From a virus (taxonomy: Duplodnaviria; Caudoviricetes): DNA of 42,426 nucleotides. The position numbers were made by a program, and so were the translations under genes. Shown here one piece after another: positions 1 through 42,426 of this stretch (the stretch's first letter is position 1; each line of letters opens with the position of its first letter). The stretch lies in IMG/VR virus record IMGVR_UViG_3300020441_000010, positions 1 to 42,426 of that record. One strand, given 5' to 3'. The notes under the pieces were generated by a model that was given only the letters and a program-made list of their open reading frames with translations, ran no database searches and was not told the origin of the DNA.

Positions 1-53
1 TTTTTGTTAGATAAACCTTGGTATATATTAGCACTTAATTCAAATTTAACCAT

Positions 54-77
54 AAAAAAACCTCCCGTTAGGGAGGT
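54..77 (-). terminator. Rho-independent terminator
   Basis: Stem ACCTCCC-taac-GGGAGGT followed by a T run on the minus strand, downstream of the 115..489 gene. Confidence 0.85.
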
Positions 78-114
78 CGTTAGGATATCGTAATGTGTGT
101 TACGGCGTGAACTA

Positions 115-489
115 TCAGAAGGTGTACTTAACCCCGAGTTTACCACCAACACTCAGATCATCCATTTCAAACTCATCGGTTGCAGTAACTGCAGAGAGCT
201 CGGCATAAATATCGACTGCCTCAGAGACAGGGAGTCCAACACCGACCTTACCAGAGTAACGGGTCTCGTTCTCAGCACCGTCAACAGCGAGAATAGCTGG
301 TCCGCCCTGCACATACCAGGCAGCAACACCTGCTTCTCCTTCAAATCCAACGTGAAGATCTGTAAGAGCTCCCACATAGTCATCTCCAGCCCAGGAAGCA
401 TTGGTTTCCACGTTAACATAGGGACCAGCGACAGCAGCACCAGCAGACATAGAGAGAGCAGCGGTTGCTGCGAATAGAGATTTAAACAT
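115..489 (-). CDS. Small outer-membrane beta-barrel-like protein with signal peptide (picocyanobacterial type)
   Basis: N-terminal signal peptide (MFKSLFAATAALSMSAGAAVA), alternating beta-strand pattern, and C-terminal aromatic OMP signature GGKLGVKYTF. Confidence 0.7.
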   Translation of the reverse strand: MFKSLFAATAALSMSAGAAVAGPYVNVETNASWAGDDYVGALTDLHVGFEGEAGVAAWYVQGGPAILAVDGAENETRYSGKVGVGLPVSEAVDIYAELSAVTATDEFEMDDLSVGGKLGVKYTF

Positions 490-510
490 TTTTGTGTACC
501 TTTATTTACT

Positions 511-554
511 TGCGGAATGAATACCCGCAGATGGAAGAACCTCGACATGGTTCT
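511..554 (-). promoter_or_regulatory. Two-hairpin 5' leader (candidate cis-regulatory RNA)
   Basis: AGAACC-ATGTCGA-GGTTCT (554-536) and TGCGG-GTATTCATT-CCGCA (529-511) lie upstream of the ATG at 489. Confidence 0.45.
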
Positions 555-589
555 GTGTAATTATACCTAATGCAAAGCAAAAGGTGAAT

Positions 590-595
590 TATTTA
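590..595 (-). promoter_or_regulatory. T4-type late promoter core TAAATA
   Basis: Minus strand reads TATACTAAATA in the intergenic gap upstream of the beta-barrel gene. Confidence 0.55.
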
Positions 596-610
596 GTATA
601 GTTAATAACC

Positions 611-1399
611 TTAACTAGATTTTGTTGGTTCGGAGACCCGACCAAGATAAGGATTATAGTTCATCAAAGCGTCTAGGTCAAGACTTGCTCCGTTTTGACT
701 CCAGAAATTCCAGATACCATCATGACTGTTCTTATGGAACGCATCAATATGCTCTGGATGAATCGAAGATCCCAGGGGAATATGATACAAGAGGATAGGA
801 ATACTAAAAGTATTACCCGAGTTGTAAATTAAATCATCAGCAACTGCACGGGGCTTGACTCCATTATCCAGTTTGTACTTATTCTTCCTACAGTGAAACT
901 TAATCAGTTTTTCTGCATGATGCCTGTTGATGATATAGCAGGCAGTAGAGAAATCATTTACGAATCTCTTATGAATCCCCACATGGATATCTCCAGTAGA
1001 AATGATTGCGAGTTGAATAACGTCCCAATCATAAGGGAGTTTACTATAGAAGTCTCTCCATGTAAAGTTCCAATATTTAACAAGATCTAACTTACAATCA
1101 TCCTCCATGATTACTGCATAGGGAGAGTCGGATGTTTCATACCAATGCTTAATAGCTTTCAAGTGAGATGTAATACATCCAATCTCCCCCGAAGATACTG
1201 CCTCAGGATATCTACCCTGAATAATATCACTCAGATCATCTTCTCTACCATCATAAGCAGAGATCCTTTCTACATTACTTAGTCCCCAGTAATCATATTG
1301 CTTCTTCATGTACTCCCATCGCTCTGGTTGTTCATCAAGGTTGATACAATAGATTGGTCCGAAACCTTCTAACTTAAACACGGATTTGTTTCTGTCCAT
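611..1399 (-). CDS. Glycosyltransferase family 25
   Basis: IYCINLD..PER, RISAYDG, GEIGC..SH and VIMEDD motifs of GT25. Confidence 0.85.
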   Translation of the reverse strand: MDRNKSVFKLEGFGPIYCINLDEQPERWEYMKKQYDYWGLSNVERISAYDGREDDLSDIIQGRYPEAVSSGEIGCITSHLKAIKHWYETSDSPYAVIMEDDCKLDLVKYWNFTWRDFYSKLPYDWDVIQLAIISTGDIHVGIHKRFVNDFSTACYIINRHHAEKLIKFHCRKNKYKLDNGVKPRAVADDLIYNSGNTFSIPILLYHIPLGSSIHPEHIDAFHKNSHDGIWNFWSQNGASLDLDALMNYNPYLGRVSEPTKSS

Positions 1400-2291
1400 A
1401 TTTTTTAATCCAATCTTCTAATTTCACAGTGGGAGACCAATCAAAAGTTTTACGCATTTTTTGATTGTTAGCAAGACTTATTCTTGCCTCGCCAGGACGA
1501 GGAGCAATATTTGTAGTAGGCCAATCAATCATTCTTGCAATTTGATTAATCGAATAGTTGGTTCCTGTACCAATATTATAAACTTCACCAAAGGATTCGG
1601 AGTCTACTTCTTTGGTAGCAGCCATGATGTTTGCACGGACAACATCACTTACATGAGTAAAGTCTCTGCGCTGGTTCCCATCACCAACAATAGTTAATTT
1701 CTCCCCTGCTGCCTTCTGACGCAGGAAGATGCCTATTACAGGGGCATACTGACCCCTTAGAGGTTGCCTTTCACCATAGACATTAAAGTATCTAAAACAC
1801 ACTGTTTGAAGTCCATACAGTTGCGTATACATCCTGCATAATTTTTCTCCAGCAACCTTGGAAACAGAGTAAGGATTTAGACAATCATCAGGATCTGTCT
1901 CAACATTAGGAGATTTATTCATACCATATCCAGAGGATGTGGAAGAGTATATCACCCTCTTTACTCCACACTCTCTAGCGACCTGAAGGACCGTAGTAGT
2001 ACCAACACAGTTGATGCTAACTGCCTCAATGGGATTCAAAATAGCAGGTTGAATACGTGCCTCAGCAGCAAGGTGGAAAACATAATCTACTCCACCCATC
2101 AGCTCTTTCATCAGGTCATAATCCCTAATGTCTCCCTTAACATTCCACGCCTTTTTATTCCAGTAAAACTCGTCATGAGCATCAGAGTGCTCATTATCAA
2201 CGCATGTAACATCATGCCCTTTCTCTAGGAGAGCGTCTACAAGATTCGATCCAATGAATCCTGCCCCTCCAGTGACTAAACTATGCGGCAT
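1374..2291 (-). CDS. NAD-dependent nucleotide-sugar epimerase/dehydratase (extended SDR, GalE/WcaG-like)
   Basis: VTGGAGFIG, HLAA, YSVSK (YxxxK), RYFNVYG and GDGNQRRDF motifs; start trimmed to MPHSLVT at 2291. Confidence 0.92.
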   Translation of the reverse strand: MPHSLVTGGAGFIGSNLVDALLEKGHDVTCVDNEHSDAHDEFYWNKKAWNVKGDIRDYDLMKELMGGVDYVFHLAAEARIQPAILNPIEAVSINCVGTTTVLQVARECGVKRVIYSSTSSGYGMNKSPNVETDPDDCLNPYSVSKVAGEKLCRMYTQLYGLQTVCFRYFNVYGERQPLRGQYAPVIGIFLRQKAAGEKLTIVGDGNQRRDFTHVSDVVRANIMAATKEVDSESFGEVYNIGTGTNYSINQIARMIDWPTTNIAPRPGEARISLANNQKMRKTFDWSPTVKLEDWIKKYGQKQIRV

Positions 2292-2292
2292 T

Positions 2293-2934
2293 TCAAACTC
2301 CCACAGGTTTCCAAAAACGTTTGTCGTACTGAACAAATTCAATACTAGGATAAGAACTCAACTTCTGATCAGTTCCATTAGAACTGGTCTGATAGAAGAT
2401 TGGATCATCGAAGGTATAAACATTGTAGTATTTCTGCACCTCTGCAAAACCAATATCTTGATGATATTCTTCTTTGCAATACCAATCAGAAATCTTAGAG
2501 CACAAGCTTACATACTCTTTGGAAAGATATAAGATTGCATGTGCTCCTAGCATGTTATACACACGCGATATACCAGGAAAGTCTACCACTTCCTCATAGA
2601 ATACACAAGGTCCCGAATGACCATTCATCCTTCCCCACGACGAGATACCAAGATAAACTGCATCAGAGTCGTCGGGGATATTTATTACAGGGTTTAAGTT
2701 CTTGATTAAGCAATCATCCTCAAATACGATGAATGGAGGATCAACTTCCTGTAGTGCATTGTAGTGTGACTGAGAACATGCTGCTAGCCTATCAGGCATC
2801 TCTGTAGCAGAGAGACGAATAACGTTCTTAAACCCAAACTCAGTAAGCACGGATTGCATTCTCTCGTTTCTTTCAGTATCAGAATCTAAATTGATATAAA
2901 TTGCTGGGATTTCTCTAAGATCTAAGTTCGCCAT
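2293..2934 (-). CDS. GT25-like glycosyltransferase
   Basis: IYINLD...ERNERM, ACSQSH and IVFEDD motifs. Confidence 0.75.
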   Translation of the reverse strand: MANLDLREIPAIYINLDSDTERNERMQSVLTEFGFKNVIRLSATEMPDRLAACSQSHYNALQEVDPPFIVFEDDCLIKNLNPVINIPDDSDAVYLGISSWGRMNGHSGPCVFYEEVVDFPGISRVYNMLGAHAILYLSKEYVSLCSKISDWYCKEEYHQDIGFAEVQKYYNVYTFDDPIFYQTSSNGTDQKLSSYPSIEFVQYDKRFWKPVGV

Positions 2935-3610
2935 GATTTTTCAACAGTGCAATAATTTTTGGTTTATCGTCAGGATACCTACCTAACTCTGGTTCTGGAT
3001 AACAATACTCATATGATAAAGGTAGTGTTGGTGGATGATCAATCATATATCGATTCATGTGTGACTCATCATGCCATTGAGCGATAACATTATTTTCAAG
3101 ATCTATATTAACTCTAAAAGCAATGACCTCAGCCATATTCATAAAGAATTCTGTCTTTCCACCATTAAACCCTCCCGCATAATAAGATCTTGTCTTCTCC
3201 TCGTATGGAACATAAGCAAGTGAACTGGAATTCCTATCAAAAGACTTCTGTGCGTCCGATAGACGAGACTGATAGAAATGATTCGTTGCTACAAGATCAC
3301 CAAGAATCTCATCACCAACGATCTGATCAATCGCCATATCTACATCAAAGTAGAAACAATAGTCATGCTCAAGAATAAAATCTTTTTCTTTCATGAAGTA
3401 GTTATACCTCTTAAGAGTAGGCATTGGCCATGGTTCATGATCGATTTTATGAACCCTAACATTGTCTGATACTTCCTCTAGTTCATGATCAGTGAACAAG
3501 AGACATGTCTTCTCATGACCAGGAAGAAAAAACTCTTCAATGTTATCGTAAAGTTCCTGAACAAAATGAATGTATTTGTTTGTAGCAATAGTTAGGATGC
3601 AGATTTTCAT
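2915..3610 (-). CDS. Glycosyltransferase family 6 (alpha-1,3-Gal/GalNAc transferase, ABO-like)
   Basis: IATNKY, FDVDM (DxD), YYAGGFNGG, WHDESHMNRY and YCYPE motifs; start trimmed to MKICIL at 3610. Confidence 0.9.
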   Translation of the reverse strand: MKICILTIATNKYIHFVQELYDNIEEFFLPGHEKTCLLFTDHELEEVSDNVRVHKIDHEPWPMPTLKRYNYFMKEKDFILEHDYCFYFDVDMAIDQIVGDEILGDLVATNHFYQSRLSDAQKSFDRNSSSLAYVPYEEKTRSYYAGGFNGGKTEFFMNMAEVIAFRVNIDLENNVIAQWHDESHMNRYMIDHPPTLPLSYEYCYPEPELGRYPDDKPKIIALLKNHGELRS

Positions 3611-4335
3611 GCTGCCTTCTCCTCTTCTAATGCTCTCCATGCATCTTGCACATCCTGCTCATACAATTCTTGAACAAAGATGGTATTGATGTGATCTTTA
3701 TAGATCTCCACATACCCAGCAGCATGAATCTTTTCTCTAAGTGCTCTATGAACCGCAACGTGATCTTGATACTTTTGGAATGATTCATGCTCATCTTCCA
3801 ATTCAATGATCATCATCTTCGGAAGCCATTCACTAAGATCGAATCCCTCAAACACATCCGCTTCTCTTCCTTCAACATCTACAGTCAAGAGATCAATCTG
3901 ACCTGGTTCAATATCAAAGTAATCAAGAAGACTATCAAGAGTTACTTGTTCAATCTCTCCTCGTTTTGAGAATGGAATGTGCTGAGCCCAATCGATCTCA
4001 GAGTATCGCTTAACCTGTTCGGGATCAGATGTAGTGAGAGGACCACCAACATACAAATCAATGACCTTATCTACTGATCCTACAGCACACTGAACAACTG
4101 CAATCTCTTCGTTCTTTTCATGACGACGCAAACAAGCATCATAATGCTCCTCTACAGGTTCCACATAGATACCACCCCAACCATGATCAGCAAGACAGGA
4201 GGTGTTTGAAAAAGATTCACCATCAAATGCACCAACCTCAACAAAGAATCCCTCGGAAGGAAATCCAAAGTATTTTGTTAAGATATAATCCAGTCCCTGT
4301 ACCTGGCATGTTTGCGATACATTGTAATTAGCCAT
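3607..4335 (-). CDS. FkbM-family SAM methyltransferase
   Basis: FVEVGAFDG..SNT, GIYVEP, TLDSLL and IDLLTVDVEG motifs. Confidence 0.88.
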   Translation of the reverse strand: MANYNVSQTCQVQGLDYILTKYFGFPSEGFFVEVGAFDGESFSNTSCLADHGWGGIYVEPVEEHYDACLRRHEKNEEIAVVQCAVGSVDKVIDLYVGGPLTTSDPEQVKRYSEIDWAQHIPFSKRGEIEQVTLDSLLDYFDIEPGQIDLLTVDVEGREADVFEGFDLSEWLPKMMIIELEDEHESFQKYQDHVAVHRALREKIHAAGYVEIYKDHINTIFVQELYEQDVQDAWRALEEEKAA

Positions 4336-4336
4336 T

Positions 4337-4963
4337 TCATTTCTCCTTGATATAGAAAGCGTCTCCCCAAGTTGTTCCAGACAAATCAGTCTCTACTCTG
4401 GAGAATCCGTATGTCGATAAGAATTTATCTAGTTCATCAACGTGAGGTGCATTTGCGTAAACCTCAGCAACATTGATCTCAGTATAAACGTAATCAATGC
4501 TATTTAACAAGTTCTCTGCGCCCTTCAAGACCTCAAGTTCATATCCCTGAACGTCGATATTCATAAAGTTATAATCTGCAGGATCAATATCACAGTCATC
4601 AAGGCGAACCATTTTGACCCGTTCTTTTCTAGGAAATTTAATGCCTGGATACTGCTCAAGAACAATCTTAGGTCTCAAAACAGAACTGCACATTCCGTCA
4701 TGATCACTGACGTACATCTCAACATCACAATCTTGATTTCCAAGAGCGTATGGCCAGAGTTGAATGTTTGCTTGATCTGCATACTCAGCAAGTTGACCGT
4801 GTAGAATGTCTACAGTTCTAGAGATAGGTTCAAAGAAACAAAGGTTCTTAATCCCAAGGTCAATGTAATCCTTTACTTCTTCACCAAAGTGAGCACCAAT
4901 ATGAAGAGTTCCTACGACTTTCATGTCGTACTTTTTTACCAAGCCATCTAATGAAATCAGCAT
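4337..4963 (-). CDS. FkbM-family SAM methyltransferase
   Basis: HIGAHFGEE, FEP, RLDD, NIDVQGYELEVLKG and WGDAFY motifs. Confidence 0.9.
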   Translation of the reverse strand: MLISLDGLVKKYDMKVVGTLHIGAHFGEEVKDYIDLGIKNLCFFEPISRTVDILHGQLAEYADQANIQLWPYALGNQDCDVEMYVSDHDGMCSSVLRPKIVLEQYPGIKFPRKERVKMVRLDDCDIDPADYNFMNIDVQGYELEVLKGAENLLNSIDYVYTEINVAEVYANAPHVDELDKFLSTYGFSRVETDLSGTTWGDAFYIKEK

Positions 4964-5838
4964 AATATCTCCAGTAATCGTTTTACAGAATGTTCATAAG
5001 TAAGATTGTCTTCAACATATTTACGAGGGTTATACTTGTCTATATTACCATAGAATTTATCAAATGCCTCCTCCATAAGAATATGATCAAGAGGTGGATC
5101 AGTAGTTCTATATACTTCACCACATTCATCAGACCAATATGGAATAGAAGTTGCAGGTATAGAATACTTAGGACCCATATCATTCCATTCTGATACATCC
5201 CAAGAGAAGATAGGAATGTTGTGAGACATTATTTCCTGAACAGCAATACCTTGACTCTCTGTACCATTCAGTAAGAAACAGAACTTTGCTCTACTACACA
5301 TAAGTGCAAGTTCTTTCTGATCGTAGTTACCATACACAAGCGTCCTATAAGACATTTTCTTTTTCTGAAGTAGATCAGAGACAGCATTGAATTCTTGTAC
5401 AGATCTACGCTTAGAATAAATCATACAATCAAACTGATGAACATCATCATCTCTTTTGATTTCTGGAAGTGGGATGCCTACAGGCCATGTCTCTACTCTA
5501 TCAAATCCAAACTTATCTATAGCAAGATCTTTTGTCCACTGAGATGGAACAATAATGGATTTGTATCTCTCAGGGTGTTGTTGAAGTTCTTTTACATGCT
5601 CATCAAAGAACCAAATCTGAGGACCAATAACACAATTCTCAAGAGTTAAACTGGAGTGTTTGATGTATCCATTTCTATCGTACTGAACAATAAAGTTACG
5701 ATCATACTTCTCTTCGTTTATTGCATATGGGATCTTCTGATCTTCTAAACTTGCTAAAAGATTTCTTACCACTGCACGGGGTCCAGTCATCCTATTAGTT
5801 CCCATCCAATAGGACTCTTCATAAAATAAATTAATCAT
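4957..5838 (-). CDS. GT-B fold (GT4-like) glycosyltransferase
   Basis: IIVPSQW and the EX7E motif ESQGIAVQE followed by NIPIF. Confidence 0.7.
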   Translation of the reverse strand: MINLFYEESYWMGTNRMTGPRAVVRNLLASLEDQKIPYAINEEKYDRNFIVQYDRNGYIKHSSLTLENCVIGPQIWFFDEHVKELQQHPERYKSIIVPSQWTKDLAIDKFGFDRVETWPVGIPLPEIKRDDDVHQFDCMIYSKRRSVQEFNAVSDLLQKKKMSYRTLVYGNYDQKELALMCSRAKFCFLLNGTESQGIAVQEIMSHNIPIFSWDVSEWNDMGPKYSIPATSIPYWSDECGEVYRTTDPPLDHILMEEAFDKFYGNIDKYNPRKYVEDNLTYEHSVKRLLEILC

Positions 5839-6524
5839 AGACTCTCCAAAACACTTCTAATCATGTAATTTAATCCTTGCTCTCGTTCCAGAGAGGTCAT
5901 TTCTTCACCACTACTTAGGTGATCAGAGACAGTGTTCACGGACAAAGCCCTTTTCCCGAATCTCATTGCAAGACTATAGAGTACATGAGTTTCCATATCG
6001 ACAGAAAGGACTCCGATGCGAGCAAATTTTTCGTGCCATTTAAAATCTGGTTGATAGAAATAATCATTGGAGACCATTTGACCAACAGAAGCAATAGGGT
6101 TCTGCTTCATGTAGTTTTTTAAGAGATGGTAGTCACAGCATGGACACAGTTTGAATCCAGGAATCAGATTCTCAGTCATAGCACTATCAGTTGCAGCAGA
6201 CATCGCAACAACAATATCTCCAATCTTTAAATCAGGAGCAATACCTCCACAACTTCCAACTCTGATGATCGTTTCAACATTATAAACATTGTATAGTTCA
6301 AATGCATAGATCCCAAGACTTGCTTGTCCCATACCACTAGCCTGAACTGATACTTTCTTTCCTTTGTAAGTTCCGCTGTACCCCAAACAATTGCGAACTT
6401 TGTTCACAACTTCATACTTGTCTAAGAAATTTTCAGCAATCCACTTTGCCCTGAGTGGATCCCCAGGCATGAGAACAGTCTCATGATATGCTCCTACATC
6501 TGCTTCAATGTGTGGTGTCGTCAT
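5835..6524 (-). CDS. deoD: Purine nucleoside phosphorylase, DeoD type
   Basis: TPHI, LMPGDPLRAKWIAE, GMG, IIRVGSCG, VDMET and TVSDH motifs as in E. coli DeoD. Confidence 0.93.
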   Translation of the reverse strand: MTTPHIEADVGAYHETVLMPGDPLRAKWIAENFLDKYEVVNKVRNCLGYSGTYKGKKVSVQASGMGQASLGIYAFELYNVYNVETIIRVGSCGGIAPDLKIGDIVVAMSAATDSAMTENLIPGFKLCPCCDYHLLKNYMKQNPIASVGQMVSNDYFYQPDFKWHEKFARIGVLSVDMETHVLYSLAMRFGKRALSVNTVSDHLSSGEEMTSLEREQGLNYMIRSVLESL

Positions 6525-7092
6525 TTGGTATCATCTGATAAACGTGTTGCCAATTAATTACCCGAGGACCATCCCATTCCTGGTTGTATTCATGATCCAT
6601 TATAACACTATTGAGACCAATATTTCTACCAGCTATAGCGTTACTTACAGAGTCCTCTAACCAAAAGTGATTTTGTCCTGAGTATCTCTCTCGTAGATAT
6701 TCTTCCTTTGTGTAAGTATGATCAAGACTGCAGTCAATAAAATCAAACACATTCCCAAAAAGATGTGTTAAATTTTTCTCCCTTAATCTCTGAGCATACT
6801 TGTCCTTATTTAAAGAACTAACAACTTCAAATCTCCACCCAAGATTATGTAATTTGTTTACATATTCTACGGCATCCTTATATGCAGGAATAAATCCCAC
6901 ACATCCAGAATCATTAAACCTCTGGATCTGCCTCATTGCTTGTAGATCTGATATTCCATATCTCTTAGATTGAGAGTAATGTTTTTCTGTATCAGGTATC
7001 CTATGAAATCCATGCTCAGCCATCCATACATCAAATGCATATGCCCAATCTAGAAGAACTCCATCACAATCAACAATTATCTTCTTATCCAT
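6505..7092 (-). CDS. HAD-superfamily phosphatase / 5'-nucleotidase-like (T4 gp30.2-like)
   Basis: HAD motif I IVDCDGVLLDW, motif II VVSS, Lys, and motif IV LEDS; start trimmed to MDKKIIV at 7092. Confidence 0.8.
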   Translation of the reverse strand: MDKKIIVDCDGVLLDWAYAFDVWMAEHGFHRIPDTEKHYSQSKRYGISDLQAMRQIQRFNDSGCVGFIPAYKDAVEYVNKLHNLGWRFEVVSSLNKDKYAQRLREKNLTHLFGNVFDFIDCSLDHTYTKEEYLRERYSGQNHFWLEDSVSNAIAGRNIGLNSVIMDHEYNQEWDGPRVINWQHVYQMIPNDDTTH

Positions 7093-7807
7093 GCTTGAAT
7101 TGATATATTTGATCCCAAGTTCCCAGGTCAACATATTCTTCAACCTCGATTGCTTTCGACTTATATATCGGAGTAGATTCGATCTCTCCTGCAAGAAGAC
7201 GATGCTTCAGTGTTGATTTCTCCATAAACTCAATACAATTATCAAAGACACGCTTTCTGAAAGCAAAGGCTGTCCAGAAAGCATTGAAGCGATTTATATC
7301 TTCCTGAGGTTTATCTTCATACTCTTGAACCAGATTGTTCTCATCAATCCAAAGAGATCCTTTGGTTCTCAACATATCGTTGTCTATATCTCTCTTGAAG
7401 AAGAAAGTAAATCCAGTCTCATTTAGACTATCATGAACAAGATTCACAATATCTTGAGAGGATTTCAACTTCATAAAAGTGTCTGGAAGAAGAACAAGAT
7501 TCTTCTCACCAAACAAATGCTTTGCACTCTTTATAGATCCTGTGTACTCAGTCTCTGCAGGGTTGAAGAATGTAAATGAGATATTGTATCTAGACTTGTA
7601 TCGACTCAGATACTTCACAAGTTCTGTTTTATTTTCATTGAGTGTAATTACAAACTCAACATCCCTGCGACCATAGTTTGAAAAAAGATCAAAACTATAA
7701 TCAATCAGGGATTTGTTCTTTTCGATAGAGTGCATTTCCTTTGGGTAAGGGAGAGAAAGTCTAGTTCCCTCACCCGCACATGGAAGTATAACAGTTAGTT
7801 CAGACAT
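7085..7807 (-). CDS. Sugar-1-phosphate nucleotidyltransferase (NTP_transferase, RmlA/GalU-like)
   Basis: ILPCAGEGTRL..PYPKEM, LLPD, EDKP and YVDLGT motifs; start trimmed to MSELTV at 7807. Confidence 0.88.
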   Translation of the reverse strand: MSELTVILPCAGEGTRLSLPYPKEMHSIEKNKSLIDYSFDLFSNYGRRDVEFVITLNENKTELVKYLSRYKSRYNISFTFFNPAETEYTGSIKSAKHLFGEKNLVLLPDTFMKLKSSQDIVNLVHDSLNETGFTFFFKRDIDNDMLRTKGSLWIDENNLVQEYEDKPQEDINRFNAFWTAFAFRKRVFDNCIEFMEKSTLKHRLLAGEIESTPIYKSKAIEVEEYVDLGTWDQIYQFKHG

Positions 7808-8601
7808 TAGATTGTAATCCAACCAGGACAATAGATATCAGTGGTGTCTTTGTGAGCAAGTTCTCCAGTAAACCACTTATCAGGAGCAATAACTTTCTCA
7901 CTATTAGCAAGCCATGCTCCCCACCAACTGTAAGAACTGTTGGCGATGATGTGGTATTTACACATGGTCATCAGACACAGATCCACGCGAGTATCACCAC
8001 TAGTAGAGATCATAAAACGATCTTCTTTAAACTCCTCTCTACACCAATCGGGATCATCAGAGCAGAGAAGCACGGGTTGATCTGGAGAGAAGTAAGAAAG
8101 TGCTGTCTTATAGTACTCCATACTTTGCACAGGGTGTGCAGTGTGTCCAACATAGTCTCCGCGACGAACATGCAGAGATAGGACATCTGCACCACCAAAG
8201 ATAGACTTCCAAATGTCCTTACAAGGTTCCGATACTTCATCAATGAAAGTAAAGTCCTTTCGTATTTCATACTGGATATGTTTAAAATATTTTTCGGTTT
8301 GGAAATAACCCACCAAATCAATGTTGTCTGGACACCTTGTAAAAAGTTCTGGGATAAATGCAAAGTTCTCCTCAACATACTGAGGATGAGCACACATTTC
8401 CTGCTTAAATGAAGGAAGTTTAAACGTCTGATACAAGTTAGTATCAGAGTTTCTCACCATAGGATCTCTAGTTCCAAAAGCATTTTCTGGTGGTAGAGCA
8501 AACTCAAGCCCACAGTTGTTTGCAATTCCCTTGATAGATGCATACTGGAACATCTGATTAGCAAGTCGCCCCAGATTTCCAAGACTATTAAAAGAGATCA
8601 T
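7807..8601 (-). CDS. Glycosyltransferase family 11 (alpha-1,2-fucosyltransferase-like)
   Basis: GRLANQMFQYA, GYFQTEKYF, HVRRGDY and IIANSSYSWWGAWL motifs. Confidence 0.93.
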   Translation of the reverse strand: MISFNSLGNLGRLANQMFQYASIKGIANNCGLEFALPPENAFGTRDPMVRNSDTNLYQTFKLPSFKQEMCAHPQYVEENFAFIPELFTRCPDNIDLVGYFQTEKYFKHIQYEIRKDFTFIDEVSEPCKDIWKSIFGGADVLSLHVRRGDYVGHTAHPVQSMEYYKTALSYFSPDQPVLLCSDDPDWCREEFKEDRFMISTSGDTRVDLCLMTMCKYHIIANSSYSWWGAWLANSEKVIAPDKWFTGELAHKDTTDIYCPGWITI

Positions 8602-9308
8602 AATTTAGATGGAGAATAGTTTGGGCAGGGACATACAAGACACTCAAGTTCTTTGTTACCCATGTAGTATTCACGCTTCAAGCGTTCAATTTGAGTCCAA
8701 GGATTGAGAGTAGATCCAACATCAAGATAAGTGTTGTTCTTATTCTTTGCCCACAGTTTACATGCAAGGATGTTAGCAAAGGCTCCTGCAGCAAAGAGAA
8801 ATAATTTACCCTCAGGATTCTCACTCAAGATCTGATCAGGCAGGTCTCGGTTGAGTACCCATGCATTATACTCGATTGGATAAAATTTTTCTACCTTAAA
8901 CGGAAGATTGTCTAGATTCGTATCCTTATGAGTTACGAGGTGAACATCATACTCTTTATAAACTTCGATATACTTTTCCTTATAGAACTCATAATTTGAA
9001 TTCACAAAGATATTTGCATATGTGATATTACTTTCTGGTTGCTCGGAAAATGTGATCGTATCCTGATAACAGGGACAGATAGCAACGTAGTAATCAGGAT
9101 GCTTATAACGAAGTGATGCTTCTAGTTCTCTCCTAGCAACCTCATAGAGAGGGTGGTCTCCATTAGCAGCCCACTCACCATTAGCAGGAAGGAATTGTGT
9201 TCCTTTGATCGCTCCCCATTCACCATCAGCAAACTTTCCAAGAGCAAACTTCTCACGGTTTACCAGTTTGTTATAGAAAAATTCAATCTCTTCTTTGTAG
9301 TCTCTCAT
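8598..9308 (-). CDS. Putative glycosyltransferase, GT-D/DUF1792-like
   Basis: N-terminal KFADGE resembles the RFGDGE motif; C-terminal FAAGAFA...LDVGS; start trimmed to 9308. Confidence 0.5.
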   Translation of the reverse strand: MRDYKEEIEFFYNKLVNREKFALGKFADGEWGAIKGTQFLPANGEWAANGDHPLYEVARRELEASLRYKHPDYYVAICPCYQDTITFSEQPESNITYANIFVNSNYEFYKEKYIEVYKEYDVHLVTHKDTNLDNLPFKVEKFYPIEYNAWVLNRDLPDQILSENPEGKLFLFAAGAFANILACKLWAKNKNNTYLDVGSTLNPWTQIERLKREYYMGNKELECLVCPCPNYSPSKL

Positions 9309-10051
9309 ACTCCAGGTCCCCATCCATGAACTAAAGGATACTTATCAGGTAAATTATCTTTGGTGAAAGTATGTAAATGATTTTTAGAGTCATGCTGTTG
9401 ATCATGATCAACAATCCAAATACCCTTCGCAACTTCTCCCATGAACAATTCGGTAGTATACTTATGTTTTAAAGAATAAGTATACACAGATTCATCTAAA
9501 CAATATTTTAAATTTCTTTTTTGTGCCCATGCAATCCAACAATAAGTCATTACATTTTCAGCGTGGGCAGGTACTCTGAGTGCTATACATCCCTCAAGCA
9601 TAGATATAATATCTTTCGTCTTTGCAAGATAGAAGTAATCAACTAGATATCCAACACTACCTTTATGCCATCCGAGAGAATTAAATGCCTCTGGATCACA
9701 TTTTGGTAGAGCAGCGTCAAGATCGATCAAAAAGTCTGATCGTATCTTTGGACAAAAGTTATATCCTTTTTGTTCTGCAAGTTTGAATCCGTTGAGAGTA
9801 GATGTCCATTGATAAAGAGCCCTCTCAAGACACCATGGACCATGACCAGCTCCAGACTTTTCCTTAGCAGAAAGAACTGGAAGATCATCAGTCACCAAAG
9901 AAACATTTGGTAGACTCCGAAGATAATCCAGATTCTCTTTTGGTTCAGAGTTCCACGTTGACCATACCTGTTTGTAGTCTTTGTAGTATTCTGAAACTTC
10001 TTTACAGTAGGTTGTTGGACCCTGAATAACCAGGGCATCTACTTCAATCAT
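9305..10051 (-). CDS. WavE-like LPS/glycan synthesis protein (GT-A-like)
   Basis: LVIQGP, WSTW, Q..STLNG and KIRSD pattern. Confidence 0.55.
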   Translation of the reverse strand: MIEVDALVIQGPTTYCKEVSEYYKDYKQVWSTWNSEPKENLDYLRSLPNVSLVTDDLPVLSAKEKSGAGHGPWCLERALYQWTSTLNGFKLAEQKGYNFCPKIRSDFLIDLDAALPKCDPEAFNSLGWHKGSVGYLVDYFYLAKTKDIISMLEGCIALRVPAHAENVMTYCWIAWAQKRNLKYCLDESVYTYSLKHKYTTELFMGEVAKGIWIVDHDQQHDSKNHLHTFTKDNLPDKYPLVHGWGPGV

Positions 10052-10758
10052 TTTTTACAAACAGCAAAGTAATATCCGTTATGCCAGAGACTATTCTCCA
10101 GAACATGAGGAGTTGGGTAAACAATATCAACACCATTGCTGGTACGAATCTGCATAGAGTATCTGACCGTGATACCAAGTTCTTCAATCGCTCTCAGTGT
10201 ACCATCTCTGGGACGTGGATCATTCCAGTCATCAATGATAAGAATAAACTCATCATCAAGAGCGGGTAGTGCTAGAGCAAGACCATCATATTGATCTTGT
10301 TCTTCATGAGGACCATCAAAGAAGTAAACATTATGCTTACCGATATCATCATACTCTACGTCTCTAAAGTCTCCTTCATAGAGTTCTAGTTGCGTATCAT
10401 CATTAGTGCATCGCTCAGCATTGTTACAAAACTCTTCGCGTACATTACCAAACTGAGACCAGTTATCAACACACACTGCAGATACTTTGTTACCATAGAT
10501 AGCAGCCATAGCAGTAGATCCTTTCCAAGATCCAACTTCAAGATACCGTGCATCAGGAACAGTAGCAATCAAGTTGTTAACAAAATGACGATACCGTTTA
10601 CCGGACATTCCATTAAGAGTAAGAATCCAATCAGGAAGATTTGATTCTTCAGTCAATGCTTTCTCATATGCATCTTTAATTAGTTTTGCATACTTAATTC
10701 TAGAGCTCCCCTGAACCTCAACGTAAGGTTCAAAGGGAGATGCTTCCATTAATTCCAT
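10048..10758 (-). CDS. Class I SAM methyltransferase (Methyltransf_24-like)
   Basis: YLEVGSWKGST, VDNWS, FFDGPH and IIDDW motifs. Confidence 0.85.
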   Translation of the reverse strand: MELMEASPFEPYVEVQGSSRIKYAKLIKDAYEKALTEESNLPDWILTLNGMSGKRYRHFVNNLIATVPDARYLEVGSWKGSTAMAAIYGNKVSAVCVDNWSQFGNVREEFCNNAERCTNDDTQLELYEGDFRDVEYDDIGKHNVYFFDGPHEEQDQYDGLALALPALDDEFILIIDDWNDPRPRDGTLRAIEELGITVRYSMQIRTSNGVDIVYPTPHVLENSLWHNGYYFAVCKK

Positions 10759-11525
10759 CAGTTTCTGTCCTTATAAAGTTTGAATCCATCATCCACACAG
10801 TGCCTGAGGTACATAGCCATTTCACCTGTACCAACTGTAATGTTTGCTGTAGCGTGTTGATCACCACCATACTCAATTGCCTTGAGACTACTCCACATAG
10901 ACTTATCGTTAGGTGGATGTGGTGGAACATAGGTCTTCAAGTCAGTATACTTCTGAATCATATGCGAGAAGTGAATGTCTTCACCACAAAGCATCGTCCA
11001 TTGAGTACCAGGAAGTTCTCTCCAAAACACAGAAAGAAGATCCCTAGAGAAGAACCAAGAGTGACCAACAATATCTACCTCCACAGGTTCTGTATTGTTG
11101 CCTGCACAGATTGGATTTACATCCCATCCGAACCGAGCGAACTTACCATCTTCTGTTCTGGTTAATTCATAATCACCGTTCTCAAAACGGAGACCAATTC
11201 CTCCAAGAAGTCCAGGATGAGTTTCATAGGTATCTAGGCAGTTTTCTAACCACCTATTTCCTGGAATCGTATCATCGTCAAGGACGCAAACATAATCAGT
11301 CCTAGCATTTAAAGCAAAAGCAAACCTTGCCCATACTCCATAGTTGTAGTTGCTGAGAGCTGCATTCAACTCAGTGTAAGTGTCTTCATCATACTCAATT
11401 CCAGGAGCAGTATTCTGCCAGTAGAAAATCTCATCTACTTCTACTGTCTGGTTCCTAATTGCCTCTACTTGTTCTTTCAAATTGGAACGCTTGTATGCGT
11501 TCAATACTACAGTGATAGATTTCAT
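10758..11525 (-). CDS. GT-A fold glycosyltransferase (GT2-like)
   Basis: ITVVLNAYKR, DYVCVLDDD and GEDIHFS motifs; start trimmed to MKSITV at 11525. Confidence 0.8.
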   Translation of the reverse strand: MKSITVVLNAYKRSNLKEQVEAIRNQTVEVDEIFYWQNTAPGIEYDEDTYTELNAALSNYNYGVWARFAFALNARTDYVCVLDDDTIPGNRWLENCLDTYETHPGLLGGIGLRFENGDYELTRTEDGKFARFGWDVNPICAGNNTEPVEVDIVGHSWFFSRDLLSVFWRELPGTQWTMLCGEDIHFSHMIQKYTDLKTYVPPHPPNDKSMWSSLKAIEYGGDQHATANITVGTGEMAMYLRHCVDDGFKLYKDRN

Positions 11526-12619
11526 GTAATTCGTTCGGTAGTAGTCACTTTGGTTTGTGCAAGAATCCATTCGTATGTTTTACGAATACCCTCCTTTAGA
11601 GTCTGCTCATAATCCCATCCAAGTTTCTCGCGGATGAGATCATTGTTAGAGTTACGTCCACGTACACCAGTTGGTGCATCTAGTTTATACATCTTATGCA
11701 CTACCTTACCAGCAACCTTAGCAGTAATGTCTACTAGGTCATTAATTGAAACCATTTCTTCAGATCCAATATTCACAGGACCAGTGAAGTCGGATTCCAT
11801 CAACCTTCGAGTTGCTTCAATGCATTCATCAATGAACAGGAAGGAACGAGTCTGTAAGCCATCTCCCCACACCTCGATTGCTCCACCCGTCTCCGGGAGG
11901 TAAGCGACTTTACGGCAGATTGCAGCTGGTGCCTTCTCTCTTCCACCGTCCCAGGTTCCTTCGGGACCAAAGATGTTGTGATAGCGAGCAATGCGAACAG
12001 GAATACCATGGTTACGCTCATATGCAAGGTATAACCGCTCTGCAAAGAGTTTCTCCCATCCATATTCAGAGTCGGGGTCTGCGGGGTATGCTGATTCTTC
12101 ACGGCAGTCTGGGTTATCAGGGTCAAGTTGATTGTACTCTGGATACATACAGGCAGATCCAGAGTAGAAAATTTTAGTTAGTCTTCTATTGTGTTCTGGA
12201 ATTTGATTCCAGTCTTCTCCATATCTCTCATTAAGTTTACGCTGCTCCTCAAGAACATTCAAATTAATAGCACAGGAATTATGCATGATATCTGCATCAT
12301 TCTCTCCAGTGAAAACAAAACCTGCGCCACCCATATCAGCAGCAAACTGATAGATCTCATCGAATGTTTGAATAGTTCGATAAGGAATAGAATTATAAAA
12401 GTTACCTTGGTATCCTTTAAATTGAATGACCCTAGAAACAAAGTTAGCATCGCGAAGATCTCCACGAACAAACTCATGAGCACGACTAGGAGAAAACTCG
12501 GGTTCTTTTAGATCTACACCACGAACCCAATATCCTTCTTCAACTAGTCGGTTAACCATATGACTTCCAATGAAGCCACCAGCACCGAGAACCAATGCTG
12601 TTTTTTTAAAGTCACTCAT
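11522..12619 (-). CDS. GDP-mannose 3,5-epimerase-like extended SDR
   Basis: GAGGFIG, AADMGGAGF, SACMYPE, YGWEK, GTWDGGREKAPAAICRK, WGDGLQTRSF and GVRGRNS are the hallmark blocks of GME. Confidence 0.9.
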   Translation of the reverse strand: MSDFKKTALVLGAGGFIGSHMVNRLVEEGYWVRGVDLKEPEFSPSRAHEFVRGDLRDANFVSRVIQFKGYQGNFYNSIPYRTIQTFDEIYQFAADMGGAGFVFTGENDADIMHNSCAINLNVLEEQRKLNERYGEDWNQIPEHNRRLTKIFYSGSACMYPEYNQLDPDNPDCREESAYPADPDSEYGWEKLFAERLYLAYERNHGIPVRIARYHNIFGPEGTWDGGREKAPAAICRKVAYLPETGGAIEVWGDGLQTRSFLFIDECIEATRRLMESDFTGPVNIGSEEMVSINDLVDITAKVAGKVVHKMYKLDAPTGVRGRNSNNDLIREKLGWDYEQTLKEGIRKTYEWILAQTKVTTTERIT

Positions 12620-12647
12620 TGTTTTTAGATTTAGTCCATACCTATGT

Positions 12648-12676
12648 ATTATATAAAAAAAGAGGGGTCTTGTAAA
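12648..12676 (-). promoter_or_regulatory. Sigma70-type promoter of the glycan operon
   Basis: -35 TTTACA (12676-12671), 17-bp spacer, -10 TATAAT (12653-12648). Confidence 0.7.
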
Positions 12677-12682
12677 CCCCTC
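12655..12682 (-). terminator. Rho-independent terminator overlapping the downstream promoter
   Basis: GAGGGGT-ttacaag-ACCCCTC followed by TTTTTTT. Confidence 0.85.
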
Positions 12683-12687
12683 AGTAT

Positions 12688-12927
12688 TCAGGAAAGAGCA
12701 GAGATCAATGCTTCTACTCTCTTCTCCAATGCATCCAATCTCTTATATGCTTCGTCTTTATGAGATGCAAGAGGAGGAAGTCCTGCTGCATTCAGTTTTG
12801 CCCCGCCACCATCACACTTACTGTGTGCTTTCGCTTCAAGTGCTTTGAGTCTTCCCTCAACTTCAACGTCGTACTTAGACATTGATGCACCACTTGCAGA
12901 TTTTCCTGCGCTCCCTTTTGCAGCCAT
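12688..12927 (-). CDS. Small late coiled-coil protein (possible virion protein)
   Basis: Clean ORF with two RL.ALE repeats, preceded by TAAATA at 12952-12957. Confidence 0.65.
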   Translation of the reverse strand: MAAKGSAGKSASGASMSKYDVEVEGRLKALEAKAHSKCDGGGAKLNAAGLPPLASHKDEAYKRLDALEKRVEALISALS

Positions 12928-12954
12928 AGTTTTAAATTAAATTCTCAGTTTTAT

Positions 12955-13185
12955 TTAGATATTCTCCATCTGTGACTTAATTAAATCTAATCTTGCTCTT
13001 AAGAGTTCTTCAGACTCTCTTTGATAAATGCCATAGGCAATGTTCATGAGAGTCTGAACTGTCTTCCATCCACCATATTTTTTATGAGATCGCACTCTCA
13101 TATATTGATAATGAAGTAAAAGTTTGGCATCAGATACTGTCATCCACTCATGCTTAAGAGTAAGATTTATAGCATCCTTTTCCAT
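12955..13185 (-). CDS. Hypothetical protein
   Basis: ORF tiles between its neighbours. Confidence 0.6.
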   Translation of the reverse strand: MEKDAINLTLKHEWMTVSDAKLLLHYQYMRVRSHKKYGGWKTVQTLMNIAYGIYQRESEELLRARLDLIKSQMENI

Positions 13186-13188
13186 GTG

Positions 13189-13428
13189 TTAAGAGGCAGA
13201 TACACTGTCTTTTATATAGCAAGGAACACCTTCTGGATCTAACCATTTGGTATACTCAAAGTCTTCCATAGCAGTAGTGAGTTGCATACCATTATCGCAT
13301 AGATACATATCCCTGTAACGCTTTGTCCATGGATCTGCTTTCTGAATTCGATAGTCGGGCATATCGTTGATCTCAAGTGTTCCACACTCAACGTAACGAT
13401 AGGGAAAACGTTCTAGAAGGACTTTCAT
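13189..13428 (-). CDS. Cyanophage-type hypothetical protein
   Basis: Start overlaps the upstream stop (TGATG); phage-like composition. Confidence 0.75.
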   Translation of the reverse strand: MKVLLERFPYRYVECGTLEINDMPDYRIQKADPWTKRYRDMYLCDNGMQLTTAMEDFEYTKWLDPEGVPCYIKDSVSAS

Positions 13429-13643
13429 CAGACAACCTCTGCGGTTTCAAGATCGGCAAGAATATACTCCATAAGCATATCATAGTCGTCAAGGGCATCG
13501 CCAGAGAATACAACTCCTTCGTTTTCATAATAACGACGAACTTTCTTGAAGAGCTTTGGATTTTTCACATCAAGAAAAATATCACCAAGTGCAGCAGAAC
13601 GAAGAGTGCTGATGTCTTTTTTGAATCTAGCAGTGATAGTCAT
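13428..13643 (-). CDS. Cyanophage-type hypothetical protein
   Basis: ORF downstream of an extended -10 element. Confidence 0.75.
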   Translation of the reverse strand: MTITARFKKDISTLRSAALGDIFLDVKNPKLFKKVRRYYENEGVVFSGDALDDYDMLMEYILADLETAEVV

Positions 13644-13665
13644 TGGTCTGTTTGTTTACCTAGTA

Positions 13666-13721
13666 ATTTTAACAGAGACTCTAAGAGGTTTAGAATCTTA
13701 TGGACACTTTCAGAGGTGTCC
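13666..13721 (-). promoter_or_regulatory. Extended -10 promoter with upstream inverted repeats
   Basis: TGTTAAAAT (13674-13666); inverted repeat AGATTCTAA/TTAGAGTCT (13698-13676); palindrome GGACAC-N8-GTGTCC (13702-13721). Confidence 0.45.
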
Positions 13722-13723
13722 CA

Positions 13724-13796
13724 TGCTCGCTGTGAGGATCGAACTCACCTTAGGCAAATTATGAGTTTGCTGCATTCACCAGATTGCTAAGCGAGC
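13724..13796 (-). tRNA. tRNA with CAT anticodon (Ile2 or elongator Met)
   Basis: Acceptor stem GCTCGCT/AGCGAGC, anticodon arm GCAAA-CTCATAA-TTTGC, T loop GTTCGA; no encoded CCA. Confidence 0.92.
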
Positions 13797-13803
13797 GTAA
13801 GGC

Positions 13804-13977
13804 TTAAGAAGCCTCGTTGTTCAACTCAGTATACAACTTGATGAGTTCGTCGTCTGCAGGAACCATGACGGCTTTATGACCGTCTTCATTAATGATTCCT
13901 AAGGTTTCCCCATTCTCAACCCGTGAGAAAAGTTCATCCCAGTTTTTTTCCCACTCTTCCACGGTATAAAAATTCAT
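13804..13977 (-). CDS. Phd/YefM antitoxin-like small protein
   Basis: YTVEEWEKNWDELFSRVENGETLGII...KAVMVP follows the Phd N-terminal domain pattern; start trimmed to 13977 (ATGA overlap). Confidence 0.55.
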   Translation of the reverse strand: MNFYTVEEWEKNWDELFSRVENGETLGIINEDGHKAVMVPADDELIKLYTELNNEAS

Positions 13978-14801
13978 CGCAGTTTTGGTCCCATCATCCA
14001 TGCTACTAAAGAAATTCTTTGTCCTCTAAGAATAGGTGTTACTCTATGTGGTGTTCTCGAATCAAATACTACTACAGTTCCCCTAGTTTTATCTACATTT
14101 TGAACTTTTCCTTGATAATCAATGAACTGTAATTTACCACCACTATACTCTTCAGGATCTGAAAGAATGATACTCATGCTGAGTTTTCTAGTAAGATCTT
14201 TATCTGCACTCGTTCCGTAATCAGAATGCCATCCATAGAAATGATTCTTATCGTATCTTGTGACTTGAACCGATTCCATCTCTGTTAGATCGTATTCAAA
14301 AATTTCTCTGTTAGCGATGTGAAAATAATGAGTAAAGATTGTGCTTACCCAGTCAAGTTCAGCAATCCAAGATACATCACACTGTCTTGATTCTGGATAC
14401 TCTCCACCTTCTTCATCATTTCCAACTTCACCATTTTCCCAGTCTTCCTCTTCGATTTCGGAAACTCTTTGCTCAATAAGATCAATAAGATAATCTGGAA
14501 GAATTTCTTCAAAGACAATAGGAGAGTGAGCTATCTTATGATCACCAAGCAAGTTCTCTCTAATCTCTTTTTCGTTTCCATCTTCATCATAAAACTCTCG
14601 GATGAAACTAATTTCTTCATCCGTTAGAGCTACAGGTTCATCATCTGGATTATCAGTTTCTATATACTGAACTCCTTCAGACTCATCAGCATTTAAAACA
14701 ATAGATTGATTATCTACCTCTTCTTCTTCAACAACTTCATCAGGAAGATTGTTTTCATCAAAGGTAACTTTCAATTCGTGTACAATGTTCTCTTCAGACA
14801 T
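13974..14801 (-). CDS. 2OG-Fe(II) oxygenase (prolyl-hydroxylase/PKHD-like) with acidic N-terminal extension
   Basis: YGWHSD, RKLS, YSGGKL, VFDSRTPHRVTP and RISLVAW motifs. Confidence 0.9.
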   Translation of the reverse strand: MSEENIVHELKVTFDENNLPDEVVEEEEVDNQSIVLNADESEGVQYIETDNPDDEPVALTDEEISFIREFYDEDGNEKEIRENLLGDHKIAHSPIVFEEILPDYLIDLIEQRVSEIEEEDWENGEVGNDEEGGEYPESRQCDVSWIAELDWVSTIFTHYFHIANREIFEYDLTEMESVQVTRYDKNHFYGWHSDYGTSADKDLTRKLSMSIILSDPEEYSGGKLQFIDYQGKVQNVDKTRGTVVVFDSRTPHRVTPILRGQRISLVAWMMGPKLR

Positions 14802-14848
14802 CTTAAAATTTCAGTGTAATAATTTTGTATAATTATGTATACAAGATA

Positions 14849-14922
14849 TCGGGATGATAGGATTTGAACCTACGACCTCCCGCTCCCAAAGCGGGCGCTC
14901 TACCAAACTAAGCTACATCCCG
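14849..14922 (-). tRNA. tRNA-Pro(TGG)
   Basis: Cloverleaf CGGGATG...CATCCCG-A with anticodon loop TTTGGGA. Confidence 0.95.
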
Positions 14923-14926
14923 ATAA

Positions 14927-14978
14927 GGCAGATTCCTATCGCCGCTACTCCTGAATCTACCAAAGGGGAGCACCGCAG
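14927..14978 (-). ncRNA. Candidate H-type pseudoknot RNA in the tRNA-Pro leader
   Basis: P1 CTGC(GG)TGCTCC / GGAGTA-GCGG crosses P2 GGTAGATTC / GAATCTGCC. Confidence 0.55.
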
Positions 14979-15003
14979 TTAAACACTCATGTCTAACAGT
15001 ATT

Positions 15004-15032
15004 ATTATACCTTACAGATCTTCTTCCTGCAA
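15004..15032 (-). promoter_or_regulatory. Sigma70-type promoter for the pseudoknot/tRNA-Pro transcript
   Basis: TTGCAG-17 bp-TATAAT. Confidence 0.55.
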
Positions 15033-15275
15033 CTTCTCTAAGGTTCCTATCCTCTTAGATCTATCTTCCCATGTTTGTCCTCCATCAAATCCTTTCAAAG
15101 GATTGATGCAGGTTTCGTCTCCAAGTTTATTACACACCAATCCTGCAAGGTCTAATTCATTTCCCTCATTTCCAGTGCCCGTCCAAACATGGTTTCCATT
15201 GATCCATGTTGCTCCGCACTTTGGACATTCTTCTCTCGTCAACTTGAGATCAGACAGTTCCCTGGATTCGGTCAT
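15012..15275 (-). CDS. Small Cys-containing (Zn-ribbon-like) hypothetical protein
   Basis: CPKC plus two further Cys; has its own promoter upstream. Confidence 0.75.
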   Translation of the reverse strand: MTESRELSDLKLTREECPKCGATWINGNHVWTGTGNEGNELDLAGLVCNKLGDETCINPLKGFDGGQTWEDRSKRIGTLEKLQEEDL

Positions 15276-15295
15276 TTGCTTTCAGTATAGTTACT

Positions 15296-15329
15296 TATTT
15301 AGTATAGAGGCGATACATTTATGAGTCAA
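15296..15329 (-). promoter_or_regulatory. Composite sigma70 + late promoter
   Basis: TTGACT-17 bp-TATACT, with the -10 running directly into TAAATA. Confidence 0.75.
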
Positions 15330-15344
15330 CTGTGTGTTGAGACC

Positions 15345-15593
15345 CTAACGCACCTCAAAGTCTAGTCTACGAACCTTGCGCTTTCTTCTTGCTTCCTGAT
15401 AGGCAAGTTCTTCTCTAGAGAAATGACTATCAATTTTTGATTCTCTGTTGTGAGTAATTAAGACAACTTTATTCATGTCTAAAGCTCCAACCTTATTATC
15501 AACCAAAGTCATTTGATTAGGACACCCGCAAGTTTGGATCTTATTAGAACTTGTTAGTTCTGTGTTACACTCTTTGCATCTTACTGTAATCAT
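15345..15593 (-). CDS. Small zinc-finger protein
   Basis: RCKEC...CGCPN motif; start trimmed to MITVRC; TAAATA upstream near 15615-15620. Confidence 0.75.
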   Translation of the reverse strand: MITVRCKECNTELTSSNKIQTCGCPNQMTLVDNKVGALDMNKVVLITHNRESKIDSHFSREELAYQEARRKRKVRRLDFEVR

Positions 15594-15622
15594 AATGCAG
15601 ACCAATTAGTGATTTATTTATA

Positions 15623-15694
15623 TGCTTGATGACGGGATCGAACCGCCGACCGCCTCGGTGTAAACGAGATGCTCTACCGCTGAGCTAATCAAGC
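15623..15694 (-). tRNA. tRNA-Val(TAC)
   Basis: GCTTGAT...ATCAAGC-A with anticodon loop TTTACAC. Confidence 0.95.
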
Positions 15695-15820
15695 AGGGGA
15701 ATGTCCCCTGCTCGTCAGCAGGGGAGGTTCAAGAGGGATCCCACCTCTCTCTCACATGGGTTGTTGTTCCGATTCTTTTTTCTCTCGGAGATGTGAGCAC
15801 GGATGTATACCAGTCCGTTA
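15695..15820 (-). ncRNA. Structured inter-tRNA RNA of unknown family
   Basis: Four consecutive helices fill the 126-nt spacer (see findings). Confidence 0.55.
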
Positions 15821-15892
15821 AGCGGGATATCGGACTCGAACCGACGACATTCAGCTTGGAAGGCTGACGTTCTACCACTGAACTAATCCCGC
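15821..15892 (-). tRNA. tRNA-Gly(TCC)
   Basis: GCGGGAT...ATCCCGC-T with anticodon loop CTTCCAA. Confidence 0.95.
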
Positions 15893-15896
15893 GAGG

Positions 15897-15969
<73 letters not shown>

Positions 15970-15978
15970 AATGAAATC

Positions 15979-16007
15979 AATATAACTGATTTGAATTAGA
16001 AAGTCAA
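15979..16007 (-). promoter_or_regulatory. Sigma70-type promoter of the tRNA array
   Basis: TTGACT-17 bp-TATATT, about 10 nt upstream of tRNA-Arg. Confidence 0.75.
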
Positions 16008-16474
16008 CCGTAGTAAAAATCTCTCCACTGACTGACTTTTGTTTCTTCAAGATCCATCATTACTTTGCTGATGGGAGCTCTTGGTTTCTTACGAAGTTTC
16101 ATGTTCGTTTGCTCTAGTAGTTTATCACCTTTCCTCGTATTGCAACTGGAACAGGCAACTACCATGTTGTCCCAAGTATTTCCGCCACCTCTGCAGCGAG
16201 GAACTACATGATCGATTGTAAGTTTACTTTTTGCACCACAATACTGACATGTATTTTTATCTCTCTTGTAGATCATTGCACGGGAAGGATACATTTCAGA
16301 AAATCTAACGAAGGGTCTTCTCACAAAATAAACGAGTCTTATAACTCTACTTGAAATTACTCTTGCTTTTTCTTTAAAGAGAAGAATAACCGCTCTCTTC
16401 CAGTTTGTAAAGTGTAAAGGTTCATAAGAACTATTGAGCACTAGAACTGTCGAATACGGTTCGATAGATTCCAT
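16004..16474 (-). CDS. HNH endonuclease (McrA-like)
   Basis: VLVLNSSYEPL, RD..TCQYCG, TIDHVVPR.RGG and N.V.AC..CN..K motifs. Confidence 0.92.
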   Translation of the reverse strand: MESIEPYSTVLVLNSSYEPLHFTNWKRAVILLFKEKARVISSRVIRLVYFVRRPFVRFSEMYPSRAMIYKRDKNTCQYCGAKSKLTIDHVVPRCRGGGNTWDNMVVACSSCNTRKGDKLLEQTNMKLRKKPRAPISKVMMDLEETKVSQWRDFYYG

Positions 16475-16495
16475 GTGATATTCGTAGCTTGAATT

Positions 16496-16533
16496 TATTT
16501 AGAGAGTATAACTGAGTGCTCAGTCGTCGTCAA
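16496..16533 (-). promoter_or_regulatory. Sigma70 promoter plus late core upstream of the HNH gene
   Basis: TTGACG-17 bp-TATACT, then TAAATA at 16501-16496. Confidence 0.7.
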
Positions 16534-16693
16534 GCCCTTTCATGTATATCTTGAGTGCTGCTACAAGTTCTAGTCTGGATAGGTCTGGTTCTTCTTGTAG
16601 ATAAGAATCTAGAACCATAACACATTGATTTTTGAATGCTACATTTTCAGAAATTTCAAGAGTTTCGCGTACAACGTCTTGAGTGATACTCAT
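16520..16693 (-). CDS. Small hypothetical protein (57 aa, not in the ORF track)
   Basis: Manual translation MSITQDVVRETLEISENVAF...KGLDDD; TAAATA upstream at 16715-16720. Confidence 0.6.
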   Translation of the reverse strand: MSITQDVVRETLEISENVAFKNQCVMVLDSYLQEEPDLSRLELVAALKIYMKGLDDD

Positions 16694-16723
16694 AGTTCTT
16701 TTTAGTAGTCGTAATATTTAGGT

Positions 16724-17341
16724 TCAGGCAACGTTGCCTGAGGGTTTTGTTAGTTGATTGTAATATTCATGAGAATACTTAGTTCGTTTACCATGAATGC
16801 CCCAACCCAACCAATTGTAAGCATGATTCATATAAAAAGCAATCGGTTGATCTTCCGTTTTTAAATGAACTTCGTAGTCTAACCACTGAGGTTCGTTAAC
16901 CATATACCTAAGTTGTCCCTGCATGGTAGAGGGATTGCATTCATACTTAGTACAAAAGGTACTCAGTCCATCGTAACGCTTCTGAGTAGTCCACTGAATG
17001 ATACCATACCCACCAGTCAAGCATTGCTCATATGGTACGCGAGCACCACCCTCACAGATGTTAGGAATGAACTTAGATTCCTGTTTGATGTTACCCATTA
17101 CAGTAGCAAGAGCTGCCTTGTCTTTGATACCACGAACCTGCAGAAATGATAGGGTGATGTTTTCATTAGGTTCACATCCGTCACAGATATAAGTATCAAT
17201 AGGAGGAGGATCTTGTAGTTCTGGATAAGGAATTACAGGGATAGGAACTGCTGTATTTTTATCAGGCAAAGCCACAAACGTTACTGCAGTTAATACAGTA
17301 GCAGATACGATTGCACTACAAATAAACATGGATTTTTTCAT
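16724..17341 (-). CDS. Phage lysozyme (tail-lysozyme/Phage_lysozyme2-like) with N-terminal hydrophobic anchor
   Basis: ALATVMGNIKQES (catalytic Glu), GYGIIQWT and QLRYM motifs. Confidence 0.8.
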   Translation of the reverse strand: MKKSMFICSAIVSATVLTAVTFVALPDKNTAVPIPVIPYPELQDPPPIDTYICDGCEPNENITLSFLQVRGIKDKAALATVMGNIKQESKFIPNICEGGARVPYEQCLTGGYGIIQWTTQKRYDGLSTFCTKYECNPSTMQGQLRYMVNEPQWLDYEVHLKTEDQPIAFYMNHAYNWLGWGIHGKRTKYSHEYYNQLTKPSGNVA

Positions 17342-17496
17342 ACGGATAAGATATCAATTTCATCTTCTTTAGGGTTAATCCATTCTTTGAATTCATCAGC
17401 TAGAGCCATTGCATCTTGATACTCTAGATTCGGGTCTGCTAGTCGATCCATGACCCACTCGCGGGTCGCTGCAACCACTTCAATTGTTTGATCCAT
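17338..17496 (-). CDS. Small hypothetical protein (52 aa, not in the ORF track)
   Basis: MDQTIEVVAATREWVMDRL...DILSV; stop overlaps the lysozyme start (ATGA). Confidence 0.65.
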   Translation of the reverse strand: MDQTIEVVAATREWVMDRLADPNLEYQDAMALADEFKEWINPKEDEIDILSV

Positions 17497-17517
17497 AATC
17501 ATTTTGAGGATGCGCTC

Positions 17518-17546
17518 ATTATAGTAGGTCTAGACCCCCTCGTCAA
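17518..17546 (-). promoter_or_regulatory. Sigma70-type promoter
   Basis: TTGACG-17 bp-TATAAT. Confidence 0.8.
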
Positions 17547-18250
17547 GACTCGTAAGGAAAATAAAATCTTAACGTCATTCTAGGATTCTCTCTGGTGTAG
17601 AAATCATCTATGACTGGATTATGCAAAGCTCTTGCATTATAAAATATAGCGTCATTGAAATGATATTCAACGGTGAGGATTTGATCCAGAATACCGTTGT
17701 TTGTTTTTTCATGGTAGTTATCAAGATTTATCTCCTCAATATAATCATCATAGTAATCTATATCCTTCTCATACAAAAGAACTTCATTATTGAATGACCA
17801 GAATCCTGTTTTAATTGATTTGTGATTTAAGTTTACAAGACCTATACATACTTTAGTATCATCATCAATAACATCATGATGTGGTAATAGACAATTTCCA
17901 GTATACAATACTTCCGACAACGGATCGGTTTCAAATTTCTTTTTATTATTTTTGTAGAAGTAAATAAACTCAGATTTAGATTCTTCAAGGATGTAATCAT
18001 TCTCATCATGATCACCAAAAACATTGTTGATAATGTTACTTCCTGTCCATGCAGGAAGTGCTAGAGAATTTACTCCTGGTTTATCTCCATCAGCTGATTC
18101 CCACTTAGTTAAAAGTTTTTGAAACTCAAGCACTCTATCAGGATACTTATAAACATTTCTAGCTATTGATACATATTCAGCAAGTTCTTCTATCTGGACA
18201 TCTGGATTAACCTCTGCAGCCCAATCCCAAATCTCATCAACAGTCTTCAT
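17543..18250 (-). CDS. Putative 2OG-Fe(II) oxygenase-fold protein (DUF6445-like), paralog 2
   Basis: LLPHHD, LVNLN, TGFW, FNDAIFYNARALH and R.TLRF motifs. Confidence 0.65.
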   Translation of the reverse strand: MKTVDEIWDWAAEVNPDVQIEELAEYVSIARNVYKYPDRVLEFQKLLTKWESADGDKPGVNSLALPAWTGSNIINNVFGDHDENDYILEESKSEFIYFYKNNKKKFETDPLSEVLYTGNCLLPHHDVIDDDTKVCIGLVNLNHKSIKTGFWSFNNEVLLYEKDIDYYDDYIEEINLDNYHEKTNNGILDQILTVEYHFNDAIFYNARALHNPVIDDFYTRENPRMTLRFYFPYES

Positions 18251-18972
18251 AATACCCTTTTCAATTCTTCTTGGGAGAGATCAAAAGGAAACCTTAACAT
18301 AATTCTAGGATTTTGTCTAGTATAAAAATCATCTATCCATGGTTGATGCAAAGCTCTTGCATTATAAACTATTGCCTCATTGAAATTATATTCAACATTA
18401 AGAACATTATCCAAAATACCATTGTTTGTTTTTTCATGGTAGTTGTGAAGATCTATACTTCTAGCATACTCATTCACTTCTTCATCAGTATCTTCATACT
18501 GAAGAACTTCTTCGTTAAATGACCAAAATCCTGTTTTTACTGTTCGATGATTTAAATTCACAAGAAAAATAATACTCTCAGTATTATCATCAACATAATC
18601 ATTATGAGGCAATAAACAATTTCCTGTTTGCAAGTCTTCATCTAACGGTATATTATCATGTTTCTGAATATTATCTCGATAAAAATAAAGGAACTCTGGT
18701 TCACAAGAAGAAATAACTTGTTCAGAATCATCCATATCAAAAACTTCTTCAATAAGATTTTTTGATAACCATGCAGGAAGGACTAGAGAAGTCATTCCTG
18801 GTCTTGCAGTTTCCCATGTCTCCCATCTGCACAATAATTCTTGAAACTCAAGTACTCTATCAGGATACTTATAAACATTTCTAGCTATTGATACATAGTC
18901 AGTAATTCTTTCAACTCTACACTCTTGGTTAATCTCGCTAGACCATTTCCAGATCTCATCAATCGTCTCCAT
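18247..18972 (-). CDS. Putative 2OG-Fe(II) oxygenase-fold protein (DUF6445-like), paralog 1
   Basis: LLPHND, LVNLN, TGFW and FNEAIVYNARALH motifs; collinear with the adjacent gene. Confidence 0.65.
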   Translation of the reverse strand: METIDEIWKWSSEINQECRVERITDYVSIARNVYKYPDRVLEFQELLCRWETWETARPGMTSLVLPAWLSKNLIEEVFDMDDSEQVISSCEPEFLYFYRDNIQKHDNIPLDEDLQTGNCLLPHNDYVDDNTESIIFLVNLNHRTVKTGFWSFNEEVLQYEDTDEEVNEYARSIDLHNYHEKTNNGILDNVLNVEYNFNEAIVYNARALHQPWIDDFYTRQNPRIMLRFPFDLSQEELKRVL

Positions 18973-19396
18973 AATAATCTTTTCTAAAATATCTGCTTAA
19001 AATATTACTATTATAGTATGCAGGTTCTCCATTTAAAGACTCCGTAAGCACATTGTTAAAAAACAACTGCCGAGTCTCTTCAAAGTTTGTTCTACCTTTT
19101 GTTTTATGAAGAGATAAGATCTCTCGTTTGAATTTATCTCTGCCGATCTTTTCTATCTCTTCTTTAAGTTCTGGACAAGAACCATAATATTTTTTCCAAT
19201 CTGATTCTTGTTTTACTTTACGCTTCTTTCCCTTCGGTGTTCGGAACGACCAAAAATACTTTCTCCCAATATATTTCCTTCCGTTTTGTATGTTTGTGAT
19301 GAGATAAACAAAACCAAAATAATCCCCAATATCCTTCCCAGCAAAAGCCACACCATTATATTTCCAAGGATTTTCATAATCAATATCTATACTCAT
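18959..19396 (-). CDS. GIY-YIG family nuclease-like protein
   Basis: GFVYLITN..NGRKYIGRK, YYGS, conserved Glu and YYN. Confidence 0.85.
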   Translation of the reverse strand: MSIDIDYENPWKYNGVAFAGKDIGDYFGFVYLITNIQNGRKYIGRKYFWSFRTPKGKKRKVKQESDWKKYYGSCPELKEEIEKIGRDKFKREILSLHKTKGRTNFEETRQLFFNNVLTESLNGEPAYYNSNILSRYFRKDYYGDD

Positions 19397-19541
19397 TAAT
19401 AATATCTAATACCTTGTTCAGGTATTTATGAGCAAGTTCTCTCTCTCCCTGCCACACATCTGCTCCCTCCATGTCCACCTGATGCTTCAGTTTCATTACA
19501 TGGACTTTCATTTCTTCTTTCTCTATTTGATTTTTAGGCAT
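19380..19541 (-). CDS. Small hypothetical protein (53 aa, not in the ORF track)
   Basis: MPKNQIEKEEMKVHVMKLK...AHKYLNKVLDIINEYRY. Confidence 0.65.
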   Translation of the reverse strand: MPKNQIEKEEMKVHVMKLKHQVDMEGADVWQGERELAHKYLNKVLDIINEYRY

Positions 19542-19571
19542 AAAAAATAGGAGGATTTCTCCCCCTATTTA
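19542..19571 (-). terminator. Terminator after nrdB, overlapping a late promoter core
   Basis: TAAATAGGGGGA-GAAA-TCCTCCTATTTTTT. Confidence 0.75.
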
Positions 19572-19587
19572 AGCACAAATTGTATAA

Positions 19588-19707
19588 TTAGTCATCAAAG
19601 TCACGATTCTCAAATATAAAATCGTCACACTTCTTTGCTTCTATGTATTTTTCTAATGTTGGTTTCTTATTAAAGTTGAAAACCAGCGAAAGTATCTTTC
19701 TTAACAT
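19588..19707 (-). CDS. Possible 39-aa ORF overlapping the nrdB 3' end
   Basis: MLRKILSLVFNFNKKPTLEKYIEAKKCDDFIFENRDFDD fills the gap before the terminator. Confidence 0.35.
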   Translation of the reverse strand: MLRKILSLVFNFNKKPTLEKYIEAKKCDDFIFENRDFDD

Positions 19708-20872
19708 CTTGCTTAATTCCACCTACGACATAGGACTCAACCTCTGTTTCCTGTGGTGCAACTTGCAGTCCCTTAGAAGAGATCCAATGTTGTGTCCAGG
19801 GTAGAGGATTATTTTTTGCAGCAATATCATACTGAGGTTTGAGACCAATCGCCTTAAGACGACGATTAGCAACCCACTCAACATACTGCTGAAGCAGTTT
19901 ATCGTTCAGACCAATCATAGATCCATCCTTGAACAGATAGTCTGCCCAACGCTTCTCTTCATTCACTGCACGTTCAAATGCTCGATAGGTCCACTCTTCC
20001 TCTTCCTTCATGATCTCAGCCATCTCAGGATCATCACCCTGCTTCCATTTGTTCAGGATGTTTTGGGTGATTGCGAGGTGTTGGTTTTCGTCTCTTGCGA
20101 TAAGGGAAATGATCTTTGCAGATCCTTCCATGAGTTTAAGTTCGCCAAAGGCGAAAGAACATGCAAACGATACATAGAATCTAATTCCTTCAAGGATGTT
20201 AACGTTAGCAACTGCTCTATAGAGCTTTCTCTTAACATCTTTGATCTCCCATTGAGATGTAGGTGAATCTTTGAAATCACTCTGCCACATATTACCAGTA
20301 CCCCACATTTGAGCACTGTTGATAAAATCATCATATGCTTCTGTAACGCTCTTAGAACGCTCTACAATGCGCTCGTCTGTGATGATCTGGTCAAATACTT
20401 CAGAAGGATTTGAATAGACGTTCTTAATAATATATGTGTAAGAACGACTATGAATCATCTCCATGAATCCCCATACTTCCATACATGCTTCTAGTTCTGG
20501 AAGAGAGCAATATGGGATAAACGCCATACCAGGACCACGACCTTGCACAGAGTCAAGCATGATCTGATACTTCAGGTTAGAAGTATAAATGTGTCTTTGC
20601 TCGGGGGTCAGTGTTTGATAGTCACCACGATCCTTCTGCAGAGAAACCTCTTCAGGTCTCCAGAAGTATCCTAATTGTTGTGTGGTAAGTTTATCGAAAA
20701 CTGGATGTTTGTAAGAATCGTATCTCTGAATGCCTAGGGGAGCTCCCAGAAACATTGGTTGTTTCAGGGTATTCACTTGGTCGGTATTAAATACCGTCAT
20801 TCTATCCACAGTCATTCTTCCGTTCGCTTTATTTGAACTGTATGCTCTATCTACTTTGAAGTCTGCCTTCAT
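19670..20872 (-). CDS. nrdB: Ribonucleotide reductase class Ia beta subunit
   Basis: FWRPEEV, LDSVQG, EMIHSRSY, LEGIRFYVSF, RDENQH and VAPQETE motifs; SD AAGGAG; uninterrupted. Confidence 0.98.
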   Translation of the reverse strand: MKADFKVDRAYSSNKANGRMTVDRMTVFNTDQVNTLKQPMFLGAPLGIQRYDSYKHPVFDKLTTQQLGYFWRPEEVSLQKDRGDYQTLTPEQRHIYTSNLKYQIMLDSVQGRGPGMAFIPYCSLPELEACMEVWGFMEMIHSRSYTYIIKNVYSNPSEVFDQIITDERIVERSKSVTEAYDDFINSAQMWGTGNMWQSDFKDSPTSQWEIKDVKRKLYRAVANVNILEGIRFYVSFACSFAFGELKLMEGSAKIISLIARDENQHLAITQNILNKWKQGDDPEMAEIMKEEEEWTYRAFERAVNEEKRWADYLFKDGSMIGLNDKLLQQYVEWVANRRLKAIGLKPQYDIAAKNNPLPWTQHWISSKGLQVAPQETEVESYVVGGIKQDVKKDTFAGFQL

Positions 20873-20938
20873 CTATTTCTCCTTTGTTTACCGTTTGCTT
20901 ACTTACCAATTCCAACTCTACAAGAGTATTTAATAAAA

Positions 20939-23239
20939 TTAGATTTTACAAGATTCGCAGTCTTCTTCATCTGCAGTCAGGAGTTCATTGAGCAAAGACT
21001 CAACGCTCTCTCTATCATCATCTTTGACTTCATCCGTCTTGATATCGTATGTATTCTGATAGTAACTCGTCTTCCATCCATACTTGTAAGTAGTGAGGAA
21101 GTCTTGAGCCATAACAGAAACAGGTACTTCGTTGTCGGGGAAGTGTTCTGGATTATAGGACCAGTTTCCAGAAATTGCTTGGTCAAAGAACTTCTGAATA
21201 ACCGAAACAATTTTAATATACCCACTGTTATTAGGCATATCCCAAAGTAAAGTATAGTTGTTCTTCAGAGAGTTATACTGCGGAACAATCTGCTTAAGAG
21301 GTCCTTTCTTGGATTTCTTAATGGACAAGTATCCGCGAGGTGGTTCGATTCCATTGGTTGCGTTTGACACAACGGAACTGCTCTCTGAAGGCATTTGTGC
21401 GGACAATGTGCTGTGCCGTAATCCGAACTCGGAGATAGATGCCCTAAGAGATTCCCAATCACGTTCGTACTCCTGACTAGAGATTTCGTCTACGTCTCTC
21501 TTATATGTATCGATCGGGAGGATACCATCTGCATACTTAGTACGACCAAAGTATTCACAATGTCCTTTCTCTTTTGCGAGTTGATTGGAGGACTTGAGAA
21601 GATAATATTGGAAGTTCTCGGTGAGTCCATGAACAGCGTCCCATGCTTCCTGAGAGTCGTAGGAGAACCCTAATTTAGCGAGATAGTGAGCAAGACCTAT
21701 AAAACCTATTCCAAGGGACCTACGTGCCTTTGTGGCGATCTCTGCTGCCTGGATAGGATACTTCTGATAGTCAATCAGTTCTTCTAGTCCACGAACAGAA
21801 AGATCACATAAGTTCTCTAGTTCTTCATCAGACTTAACTTTTCCAATATTGATTGCAGAAAGAATACACAGAGCAATCTCACCATACTCATCATCAATAT
21901 GATTTAGAGGATATGTGGGCAGGGTAATCTCCTGACAAAGATTACTCATCTCAACCTTATCCTTGAAAGACGAATGAGAATTGCAATGGTCAATATTCAT
22001 CAGATAGATGCGACCAGTCTCTGCTCTCTCTTTCAGAAGGTTTAGAATAAGTTCTTGAGCTTTGATAGTTTTCTTAGGAATAGATTCATCAGATTCATAA
22101 CTTTCATATACATGATCAAATCGATCAGTACCAAAAGCATCATAAAGACCTGGAACATCGTGAGGCGAGAAGAGTGAAATTTCTTCGTCTCTGATGAATC
22201 TTTCGTAGAAGAGTTTGGAGATTTGAATTGAGTAGTCAAGTTTTCTTACGCGATTATCTTCTGTACCTTTATTGTTCTTCAGAACAATAATGTCTTCTAT
22301 CTCTTGGTGCCAGATTGGAAAGTGGACTGTAGCCGATCCACCTCTAATGCCGTTCTGTGTGCAGCATCGGACAGTTGCCTCAAACTTTTTGAGGAATGGT
22401 ACAACACCTGTATGCTGAACTTCTCCGCCTCTGATTTTACTGTTGATCCCACGGATGCGACCCGCGTTGATACCGATTCCCGCCCGTTGTGCAACATAGC
22501 GGCCGATAGCCATATCACTGCTAAAGATGCTATCGAGGGTGTCATCAACATCAACAAGAACACAGCTTGCAAATTGTCTAAGTGGAGTTCGCACTCCCGC
22601 CATGATAGGTGTGGGAATGTTGATTTTGTGCTTTGAGATCGCGTCGTAGTATCGTCGGACATAATCGAGTCTCGTTTCTTTTGGATACTCAGCAAAGATA
22701 GTCAGAGCAATCATCATATACATGAACTGAGGAGTTTCATATACTCCACCATTGCTGCGATCCTGGACTAAGTATTTATCTACAACCTGCCGCAAACCAG
22801 CATAAGTGAACAGAAAATCACGATCATGATCGATCATGGAGTTTACTTTTTCAATCTCTTCCTTTGAATATTTTACAAAGATCTCTTTATCATAAACATC
22901 AACATTTGTACAGTTCATGATGTGTGCTTCAAGATGAGGAAGTTCTCTCATCTTTCCATAGATTTGCTTACGAACGGCAAACAAAAGTAATCTTGCAGCA
23001 ACGTATTGATAGTTAGGATGATCCAAATCAATCAGATCACTTGCAGATCGAATTAGAATCTCTTGAATTTCTTCAGTTGTAATTCCATCATAGAACTGAA
23101 TACCCGACTTCATCTCTACTTGACTCGCAGAGACCCCTGCAAGACCCGTAGTTGCCTCTTCAACCATTAAATGCATCTTATCTAGGTCGAGTGATTCAAT
23201 TCGACCATCACGCTTTTTTACAGTAGTCCCGTTGCTCAT
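20939..23239 (-). CDS. nrdA: Ribonucleotide reductase class Ia alpha subunit
   Basis: ATP cone (VKKRDG), QFASCVL, SNLCQEI, MPSESSS, TSYY and C-terminal CESC; no intein; start at MSNG (23239). Confidence 0.98.
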   Translation of the reverse strand: MSNGTTVKKRDGRIESLDLDKMHLMVEEATTGLAGVSASQVEMKSGIQFYDGITTEEIQEILIRSASDLIDLDHPNYQYVAARLLLFAVRKQIYGKMRELPHLEAHIMNCTNVDVYDKEIFVKYSKEEIEKVNSMIDHDRDFLFTYAGLRQVVDKYLVQDRSNGGVYETPQFMYMMIALTIFAEYPKETRLDYVRRYYDAISKHKINIPTPIMAGVRTPLRQFASCVLVDVDDTLDSIFSSDMAIGRYVAQRAGIGINAGRIRGINSKIRGGEVQHTGVVPFLKKFEATVRCCTQNGIRGGSATVHFPIWHQEIEDIIVLKNNKGTEDNRVRKLDYSIQISKLFYERFIRDEEISLFSPHDVPGLYDAFGTDRFDHVYESYESDESIPKKTIKAQELILNLLKERAETGRIYLMNIDHCNSHSSFKDKVEMSNLCQEITLPTYPLNHIDDEYGEIALCILSAINIGKVKSDEELENLCDLSVRGLEELIDYQKYPIQAAEIATKARRSLGIGFIGLAHYLAKLGFSYDSQEAWDAVHGLTENFQYYLLKSSNQLAKEKGHCEYFGRTKYADGILPIDTYKRDVDEISSQEYERDWESLRASISEFGLRHSTLSAQMPSESSSVVSNATNGIEPPRGYLSIKKSKKGPLKQIVPQYNSLKNNYTLLWDMPNNSGYIKIVSVIQKFFDQAISGNWSYNPEHFPDNEVPVSVMAQDFLTTYKYGWKTSYYQNTYDIKTDEVKDDDRESVESLLNELLTADEEDCESCKI

Positions 23240-24222
23240 ATCTTTTTCCAATTAGTAAATTTTAACTTTGCTTCTAGTCCAGAGTATGTATTAGATTTTA
23301 TCACAGACTGGGGATCCAGTCCACACATTACCATGTCATTTATATCCTTTTCATCAATACTCTCTGGCCAGATGACTACCCTTGAACCGTTTTCGATTGC
23401 ACGTTGGATTCTGGTAACGATTTCTCTATTACGGGGTTCGTTATCATAAATCCAAACAGGATCGCTAATACCCCAATTACTAACTTGAGCGTCAGCTCCA
23501 CACATAGCAATCGCATTCTGTATGAACGTAGAGTCGAAAGGTCCTTCAGTAATATAGACGGTATCATCTCTGTCGATTTCGTCGAGACCGTAGATCTTTG
23601 GCGCATTTTCATCGAACATGACTGTAATGTATTTAATAGAATTCGATGAATTCATAACAAAACTTCTTCCTTGCACTCCAACTAGGGTATTGTTATATAT
23701 GAGAGGAATAATAATCCTCGGTTCATCATACTTAGTGCTTTCAAAGGTAGGTTTAATAGAATTAATCCATGCTTTGAATGTAGTAGTATAATAGAATTTA
23801 TCTGGATCTACCTTCCTAGCAATGAGATATCCTAGGGGTTCCACACATTCAGACACCTTAGGTAAATCTATACTTAATTCCTTTTTCTTGAACACTGGTT
23901 TCTCAAGATGAAATTCAGGTTCTTTAGTAACGAAACTATTACCAGCATGACCTTCCTTGAACTTCTCAAGGACATATGCCTTATGCAATTGAGGATCTAC
24001 TTGCTTTAATAGATTACCAAAAGAAAGACTTGCACCACAATTATGGCACTTATAATTAGTATTATTCTTTACCTGATAGATATATCCTCTAGCTTTATTC
24101 TTATTCTTCTGCGAATCTCCACAGATGGGACAGCGGAGATTAAATAAATTATTTTTTACTTTCTTAAATTTCTGAAATCGTGGAGAGACAAGACCGATAT
24201 ACTTCGCGTCAACCAAATCCAT
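23236..24222 (-). CDS. gp61: DNA primase (T4 gp61-like)
   Basis: RCPICGDS...CHNC zinc domain; TOPRIM motifs EGPFDS, YDNEPRN and KDIND. Confidence 0.96.
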   Translation of the reverse strand: MDLVDAKYIGLVSPRFQKFKKVKNNLFNLRCPICGDSQKNKNKARGYIYQVKNNTNYKCHNCGASLSFGNLLKQVDPQLHKAYVLEKFKEGHAGNSFVTKEPEFHLEKPVFKKKELSIDLPKVSECVEPLGYLIARKVDPDKFYYTTTFKAWINSIKPTFESTKYDEPRIIIPLIYNNTLVGVQGRSFVMNSSNSIKYITVMFDENAPKIYGLDEIDRDDTVYITEGPFDSTFIQNAIAMCGADAQVSNWGISDPVWIYDNEPRNREIVTRIQRAIENGSRVVIWPESIDEKDINDMVMCGLDPQSVIKSNTYSGLEAKLKFTNWKKI

Positions 24223-24232
24223 TGTAAAGAGA

Positions 24233-24646
24233 TCAAATAGTTCTTTCTATTGTACTCGCTGTTACTGGAGGAGTCAACACTTTGATGATAGGTGGAACCA
24301 CTTGTAGCACTGCGACAAGAGTGGTCAACACTGCTGTAACACCAATCACAAACCTTTGATTTACATCTACTTTCTTTTGAATTTTATCAATTCTATCATG
24401 AAGAATTACATGATTCTTTTCTTCTTGATTTTTCATTTCTTCTATCATTCTAATGATGAGTTGATCTGACTTATCACTCTCATCTAAACGATTCTCATGT
24501 CTTTCTAGTATAACAGAAACTCTATTACTATTCTCAGAAATAGTAGAGACAGCACGTTCTAACTTGTCCAGCATCTCCTTGGACAGGTCTTCGTAGATAT
24601 CTAATTTTGATTCTAGAACTGCAAGTTTGCCTAGACCGAACGCCAT
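24233..24646 (-). CDS. Coiled-coil protein with C-terminal transmembrane helix
   Basis: Heptad-rich region followed by FVIGVTAVLTTLVAVLQVV. Confidence 0.75.
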   Translation of the reverse strand: MAFGLGKLAVLESKLDIYEDLSKEMLDKLERAVSTISENSNRVSVILERHENRLDESDKSDQLIIRMIEEMKNQEEKNHVILHDRIDKIQKKVDVNQRFVIGVTAVLTTLVAVLQVVPPIIKVLTPPVTASTIERTI

Positions 24647-24825
24647 TACTTTTGCTGCCAGAGTTTTCTTGTTCCTTTCATGTAAATGTATTTCTTTTTC
24701 TTTCTTACTGGTGGATCATCTCCTGCTTCTACAGACCCAGCAATCTTTCCATTACCCATAGCCATAGTTGGACCTTCTTCTTTGATCCGTCGAACCATTT
24801 CTATTATGTAATCAATCTTTTCCAT
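24646..24825 (-). CDS. Small basic hypothetical protein (59 aa, not in the ORF track)
   Basis: MEKIDYIIEMVRRIKEEGPTM...GDDPPVRKKKK...LWQQK; TAATG coupling to the next gene. Confidence 0.65.
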   Translation of the reverse strand: MEKIDYIIEMVRRIKEEGPTMAMGNGKIAGSVEAGDDPPVRKKKKYIYMKGTRKLWQQK

Positions 24826-25207
24826 CTGGATTGTAGTAAGTTTTTCTTAATTGACCTAAACAATTTATATCAATATGTATATCATGAATATAACATCTAG
24901 GAGTATCTGGAAGTCTATTTAAGAAAACAATGAATGTTTTCATCACAGACCATAAATCCTCTTCTATTTTATAAAACAGCATTGGTGTTGCTGCATCCCC
25001 AAATATATTATACAAAACAATAAAGTGATTGATCAGGAGAGATGTCTTCAACTCTCCTGAACCTTTATATCGCTTCAATAGACGTTTGATATATTTGAAA
25101 TGATTCAAATCTTTATCAAAATCGTCCTTGGTCACTGCCTGGGGATTCTCATAATTTTTTATAGCGAATAACAAAAAATTATCTTCATTCAGTTCATCAA
25201 AAAACAT
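24812..25207 (-). CDS. Conserved T4-like phage hypothetical protein
   Basis: ELNEDNF..FA...Y.NPQ, KYIKRL and LINH..VLYN.FG pattern. Confidence 0.8.
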   Translation of the reverse strand: MFFDELNEDNFLLFAIKNYENPQAVTKDDFDKDLNHFKYIKRLLKRYKGSGELKTSLLINHFIVLYNIFGDAATPMLFYKIEEDLWSVMKTFIVFLNRLPDTPRCYIHDIHIDINCLGQLRKTYYNPDGKD

Positions 25208-25217
25208 TAGTCAATTA

Positions 25218-25733
25218 TTATGCAGGTGGGAACAGAGGTGCGTTACCTGTAGAAATACCAGACATCGCAACTAAGACTTCCTGCTTAACTCTCAGGTTGC
25301 CGTTGAGATCGTTATAGGTCGTAACACCAACCCATCCAGCGTGTGTTGCGTGATATGCAGTAGCTCTACCAGCAGTAACGCCAGCACCAGAAACGCCGTA
25401 TGCGAAGGTGTCTTCTGTGCCTGCAGAAGATTCGCTGTATACAGAATCCAGAACTGTGTACTTAGGACATTCGCTTACAGTAAAGTCTGTAGAAGCAATT
25501 GATGCTCCGCTAAGTCCTGCAGTTGATCCAATAGTAAGAGATGTTCCGCTTGCGATAGATTTAATTACAGCATCGCCGTGATAGATTCCATCTCTCGCGC
25601 CGAAACGAATTACTTGTCCGACTGCTAAGTCGGTGACGAATGTGGTTCCTGAACCAGTTACAACACCAGTAGCATAGTTAAGACTTACTGTTCCTGTTGA
25701 GGTCACATTGTCGCTATTTCCCCAGAGTGCCAT
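25218..25733 (-). CDS. Probable virion structural/fiber-like protein
   Basis: MALWG start, G/S/T-rich beta repeats, HAGWV...R.K.E.LVAM C-terminus; TATAAATA late promoter upstream. Confidence 0.7.
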   Translation of the reverse strand: MALWGNSDNVTSTGTVSLNYATGVVTGSGTTFVTDLAVGQVIRFGARDGIYHGDAVIKSIASGTSLTIGSTAGLSGASIASTDFTVSECPKYTVLDSVYSESSAGTEDTFAYGVSGAGVTAGRATAYHATHAGWVGVTTYNDLNGNLRVKQEVLVAMSGISTGNAPLFPPA

Positions 25734-25767
25734 GTGATTGCCTGTGATAAACTTTTTACGATAGAAA

Positions 25768-25806
25768 TATTTATAAAAAAATAAGACCCTAGGTATAGGG
25801 TCTTAC
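25768..25806 (-). terminator. Terminator immediately followed by the late promoter TATAAATA
   Basis: TAAGACCCTA-tacc-TAGGGTCTTA-TTTTTT-TATAAATA. Confidence 0.85.
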
Positions 25807-25810
25807 ACCA

Positions 25811-26020
25811 TCATTCCGCCGCTTCTTCTCTTGTTAACATCGCCTTCTTAACGACTTCTAGTAGCTGATCATCCATATCAGTCTTGGTTAACTTAACCGC
25901 TTTACCCAAGATAACAAGACAGATCTCAACCAACTTCTCACCGAGTTCTTCGTTTTCTGGAATTTTGGAAACCGCATCAGAGATAATTTTTGACGCTAAT
26001 GGAAGTAAAAATGCAAGCAT
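25811..26020 (-). CDS. Small hypothetical protein
   Basis: Clean ORF with a K.T.TDMDD.L motif. Confidence 0.7.
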   Translation of the reverse strand: MLAFLLPLASKIISDAVSKIPENEELGEKLVEICLVILGKAVKLTKTDMDDQLLEVVKKAMLTREEAAE

Positions 26021-26055
26021 GATAAACCCTTAAATCTACATTCTATATAGGAAAA

Positions 26056-26625
26056 TCAATCTCGATTAGAGACATATCTTTTCTTTTCAGGATCCCACTT
26101 CTTCACTTCTCCTTTACGCAAACGAGTCTGTGCTTCTTTTGCCTTGTCGTAGAACTTACCAAACTTCATTTTTTGGTCTGCCTTAGCAAACCTCTTCTTC
26201 TCTTTGTCGTACTTATCATACTTAGTCTCTTCCTTTGAAACTTTCTTCTCAGGAAGTTTATCATGTTTAGTAGAAGCAAACTTCTTCACGTCGGAACGCT
26301 TGGCGGAGGCAGCAACTTTGGAAACCTCAGGTGAGGGATTTTCCATTTCCCCCTTCTGAGCCGCCCTAACCATCCCGAAGAATCTTTGTTGCGCTTTGGA
26401 GACTGCTGCTTCGGAGACTGCTCCTCCGTTACCATTACCGTTACCGTTTCCATTAGAACCTCCATTTCCATTTCCATTCTTTTTAGTTTCACTCTCTTCA
26501 TTATCCTTTTCTATATATCCACCTCTGGCGATATGCCATCCCATGGGAATCTTCTTACACTTTTTATCGGTGTAACAATAGTATTCGCCAGGTTTGCATT
26601 TTTTCATTTCCATTATCCAGTTCAT
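26056..26625 (-). CDS. Basic modular protein with Cys module, GN repeat and DUF3008-like segment
   Basis: CKPGEYYC...C; (GN)n linker; AVSKAQQRFFG...KKFASTKHDKLPEK. Confidence 0.7.
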   Translation of the reverse strand: MNWIMEMKKCKPGEYYCYTDKKCKKIPMGWHIARGGYIEKDNEESETKKNGNGNGGSNGNGNGNGNGGAVSEAAVSKAQQRFFGMVRAAQKGEMENPSPEVSKVAASAKRSDVKKFASTKHDKLPEKKVSKEETKYDKYDKEKKRFAKADQKMKFGKFYDKAKEAQTRLRKGEVKKWDPEKKRYVSNRD

Positions 26626-28358
26626 CAGTCACCTCTATAACGAGAACCAGGACGAGGACCAGTTGCATCAGTCATTTTCTGAGCATCTGTTCTTGTGTCC
26701 TTCTTTGCGTTCTTTGCCATCTGCTTGAGTTGAGCAGCACGTTGCTTCTGACGATCACCAGGTTGATAAGGTTTTCTTTTTGCTGCTGCATCGCGGGAAA
26801 TTTTCATCTGCTGATCAATGGATAATTCCTTCTCTTGAAGTTCAGTTTCTTCACCCATGCGACGTGCTACATTTCTAGCACCTCTGGATACTGCTCTTGC
26901 AGTTTTACCAACGGCTTTCTTAAGACCACTCTTCAGTTTTGAACCAATTTTACTCAGCATCCCTGGTTTCTTCTTGGTTACTCCTTGATTTCTATATGTT
27001 TGTGGTTTTCTGGTTTCACTATCAGATGAAGAATCTGAAGAAGAAGATTGTGTTGACTTGTATCCTTTCTTAGCAGCACTACCCATATCTTTAGCAAGGT
27101 TCTTAGCATGACCCACTGCTTTACCAGCGACCTCAGAACCTTTAACTACCGCTTTTCGTGCTACCTGAGCACCTTTCTTGACCGCAGACTTAATTCTATC
27201 AAGTTTCGATGCTCTTGGAGACTTACTCATCAGACGCTTTCTTGCTTCTGCTCCAGCATCCTCCTGAAGTAAAGTTAGAGAGGCTTCAATAGACTCGCAA
27301 AGGAGAGTCTCCATCACATCAATATCATCACCATCCTCAAGTGCTTCAGCAAATACTTCTTCAACAATCTCATCGATCATTGAATCAGAAAGAAACTCTA
27401 ACTCAGCATCAGTAATCTCTTCTAAGATACTACTGAACTCTGTTACTTCTAGCAGCACTCCACCAAGATTTTCTACAGACTCTTTGAGTTCTGGATTGAT
27501 AATGATCTTATTCTTTACACTCTTCTCTTTAATAGTCTTCTCTTCATCTTTAATTACTTCGACTAGATCATTTCTCCAATTAGAGAAACCTTCTTTCACT
27601 CCAGAGTAAACTCTCTTCTTACCATCAGCACTGGGAACAAACTCTCCCATAGGACCTTTCTTCTTATCATTATGATCTACATCACCATCAGCATCAGTAT
27701 CAACTCTCTTGACTGCTTTTGCTGCAAGTTTCTTTAGATCTTTAGAAGGAACTTCAACTGCTTCTTTATAGTCAGATGCTGTTTTAGGACGGCAATCATT
27801 AACGAGTTTACCACCCTTCATCTTCATACCCACCTTTTTGTGGGTCTTCCAGCACTCATCAACCTCAGTTTCTTCCGACTGACTACCTACTTTTTTTTTA
27901 CCGATTGCTTTACCGATTGCCTTACGGCGCTTCATCAGATACTTATCTGAAGAATCCTTATCACCATCGTTATCTACATCACCATCTTCCCGACCTACAG
28001 GATCAAGTGCTTCCTTCTGAGGTGCCATCACCTTCATGTGAGGGTCATACTTAACGTTAGTTTTCTTTGCTGGTTTTGCATCCTTGATTGAAGGAGCACC
28101 TTTCATATCTGCTTCATCAACATGCTCTTTCTTTTTGTATTCGGGATGGTCATCCATACCACCAGGTTTTGTACCATGCTTCTTCTCAAGAGCTGCTCTC
28201 TTTGCTGCAGTCTTCTTCTTAATACGCTCAGCAGCAGACATTTGATCTGCCTTTGGAATACCCGTTACAGCACCCAGTTTTTCCGCAGGTTTACCAGGAA
28301 CAGCAGATTCAGCAATACTTTCTCTATAGATCTTAGAAAGCTCGTTAAGATGAGTCAT
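26625..28358 (-). CDS. Large charged low-complexity late protein (probable head-internal protein)
   Basis: K/E-rich; DxDxDG loops; CWK...NDC module; many hydrophobic-X-E sites; TAAATA upstream near 28391-28396. Confidence 0.7.
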   Translation of the reverse strand: MTHLNELSKIYRESIAESAVPGKPAEKLGAVTGIPKADQMSAAERIKKKTAAKRAALEKKHGTKPGGMDDHPEYKKKEHVDEADMKGAPSIKDAKPAKKTNVKYDPHMKVMAPQKEALDPVGREDGDVDNDGDKDSSDKYLMKRRKAIGKAIGKKKVGSQSEETEVDECWKTHKKVGMKMKGGKLVNDCRPKTASDYKEAVEVPSKDLKKLAAKAVKRVDTDADGDVDHNDKKKGPMGEFVPSADGKKRVYSGVKEGFSNWRNDLVEVIKDEEKTIKEKSVKNKIIINPELKESVENLGGVLLEVTEFSSILEEITDAELEFLSDSMIDEIVEEVFAEALEDGDDIDVMETLLCESIEASLTLLQEDAGAEARKRLMSKSPRASKLDRIKSAVKKGAQVARKAVVKGSEVAGKAVGHAKNLAKDMGSAAKKGYKSTQSSSSDSSSDSETRKPQTYRNQGVTKKKPGMLSKIGSKLKSGLKKAVGKTARAVSRGARNVARRMGEETELQEKELSIDQQMKISRDAAAKRKPYQPGDRQKQRAAQLKQMAKNAKKDTRTDAQKMTDATGPRPGSRYRGD

Positions 28359-28370
28359 GAGTATAGAATT

Positions 28371-29591
28371 TTACTTTTTAATCTTATATTTATTTATGAA
28401 ATTCTTAATCTCCTTCATACCAGTCATCCTCATAGTATACTCTCTCTGAGCATCAGTACCGACTTCTCTCTGCGGACCAGGTACACCAGAAGGACCAGAA
28501 TAGTTTACTAAACTCTCTTTCACATCTTTGATCCAGGACTTGAACATGAAGTTCTCTCTAGTTACACAGATAAGATGATTAGTACCACGACGAATGATTT
28601 CACCAATCAATCCTGTGTTGAGATTTTCTACAATGTCTCCAAGTCTAAAAATCTTATCAGCAACATAGTTTTCTCTGAGAGATTTCTGATCGAGTTTAGG
28701 TGCAATCTCCCAGGTTTCTGACTTGACTTTCTTAAGTTTCATTCCTCCTCTTACAGCATCAAATAGTTGCTGTGTATCTGCATCATTGAGATTCTTTGGA
28801 GTTCCCTTACGGAAGGATTCAAAGTCATTATCAACAACTGCTTTTCTCATCTTAGATGCAGACATTCCCTCTACACCTTCTGCGTCTGCATCACGAGCTC
28901 CTGCAGAGATTACGCGGATTAATCCGAACTCATAGAGTTCACCATTATATTTCTGTGCAAGGTTCTCGAACTCTGCTTGACGATCAGATCCAACAATGAT
29001 ATTTACATTCTCATATCCATCTTCCGATGCGGTTATCAATACATCGAAGATACTCTTCATATCTGGATCGTTAATAATCTGCTCCTCATAGTCAGGGAAC
29101 ATCTTTCTCATGAACGATACTTTCATATCAGGATCAAGAGGATTCTTCTTAGGATCCTGAGATCTAGAAGGATAAATCTTTAACTCACCACCCTCAGATG
29201 CTTTCTGTGCTGAAGAGAGAAGTTTCTCATGTCCAACAGTTGGTGGGTTAAAACGACCAAACACAACTGTAAGAGTATCTGTAGCAACCTGCTGTTCCTC
29301 TGGTGGTGCTTCTGTCTTCCGTGCTTGTGGTTGTGCTTTTGGTTCTTCTTTCTTCTTTGGTTTCTTATGATCGATTGCTTTTCCACTAGGAGTTCTAACC
29401 TGATCAGGATCTTTCCCAGGTTTCTGTCCCTTATCGTAAAACTTTAATTTTCCACCTTCAGTTTTCGCAACAAACTCTCCCTTGGAGTCTACCCATCCTC
29501 CATGTCCGTCGCTCTTTAGATTCAGTTTCTTTGCCTGCAAGGAAGCTTGTGAAGCAGTTGCTTCTCCCAGGAATTGAAATAGATTCTTCAT
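28371..29591 (-). CDS. Cytidylyltransferase-like (HxGH) nucleotidyltransferase
   Basis: VFGRFNPPTVGH, KNPL, IVGSDR, SAGARD and MSASKMR motifs; TAAATA upstream near 29616-29621. Confidence 0.88.
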   Translation of the reverse strand: MKNLFQFLGEATASQASLQAKKLNLKSDGHGGWVDSKGEFVAKTEGGKLKFYDKGQKPGKDPDQVRTPSGKAIDHKKPKKKEEPKAQPQARKTEAPPEEQQVATDTLTVVFGRFNPPTVGHEKLLSSAQKASEGGELKIYPSRSQDPKKNPLDPDMKVSFMRKMFPDYEEQIINDPDMKSIFDVLITASEDGYENVNIIVGSDRQAEFENLAQKYNGELYEFGLIRVISAGARDADAEGVEGMSASKMRKAVVDNDFESFRKGTPKNLNDADTQQLFDAVRGGMKLKKVKSETWEIAPKLDQKSLRENYVADKIFRLGDIVENLNTGLIGEIIRRGTNHLICVTRENFMFKSWIKDVKESLVNYSGPSGVPGPQREVGTDAQREYTMRMTGMKEIKNFINKYKIKK

Positions 29592-29614
29592 CGATAATGA
29601 TATACCTTATACCT

Positions 29615-30313
29615 TTATTTAGTAGCGAAGTCTGCTTTCAAAAATAAAACATCTTTATCCAAATCATATGAAGACTTTGGAGGTTTCGAGGTTACTTGTA
29701 ATGCTGTTGTAAATCGATAGTTATCCATTGGGTTACTACCACCTCTCTTCACTCTAATCCTTATCCTAAGTTTAGGGTTAAACTGTGGTATTGGTAAATT
29801 AGCAGGATTAGACCTCATATAATATAATCCATATCCACCAATCTGAATATAATATGTTTTTTTAGTAGCATAATAATTCCAAAGTGCCGATGAGTTGATG
29901 GGTAAGAATGCATCTTTAAACCTAGCATAATCAGAAGTTACCATATCCTTCGTAAAAGACTTTGATGGTACATTGCCTTTATTAGGTACTCCCTTGTTTC
30001 CCCATTGAGTGTTTACAAATTTCTCAATTCCAACTGCACTCAACAGTCCACGCATCTCTTCTGCTGCTGCAGTTTTTGCACCACCAAGTTCCCACTTCTT
30101 TTTCTTTGGTTCATAAGAAAGAGTTCCTTGACCGTAGTCTGCTTTTAAATCTAATTTTATTTCTAACTTATTATCCTTTCCACCATAAATGAACATAGCA
30201 TCTGGAGCATTTGCATCAGAACCTGCTGGAGTAAAACCAGATGGAACTAAGTCTTCTTTTTTTAATGCTGTATGTATTTTAGTTTCATAAAGAAACCCTG
30301 CTTGTCCAGCCAT
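29615..30313 (-). CDS. Putative PD-(D/E)XK nuclease
   Basis: N-terminal helix Glu (GFLYE) and PD-x12-EIK; basic protein; TAAATA at 30325-30330. Confidence 0.6.
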   Translation of the reverse strand: MAGQAGFLYETKIHTALKKEDLVPSGFTPAGSDANAPDAMFIYGGKDNKLEIKLDLKADYGQGTLSYEPKKKKWELGGAKTAAAEEMRGLLSAVGIEKFVNTQWGNKGVPNKGNVPSKSFTKDMVTSDYARFKDAFLPINSSALWNYYATKKTYYIQIGGYGLYYMRSNPANLPIPQFNPKLRIRIRVKRGGSNPMDNYRFTTALQVTSKPPKSSYDLDKDVLFLKADFATK

Positions 30314-30323
30314 GTTTTTATTT

Positions 30324-30491
30324 TTATTTATTCTTATTAAGTTTGAAATATAATTTATAGTATTTCTTTTTCATAGTGTTGATAATTTCTCTGTCCTCAT
30401 TGAATCCCATGTACTTCATTAAAGTAGAAGAACCCTCAAGTTCACTAATCAACCTGAGGATATCTATGGGATTTACATCAGAGTTTTCCAT
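30324..30491 (-). CDS. Small hypothetical protein (55 aa, not in the ORF track)
   Basis: MENSDVNPIDILRLISELEGSS...KKYYKLYFKLNKNK. Confidence 0.6.
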   Translation of the reverse strand: MENSDVNPIDILRLISELEGSSTLMKYMGFNEDREIINTMKKKYYKLYFKLNKNK

Positions 30492-30735
30492 CCAAAACTG
30501 CGCTGCCGACGACTCTAGTATACTGGTCTAGCGTTCCTTCTTGCTCGCATTGAAGATGCCATCTAGTCATACTAATTACATCTTCTTTTTTTAATCCAGT
30601 AAGCATCTTCCGACCTTCTTTTGTTTCAGAAGACCATAGACCCATTCTAGTTTCCCATACACGGAAACAATCATCAATCCATTCTACTTCAGCAATCTCA
30701 GGATGTACTGGTGGTTTTTGCGATTCAGTATTCAT
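30478..30735 (-). CDS. Hypothetical protein
   Basis: ATGA-coupled ORF. Confidence 0.75.
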   Translation of the reverse strand: MNTESQKPPVHPEIAEVEWIDDCFRVWETRMGLWSSETKEGRKMLTGLKKEDVISMTRWHLQCEQEGTLDQYTRVVGSAVLDGKL

Positions 30736-30974
30736 GTAATTAATTCGTTGTCTTTTAGATAATGTAGAGTTTCTTTTAACGATCCTCTATGATGAACTCC
30801 GATTGCAATCTGGGGATACTCTGCTTCACTCCCAAACTCTGCTCGGAATTGATTCTCTGTAAATTCTTTGTTTAAAATGTACTCATGAAAGTCACTGTAG
30901 ATACTTGTGAGGAGCATAGCAGCTCTCTCACATTCTTGATTACCGTTACTATAGATCCATGCTTGAGTTGTCAT
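30732..30974 (-). CDS. Degenerate glutaredoxin-like protein
   Basis: IYS...EC..A, EFG....YPQI.IG..H.G pattern; only one Cys. Confidence 0.6.
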   Translation of the reverse strand: MTTQAWIYSNGNQECERAAMLLTSIYSDFHEYILNKEFTENQFRAEFGSEAEYPQIAIGVHHRGSLKETLHYLKDNELIT

Positions 30975-31198
30975 TTCTTTTGATGGTTGTATTCGATTAC
31001 AATTTTTTCATGTTCGGTGGTTTTATCACAACAAATGAAATAGTGTGCTTTACCATCTAGAAGTTCTTCAATCTTCTCTACTAGATTTTTAGCAATATTC
31101 AGTTTAGTTGGTTTTTCCCAATTAGATCCTTCCACTAGTTTAGAGATACCTGTTATCTGAGTGTCCACAGCAAATTTTCTAAAGTCGTCATCGATCAT
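30971..31198 (-). CDS. Hypothetical protein
   Basis: Start trimmed to MIDDDF to fit the upstream small ORF. Confidence 0.65.
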   Translation of the reverse strand: MIDDDFRKFAVDTQITGISKLVEGSNWEKPTKLNIAKNLVEKIEELLDGKAHYFICCDKTTEHEKIVIEYNHQKK

Positions 31199-31313
31199 TT
31201 TGCCACTCATCAATTTCTTCTTGGGTAGGAACTTCGATTGTGAAGGCAAGTCCGTCTTCCTCAAATTCCTTATTCATTTTTTCGTAAGTTTCGGGAGTAA
31301 TTTTTTCAGTCAC
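31188..31313 (-). CDS. Small hypothetical protein (41 aa, GTG start, not in the ORF track)
   Basis: MTEKITPETYEKMNKEFEEDGLAFTIEVPTQEEIDEWQNDR; overlaps both neighbours by a few bases. Confidence 0.55.
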   Translation of the reverse strand: MTEKITPETYEKMNKEFEEDGLAFTIEVPTQEEIDEWQNDR

Positions 31314-31620
31314 GTTGCCTCCAATCATCGGGTTTATCTTGTCTGAACCAGTCTACAATTTCATCTGCGCCGTCAAATCCCGATTTATAATTAGATGGGT
31401 CGGGATCTCCTAGCCCCATCTTATTCATAAAATCATCCATACTTCCCTCCTGAATATCCTGAGCAGCATGACGGCGTGCTTTACGAAGCCACTCTCTAGC
31501 AGTAGTATTCGCTTTTGCTAGTTTTTCTGCCCAAATCATATCGTCCAGTTGGACTTCTTCTTTGTTTGCAATCTTAGAACAAATGAATTCTAGCCTGAGG
31601 CGATATTGAGTTGATAGCAT
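31306..31620 (-). CDS. Cyanophage-type hypothetical protein
   Basis: Clean tiled ORF. Confidence 0.8.
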   Translation of the reverse strand: MLSTQYRLRLEFICSKIANKEEVQLDDMIWAEKLAKANTTAREWLRKARRHAAQDIQEGSMDDFMNKMGLGDPDPSNYKSGFDGADEIVDWFRQDKPDDWRQRD

Positions 31621-31621
31621 A

Positions 31622-31816
31622 CTAGTTAATTTTGAGTTTGTCTTTTAGATCAAGAACCTTGTTAACCTCGTTAACCGCAGCAGACATCCTAGCACCTAGG
31701 ATATCCATGATATCTTCGTAGATTATTTCATTATCCACGTAGTCATCGAAGTATGTGTCGATTGCTTCTTTAAGATACCTTTTGCGATGCCACTCAGGGG
31801 AGTATGGTTTATACAT
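31622..31816 (-). CDS. Hypothetical protein
   Basis: Clean tiled ORF (YKPYSPEWHRKR). Confidence 0.7.
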   Translation of the reverse strand: MYKPYSPEWHRKRYLKEAIDTYFDDYVDNEIIYEDIMDILGARMSAAVNEVNKVLDLKDKLKIN

Positions 31817-31821
31817 GATGT

Positions 31822-32046
31822 TTACTGTTCAGTTTTGACTTCTTCTTCAGTCTTCTTATTAAAGCCAAAGGGTCCAATTTTATTTTTGACTTTGTTTTTC
31901 ATAGCAACACCAGCAAGAGATTCCATTACTTTTAGAACCTGCTCTGGTTTTGCTCCCTCACCCAGTTCTCGGGCGACGTAAAAATATTTAGGCCAGAACT
32001 CTTCGCCTGCCTTTTCATAATCTTCAAGAGTAACTTCAAATTTCAT
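31822..32046 (-). CDS. Hypothetical protein
   Basis: SD GGAGG upstream; tiled. Confidence 0.75.
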   Translation of the reverse strand: MKFEVTLEDYEKAGEEFWPKYFYVARELGEGAKPEQVLKVMESLAGVAMKNKVKNKIGPFGFNKKTEEEVKTEQ

Positions 32047-32048
32047 AA

Positions 32049-32264
32049 TTAACCTCCTAGTTCTTTGATTTGTTTTTCAAGATCGCGAAGAATTTTTTCT
32101 CTGGTATAAGCACCAGTGTCTTCTTTTCTACGATCCATTTCTTCTTCAACCTTCTTAGTGATGGATGCATGACGACGAATCTCTCCACCCATAGACATTT
32201 GGTTTTTAGTTTGATCCATGCAAAACTTCAGTTGCATGAGTTCCATATCATCAAATTCAATCAT
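32049..32264 (-). CDS. Hypothetical protein
   Basis: Start trimmed to MIEFDD at 32264. Confidence 0.65.
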   Translation of the reverse strand: MIEFDDMELMQLKFCMDQTKNQMSMGGEIRRHASITKKVEEEMDRRKEDTGAYTREKILRDLEKQIKELGG

Positions 32265-32883
32265 AATTAGGGTATATGGGTTGTGGTAAAACGTTAAAAG
32301 AAAAAGTAATTCGATCTTCATTATTTGTTCCAAAAGGAACCTTGTGAAGAACATGGGATCTAAAGATCAGCATACTATTTTGAGGAAATTCTATATCAAT
32401 TTTGCTTTTAAAGCAATCATTTTTCATATCAGAGATATTATTAAATTCTTGAGTAGAATTCATAAAGATAACTGGAGCTGAACCCTTTGGAAGTTTGCAA
32501 AAATAAATTATGCTGAAGTAGGACATTGGATGAACATGAAACTCTTGATAATTATTTTTATCGTATGAGTTATACCATCCATTTGAAACTTTCCAATCAA
32601 ACTTAGGCATTCCTAAACCGTTTGCAACTTGTTCACAATTGTGTAAAACAAGACTAGATAGTTCTTTAAATTCTTTTACACTGCGAAATTCAGCATCCAT
32701 ACCAAAGCAATTTGTTGGAGATTTTTTCCCAGATGACCAGGCATCATCTCCATAACCCTTCCATTTTTTAGAGTACTTTTTGACTTTACTGATCAAGATC
32801 TTTCTCATATCTTCAGAAATAGCATCCTGAATTACGCAGAAAGGTTCTGCAAACAATGGACTAATCTGTACTTGCTGATTCAT
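32257..32883 (-). CDS. 2OG-Fe(II) oxygenase (TIGR02466-like)
   Basis: WYN.Y....YQEFHVHP, FSIIYF, IFRSHVLHKV and RITFSFN motifs. Confidence 0.85.
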   Translation of the reverse strand: MNQQVQISPLFAEPFCVIQDAISEDMRKILISKVKKYSKKWKGYGDDAWSSGKKSPTNCFGMDAEFRSVKEFKELSSLVLHNCEQVANGLGMPKFDWKVSNGWYNSYDKNNYQEFHVHPMSYFSIIYFCKLPKGSAPVIFMNSTQEFNNISDMKNDCFKSKIDIEFPQNSMLIFRSHVLHKVPFGTNNEDRITFSFNVLPQPIYPNYD

Positions 32884-33052
32884 TTTGTCGTTCTTCAAAG
32901 TCTCTCTCTATTTCTACATCAAGACGATTGATAATACCTCTAAGTAGTTGAACTCGCGAAGAAGGAAACTCAACAGAGTCGTCTTTAGTATGTAAGAAAA
33001 GTGCATAGCTCAAAGCATTTGCCTCTTCAGGAATCATTTTTAAATTAATCAT
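32861..33052 (-). CDS. Hypothetical protein
   Basis: ATGA-coupled to mazG. Confidence 0.65.
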   Translation of the reverse strand: MINLKMIPEEANALSYALFLHTKDDSVEFPSSRVQLLRGIINRLDVEIERDFEERQNESASTD

Positions 33053-33456
33053 AGATCTCCTTCCTTACGATTCTCAGAATAATGAACATCAAAACTACCA
33101 CCAGGATAGCGAGACTCTAGTTTCTCAACATTCATCTCAATGATCTCATCGAATGTAGTATCCAGAGCCATACATGCCTGAGCAAGATACCAACAGATAT
33201 CACCCAGTTCACGTTTCATGTGAAAAACATTTTCTTCATTGTAAGGTTTACCCTGCAAGAAGATTTTCTTCACGACCTCAGTGAACTCACCAGACTCTGC
33301 AGTCAAACCAAGGGCAGCCGTCAAAAGTTTTGAGACATCTGCACCATTAGCATCGAGTTCACGAAGACGTGCTTCTAGAATCCGTGGATCTGTACTAGGA
33401 GCACTAGTAACAGTGTACACAAACTCAAGATATTTACGGGTATCAACTTTAGTCAT
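33049..33456 (-). CDS. mazG: MazG-like NTP pyrophosphohydrolase
   Basis: GLTAESGEFTEVVKK, ELGDICWY and N..KL..RYP motifs. Confidence 0.93.
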   Translation of the reverse strand: MTKVDTRKYLEFVYTVTSAPSTDPRILEARLRELDANGADVSKLLTAALGLTAESGEFTEVVKKIFLQGKPYNEENVFHMKRELGDICWYLAQACMALDTTFDEIIEMNVEKLESRYPGGSFDVHYSENRKEGDL

Positions 33457-33775
33457 GAAAATCAGGGATAAATGGTTCTTGTTCGGACTGAGGCAATTGT
33501 TGTTGAACGTCTAGACGCTGACCATTAACTTCAATGTAGTCTACCTCTTTCCAACTTCCACCAACACCACCATCCATATTGACGACAATATCATTTGTAG
33601 GAAGTTGTTTTCTAGGAGATACATCAACGATGTCTCCTGGAAGAGGATTGAAGGTAAAGTAGTGTCCATCCCAGTACTTGTTTCTGGTATGCATAAGGTT
33701 GACTGCATCTCTTTCGATACCGCAGTCAGCGATCTTCTTTCCGTCAGGATTAAATACAGAATAGTAGCCGTTCAT
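33449..33775 (-). CDS. Hypothetical protein
   Basis: ATGA-coupled to the helicase gene. Confidence 0.7.
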   Translation of the reverse strand: MNGYYSVFNPDGKKIADCGIERDAVNLMHTRNKYWDGHYFTFNPLPGDIVDVSPRKQLPTNDIVVNMDGGVGGSWKEVDYIEVNGQRLDVQQQLPQSEQEPFIPDFHD

Positions 33776-35151
33776 GAGAATTTAAATCCCTCAAATGATT
33801 TCTTGGGTTTTTGTTCCTCATAAGTATACTCCTCTTCTCGACCTGAGTCAAGTATGTCGTCCTGTGCTGATTGCTCACAATCATAGAGACGCATCTTTGC
33901 TCGGTCAATGCCGACGATAAATCTTTTGTTTATTGTAGGATCGTTATATCTGTTCTTCAGTTGCTTCACCATAATCTGTCCAAGCGATTCAAGTTCCTCA
34001 GTGCTAATAAGGGCAAACATAAGATCAGCAGTAGCAGGGAGACCAAAGGACTCACTAGTATCAGTAAGCTCAACATCAGAGCTACCATAACCAGAACGAG
34101 TGGTCTGGGTGGCAGATACGATAGGGACCTCGGTTTCGACAGCCAACCCTCTAAGCTCTTCTGCAATAGCCTTAATATAGCTATATGAATTGACAGAAAG
34201 GTTTCCGCGATACCTAGAGGAAGCACATATATTAAGGTAATCAATGAAAATAATATCAGGTCTAAATGACTTCTTAAGTGCAAGTTCGTTAATAAGTGAC
34301 TTAAAGTGTCCACTGTGTGCGCTCGCGGTTGGATACTCTTTAATTATAAGAGTGCCTTGAGTTTTTTCAGCAAGTTTAGTTACCTTATTCTCAAACATCA
34401 CTTTAGGAAGATCGCTCAGTTCCTGGATGTTTACGTTGAGAAGGTTAGCATCAATTCTTTCTGCAATTTTTTCTTCAGCCATCTCAAGCGTAATGTACAA
34501 TACGTTACTTCCTTGAAGGAGAACGGAAGCAGCCATATGGCACATAAACAGAGACTTACCGACGCCTGTACCAGCAAGAGCGATGTTAAGAGTCTTATTA
34601 GGAAGACCGCCTTTTGTAATCTTATTAAAGTATTCAAGATCAAACGGGATACGATCCTCTTTCTTGTGGTAGGATTCGTACCTGGCCTCATAGTCCTGGA
34701 GATAATCATGACCAACGTTATTATCAAAACTTACAGCTAAGGCATCCGATAAGATGCTAGGTATTGCATCACGATTTCTTTTCTCATCTTGTCCATCAGC
34801 AATCTGAATGGAATCCATCAAAGCAAGATAAATTGCTCGATCTCTACACCACTTTTCTGTGGTATCAACTAGCCAGTTTTGTTCTACAGTTACATCATCA
34901 AGACAAGAGATCAGATGACTAATCTCTTTATATACAGAATCATTGAAGTCAGATCGTTTCTGAATTTCAATAGAGAGTGCTTCCTTTGTGATGGGTTCAT
35001 TGTATTGCTCTGTAAAAGAAGCAATCTCTTCAAATACAACTCTCTGATTGAAGTCTTCAAAGTATTCTTTTTTTAAAAATGGAAGTGTCTTCCGTAAAAA
35101 TTCTTCATTATATAAAAGGCTTCTAAGAATTAGAAACTCAACTTTCTCCAT
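33772..35151 (-). CDS. gp41: Replicative DNA helicase (T4 gp41-like)
   Basis: Walker A AGTGVGKS, YITLEM, IDYLNI, SATQTTR, SESFG and KQLKNRY motifs. Confidence 0.97.
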   Translation of the reverse strand: MEKVEFLILRSLLYNEEFLRKTLPFLKKEYFEDFNQRVVFEEIASFTEQYNEPITKEALSIEIQKRSDFNDSVYKEISHLISCLDDVTVEQNWLVDTTEKWCRDRAIYLALMDSIQIADGQDEKRNRDAIPSILSDALAVSFDNNVGHDYLQDYEARYESYHKKEDRIPFDLEYFNKITKGGLPNKTLNIALAGTGVGKSLFMCHMAASVLLQGSNVLYITLEMAEEKIAERIDANLLNVNIQELSDLPKVMFENKVTKLAEKTQGTLIIKEYPTASAHSGHFKSLINELALKKSFRPDIIFIDYLNICASSRYRGNLSVNSYSYIKAIAEELRGLAVETEVPIVSATQTTRSGYGSSDVELTDTSESFGLPATADLMFALISTEELESLGQIMVKQLKNRYNDPTINKRFIVGIDRAKMRLYDCEQSAQDDILDSGREEEYTYEEQKPKKSFEGFKFS

Positions 35152-35239
35152 CAGTGTGTTCCTCTTCTTTGTATTCAGGTCTCAACCACCATCCATCATG
35201 TGGATCGTCATTGATATGTTCGTATTCTTCAAGATCCAT
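35138..35239 (-). CDS. Possible 33-aa acidic peptide between uvsX and gp41
   Basis: MDLEEYEHINDDPHDGWWLRPEYKEEEHTDGES bridges the gap and overlaps both genes. Confidence 0.45.
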   Translation of the reverse strand: MDLEEYEHINDDPHDGWWLRPEYKEEEHTDGES

Positions 35240-36245
35240 AACTAAACTCCTCCCTAGCAATCTCATCAAGTTTTTCCATTACTTCTTCTGTGAAGTATTT
35301 TTCAGGTTGCTTGAAAATGTCCTTAGCATACAACTTCTTGATCTCCCCGTCAACCGTCATCGCATATCGACCAGCAACGTTTTTCCAAAGTCCGCCAATC
35401 TCACCGAGTTCAAGAAGACCATAATATCGATCAAGACCACGCTCATCGTAATACAAACGCACCGTAACATCTTTATTCTCCTTACTCAAACGCGACTTAG
35501 CAGTCTTAGCCTTGATAAGATTTCCGATGACTGCTGTTCCATCCTTTTCTTTTTTCTTTGTGAGATAGATGATTGTAGACGCAGCATACTTGAGTCCACT
35601 GCCTCCACCCATTTCCTTTGTAGGTACATAAGCTCCAATAACATCGTAGGTGTGGTTAGTAACGATCATGGGGATTTTTGCTTGACCCAATTTGAGGGTA
35701 AGCATACGGAATGCTCCTTTGACTAGTTGAGATTTAGTCATGTCGCGGACTTGTTTGTCGTTGAGAGCGTCTGTAATCTCCTTCTCGGTGGAGAGCATCC
35801 CTAAAGAGTCTAACACAAACATACAAGGTTTGCGATCATCCTCAGGCGTTTTGAGATACATGTCTACTGCTTTCAATGCCTTACTACGGAAGTCTTCAAT
35901 AGTCACGACGTTGACCACCACAAGGCGATCCATATCGATACCACGACTCTCTAGTAATTGCTTGTTAACTGCAGCTTCTGTGTCAAAGTATAGACAGTAC
36001 CCAGTGGGATTGCTATCAAGAAAATTTTTAACAACAGCCAAGGAAAAGAACGTTTTTCCAGTAGAAGACTCACCAGCAATGGCAGTAATCTTATTCCCAG
36101 ATACACCGCCAAATATAGACCCTGAAACAAGTCCATTAAAAATGTACGAACCTGTATCAACAAATTCTTCAGAGTCGTCAATATCGGATGCGAGTTTTGT
36201 GTATTCATCGCCAATCTCTTTTACAATATCTTTCAAGAAATCCAT
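35229..36245 (-). CDS. uvsX: RecA-like recombinase UvsX
   Basis: GESSTGKT, YFDTE, VLDSLG, TNHTY and MGGG motifs. Confidence 0.96.
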   Translation of the reverse strand: MDFLKDIVKEIGDEYTKLASDIDDSEEFVDTGSYIFNGLVSGSIFGGVSGNKITAIAGESSTGKTFFSLAVVKNFLDSNPTGYCLYFDTEAAVNKQLLESRGIDMDRLVVVNVVTIEDFRSKALKAVDMYLKTPEDDRKPCMFVLDSLGMLSTEKEITDALNDKQVRDMTKSQLVKGAFRMLTLKLGQAKIPMIVTNHTYDVIGAYVPTKEMGGGSGLKYAASTIIYLTKKKEKDGTAVIGNLIKAKTAKSRLSKENKDVTVRLYYDERGLDRYYGLLELGEIGGLWKNVAGRYAMTVDGEIKKLYAKDIFKQPEKYFTEEVMEKLDEIAREEFSYGS

Positions 36246-36248
36246 AAA

Positions 36249-36446
36249 TTAATTCCATCGTTTAGTTTTTAAATATTCTAGCACATCACCACGAACATCC
36301 ATAAGTTCATGGTAACATCTTTGGTTATGAGCACATTGTCTGAGCTTTGGATCTGGTTTCAGGACAGATTCAATGAATAGATCTAGACCTCTATTCCATT
36401 TATCCTTTTTATTTTCACCATCATCAATAGTGTATTGATCGTGCAT
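36249..36446 (-). CDS. Hypothetical protein
   Basis: Clean tiled ORF. Confidence 0.7.
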   Translation of the reverse strand: MHDQYTIDDGENKKDKWNRGLDLFIESVLKPDPKLRQCAHNQRCYHELMDVRGDVLEYLKTKRWN

Positions 36447-37124
36447 TTAATTGTCCTCCAAGGTATAGTTTAAACTTAAACTTCTTCTCGTTTGTCCATT
36501 AAGTTTATGTGGTTGATATGAATGACGAAGATTTGGTGGGAAGAGTAAAGTCATTCCAACATATTGAATGGGAGCCCACGTATCTACCATAAGATCACTG
36601 GTATCTCCAATACCATAATAGTAATTCAATTGTCCATTTGGATTATCCTCACCTTCATCATTAATAATTTTATTTTTCCCACTAGAATCTTCAGGTAGTT
36701 GTAAAATCATCACAGATGCTAAGTCTCCTCCATGAATATGCAATGGAGTAAAATCACTTTCTTCATATATATTCACCCAACCATCTATAGATTCAGAATC
36801 AAAAGAATCAGATTGCACACGACTTACACTATATCTATATTCTTCTCCATCACGAATTTCACCATTCTTTGTCCTTCCATACATTTTTAGATAACAATCA
36901 CCAAGATATTCCATATAATCAATAAGTCCAATTTCTTCAGCAAACTCAGAAGTTAAAAATGGATTTCGTATTCCTCTAGATAAAAGATTAAAAGCGGAAC
37001 CCCCAGAACGAGTATCCCCATATTCGTCAGCATATTCATTCAATGCACTTATAATAAAATCTGGGCATGTTGCCTCCAGTATGGTTGGACCAAAAGGTCG
37101 ATGTTCTTTAATTTCAAAATCCAT
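36447..37124 (-). CDS. 2OG-Fe(II) oxygenase (TIGR02466-like)
   Basis: PFGP, WVN, PLHIH, LFPPNLRH and RRSLSLN motifs. Confidence 0.82.
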   Translation of the reverse strand: MDFEIKEHRPFGPTILEATCPDFIISALNEYADEYGDTRSGGSAFNLLSRGIRNPFLTSEFAEEIGLIDYMEYLGDCYLKMYGRTKNGEIRDGEEYRYSVSRVQSDSFDSESIDGWVNIYEESDFTPLHIHGGDLASVMILQLPEDSSGKNKIINDEGEDNPNGQLNYYYGIGDTSDLMVDTWAPIQYVGMTLLFPPNLRHSYQPHKLNGQTRRSLSLNYTLEDN

Positions 37125-37154
37125 AATAAATCCTACAATAAAAAGATAATAACA

Positions 37155-39650
37155 TTAAGCAAAGAAAGAATCAAGACTGATTTTCTTTTCAACACTCCAT
37201 CCAATAGCATCAAGAATAGACTTAAGAGGTTCTAAGAAACTCTTATCAAACTGTAAATCATAATCAATATACTGATTCAATTTTAACTCATTAGGAAACT
37301 CTTGAATAAATGATAACACATTTTCATGAATTGGATTTGGTTTCTTCATGTATATAAATTTAATCTTCTCACCATTATTGATGAGAGAATACTTATTATC
37401 AAGTTTATTCTCTTTTACATAGTGATTAAACAAGAGAGATCCTCTGATATGTATAGGAGTTCCCTTTGAATAAATGTTCGATGATGAAGCATACTTCTTC
37501 ACGTCTGATGCAGTTCTTGGGAAAGCAATTTCTTCTGGAGAAAGTTTTTTGAAATCTTTTCTACATTGATCAATGAATGAGATTACATCATCTTCTGTTT
37601 GGGTAAGAATAATCTTTAATGCATCCTTGATCATCTTACGACAGGGAGCAGGAGTAGAGGATTTAACAGCCTCAAGTCCCATAATTTTCAATTTAGGATC
37701 TTCATAACGAACACCTTCACTGTCCCATACGTTAAGAATGTATCTCTTCTTCGCAGTCCAAATACCACGATCAGCGATATTCTCACGCTTCATGAACATT
37801 TTCTGTTCATACGCCGAAACATAATCCGCAAGATTCTGATAAGACTGATCGATGAATGGTTCCAACTTGTCTTCGCAGATCTTATCAAGTATCCCCACAA
37901 CTTTTGTTTTATCGTCAGAGATATTACTAAAAAATTTAGTAACAAGAGGTCCAAGATTAAGATAGATTGAATCGGTGTCGGATGCAATAACATAATCCTC
38001 ACCCTCAGTTTGAAGTAGTTTATTTAGATATCCATTCATCCTCATCTCAATCCAACGAATTGATACCTGACCAGACAAAGTGATTGCTTCTGCATTTGCT
38101 AGTTTGTAATACCTGAAGTATTGATTACCAATAGCACCATAAGCAGAGTTAAGAGAAATCTTCTTCGCCATCTGAATGTTGTTGCATCTAGAGATTTCTT
38201 TCTCAAGTGCAACAGTAGGCGTCTTCTCATACTGCTGTTTGGCTGCAAGCATTTTCTTCTTGAAGACAACACGATCTCCATACATCTTCTCCATCAACTC
38301 AGGCAGGAACCCCTTTACATCCTTACGATACATAGCACCGTTAGCACAGATTGCATTATCCTTATATAATTCAAATGCAATCTCTTCATTCAAAATCTTA
38401 TCTACATTGACTGTGGGATGTCTTTCATCCAGAAGAGTTTCTGGAGAGATGTTGTATTGCATAATAAGATGAGGGTAGAGACTGTTAAGGTCAAAACTAA
38501 CAACCCAATCATAAACTCCCGGAATAGGTTCTTTAACATAGGCTCCTGCATACTTGTCGTTTTTATCAGAACGTTCTTTCGGTGGAATAACCACGTCCTT
38601 GTCCTTCAAATAATTATATATGATATTGTCCCACATCCGTACCTGATAGAACACATCGTTATAATTTACCTTTGCCTCATAAGCCATAGTCACAGCAAGT
38701 TCAATGAGTTTCATCTTGCCTTCCAAGCGGTCTACAAGTTCAACGTCAATGATGTTGTACTCTACAAACTTCTGCCAGTTACCAGTATAGAAATCTTTAA
38801 ACGTATCAAACTCGGAGTGATCAAGTTTCTTCTGTCCAAGTTCTACGTTAGCAATATGATCCAGTCGATAGGATTCCTGTGCTTTATAAGTAAACTTCTT
38901 ATACAAATCCATGTAGTCTAGTTGAGAGAGACCGCCTACTTCAAATGCGATATTCTTTCTCCCCATAATATAAACTTCCTGCTGCTTCACAAGACCCCAA
39001 GGAGAGAACTTCTTCATAGCTTTCTCACCAAGGACTCTATTGATTCGTCCACAGATATATGGGATATCATATAGTTGCACATTCCAACCAGTGATGATAT
39101 CTGGATAGTTGTGCTCCCACCAATCCAAGAATTTATTGAGCATAGTATATTCATCACCACAGTAAATGTAGTTGACGTTCTCTTGACTATTCTTGAAAGG
39201 TTTTACACCCCACACAATAATCTTTTTTGTATTGTAATCTTGAATAGCAATCGTTAGCATCTCTTCTGCAACAGATTCCGTATCTGGAAATCCATATTCG
39301 GCAGAGACCTCAATATCAATCGTAAGCAGTTTAATTTTAGATATATCAAATTTTATTTCTTTCTCAGGATACATCTCAGAAATATACTGGCTCACATACC
39401 GATCATTTCCATAGATCTTAAATCCTTCAACTTCTTTATACTTCTCACAAAATTCCCTACAATCACGAACAGTTCCTGGTTTAATTGGTTCTACACACTC
39501 ACCTTCAAGAGTTTTATATCGAGTTTCTTTTTTAGAAGGAACGTACAAGGTAGGATTGAAGTCATCCTTGTACATTACCCTCTGACCATTTTCATATCCT
39601 CGGACTAGGAATTTACTCCCGATCATCTGGACGTTAGTGTAGAATTTCAT
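37155..39650 (-). CDS. gp43: Family B DNA polymerase (T4 gp43-like)
   Basis: Exonuclease motifs DIE, GWN..YD and YNIID; polymerase motifs DLNSLYP, KISLNSAYG, SDTDS and KKRY; no intein. Confidence 0.98.
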   Translation of the reverse strand: MKFYTNVQMIGSKFLVRGYENGQRVMYKDDFNPTLYVPSKKETRYKTLEGECVEPIKPGTVRDCREFCEKYKEVEGFKIYGNDRYVSQYISEMYPEKEIKFDISKIKLLTIDIEVSAEYGFPDTESVAEEMLTIAIQDYNTKKIIVWGVKPFKNSQENVNYIYCGDEYTMLNKFLDWWEHNYPDIITGWNVQLYDIPYICGRINRVLGEKAMKKFSPWGLVKQQEVYIMGRKNIAFEVGGLSQLDYMDLYKKFTYKAQESYRLDHIANVELGQKKLDHSEFDTFKDFYTGNWQKFVEYNIIDVELVDRLEGKMKLIELAVTMAYEAKVNYNDVFYQVRMWDNIIYNYLKDKDVVIPPKERSDKNDKYAGAYVKEPIPGVYDWVVSFDLNSLYPHLIMQYNISPETLLDERHPTVNVDKILNEEIAFELYKDNAICANGAMYRKDVKGFLPELMEKMYGDRVVFKKKMLAAKQQYEKTPTVALEKEISRCNNIQMAKKISLNSAYGAIGNQYFRYYKLANAEAITLSGQVSIRWIEMRMNGYLNKLLQTEGEDYVIASDTDSIYLNLGPLVTKFFSNISDDKTKVVGILDKICEDKLEPFIDQSYQNLADYVSAYEQKMFMKRENIADRGIWTAKKRYILNVWDSEGVRYEDPKLKIMGLEAVKSSTPAPCRKMIKDALKIILTQTEDDVISFIDQCRKDFKKLSPEEIAFPRTASDVKKYASSSNIYSKGTPIHIRGSLLFNHYVKENKLDNKYSLINNGEKIKFIYMKKPNPIHENVLSFIQEFPNELKLNQYIDYDLQFDKSFLEPLKSILDAIGWSVEKKISLDSFFA

Positions 39651-40407
39651 TTGTTACGTTTAGATGACGAATAGACATTTCAAATTTTTTGTTTCCGATC
39701 TCACCAAGATCAACTTTCTTACCCGTGTAAGTCTCGTAAGAAATTAAAAACAATGTATAAAGGTGCCAGTGTACGGGAGGAATGTACTGAGGAGACAGAC
39801 ATAGATGCATATGATCAAAATGATAATCCATTATATCATACTCCTCTTTTGTCGTAACACGCATTTTGGGTATGAGCCCCTGATAGTATTTTAAATCATT
39901 ATCATCTAAATCAGCGATAGCGTGCTCATTGGTAATCCACGTATAAGATTTAACTCTATTTTGAGTTCTTAGATAAGCAATCCAATTACCTTCATCAACA
40001 TCGTGAGAGTTTTTAATATGATGATAGTCATGCTTATTGCCTTTAACGGAACGAGTTTTATCTGGATATAAATCTGGATGAATCATATCACCATGATATA
40101 AAACGTCATGATGATGATCTACATTGATAATTTCTAAATCCGTCTTATCCCCAATACTATAAAGGATGTTATCATGATCATATGCAAAACTCACTTCTGT
40201 TCCTGCATGAAGACACTTATTGAATAACTTGAACAGATAAAAAAGATGCCCTTTATCAAAGGGCAAATCATTCTCTTTTATACCCTCAGTATTAAATCTG
40301 AAAAAGTTACTCCATCGAGATGACGCATTATCATTCCAATAAGAGTTTTCATATTTTTTAATGCTGGGACCCATGATGTAGTCCAAGTCAATACTTAAAA
40401 TTCTCAT
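39634..40407 (-). CDS. UPF0489-like / arginase-fold putative metallohydrolase
   Basis: LSIDLDY, INVDHHHD, EGNW and CLSPQY.P motifs. Confidence 0.6.
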   Translation of the reverse strand: MRILSIDLDYIMGPSIKKYENSYWNDNASSRWSNFFRFNTEGIKENDLPFDKGHLFYLFKLFNKCLHAGTEVSFAYDHDNILYSIGDKTDLEIINVDHHHDVLYHGDMIHPDLYPDKTRSVKGNKHDYHHIKNSHDVDEGNWIAYLRTQNRVKSYTWITNEHAIADLDDNDLKYYQGLIPKMRVTTKEEYDIMDYHFDHMHLCLSPQYIPPVHWHLYTLFLISYETYTGKKVDLGEIGNKKFEMSIRHLNVTNEILH

Positions 40408-40652
40408 TTAACCAAAGAGTTGTATTTTTCGGAGAGTTCTTCGGTGGGATCTGCAATAGTCAAGATTTTATCAGAACTAATCATATAGATTGACTGTTCA
40501 CTTACATCAACCATCCAAGGAGATAAAGTTGAATCAGATATGTTCAAACGATATGGATTAATTAGTCTACAATCTGGTTCACCAATTTCGGCACCTACTT
40601 CTTCAATCTTTGCAAGAAGAATTACATTATTAGTTAGCAATATAACTTTCAT
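40404..40652 (-). CDS. Small Sm-like beta protein, conserved in T4-like phages
   Basis: L..I.EV...IGEPDC.L..P, PW and I.SDKILTI.DP pattern. Confidence 0.7.
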   Translation of the reverse strand: MKVILLTNNVILLAKIEEVGAEIGEPDCRLINPYRLNISDSTLSPWMVDVSEQSIYMISSDKILTIADPTEELSEKYNSLVK

Positions 40653-41047
40653 TCTTCATCTCCTTCTGCTGGTTCATCAATCTCGGATGTAAACTCTTTT
40701 GGTTCATCAGCCTCAAAAGTATGACTCTCGTCAAGACTTAAATCTGCTTCGGATGCACTGACGATATCCCTATCATAAAGTTCCAACACCTTATTGATAG
40801 GAGTAAGCATAGAAACAACATAATCCGCTGGGATAGGAATGTTTAAATCTTTTGCTAGAGGAATCCAGGGAACCATCCTCACACGAAAATTATCATCATT
40901 ATCAGAATCTATTTCTAGATCTACCAAGCATGGTCTGTTCAAGATATACCCAATTACTCTTGCATCTGCTCCTGGACCACTCATCCATTCTTTAATTCCG
41001 CAAATAATTTGTTCACCCTCACGGGTCACAACTAGTCTAATGGTCAT
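40649..41047 (-). CDS. Sm-like beta protein with acidic tail, conserved in T4-like cyanophages
   Basis: GE.II..I.E, PWIPL and IPADYVVSM..P pattern. Confidence 0.7.
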   Translation of the reverse strand: MTIRLVVTREGEQIICGIKEWMSGPGADARVIGYILNRPCLVDLEIDSDNDDNFRVRMVPWIPLAKDLNIPIPADYVVSMLTPINKVLELYDRDIVSASEADLSLDESHTFEADEPKEFTSEIDEPAEGDEE

Positions 41048-41049
41048 GA

Positions 41050-41328
41050 TTATCTAAAAATAATTTTTACTTTTGCTGGTTCTACATGAGCATGGCGTCT
41101 ACGAATACGAGTGCAACTCGCAATAGGAAGAATTTTTCTTTCGGTGTACCATCCCCATTCATCATATTTAGTGATGTACTTGATCTTTCTGCAACGCCTC
41201 CAATCGCTCCTTACCATCACATTATCTGATGGATATGTATAGGTATGACCTTTTGAGATGAACCTAGGATGAGCGATAGCAGGAGTAGATACAAGGAGTG
41301 CTGCTGCAGCAATTAGGAATGACTTCAT
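41050..41328 (-). CDS. Small exported basic protein
   Basis: Signal peptide MKSFLIAAAALLVSTPAIA. Confidence 0.7.
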   Translation of the reverse strand: MKSFLIAAAALLVSTPAIAHPRFISKGHTYTYPSDNVMVRSDWRRCRKIKYITKYDEWGWYTERKILPIASCTRIRRRHAHVEPAKVKIIFR

Positions 41329-41351
41329 GGCGGAATGTCCTTAATGAACTT

Positions 41352-41380
41352 ATTATAGAATAAAAAAAGAGGGGCGTCAA
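41352..41380 (-). promoter_or_regulatory. Sigma70-type promoter embedded in the hsp20 terminator
   Basis: TTGACG-17 bp-TATAAT. Confidence 0.8.
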
Positions 41381-41403
41381 CTGGATTGTGCCAGTTACCC
41401 CTC
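41362..41403 (-). terminator. Rho-independent terminator
   Basis: GAGGGG-TAACTGG-cacaat-CCAGTTG-acg-CCCCTC followed by T7. Confidence 0.85.
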
Positions 41404-41431
41404 CGTCTGCGACGACGATATTCAATACTAT

Positions 41432-41866
41432 TTATAGAAAATCTTTACGTTTATGTGCATCAGGAACTTTTTTACCGAGTTCAACACTTAAAAGCCCATC
41501 TTCAAAAGTAACTGATCCCACTGACGTGTCTTCGCTAAGTGTCCACGAACGTGAAAAACTCCGTTGAGCCACACCCTTGTGTACATAGTGGGTTTCCGTT
41601 TCTTTATCTTCTTTCTGACCTTCGATAAAGAGTTTACCATCCTGTGTGTAGACATAGACTTCCTTCTTTTTAAATCCTGCTAATGCAATCTCTAATCGAG
41701 ATGTAACGCTATTTACAGTCACAAGGTTGTAGGGCGGATAATTTGATGTAGTTTCATGTAGGGTGAAGATCCTATCGAAGTAATCTTCCATACCGATACT
41801 GTTCCGAGTGATACGATCCAACAGCTGATTAATGTTGGCTGCATTGTACCTTGTTAGGTCTCCCAT
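41432..41866 (-). CDS. hsp20: Small heat-shock protein Hsp20/IbpA family
   Basis: NYPPYNL, EIALAGF, HKGVAQRSF and FEDGLL motifs; start MGDLTRY at 41866 with SD AAGGAG. Confidence 0.95.
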   Translation of the reverse strand: MGDLTRYNAANINQLLDRITRNSIGMEDYFDRIFTLHETTSNYPPYNLVTVNSVTSRLEIALAGFKKKEVYVYTQDGKLFIEGQKEDKETETHYVHKGVAQRSFSRSWTLSEDTSVGSVTFEDGLLSVELGKKVPDAHKRKDFL

Positions 41867-41932
41867 TTGATAGCTCCTTTGATAAGCGAGTTTGTATTGT
41901 GTGGACCCCGAAGGCATCCACATATATTTATA
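41867..41932 (-). promoter_or_regulatory. Late promoter and structured hsp20 leader
   Basis: TATAAATA (41932-41925), hairpin TGTGGA-TGCC-TTCG-GGG-TCCACA, and an anti-SD-like CTCGCTT opposite AAGGAG. Confidence 0.6.
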
Positions 41933-41972
41933 GCACAAAATACAAAAAAGTGGGTGTGGAAAACTCTACATT

Positions 41973-41980
41973 TATAAATA
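41973..41980 (+). promoter_or_regulatory. Late promoter TATAAATA
   Basis: Perfect T4 late consensus upstream of the 42039 gene, divergent from hsp20. Confidence 0.75.
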
Positions 41981-42038
41981 TATTTGACTTCACAGACAGT
42001 GAAGCAAAGATCACAACAGACCTCAAGGAGGAAGCACC

Positions 42039-42272
42039 ATGGCAATGAACCCATACGAAATGCGCTGGGATTTTTTAAGAGAAGCGCAATCAAGATTAGA
42101 GAGCAAACTGAGTTCGGACAAAGAAGCTTGGTATCAGCGAAAAGAGTTACTAGAAAACGCTGGTCAAGTATTAGACACAAGTTTAGATCCGTTTCCTACA
42201 TACCCCACTGCTGAGCAAATTCACGCAGTAGCAGAGGAGATGAGGTCTTTTGTTGAAAAAACAAACGGATGA
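42039..42272 (+). CDS. Small phage hypothetical protein (NPYE.R...YPT.E.I type)
   Basis: Strong SD AAGGAGG; late promoter upstream. Confidence 0.85.
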   Translation: MAMNPYEMRWDFLREAQSRLESKLSSDKEAWYQRKELLENAGQVLDTSLDPFPTYPTAEQIHAVAEEMRSFVEKTNG

Positions 42273-42278
42273 TTCATC

Positions 42279-42383
42279 ATGATATACTCTGATTTGACTA
42301 AACTTCAAGTTCTTTTTGAAGACAAAAAAAATGCAAAACTAGCATTAAGATTACTAGAGAAGTTGGCAAAAAAGAAAGAATAA
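42279..42383 (+). CDS. Possible 34-aa basic peptide
   Basis: MIYSDLTKLQVLFEDKKNAKLALRLLEKLAKKKE. Confidence 0.35.
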   Translation: MIYSDLTKLQVLFEDKKNAKLALRLLEKLAKKKE

Positions 42384-42401
42384 AAATAGTAGCACAGATA
42401 C

Positions 42402-42426
42402 AAAAAAACGGGGTGTTGAACCCCGT
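42402..42426. terminator. Terminator hairpin at the window edge (probably bidirectional)
   Basis: A7 then ACGGGG-tgttgaa-CCCCGT; truncated by the window end. Confidence 0.7.

Follow-up and report, generated by a model that had tools for sequence, protein, structure and literature searches.

An apparently uncatalogued pseudoknot RNA of large marine cyanomyoviruses, predicted to be an armoured small RNA that may act as a decoy

We describe what is apparently an uncatalogued family of structured RNAs in large marine cyanomyoviruses, with a fold that seems new among the orphan RNAs of cyanophages. The member studied here is a predicted RNA of 71 nt on the minus strand (14997–14927) of a 42,426-nt stretch of DNA, the window, a 42.4-kb fragment of a T4-like cyanophage that encodes nrdAB, 2OG-Fe(II) oxygenases and five tRNAs. 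Its core is a pseudoknot with extensive compensatory base changes among homologues. We give roughly even odds to the reading that it is a stand-alone, nuclease-resistant small RNA, predicted from sequence and genomic context to be protected at both ends and to act in trans as a decoy or aptamer for a partner of host or phage origin.

The sequence and coordinates given for this RNA in an earlier sequence-only reading match the minus strand from 14997 to 14927, as does the placement of its end 4 nt before tRNA-Pro: the gap occupies 14926–14923 and the tRNA body begins at 14922. The element is flanked on its 5' side by an 87-aa ORF of phrog_484, a group without an assigned function (15012–15275), and on its 3' side by tRNA-Pro(UGG) (feature 14848–14923), all in minus-strand orientation; this tRNA is the likely source of the RNA 3' end through RNase P and is not an obligatory partner. 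The upstream ORF serves as context only, the RNA being found within ~1.2 kb of the phrog_484 gene at only 6 of 80 loci. The promoter proposed earlier, TTGCAG-17-TATAAT, stands in its downstream half: the -10 hexamer TATAAT (15004–15009) is perfect and separated from G14997 by a 6-nt spacer that is conserved in homologues, but TTGCAG (15027–15032), 17 nt further 5' within the end of the 87-aa ORF, is a weak -35 hexamer with 3/6 consensus positions and is absent from the list produced by a consensus scan. Among the matches listed, 161 of 225 homologues have a -35 with at least 5/6 positions. The NrdB encoded in the window is closest to that of Synechococcus phage S-SM2 (88%; best 60 of 470 records). 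In the S-SM2 record (NC_015279.1; L790/L811), the coordinates of tRNA-Pro and tRNA-Arg lie ~55 nt downstream of the actual tRNA sequences, and in the window ARAGORN calls a tRNA-Met(CAU) at 13724–13796 (minus strand) that falls below the cut-off of the Rfam tRNA model, possibly a divergent tRNA.

Taken alone, the sequence is weak evidence for a structure, because its nested fold is no better than that of shuffled sequences (z -0.39) and, when the 52-nt core is shuffled with its dinucleotides preserved, 29 of 2000 sequences can still form crossing stems of 6 and 9 bp. We therefore turn to an alignment of 109 distinct homologous cores (A1), made before the metagenome loci were added. Among its 1809 stem cells, 99.7% are paired, compared with a mean of 79.9% after shuffling and a level that none of 500 shuffles reached; controls with a slid register gave 20–50% pairing. 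Both sides change in 13 of the 17 pairs, with 41 extra pair types. The collection of homologues and the test for covariation of both stems that had been suggested are thus in place, and the claim of an H-type pseudoknot is borne out: the pseudoknot is real.

The same alignment revises the details of the fold. The first stem, Pa (previously P1; 14943–14975), pairs 14975–14967 with 14951–14943, and the second, Pb (previously P2; 14927–14961), crosses it by pairing 14961–14953 with 14935–14927 over 9 bp; both are supported by covariation. Pa had been drawn with CUGC pairing to GCGG around a GG bulge at its base, which does not survive comparison, as the G14976–C14944 pair that it requires is broken in 23 of the 109 cores. 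Instead, G14974–C14944 covaries (GC in 86 cores, UA in 20 and UG in 3 of the 109), and the supported stem consists of two pairs, C14975–G14943 and G14974–C14944, a G.G mismatch (14973/14945) and then 6 bp. The mismatch is GG in 157, CG in 5 and AG in 3 of 165 cores. A small hairpin at 14997–14978, earlier seen as a separate element preceding the pseudoknot, belongs to the RNA as its 5'-terminal helix, P0, in which 14997–14990 pair with 14985–14978 (8 bp); its closing C is the C of CUGC. P0 is joined to Pa by U-G (14976–14977), which is invariant and unpaired. Loop L1 (14962–14966) reads CCUU(U), L2 is the single nucleotide A14952, and L3 (14936–14942), predicted to run along Pa, is conserved in homologues as G-C-(G/U/A)-A-(U/C)-A-G. 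The RNA was assigned to the strand that carries the tRNA because of its G-U wobbles.

About 20 positions, mainly in loops and junctions, are invariant. Three scans, each leaving one part of the motif unconstrained, were used to exclude invariance imposed by the search pattern; among the matches listed, freeing the middle left CCUU intact in 53 of 53 structured matches, freeing the 5' side left CUGC intact in 81 of 81, and freeing the 3' side left the terminal AGGAA intact in 76 of 76. Aligned in parallel, CCUU and GGAA (14936–14933) yield C.G, C.G, U.A and U.A, the pattern of a pyrimidine-motif triple helix. As loop and strand are both invariant, a geometry of this type is plausible, in which L1 is predicted to occupy the major groove of Pb as the third strand, although invariant bases by their nature yield no covariation. 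The scaling of L1 length with Pb length is ambiguous, since 52 long cores have an extra base that is able to pair. We ruled out a mimic of the tRNA 3'-CCA: the terminal CC covaries inside Pb, and an A comes next in only 65 of 145 copies. The invariant positions, most of them unpaired or in the putative triple helix, exceed what stability needs, which suggests a binding surface.

At the other end, the first G of P0 is the predicted transcription start. Among the matches listed, it follows the -10 hexamer at a spacer of 6 in 205 of 241 copies, with 17 copies at spacer 7 and 1–17 at each other spacer from 0 to 15; a relaxed promoter rule places it at spacer 6–7 in 228 of the 241. In support of this start site, 84% of 118 other promoters from the same loci have a purine at the seventh base past the -10. 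The 13 copies off the rule comprise 3 at spacer 5, 2 truncated, 2 unresolved, 1 in tandem behind manA and 5 with an 8-bp P0, the last of which have no -10 at 6–7 nt and probably carry a short 5' overhang. The G-C first pair of P0 in 225 of 225 copies and its 96% G are outcomes of how copies were assigned and are not counted as evidence. The length of the P0 loop is free, ranging from 4 to more than 200 nt in homologues; it may hold other conserved modules or the ends of ORFs, and the -10 spacing persists even with long inserts. The manA RNA of P-SSM2 (L806:288-485) likewise opens with a hairpin whose first base is a G and which lies 6 nt past a -10 hexamer, so that a paired start G looks, by analogy, like a general protective 5' design of stable cyanophage RNAs. 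B. subtilis RppH requires at least 2 unpaired 5' nucleotides, according to a passage of PMC3997798, a requirement that we assume to transfer to cyanobacterial enzymes.

This arrangement of the 5' end invites the idea of a ribozyme that would cleave itself before the P0 G or perform chemistry on the 5' triphosphate (branching, capping or dephosphorylation). In the predicted geometry, the P0 G would stack at the junction, next to the invariant U-G, G-G-C and L3. C14941, followed by a variable base, is invariant at the last junction (this C being preset in most search patterns) and may correspond to the catalytic C of HDV-like ribozymes, which part of PMC10879173 describes as the opening base of J4/2, with cleavage at G1. 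The short overhang that five copies with an 8-bp P0 seem to have could be removed by cleavage. Yet cleavage would have no substrate if the P0 G is +1, the copies with an overhang oppose a strict need for a triphosphate at this G, manA shares the 5' hairpin design, and no Rfam ribozyme matches. A P3/L3 domain of the HDV type is absent between the 5' strand of Pb and the 3' strand of Pa, where all 109 cores have a single nucleotide, A. We regard a ribozyme at the RNA's own 5' end as improbable, and its narrower form, in which a natural ribozyme would bury its own 5' triphosphate and modify it chemically, for instance by making a 2'-5' branch or a cap, as more improbable again; if true, the latter would give phage transcripts and the RNA modules in the P0 loop a self-made protective 5' end.

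Small theta ribozymes and other HDV-like RNAs resemble the element in being phage pseudoknots that abut tRNA genes, in opening the first helix with a G and in carrying an invariant C in the last junction, as far as the sections of PMC10879173 on these RNAs go. The element differs in lying 5' of the tRNA, where theta ribozymes lie at the tRNA 3' end, in occurring in marine rather than gut phages, and in being a single H-type knot without a nested double pseudoknot. Cleavage no more than 5 nt from the 3' end of a tRNA, as in theta ribozymes, does not apply here: in 228 of 241 copies it is a -10 hexamer that precedes the 5' G, and the adjacent tRNAs lie downstream.

Other structured segments recur in and around P0. 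A module of ~100 nt is present in or before P0 at ten loci (L055, L076, L084, L013, L046, L054, L068, L091, L652, L671), five of its copies being the exceptions to the start-site rule, and has no Rfam match in the copies scanned. Four more loop modules of 35–80 nt, at least one of them pseudoknot-like, were also without an Rfam match in the copies scanned (L592, L604, L619, L646, L666; L601, L626, L639, L653, L082, L124; L066, L081, L457, L683; L104, L702). These modules look like additional undescribed cyanophage RNA families. A nesting of manA inside P0 was considered and rejected, as the two are in tandem in L701 and the copies in L123 and L635 are truncated. Separately, manA lies tightly between two tRNA genes at three loci (L004:1631-1841, L005:1633-1843, L034:76-289), where processing would free it, an arrangement that sits poorly with a purely cis-regulatory role.

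The family occurs in a subset of T4-like cyanophages. BLAST matched the core in S-SCSM2R, SynMITS9220M01, S-SKS1, ACG-2014f, S-B43, S-B05, S-H68, RB11-B, S-SM2, Bellamy, P-SSM2 (NC_006883.2, about 144034–144104) and P-SSM5. Pattern scans found at least 120 loci in IMG/VR, where we estimate ~860 stretches, and at least 116 in metagenomes, 115 of them with an intact Pa, from an estimated total of about 1400 in that collection; the pooled set holds at least 246 distinct copies with at least 165 distinct cores. The genomes of 7 known carriers each yield a single strong match to a covariance model; under strict filters, none comes from 14 other complete T4-like marine phages (13 cyanophages and the Pelagibacter phage HTVC008M). 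One copy each was present in 5 of 5 long contigs, and a single place per record in 57 Synechococcus phage records. A second match in P-SSM2, at 14 bits and in an open reading context, was dismissed as chance.

Genomic context argues against a special link to tRNA-Pro, on which the earlier reading had focused. Among the matches listed, the 246 copies are followed by tRNA-Arg(UCU) in 78 cases, tRNA-Pro(UGG) in 31, and tRNA-Val and tRNA-Thr in one each; 122 have no tRNA and 13 are truncated. That 109 of the 111 tRNA-adjacent copies precede just two tRNAs, mostly at a gap of 3–4 nt (94 of 111, among the matches listed), might point to an accessory for the maturation of tRNA-Arg(UCU) and tRNA-Pro(UGG). 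We hold this to be the remotest of the readings considered, given the 122 copies without a tRNA and a close relative (L711) that has tRNA-Pro and lacks the element; the bias towards two tRNAs may reflect shared descent. The regular gap makes it plausible, from sequence, that in the window RNase P frees a discrete RNA of ~70 nt, as had been proposed.

Nearly all copies head a longer transcript, which is compatible with a cis role too. One such role would be that of an orphan riboswitch or cis regulator: on binding a metabolite or ion, it would adjust how stable the downstream RNA is, or how it is processed or translated, to a global signal such as light or nutrients. Several pseudoknot riboswitches have compact H-type folds with many invariant loop bases, as the element does, and the H-type riboswitches SAM-II/SAM-V, preQ1, guanidine-III and NAD+-II contain a major-groove triple. 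The element shares with them the order of stem, loop 1, stem, one nucleotide, stem and purine loop 3, with a pyrimidine L1 that matches a purine strand; its H-type pseudoknot is established by covariation. It is always 5' of its neighbour, with a start codon 15–24 nt downstream in 70 of 130 non-tRNA copies among the matches listed. Cis-regulatory candidates have been put forward in cyanophages before, namely manA and wcaG (in portions of PMC2864571) and glnA (in portions of PMC9964418). Unlike riboswitches of this class, however, the element has no Rfam match even at E 10, no association with genes of a pathway and no evident expression platform, and so far it is confined to phages. The downstream ORFs are many and unrelated, with no common pathway, and some copies lead directly into another promoter. 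A terminator-like hairpin with a U-tract follows only 1 of 130 non-tRNA copies among the matches listed, and the 3' half pairs only weakly with the 40 nt that follow (median -5.7 kcal/mol; below -10 in 12 of 132). With a tRNA after 111 of 246 copies among the matches listed, no host copy in the genomes searched and a single copy at shifting loci, we judge a riboswitch unlikely. Downstream of the motif, a short conserved inverted repeat occurs just 5' of the -35 of the next promoter, before a phrog_552-type gene, at seven loci (L009, L020, L022, L026, L030, L043, L044), and is possibly a regulator site.

Alternatively, the element could be a cis-acting 5' stabiliser or exonuclease roadblock that guards one early transcript, a tRNA precursor or an mRNA, from host RNase J or RNase E. 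Its predicted position at the 5' end, the compact pseudoknot with its putative triple helix, and the start codon or tRNA close behind all agree with such a function. A stabiliser should nevertheless recur within a genome, yet there is one copy; RNase P would sever it from the tRNA; the same promoter and tRNA-Pro occur in L711 in its absence; and a plain hairpin suffices for 5' protection, with no need of 20 invariant bases. This reading appears slightly less likely than the riboswitch. Either cis role would explain the 5' position, but neither accounts for a single copy, for the tRNA contexts or for the absence of an expression platform.

The comparison with L711 is informative about the unit itself. 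There, promoter and tRNA-Pro are kept and exactly the 71 nt from the predicted +1 to the end of Pb (14997–14927) are absent; a contig from an RNA library has the same length difference. From the varied neighbours, the one copy per genome and this exact loss, we conclude that the element is a single-copy unit, both portable and dispensable, with boundaries that coincide with those of the predicted mature RNA. Homologous contigs occur in RNA libraries of two studies (8 records in X1, 2 in X4, 3 in X18 and 0 in X2); they may stem from DNA, and some span the promoter. Two of the X18 contigs extend 12 and 35 letters beyond 14980 and perhaps end close to the +1 of each. In hosts, at least 120 matches to a loose pattern came from the 25 of 64 parts of the genome collection that were scanned; none has both stems among the matches listed, of which the best formed 9 of 14 pairs. 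The model returned 2 matches at 28 bits in 151 genomes of a Synechococcus family, both without the CCUU loop, and four cyanobacterial genomes contained no pattern match.

In a scan of the window, no family in Rfam 15 reaches its gathering threshold on the element, consistent with the earlier impression that it matches none of several named riboswitch and ribozyme consensus structures. At E values up to 10, the only match in 14700–15200 is YrlA at 16.8 bits (cut-off 69), which overlaps the tRNA, and the motif was likewise unmatched on 7 + 20 + 20 homologous loci, where manA (RF01745) and wcaG (RF01761) gave separate matches nearby and never on the motif. These two are likewise RNAs of T4-like marine cyanophages without an assigned function, according to parts of PMC2864571, and often share the same neighbourhoods. 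The element differs from them in size (~70 nt, compared with models of 192 and 98 positions), in its compact H-type knot that neither model matches, and in that about half of its copies head tRNAs. Searches of the literature by motif strings or topic returned no description, though large candidate sets might hold the motif unnamed. The motif strings are absent from the Weinberg 2010 supplement, where gapped alignments could conceal them, and from the part of the Fremin 2023 supplement that was covered; keyword passages of PMC5737381, PMC10690425 and bioRxiv 10.64898/2026.10.21.760802 do not contain the motif, and the RNA sections of the cyanophage genome papers PMC9964418 and PMC10665884 give only RNAs known to Rfam.

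A precedent for the predicted 3' end is MALAT1/MEN-beta, where RNase P cuts a downstream tRNA-like unit and leaves a 3' end protected by a triple helix. The likeness is one of analogy only, in the shared logic of an RNase P cut and a triple-helix 3' end; the element is bacterial-viral and is followed by a real tRNA, with a pseudoknot instead of an ENE. The stand-alone RNA that we favour would arise and act in four steps. A host sigma70-type RNA polymerase would initiate at G14997 early in infection, and the paired 5' end would block decay that depends on a free 5' end. The 3' end would be formed at Pb by RNase P at the tRNA or, before an ORF, by an endonuclease cut in the AU-rich spacer (the first 18 nt after non-tRNA copies are 75% AU) followed by 3' trimming to Pb, where the CCUU/GGAA triple helix would lock it. 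The U-G junction, the G.G mismatch, L3 and the triple helix would then present an invariant binding site, whose partner would most likely be a host RNA-binding or defence protein. P0 loops with other conserved modules would fit a scaffold role.

In a more specific version of this model, the decoy would imitate a type III antitoxin and so inactivate an abortive-infection RNase of the host. Such antitoxins are small structured RNAs to which the toxin binds, according to a passage of PMC10853763, where phage mimicry appears as a cited title only. The element shares with ToxI, abiF (RF03085) and their phage mimics a short structured RNA able to bind protein, and Abi_2 genes are present above cut-off in 15 of 301 host-family genomes. 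It differs in being single-copy, without repeats, an adjacent toxin or an abiF match: no tandem repeats upstream of a toxin RNase gene are present, its neighbours being tRNA-Pro, a 2OG-Fe(II) oxygenase and phrog_484. ToxN exceeds the cut-off in 0 of the 301 genomes, and the motif looks unlike the three abiF-like RNAs examined from hosts. This mimicry is thus very doubtful. The Abi_2 (AbiF-like) genes of the Synechococcus family are of interest in their own right, as the three examined (L815–L817) have a sub-threshold abiF RNA directly upstream and are candidate RNA-antitoxin systems of picocyanobacteria. A stand-alone gene for a Phd-like antitoxin (phrog_375; 13804–14001, minus strand) lies in the tRNA cluster of the window and is found in 15 of 21 phage genomes; it is present in 5 of 7 carriers of the RNA and in 10 of 14 non-carriers, and so shows no co-occurrence with the RNA.

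The element represents an apparently uncatalogued RNA family of widespread ocean viruses with conservation of riboswitch or ribozyme grade, and its presence in the cultured model phage P-SSM2 makes it directly testable. Its P0 loop points to at least five further undescribed RNA modules, and its position and context suggest that cyanophage motifs regarded as cis-regulatory, such as manA, may include free-standing RNAs. If the RNA is a decoy, it would be an RNA-based tool of cyanophages for host takeover or counter-defence.
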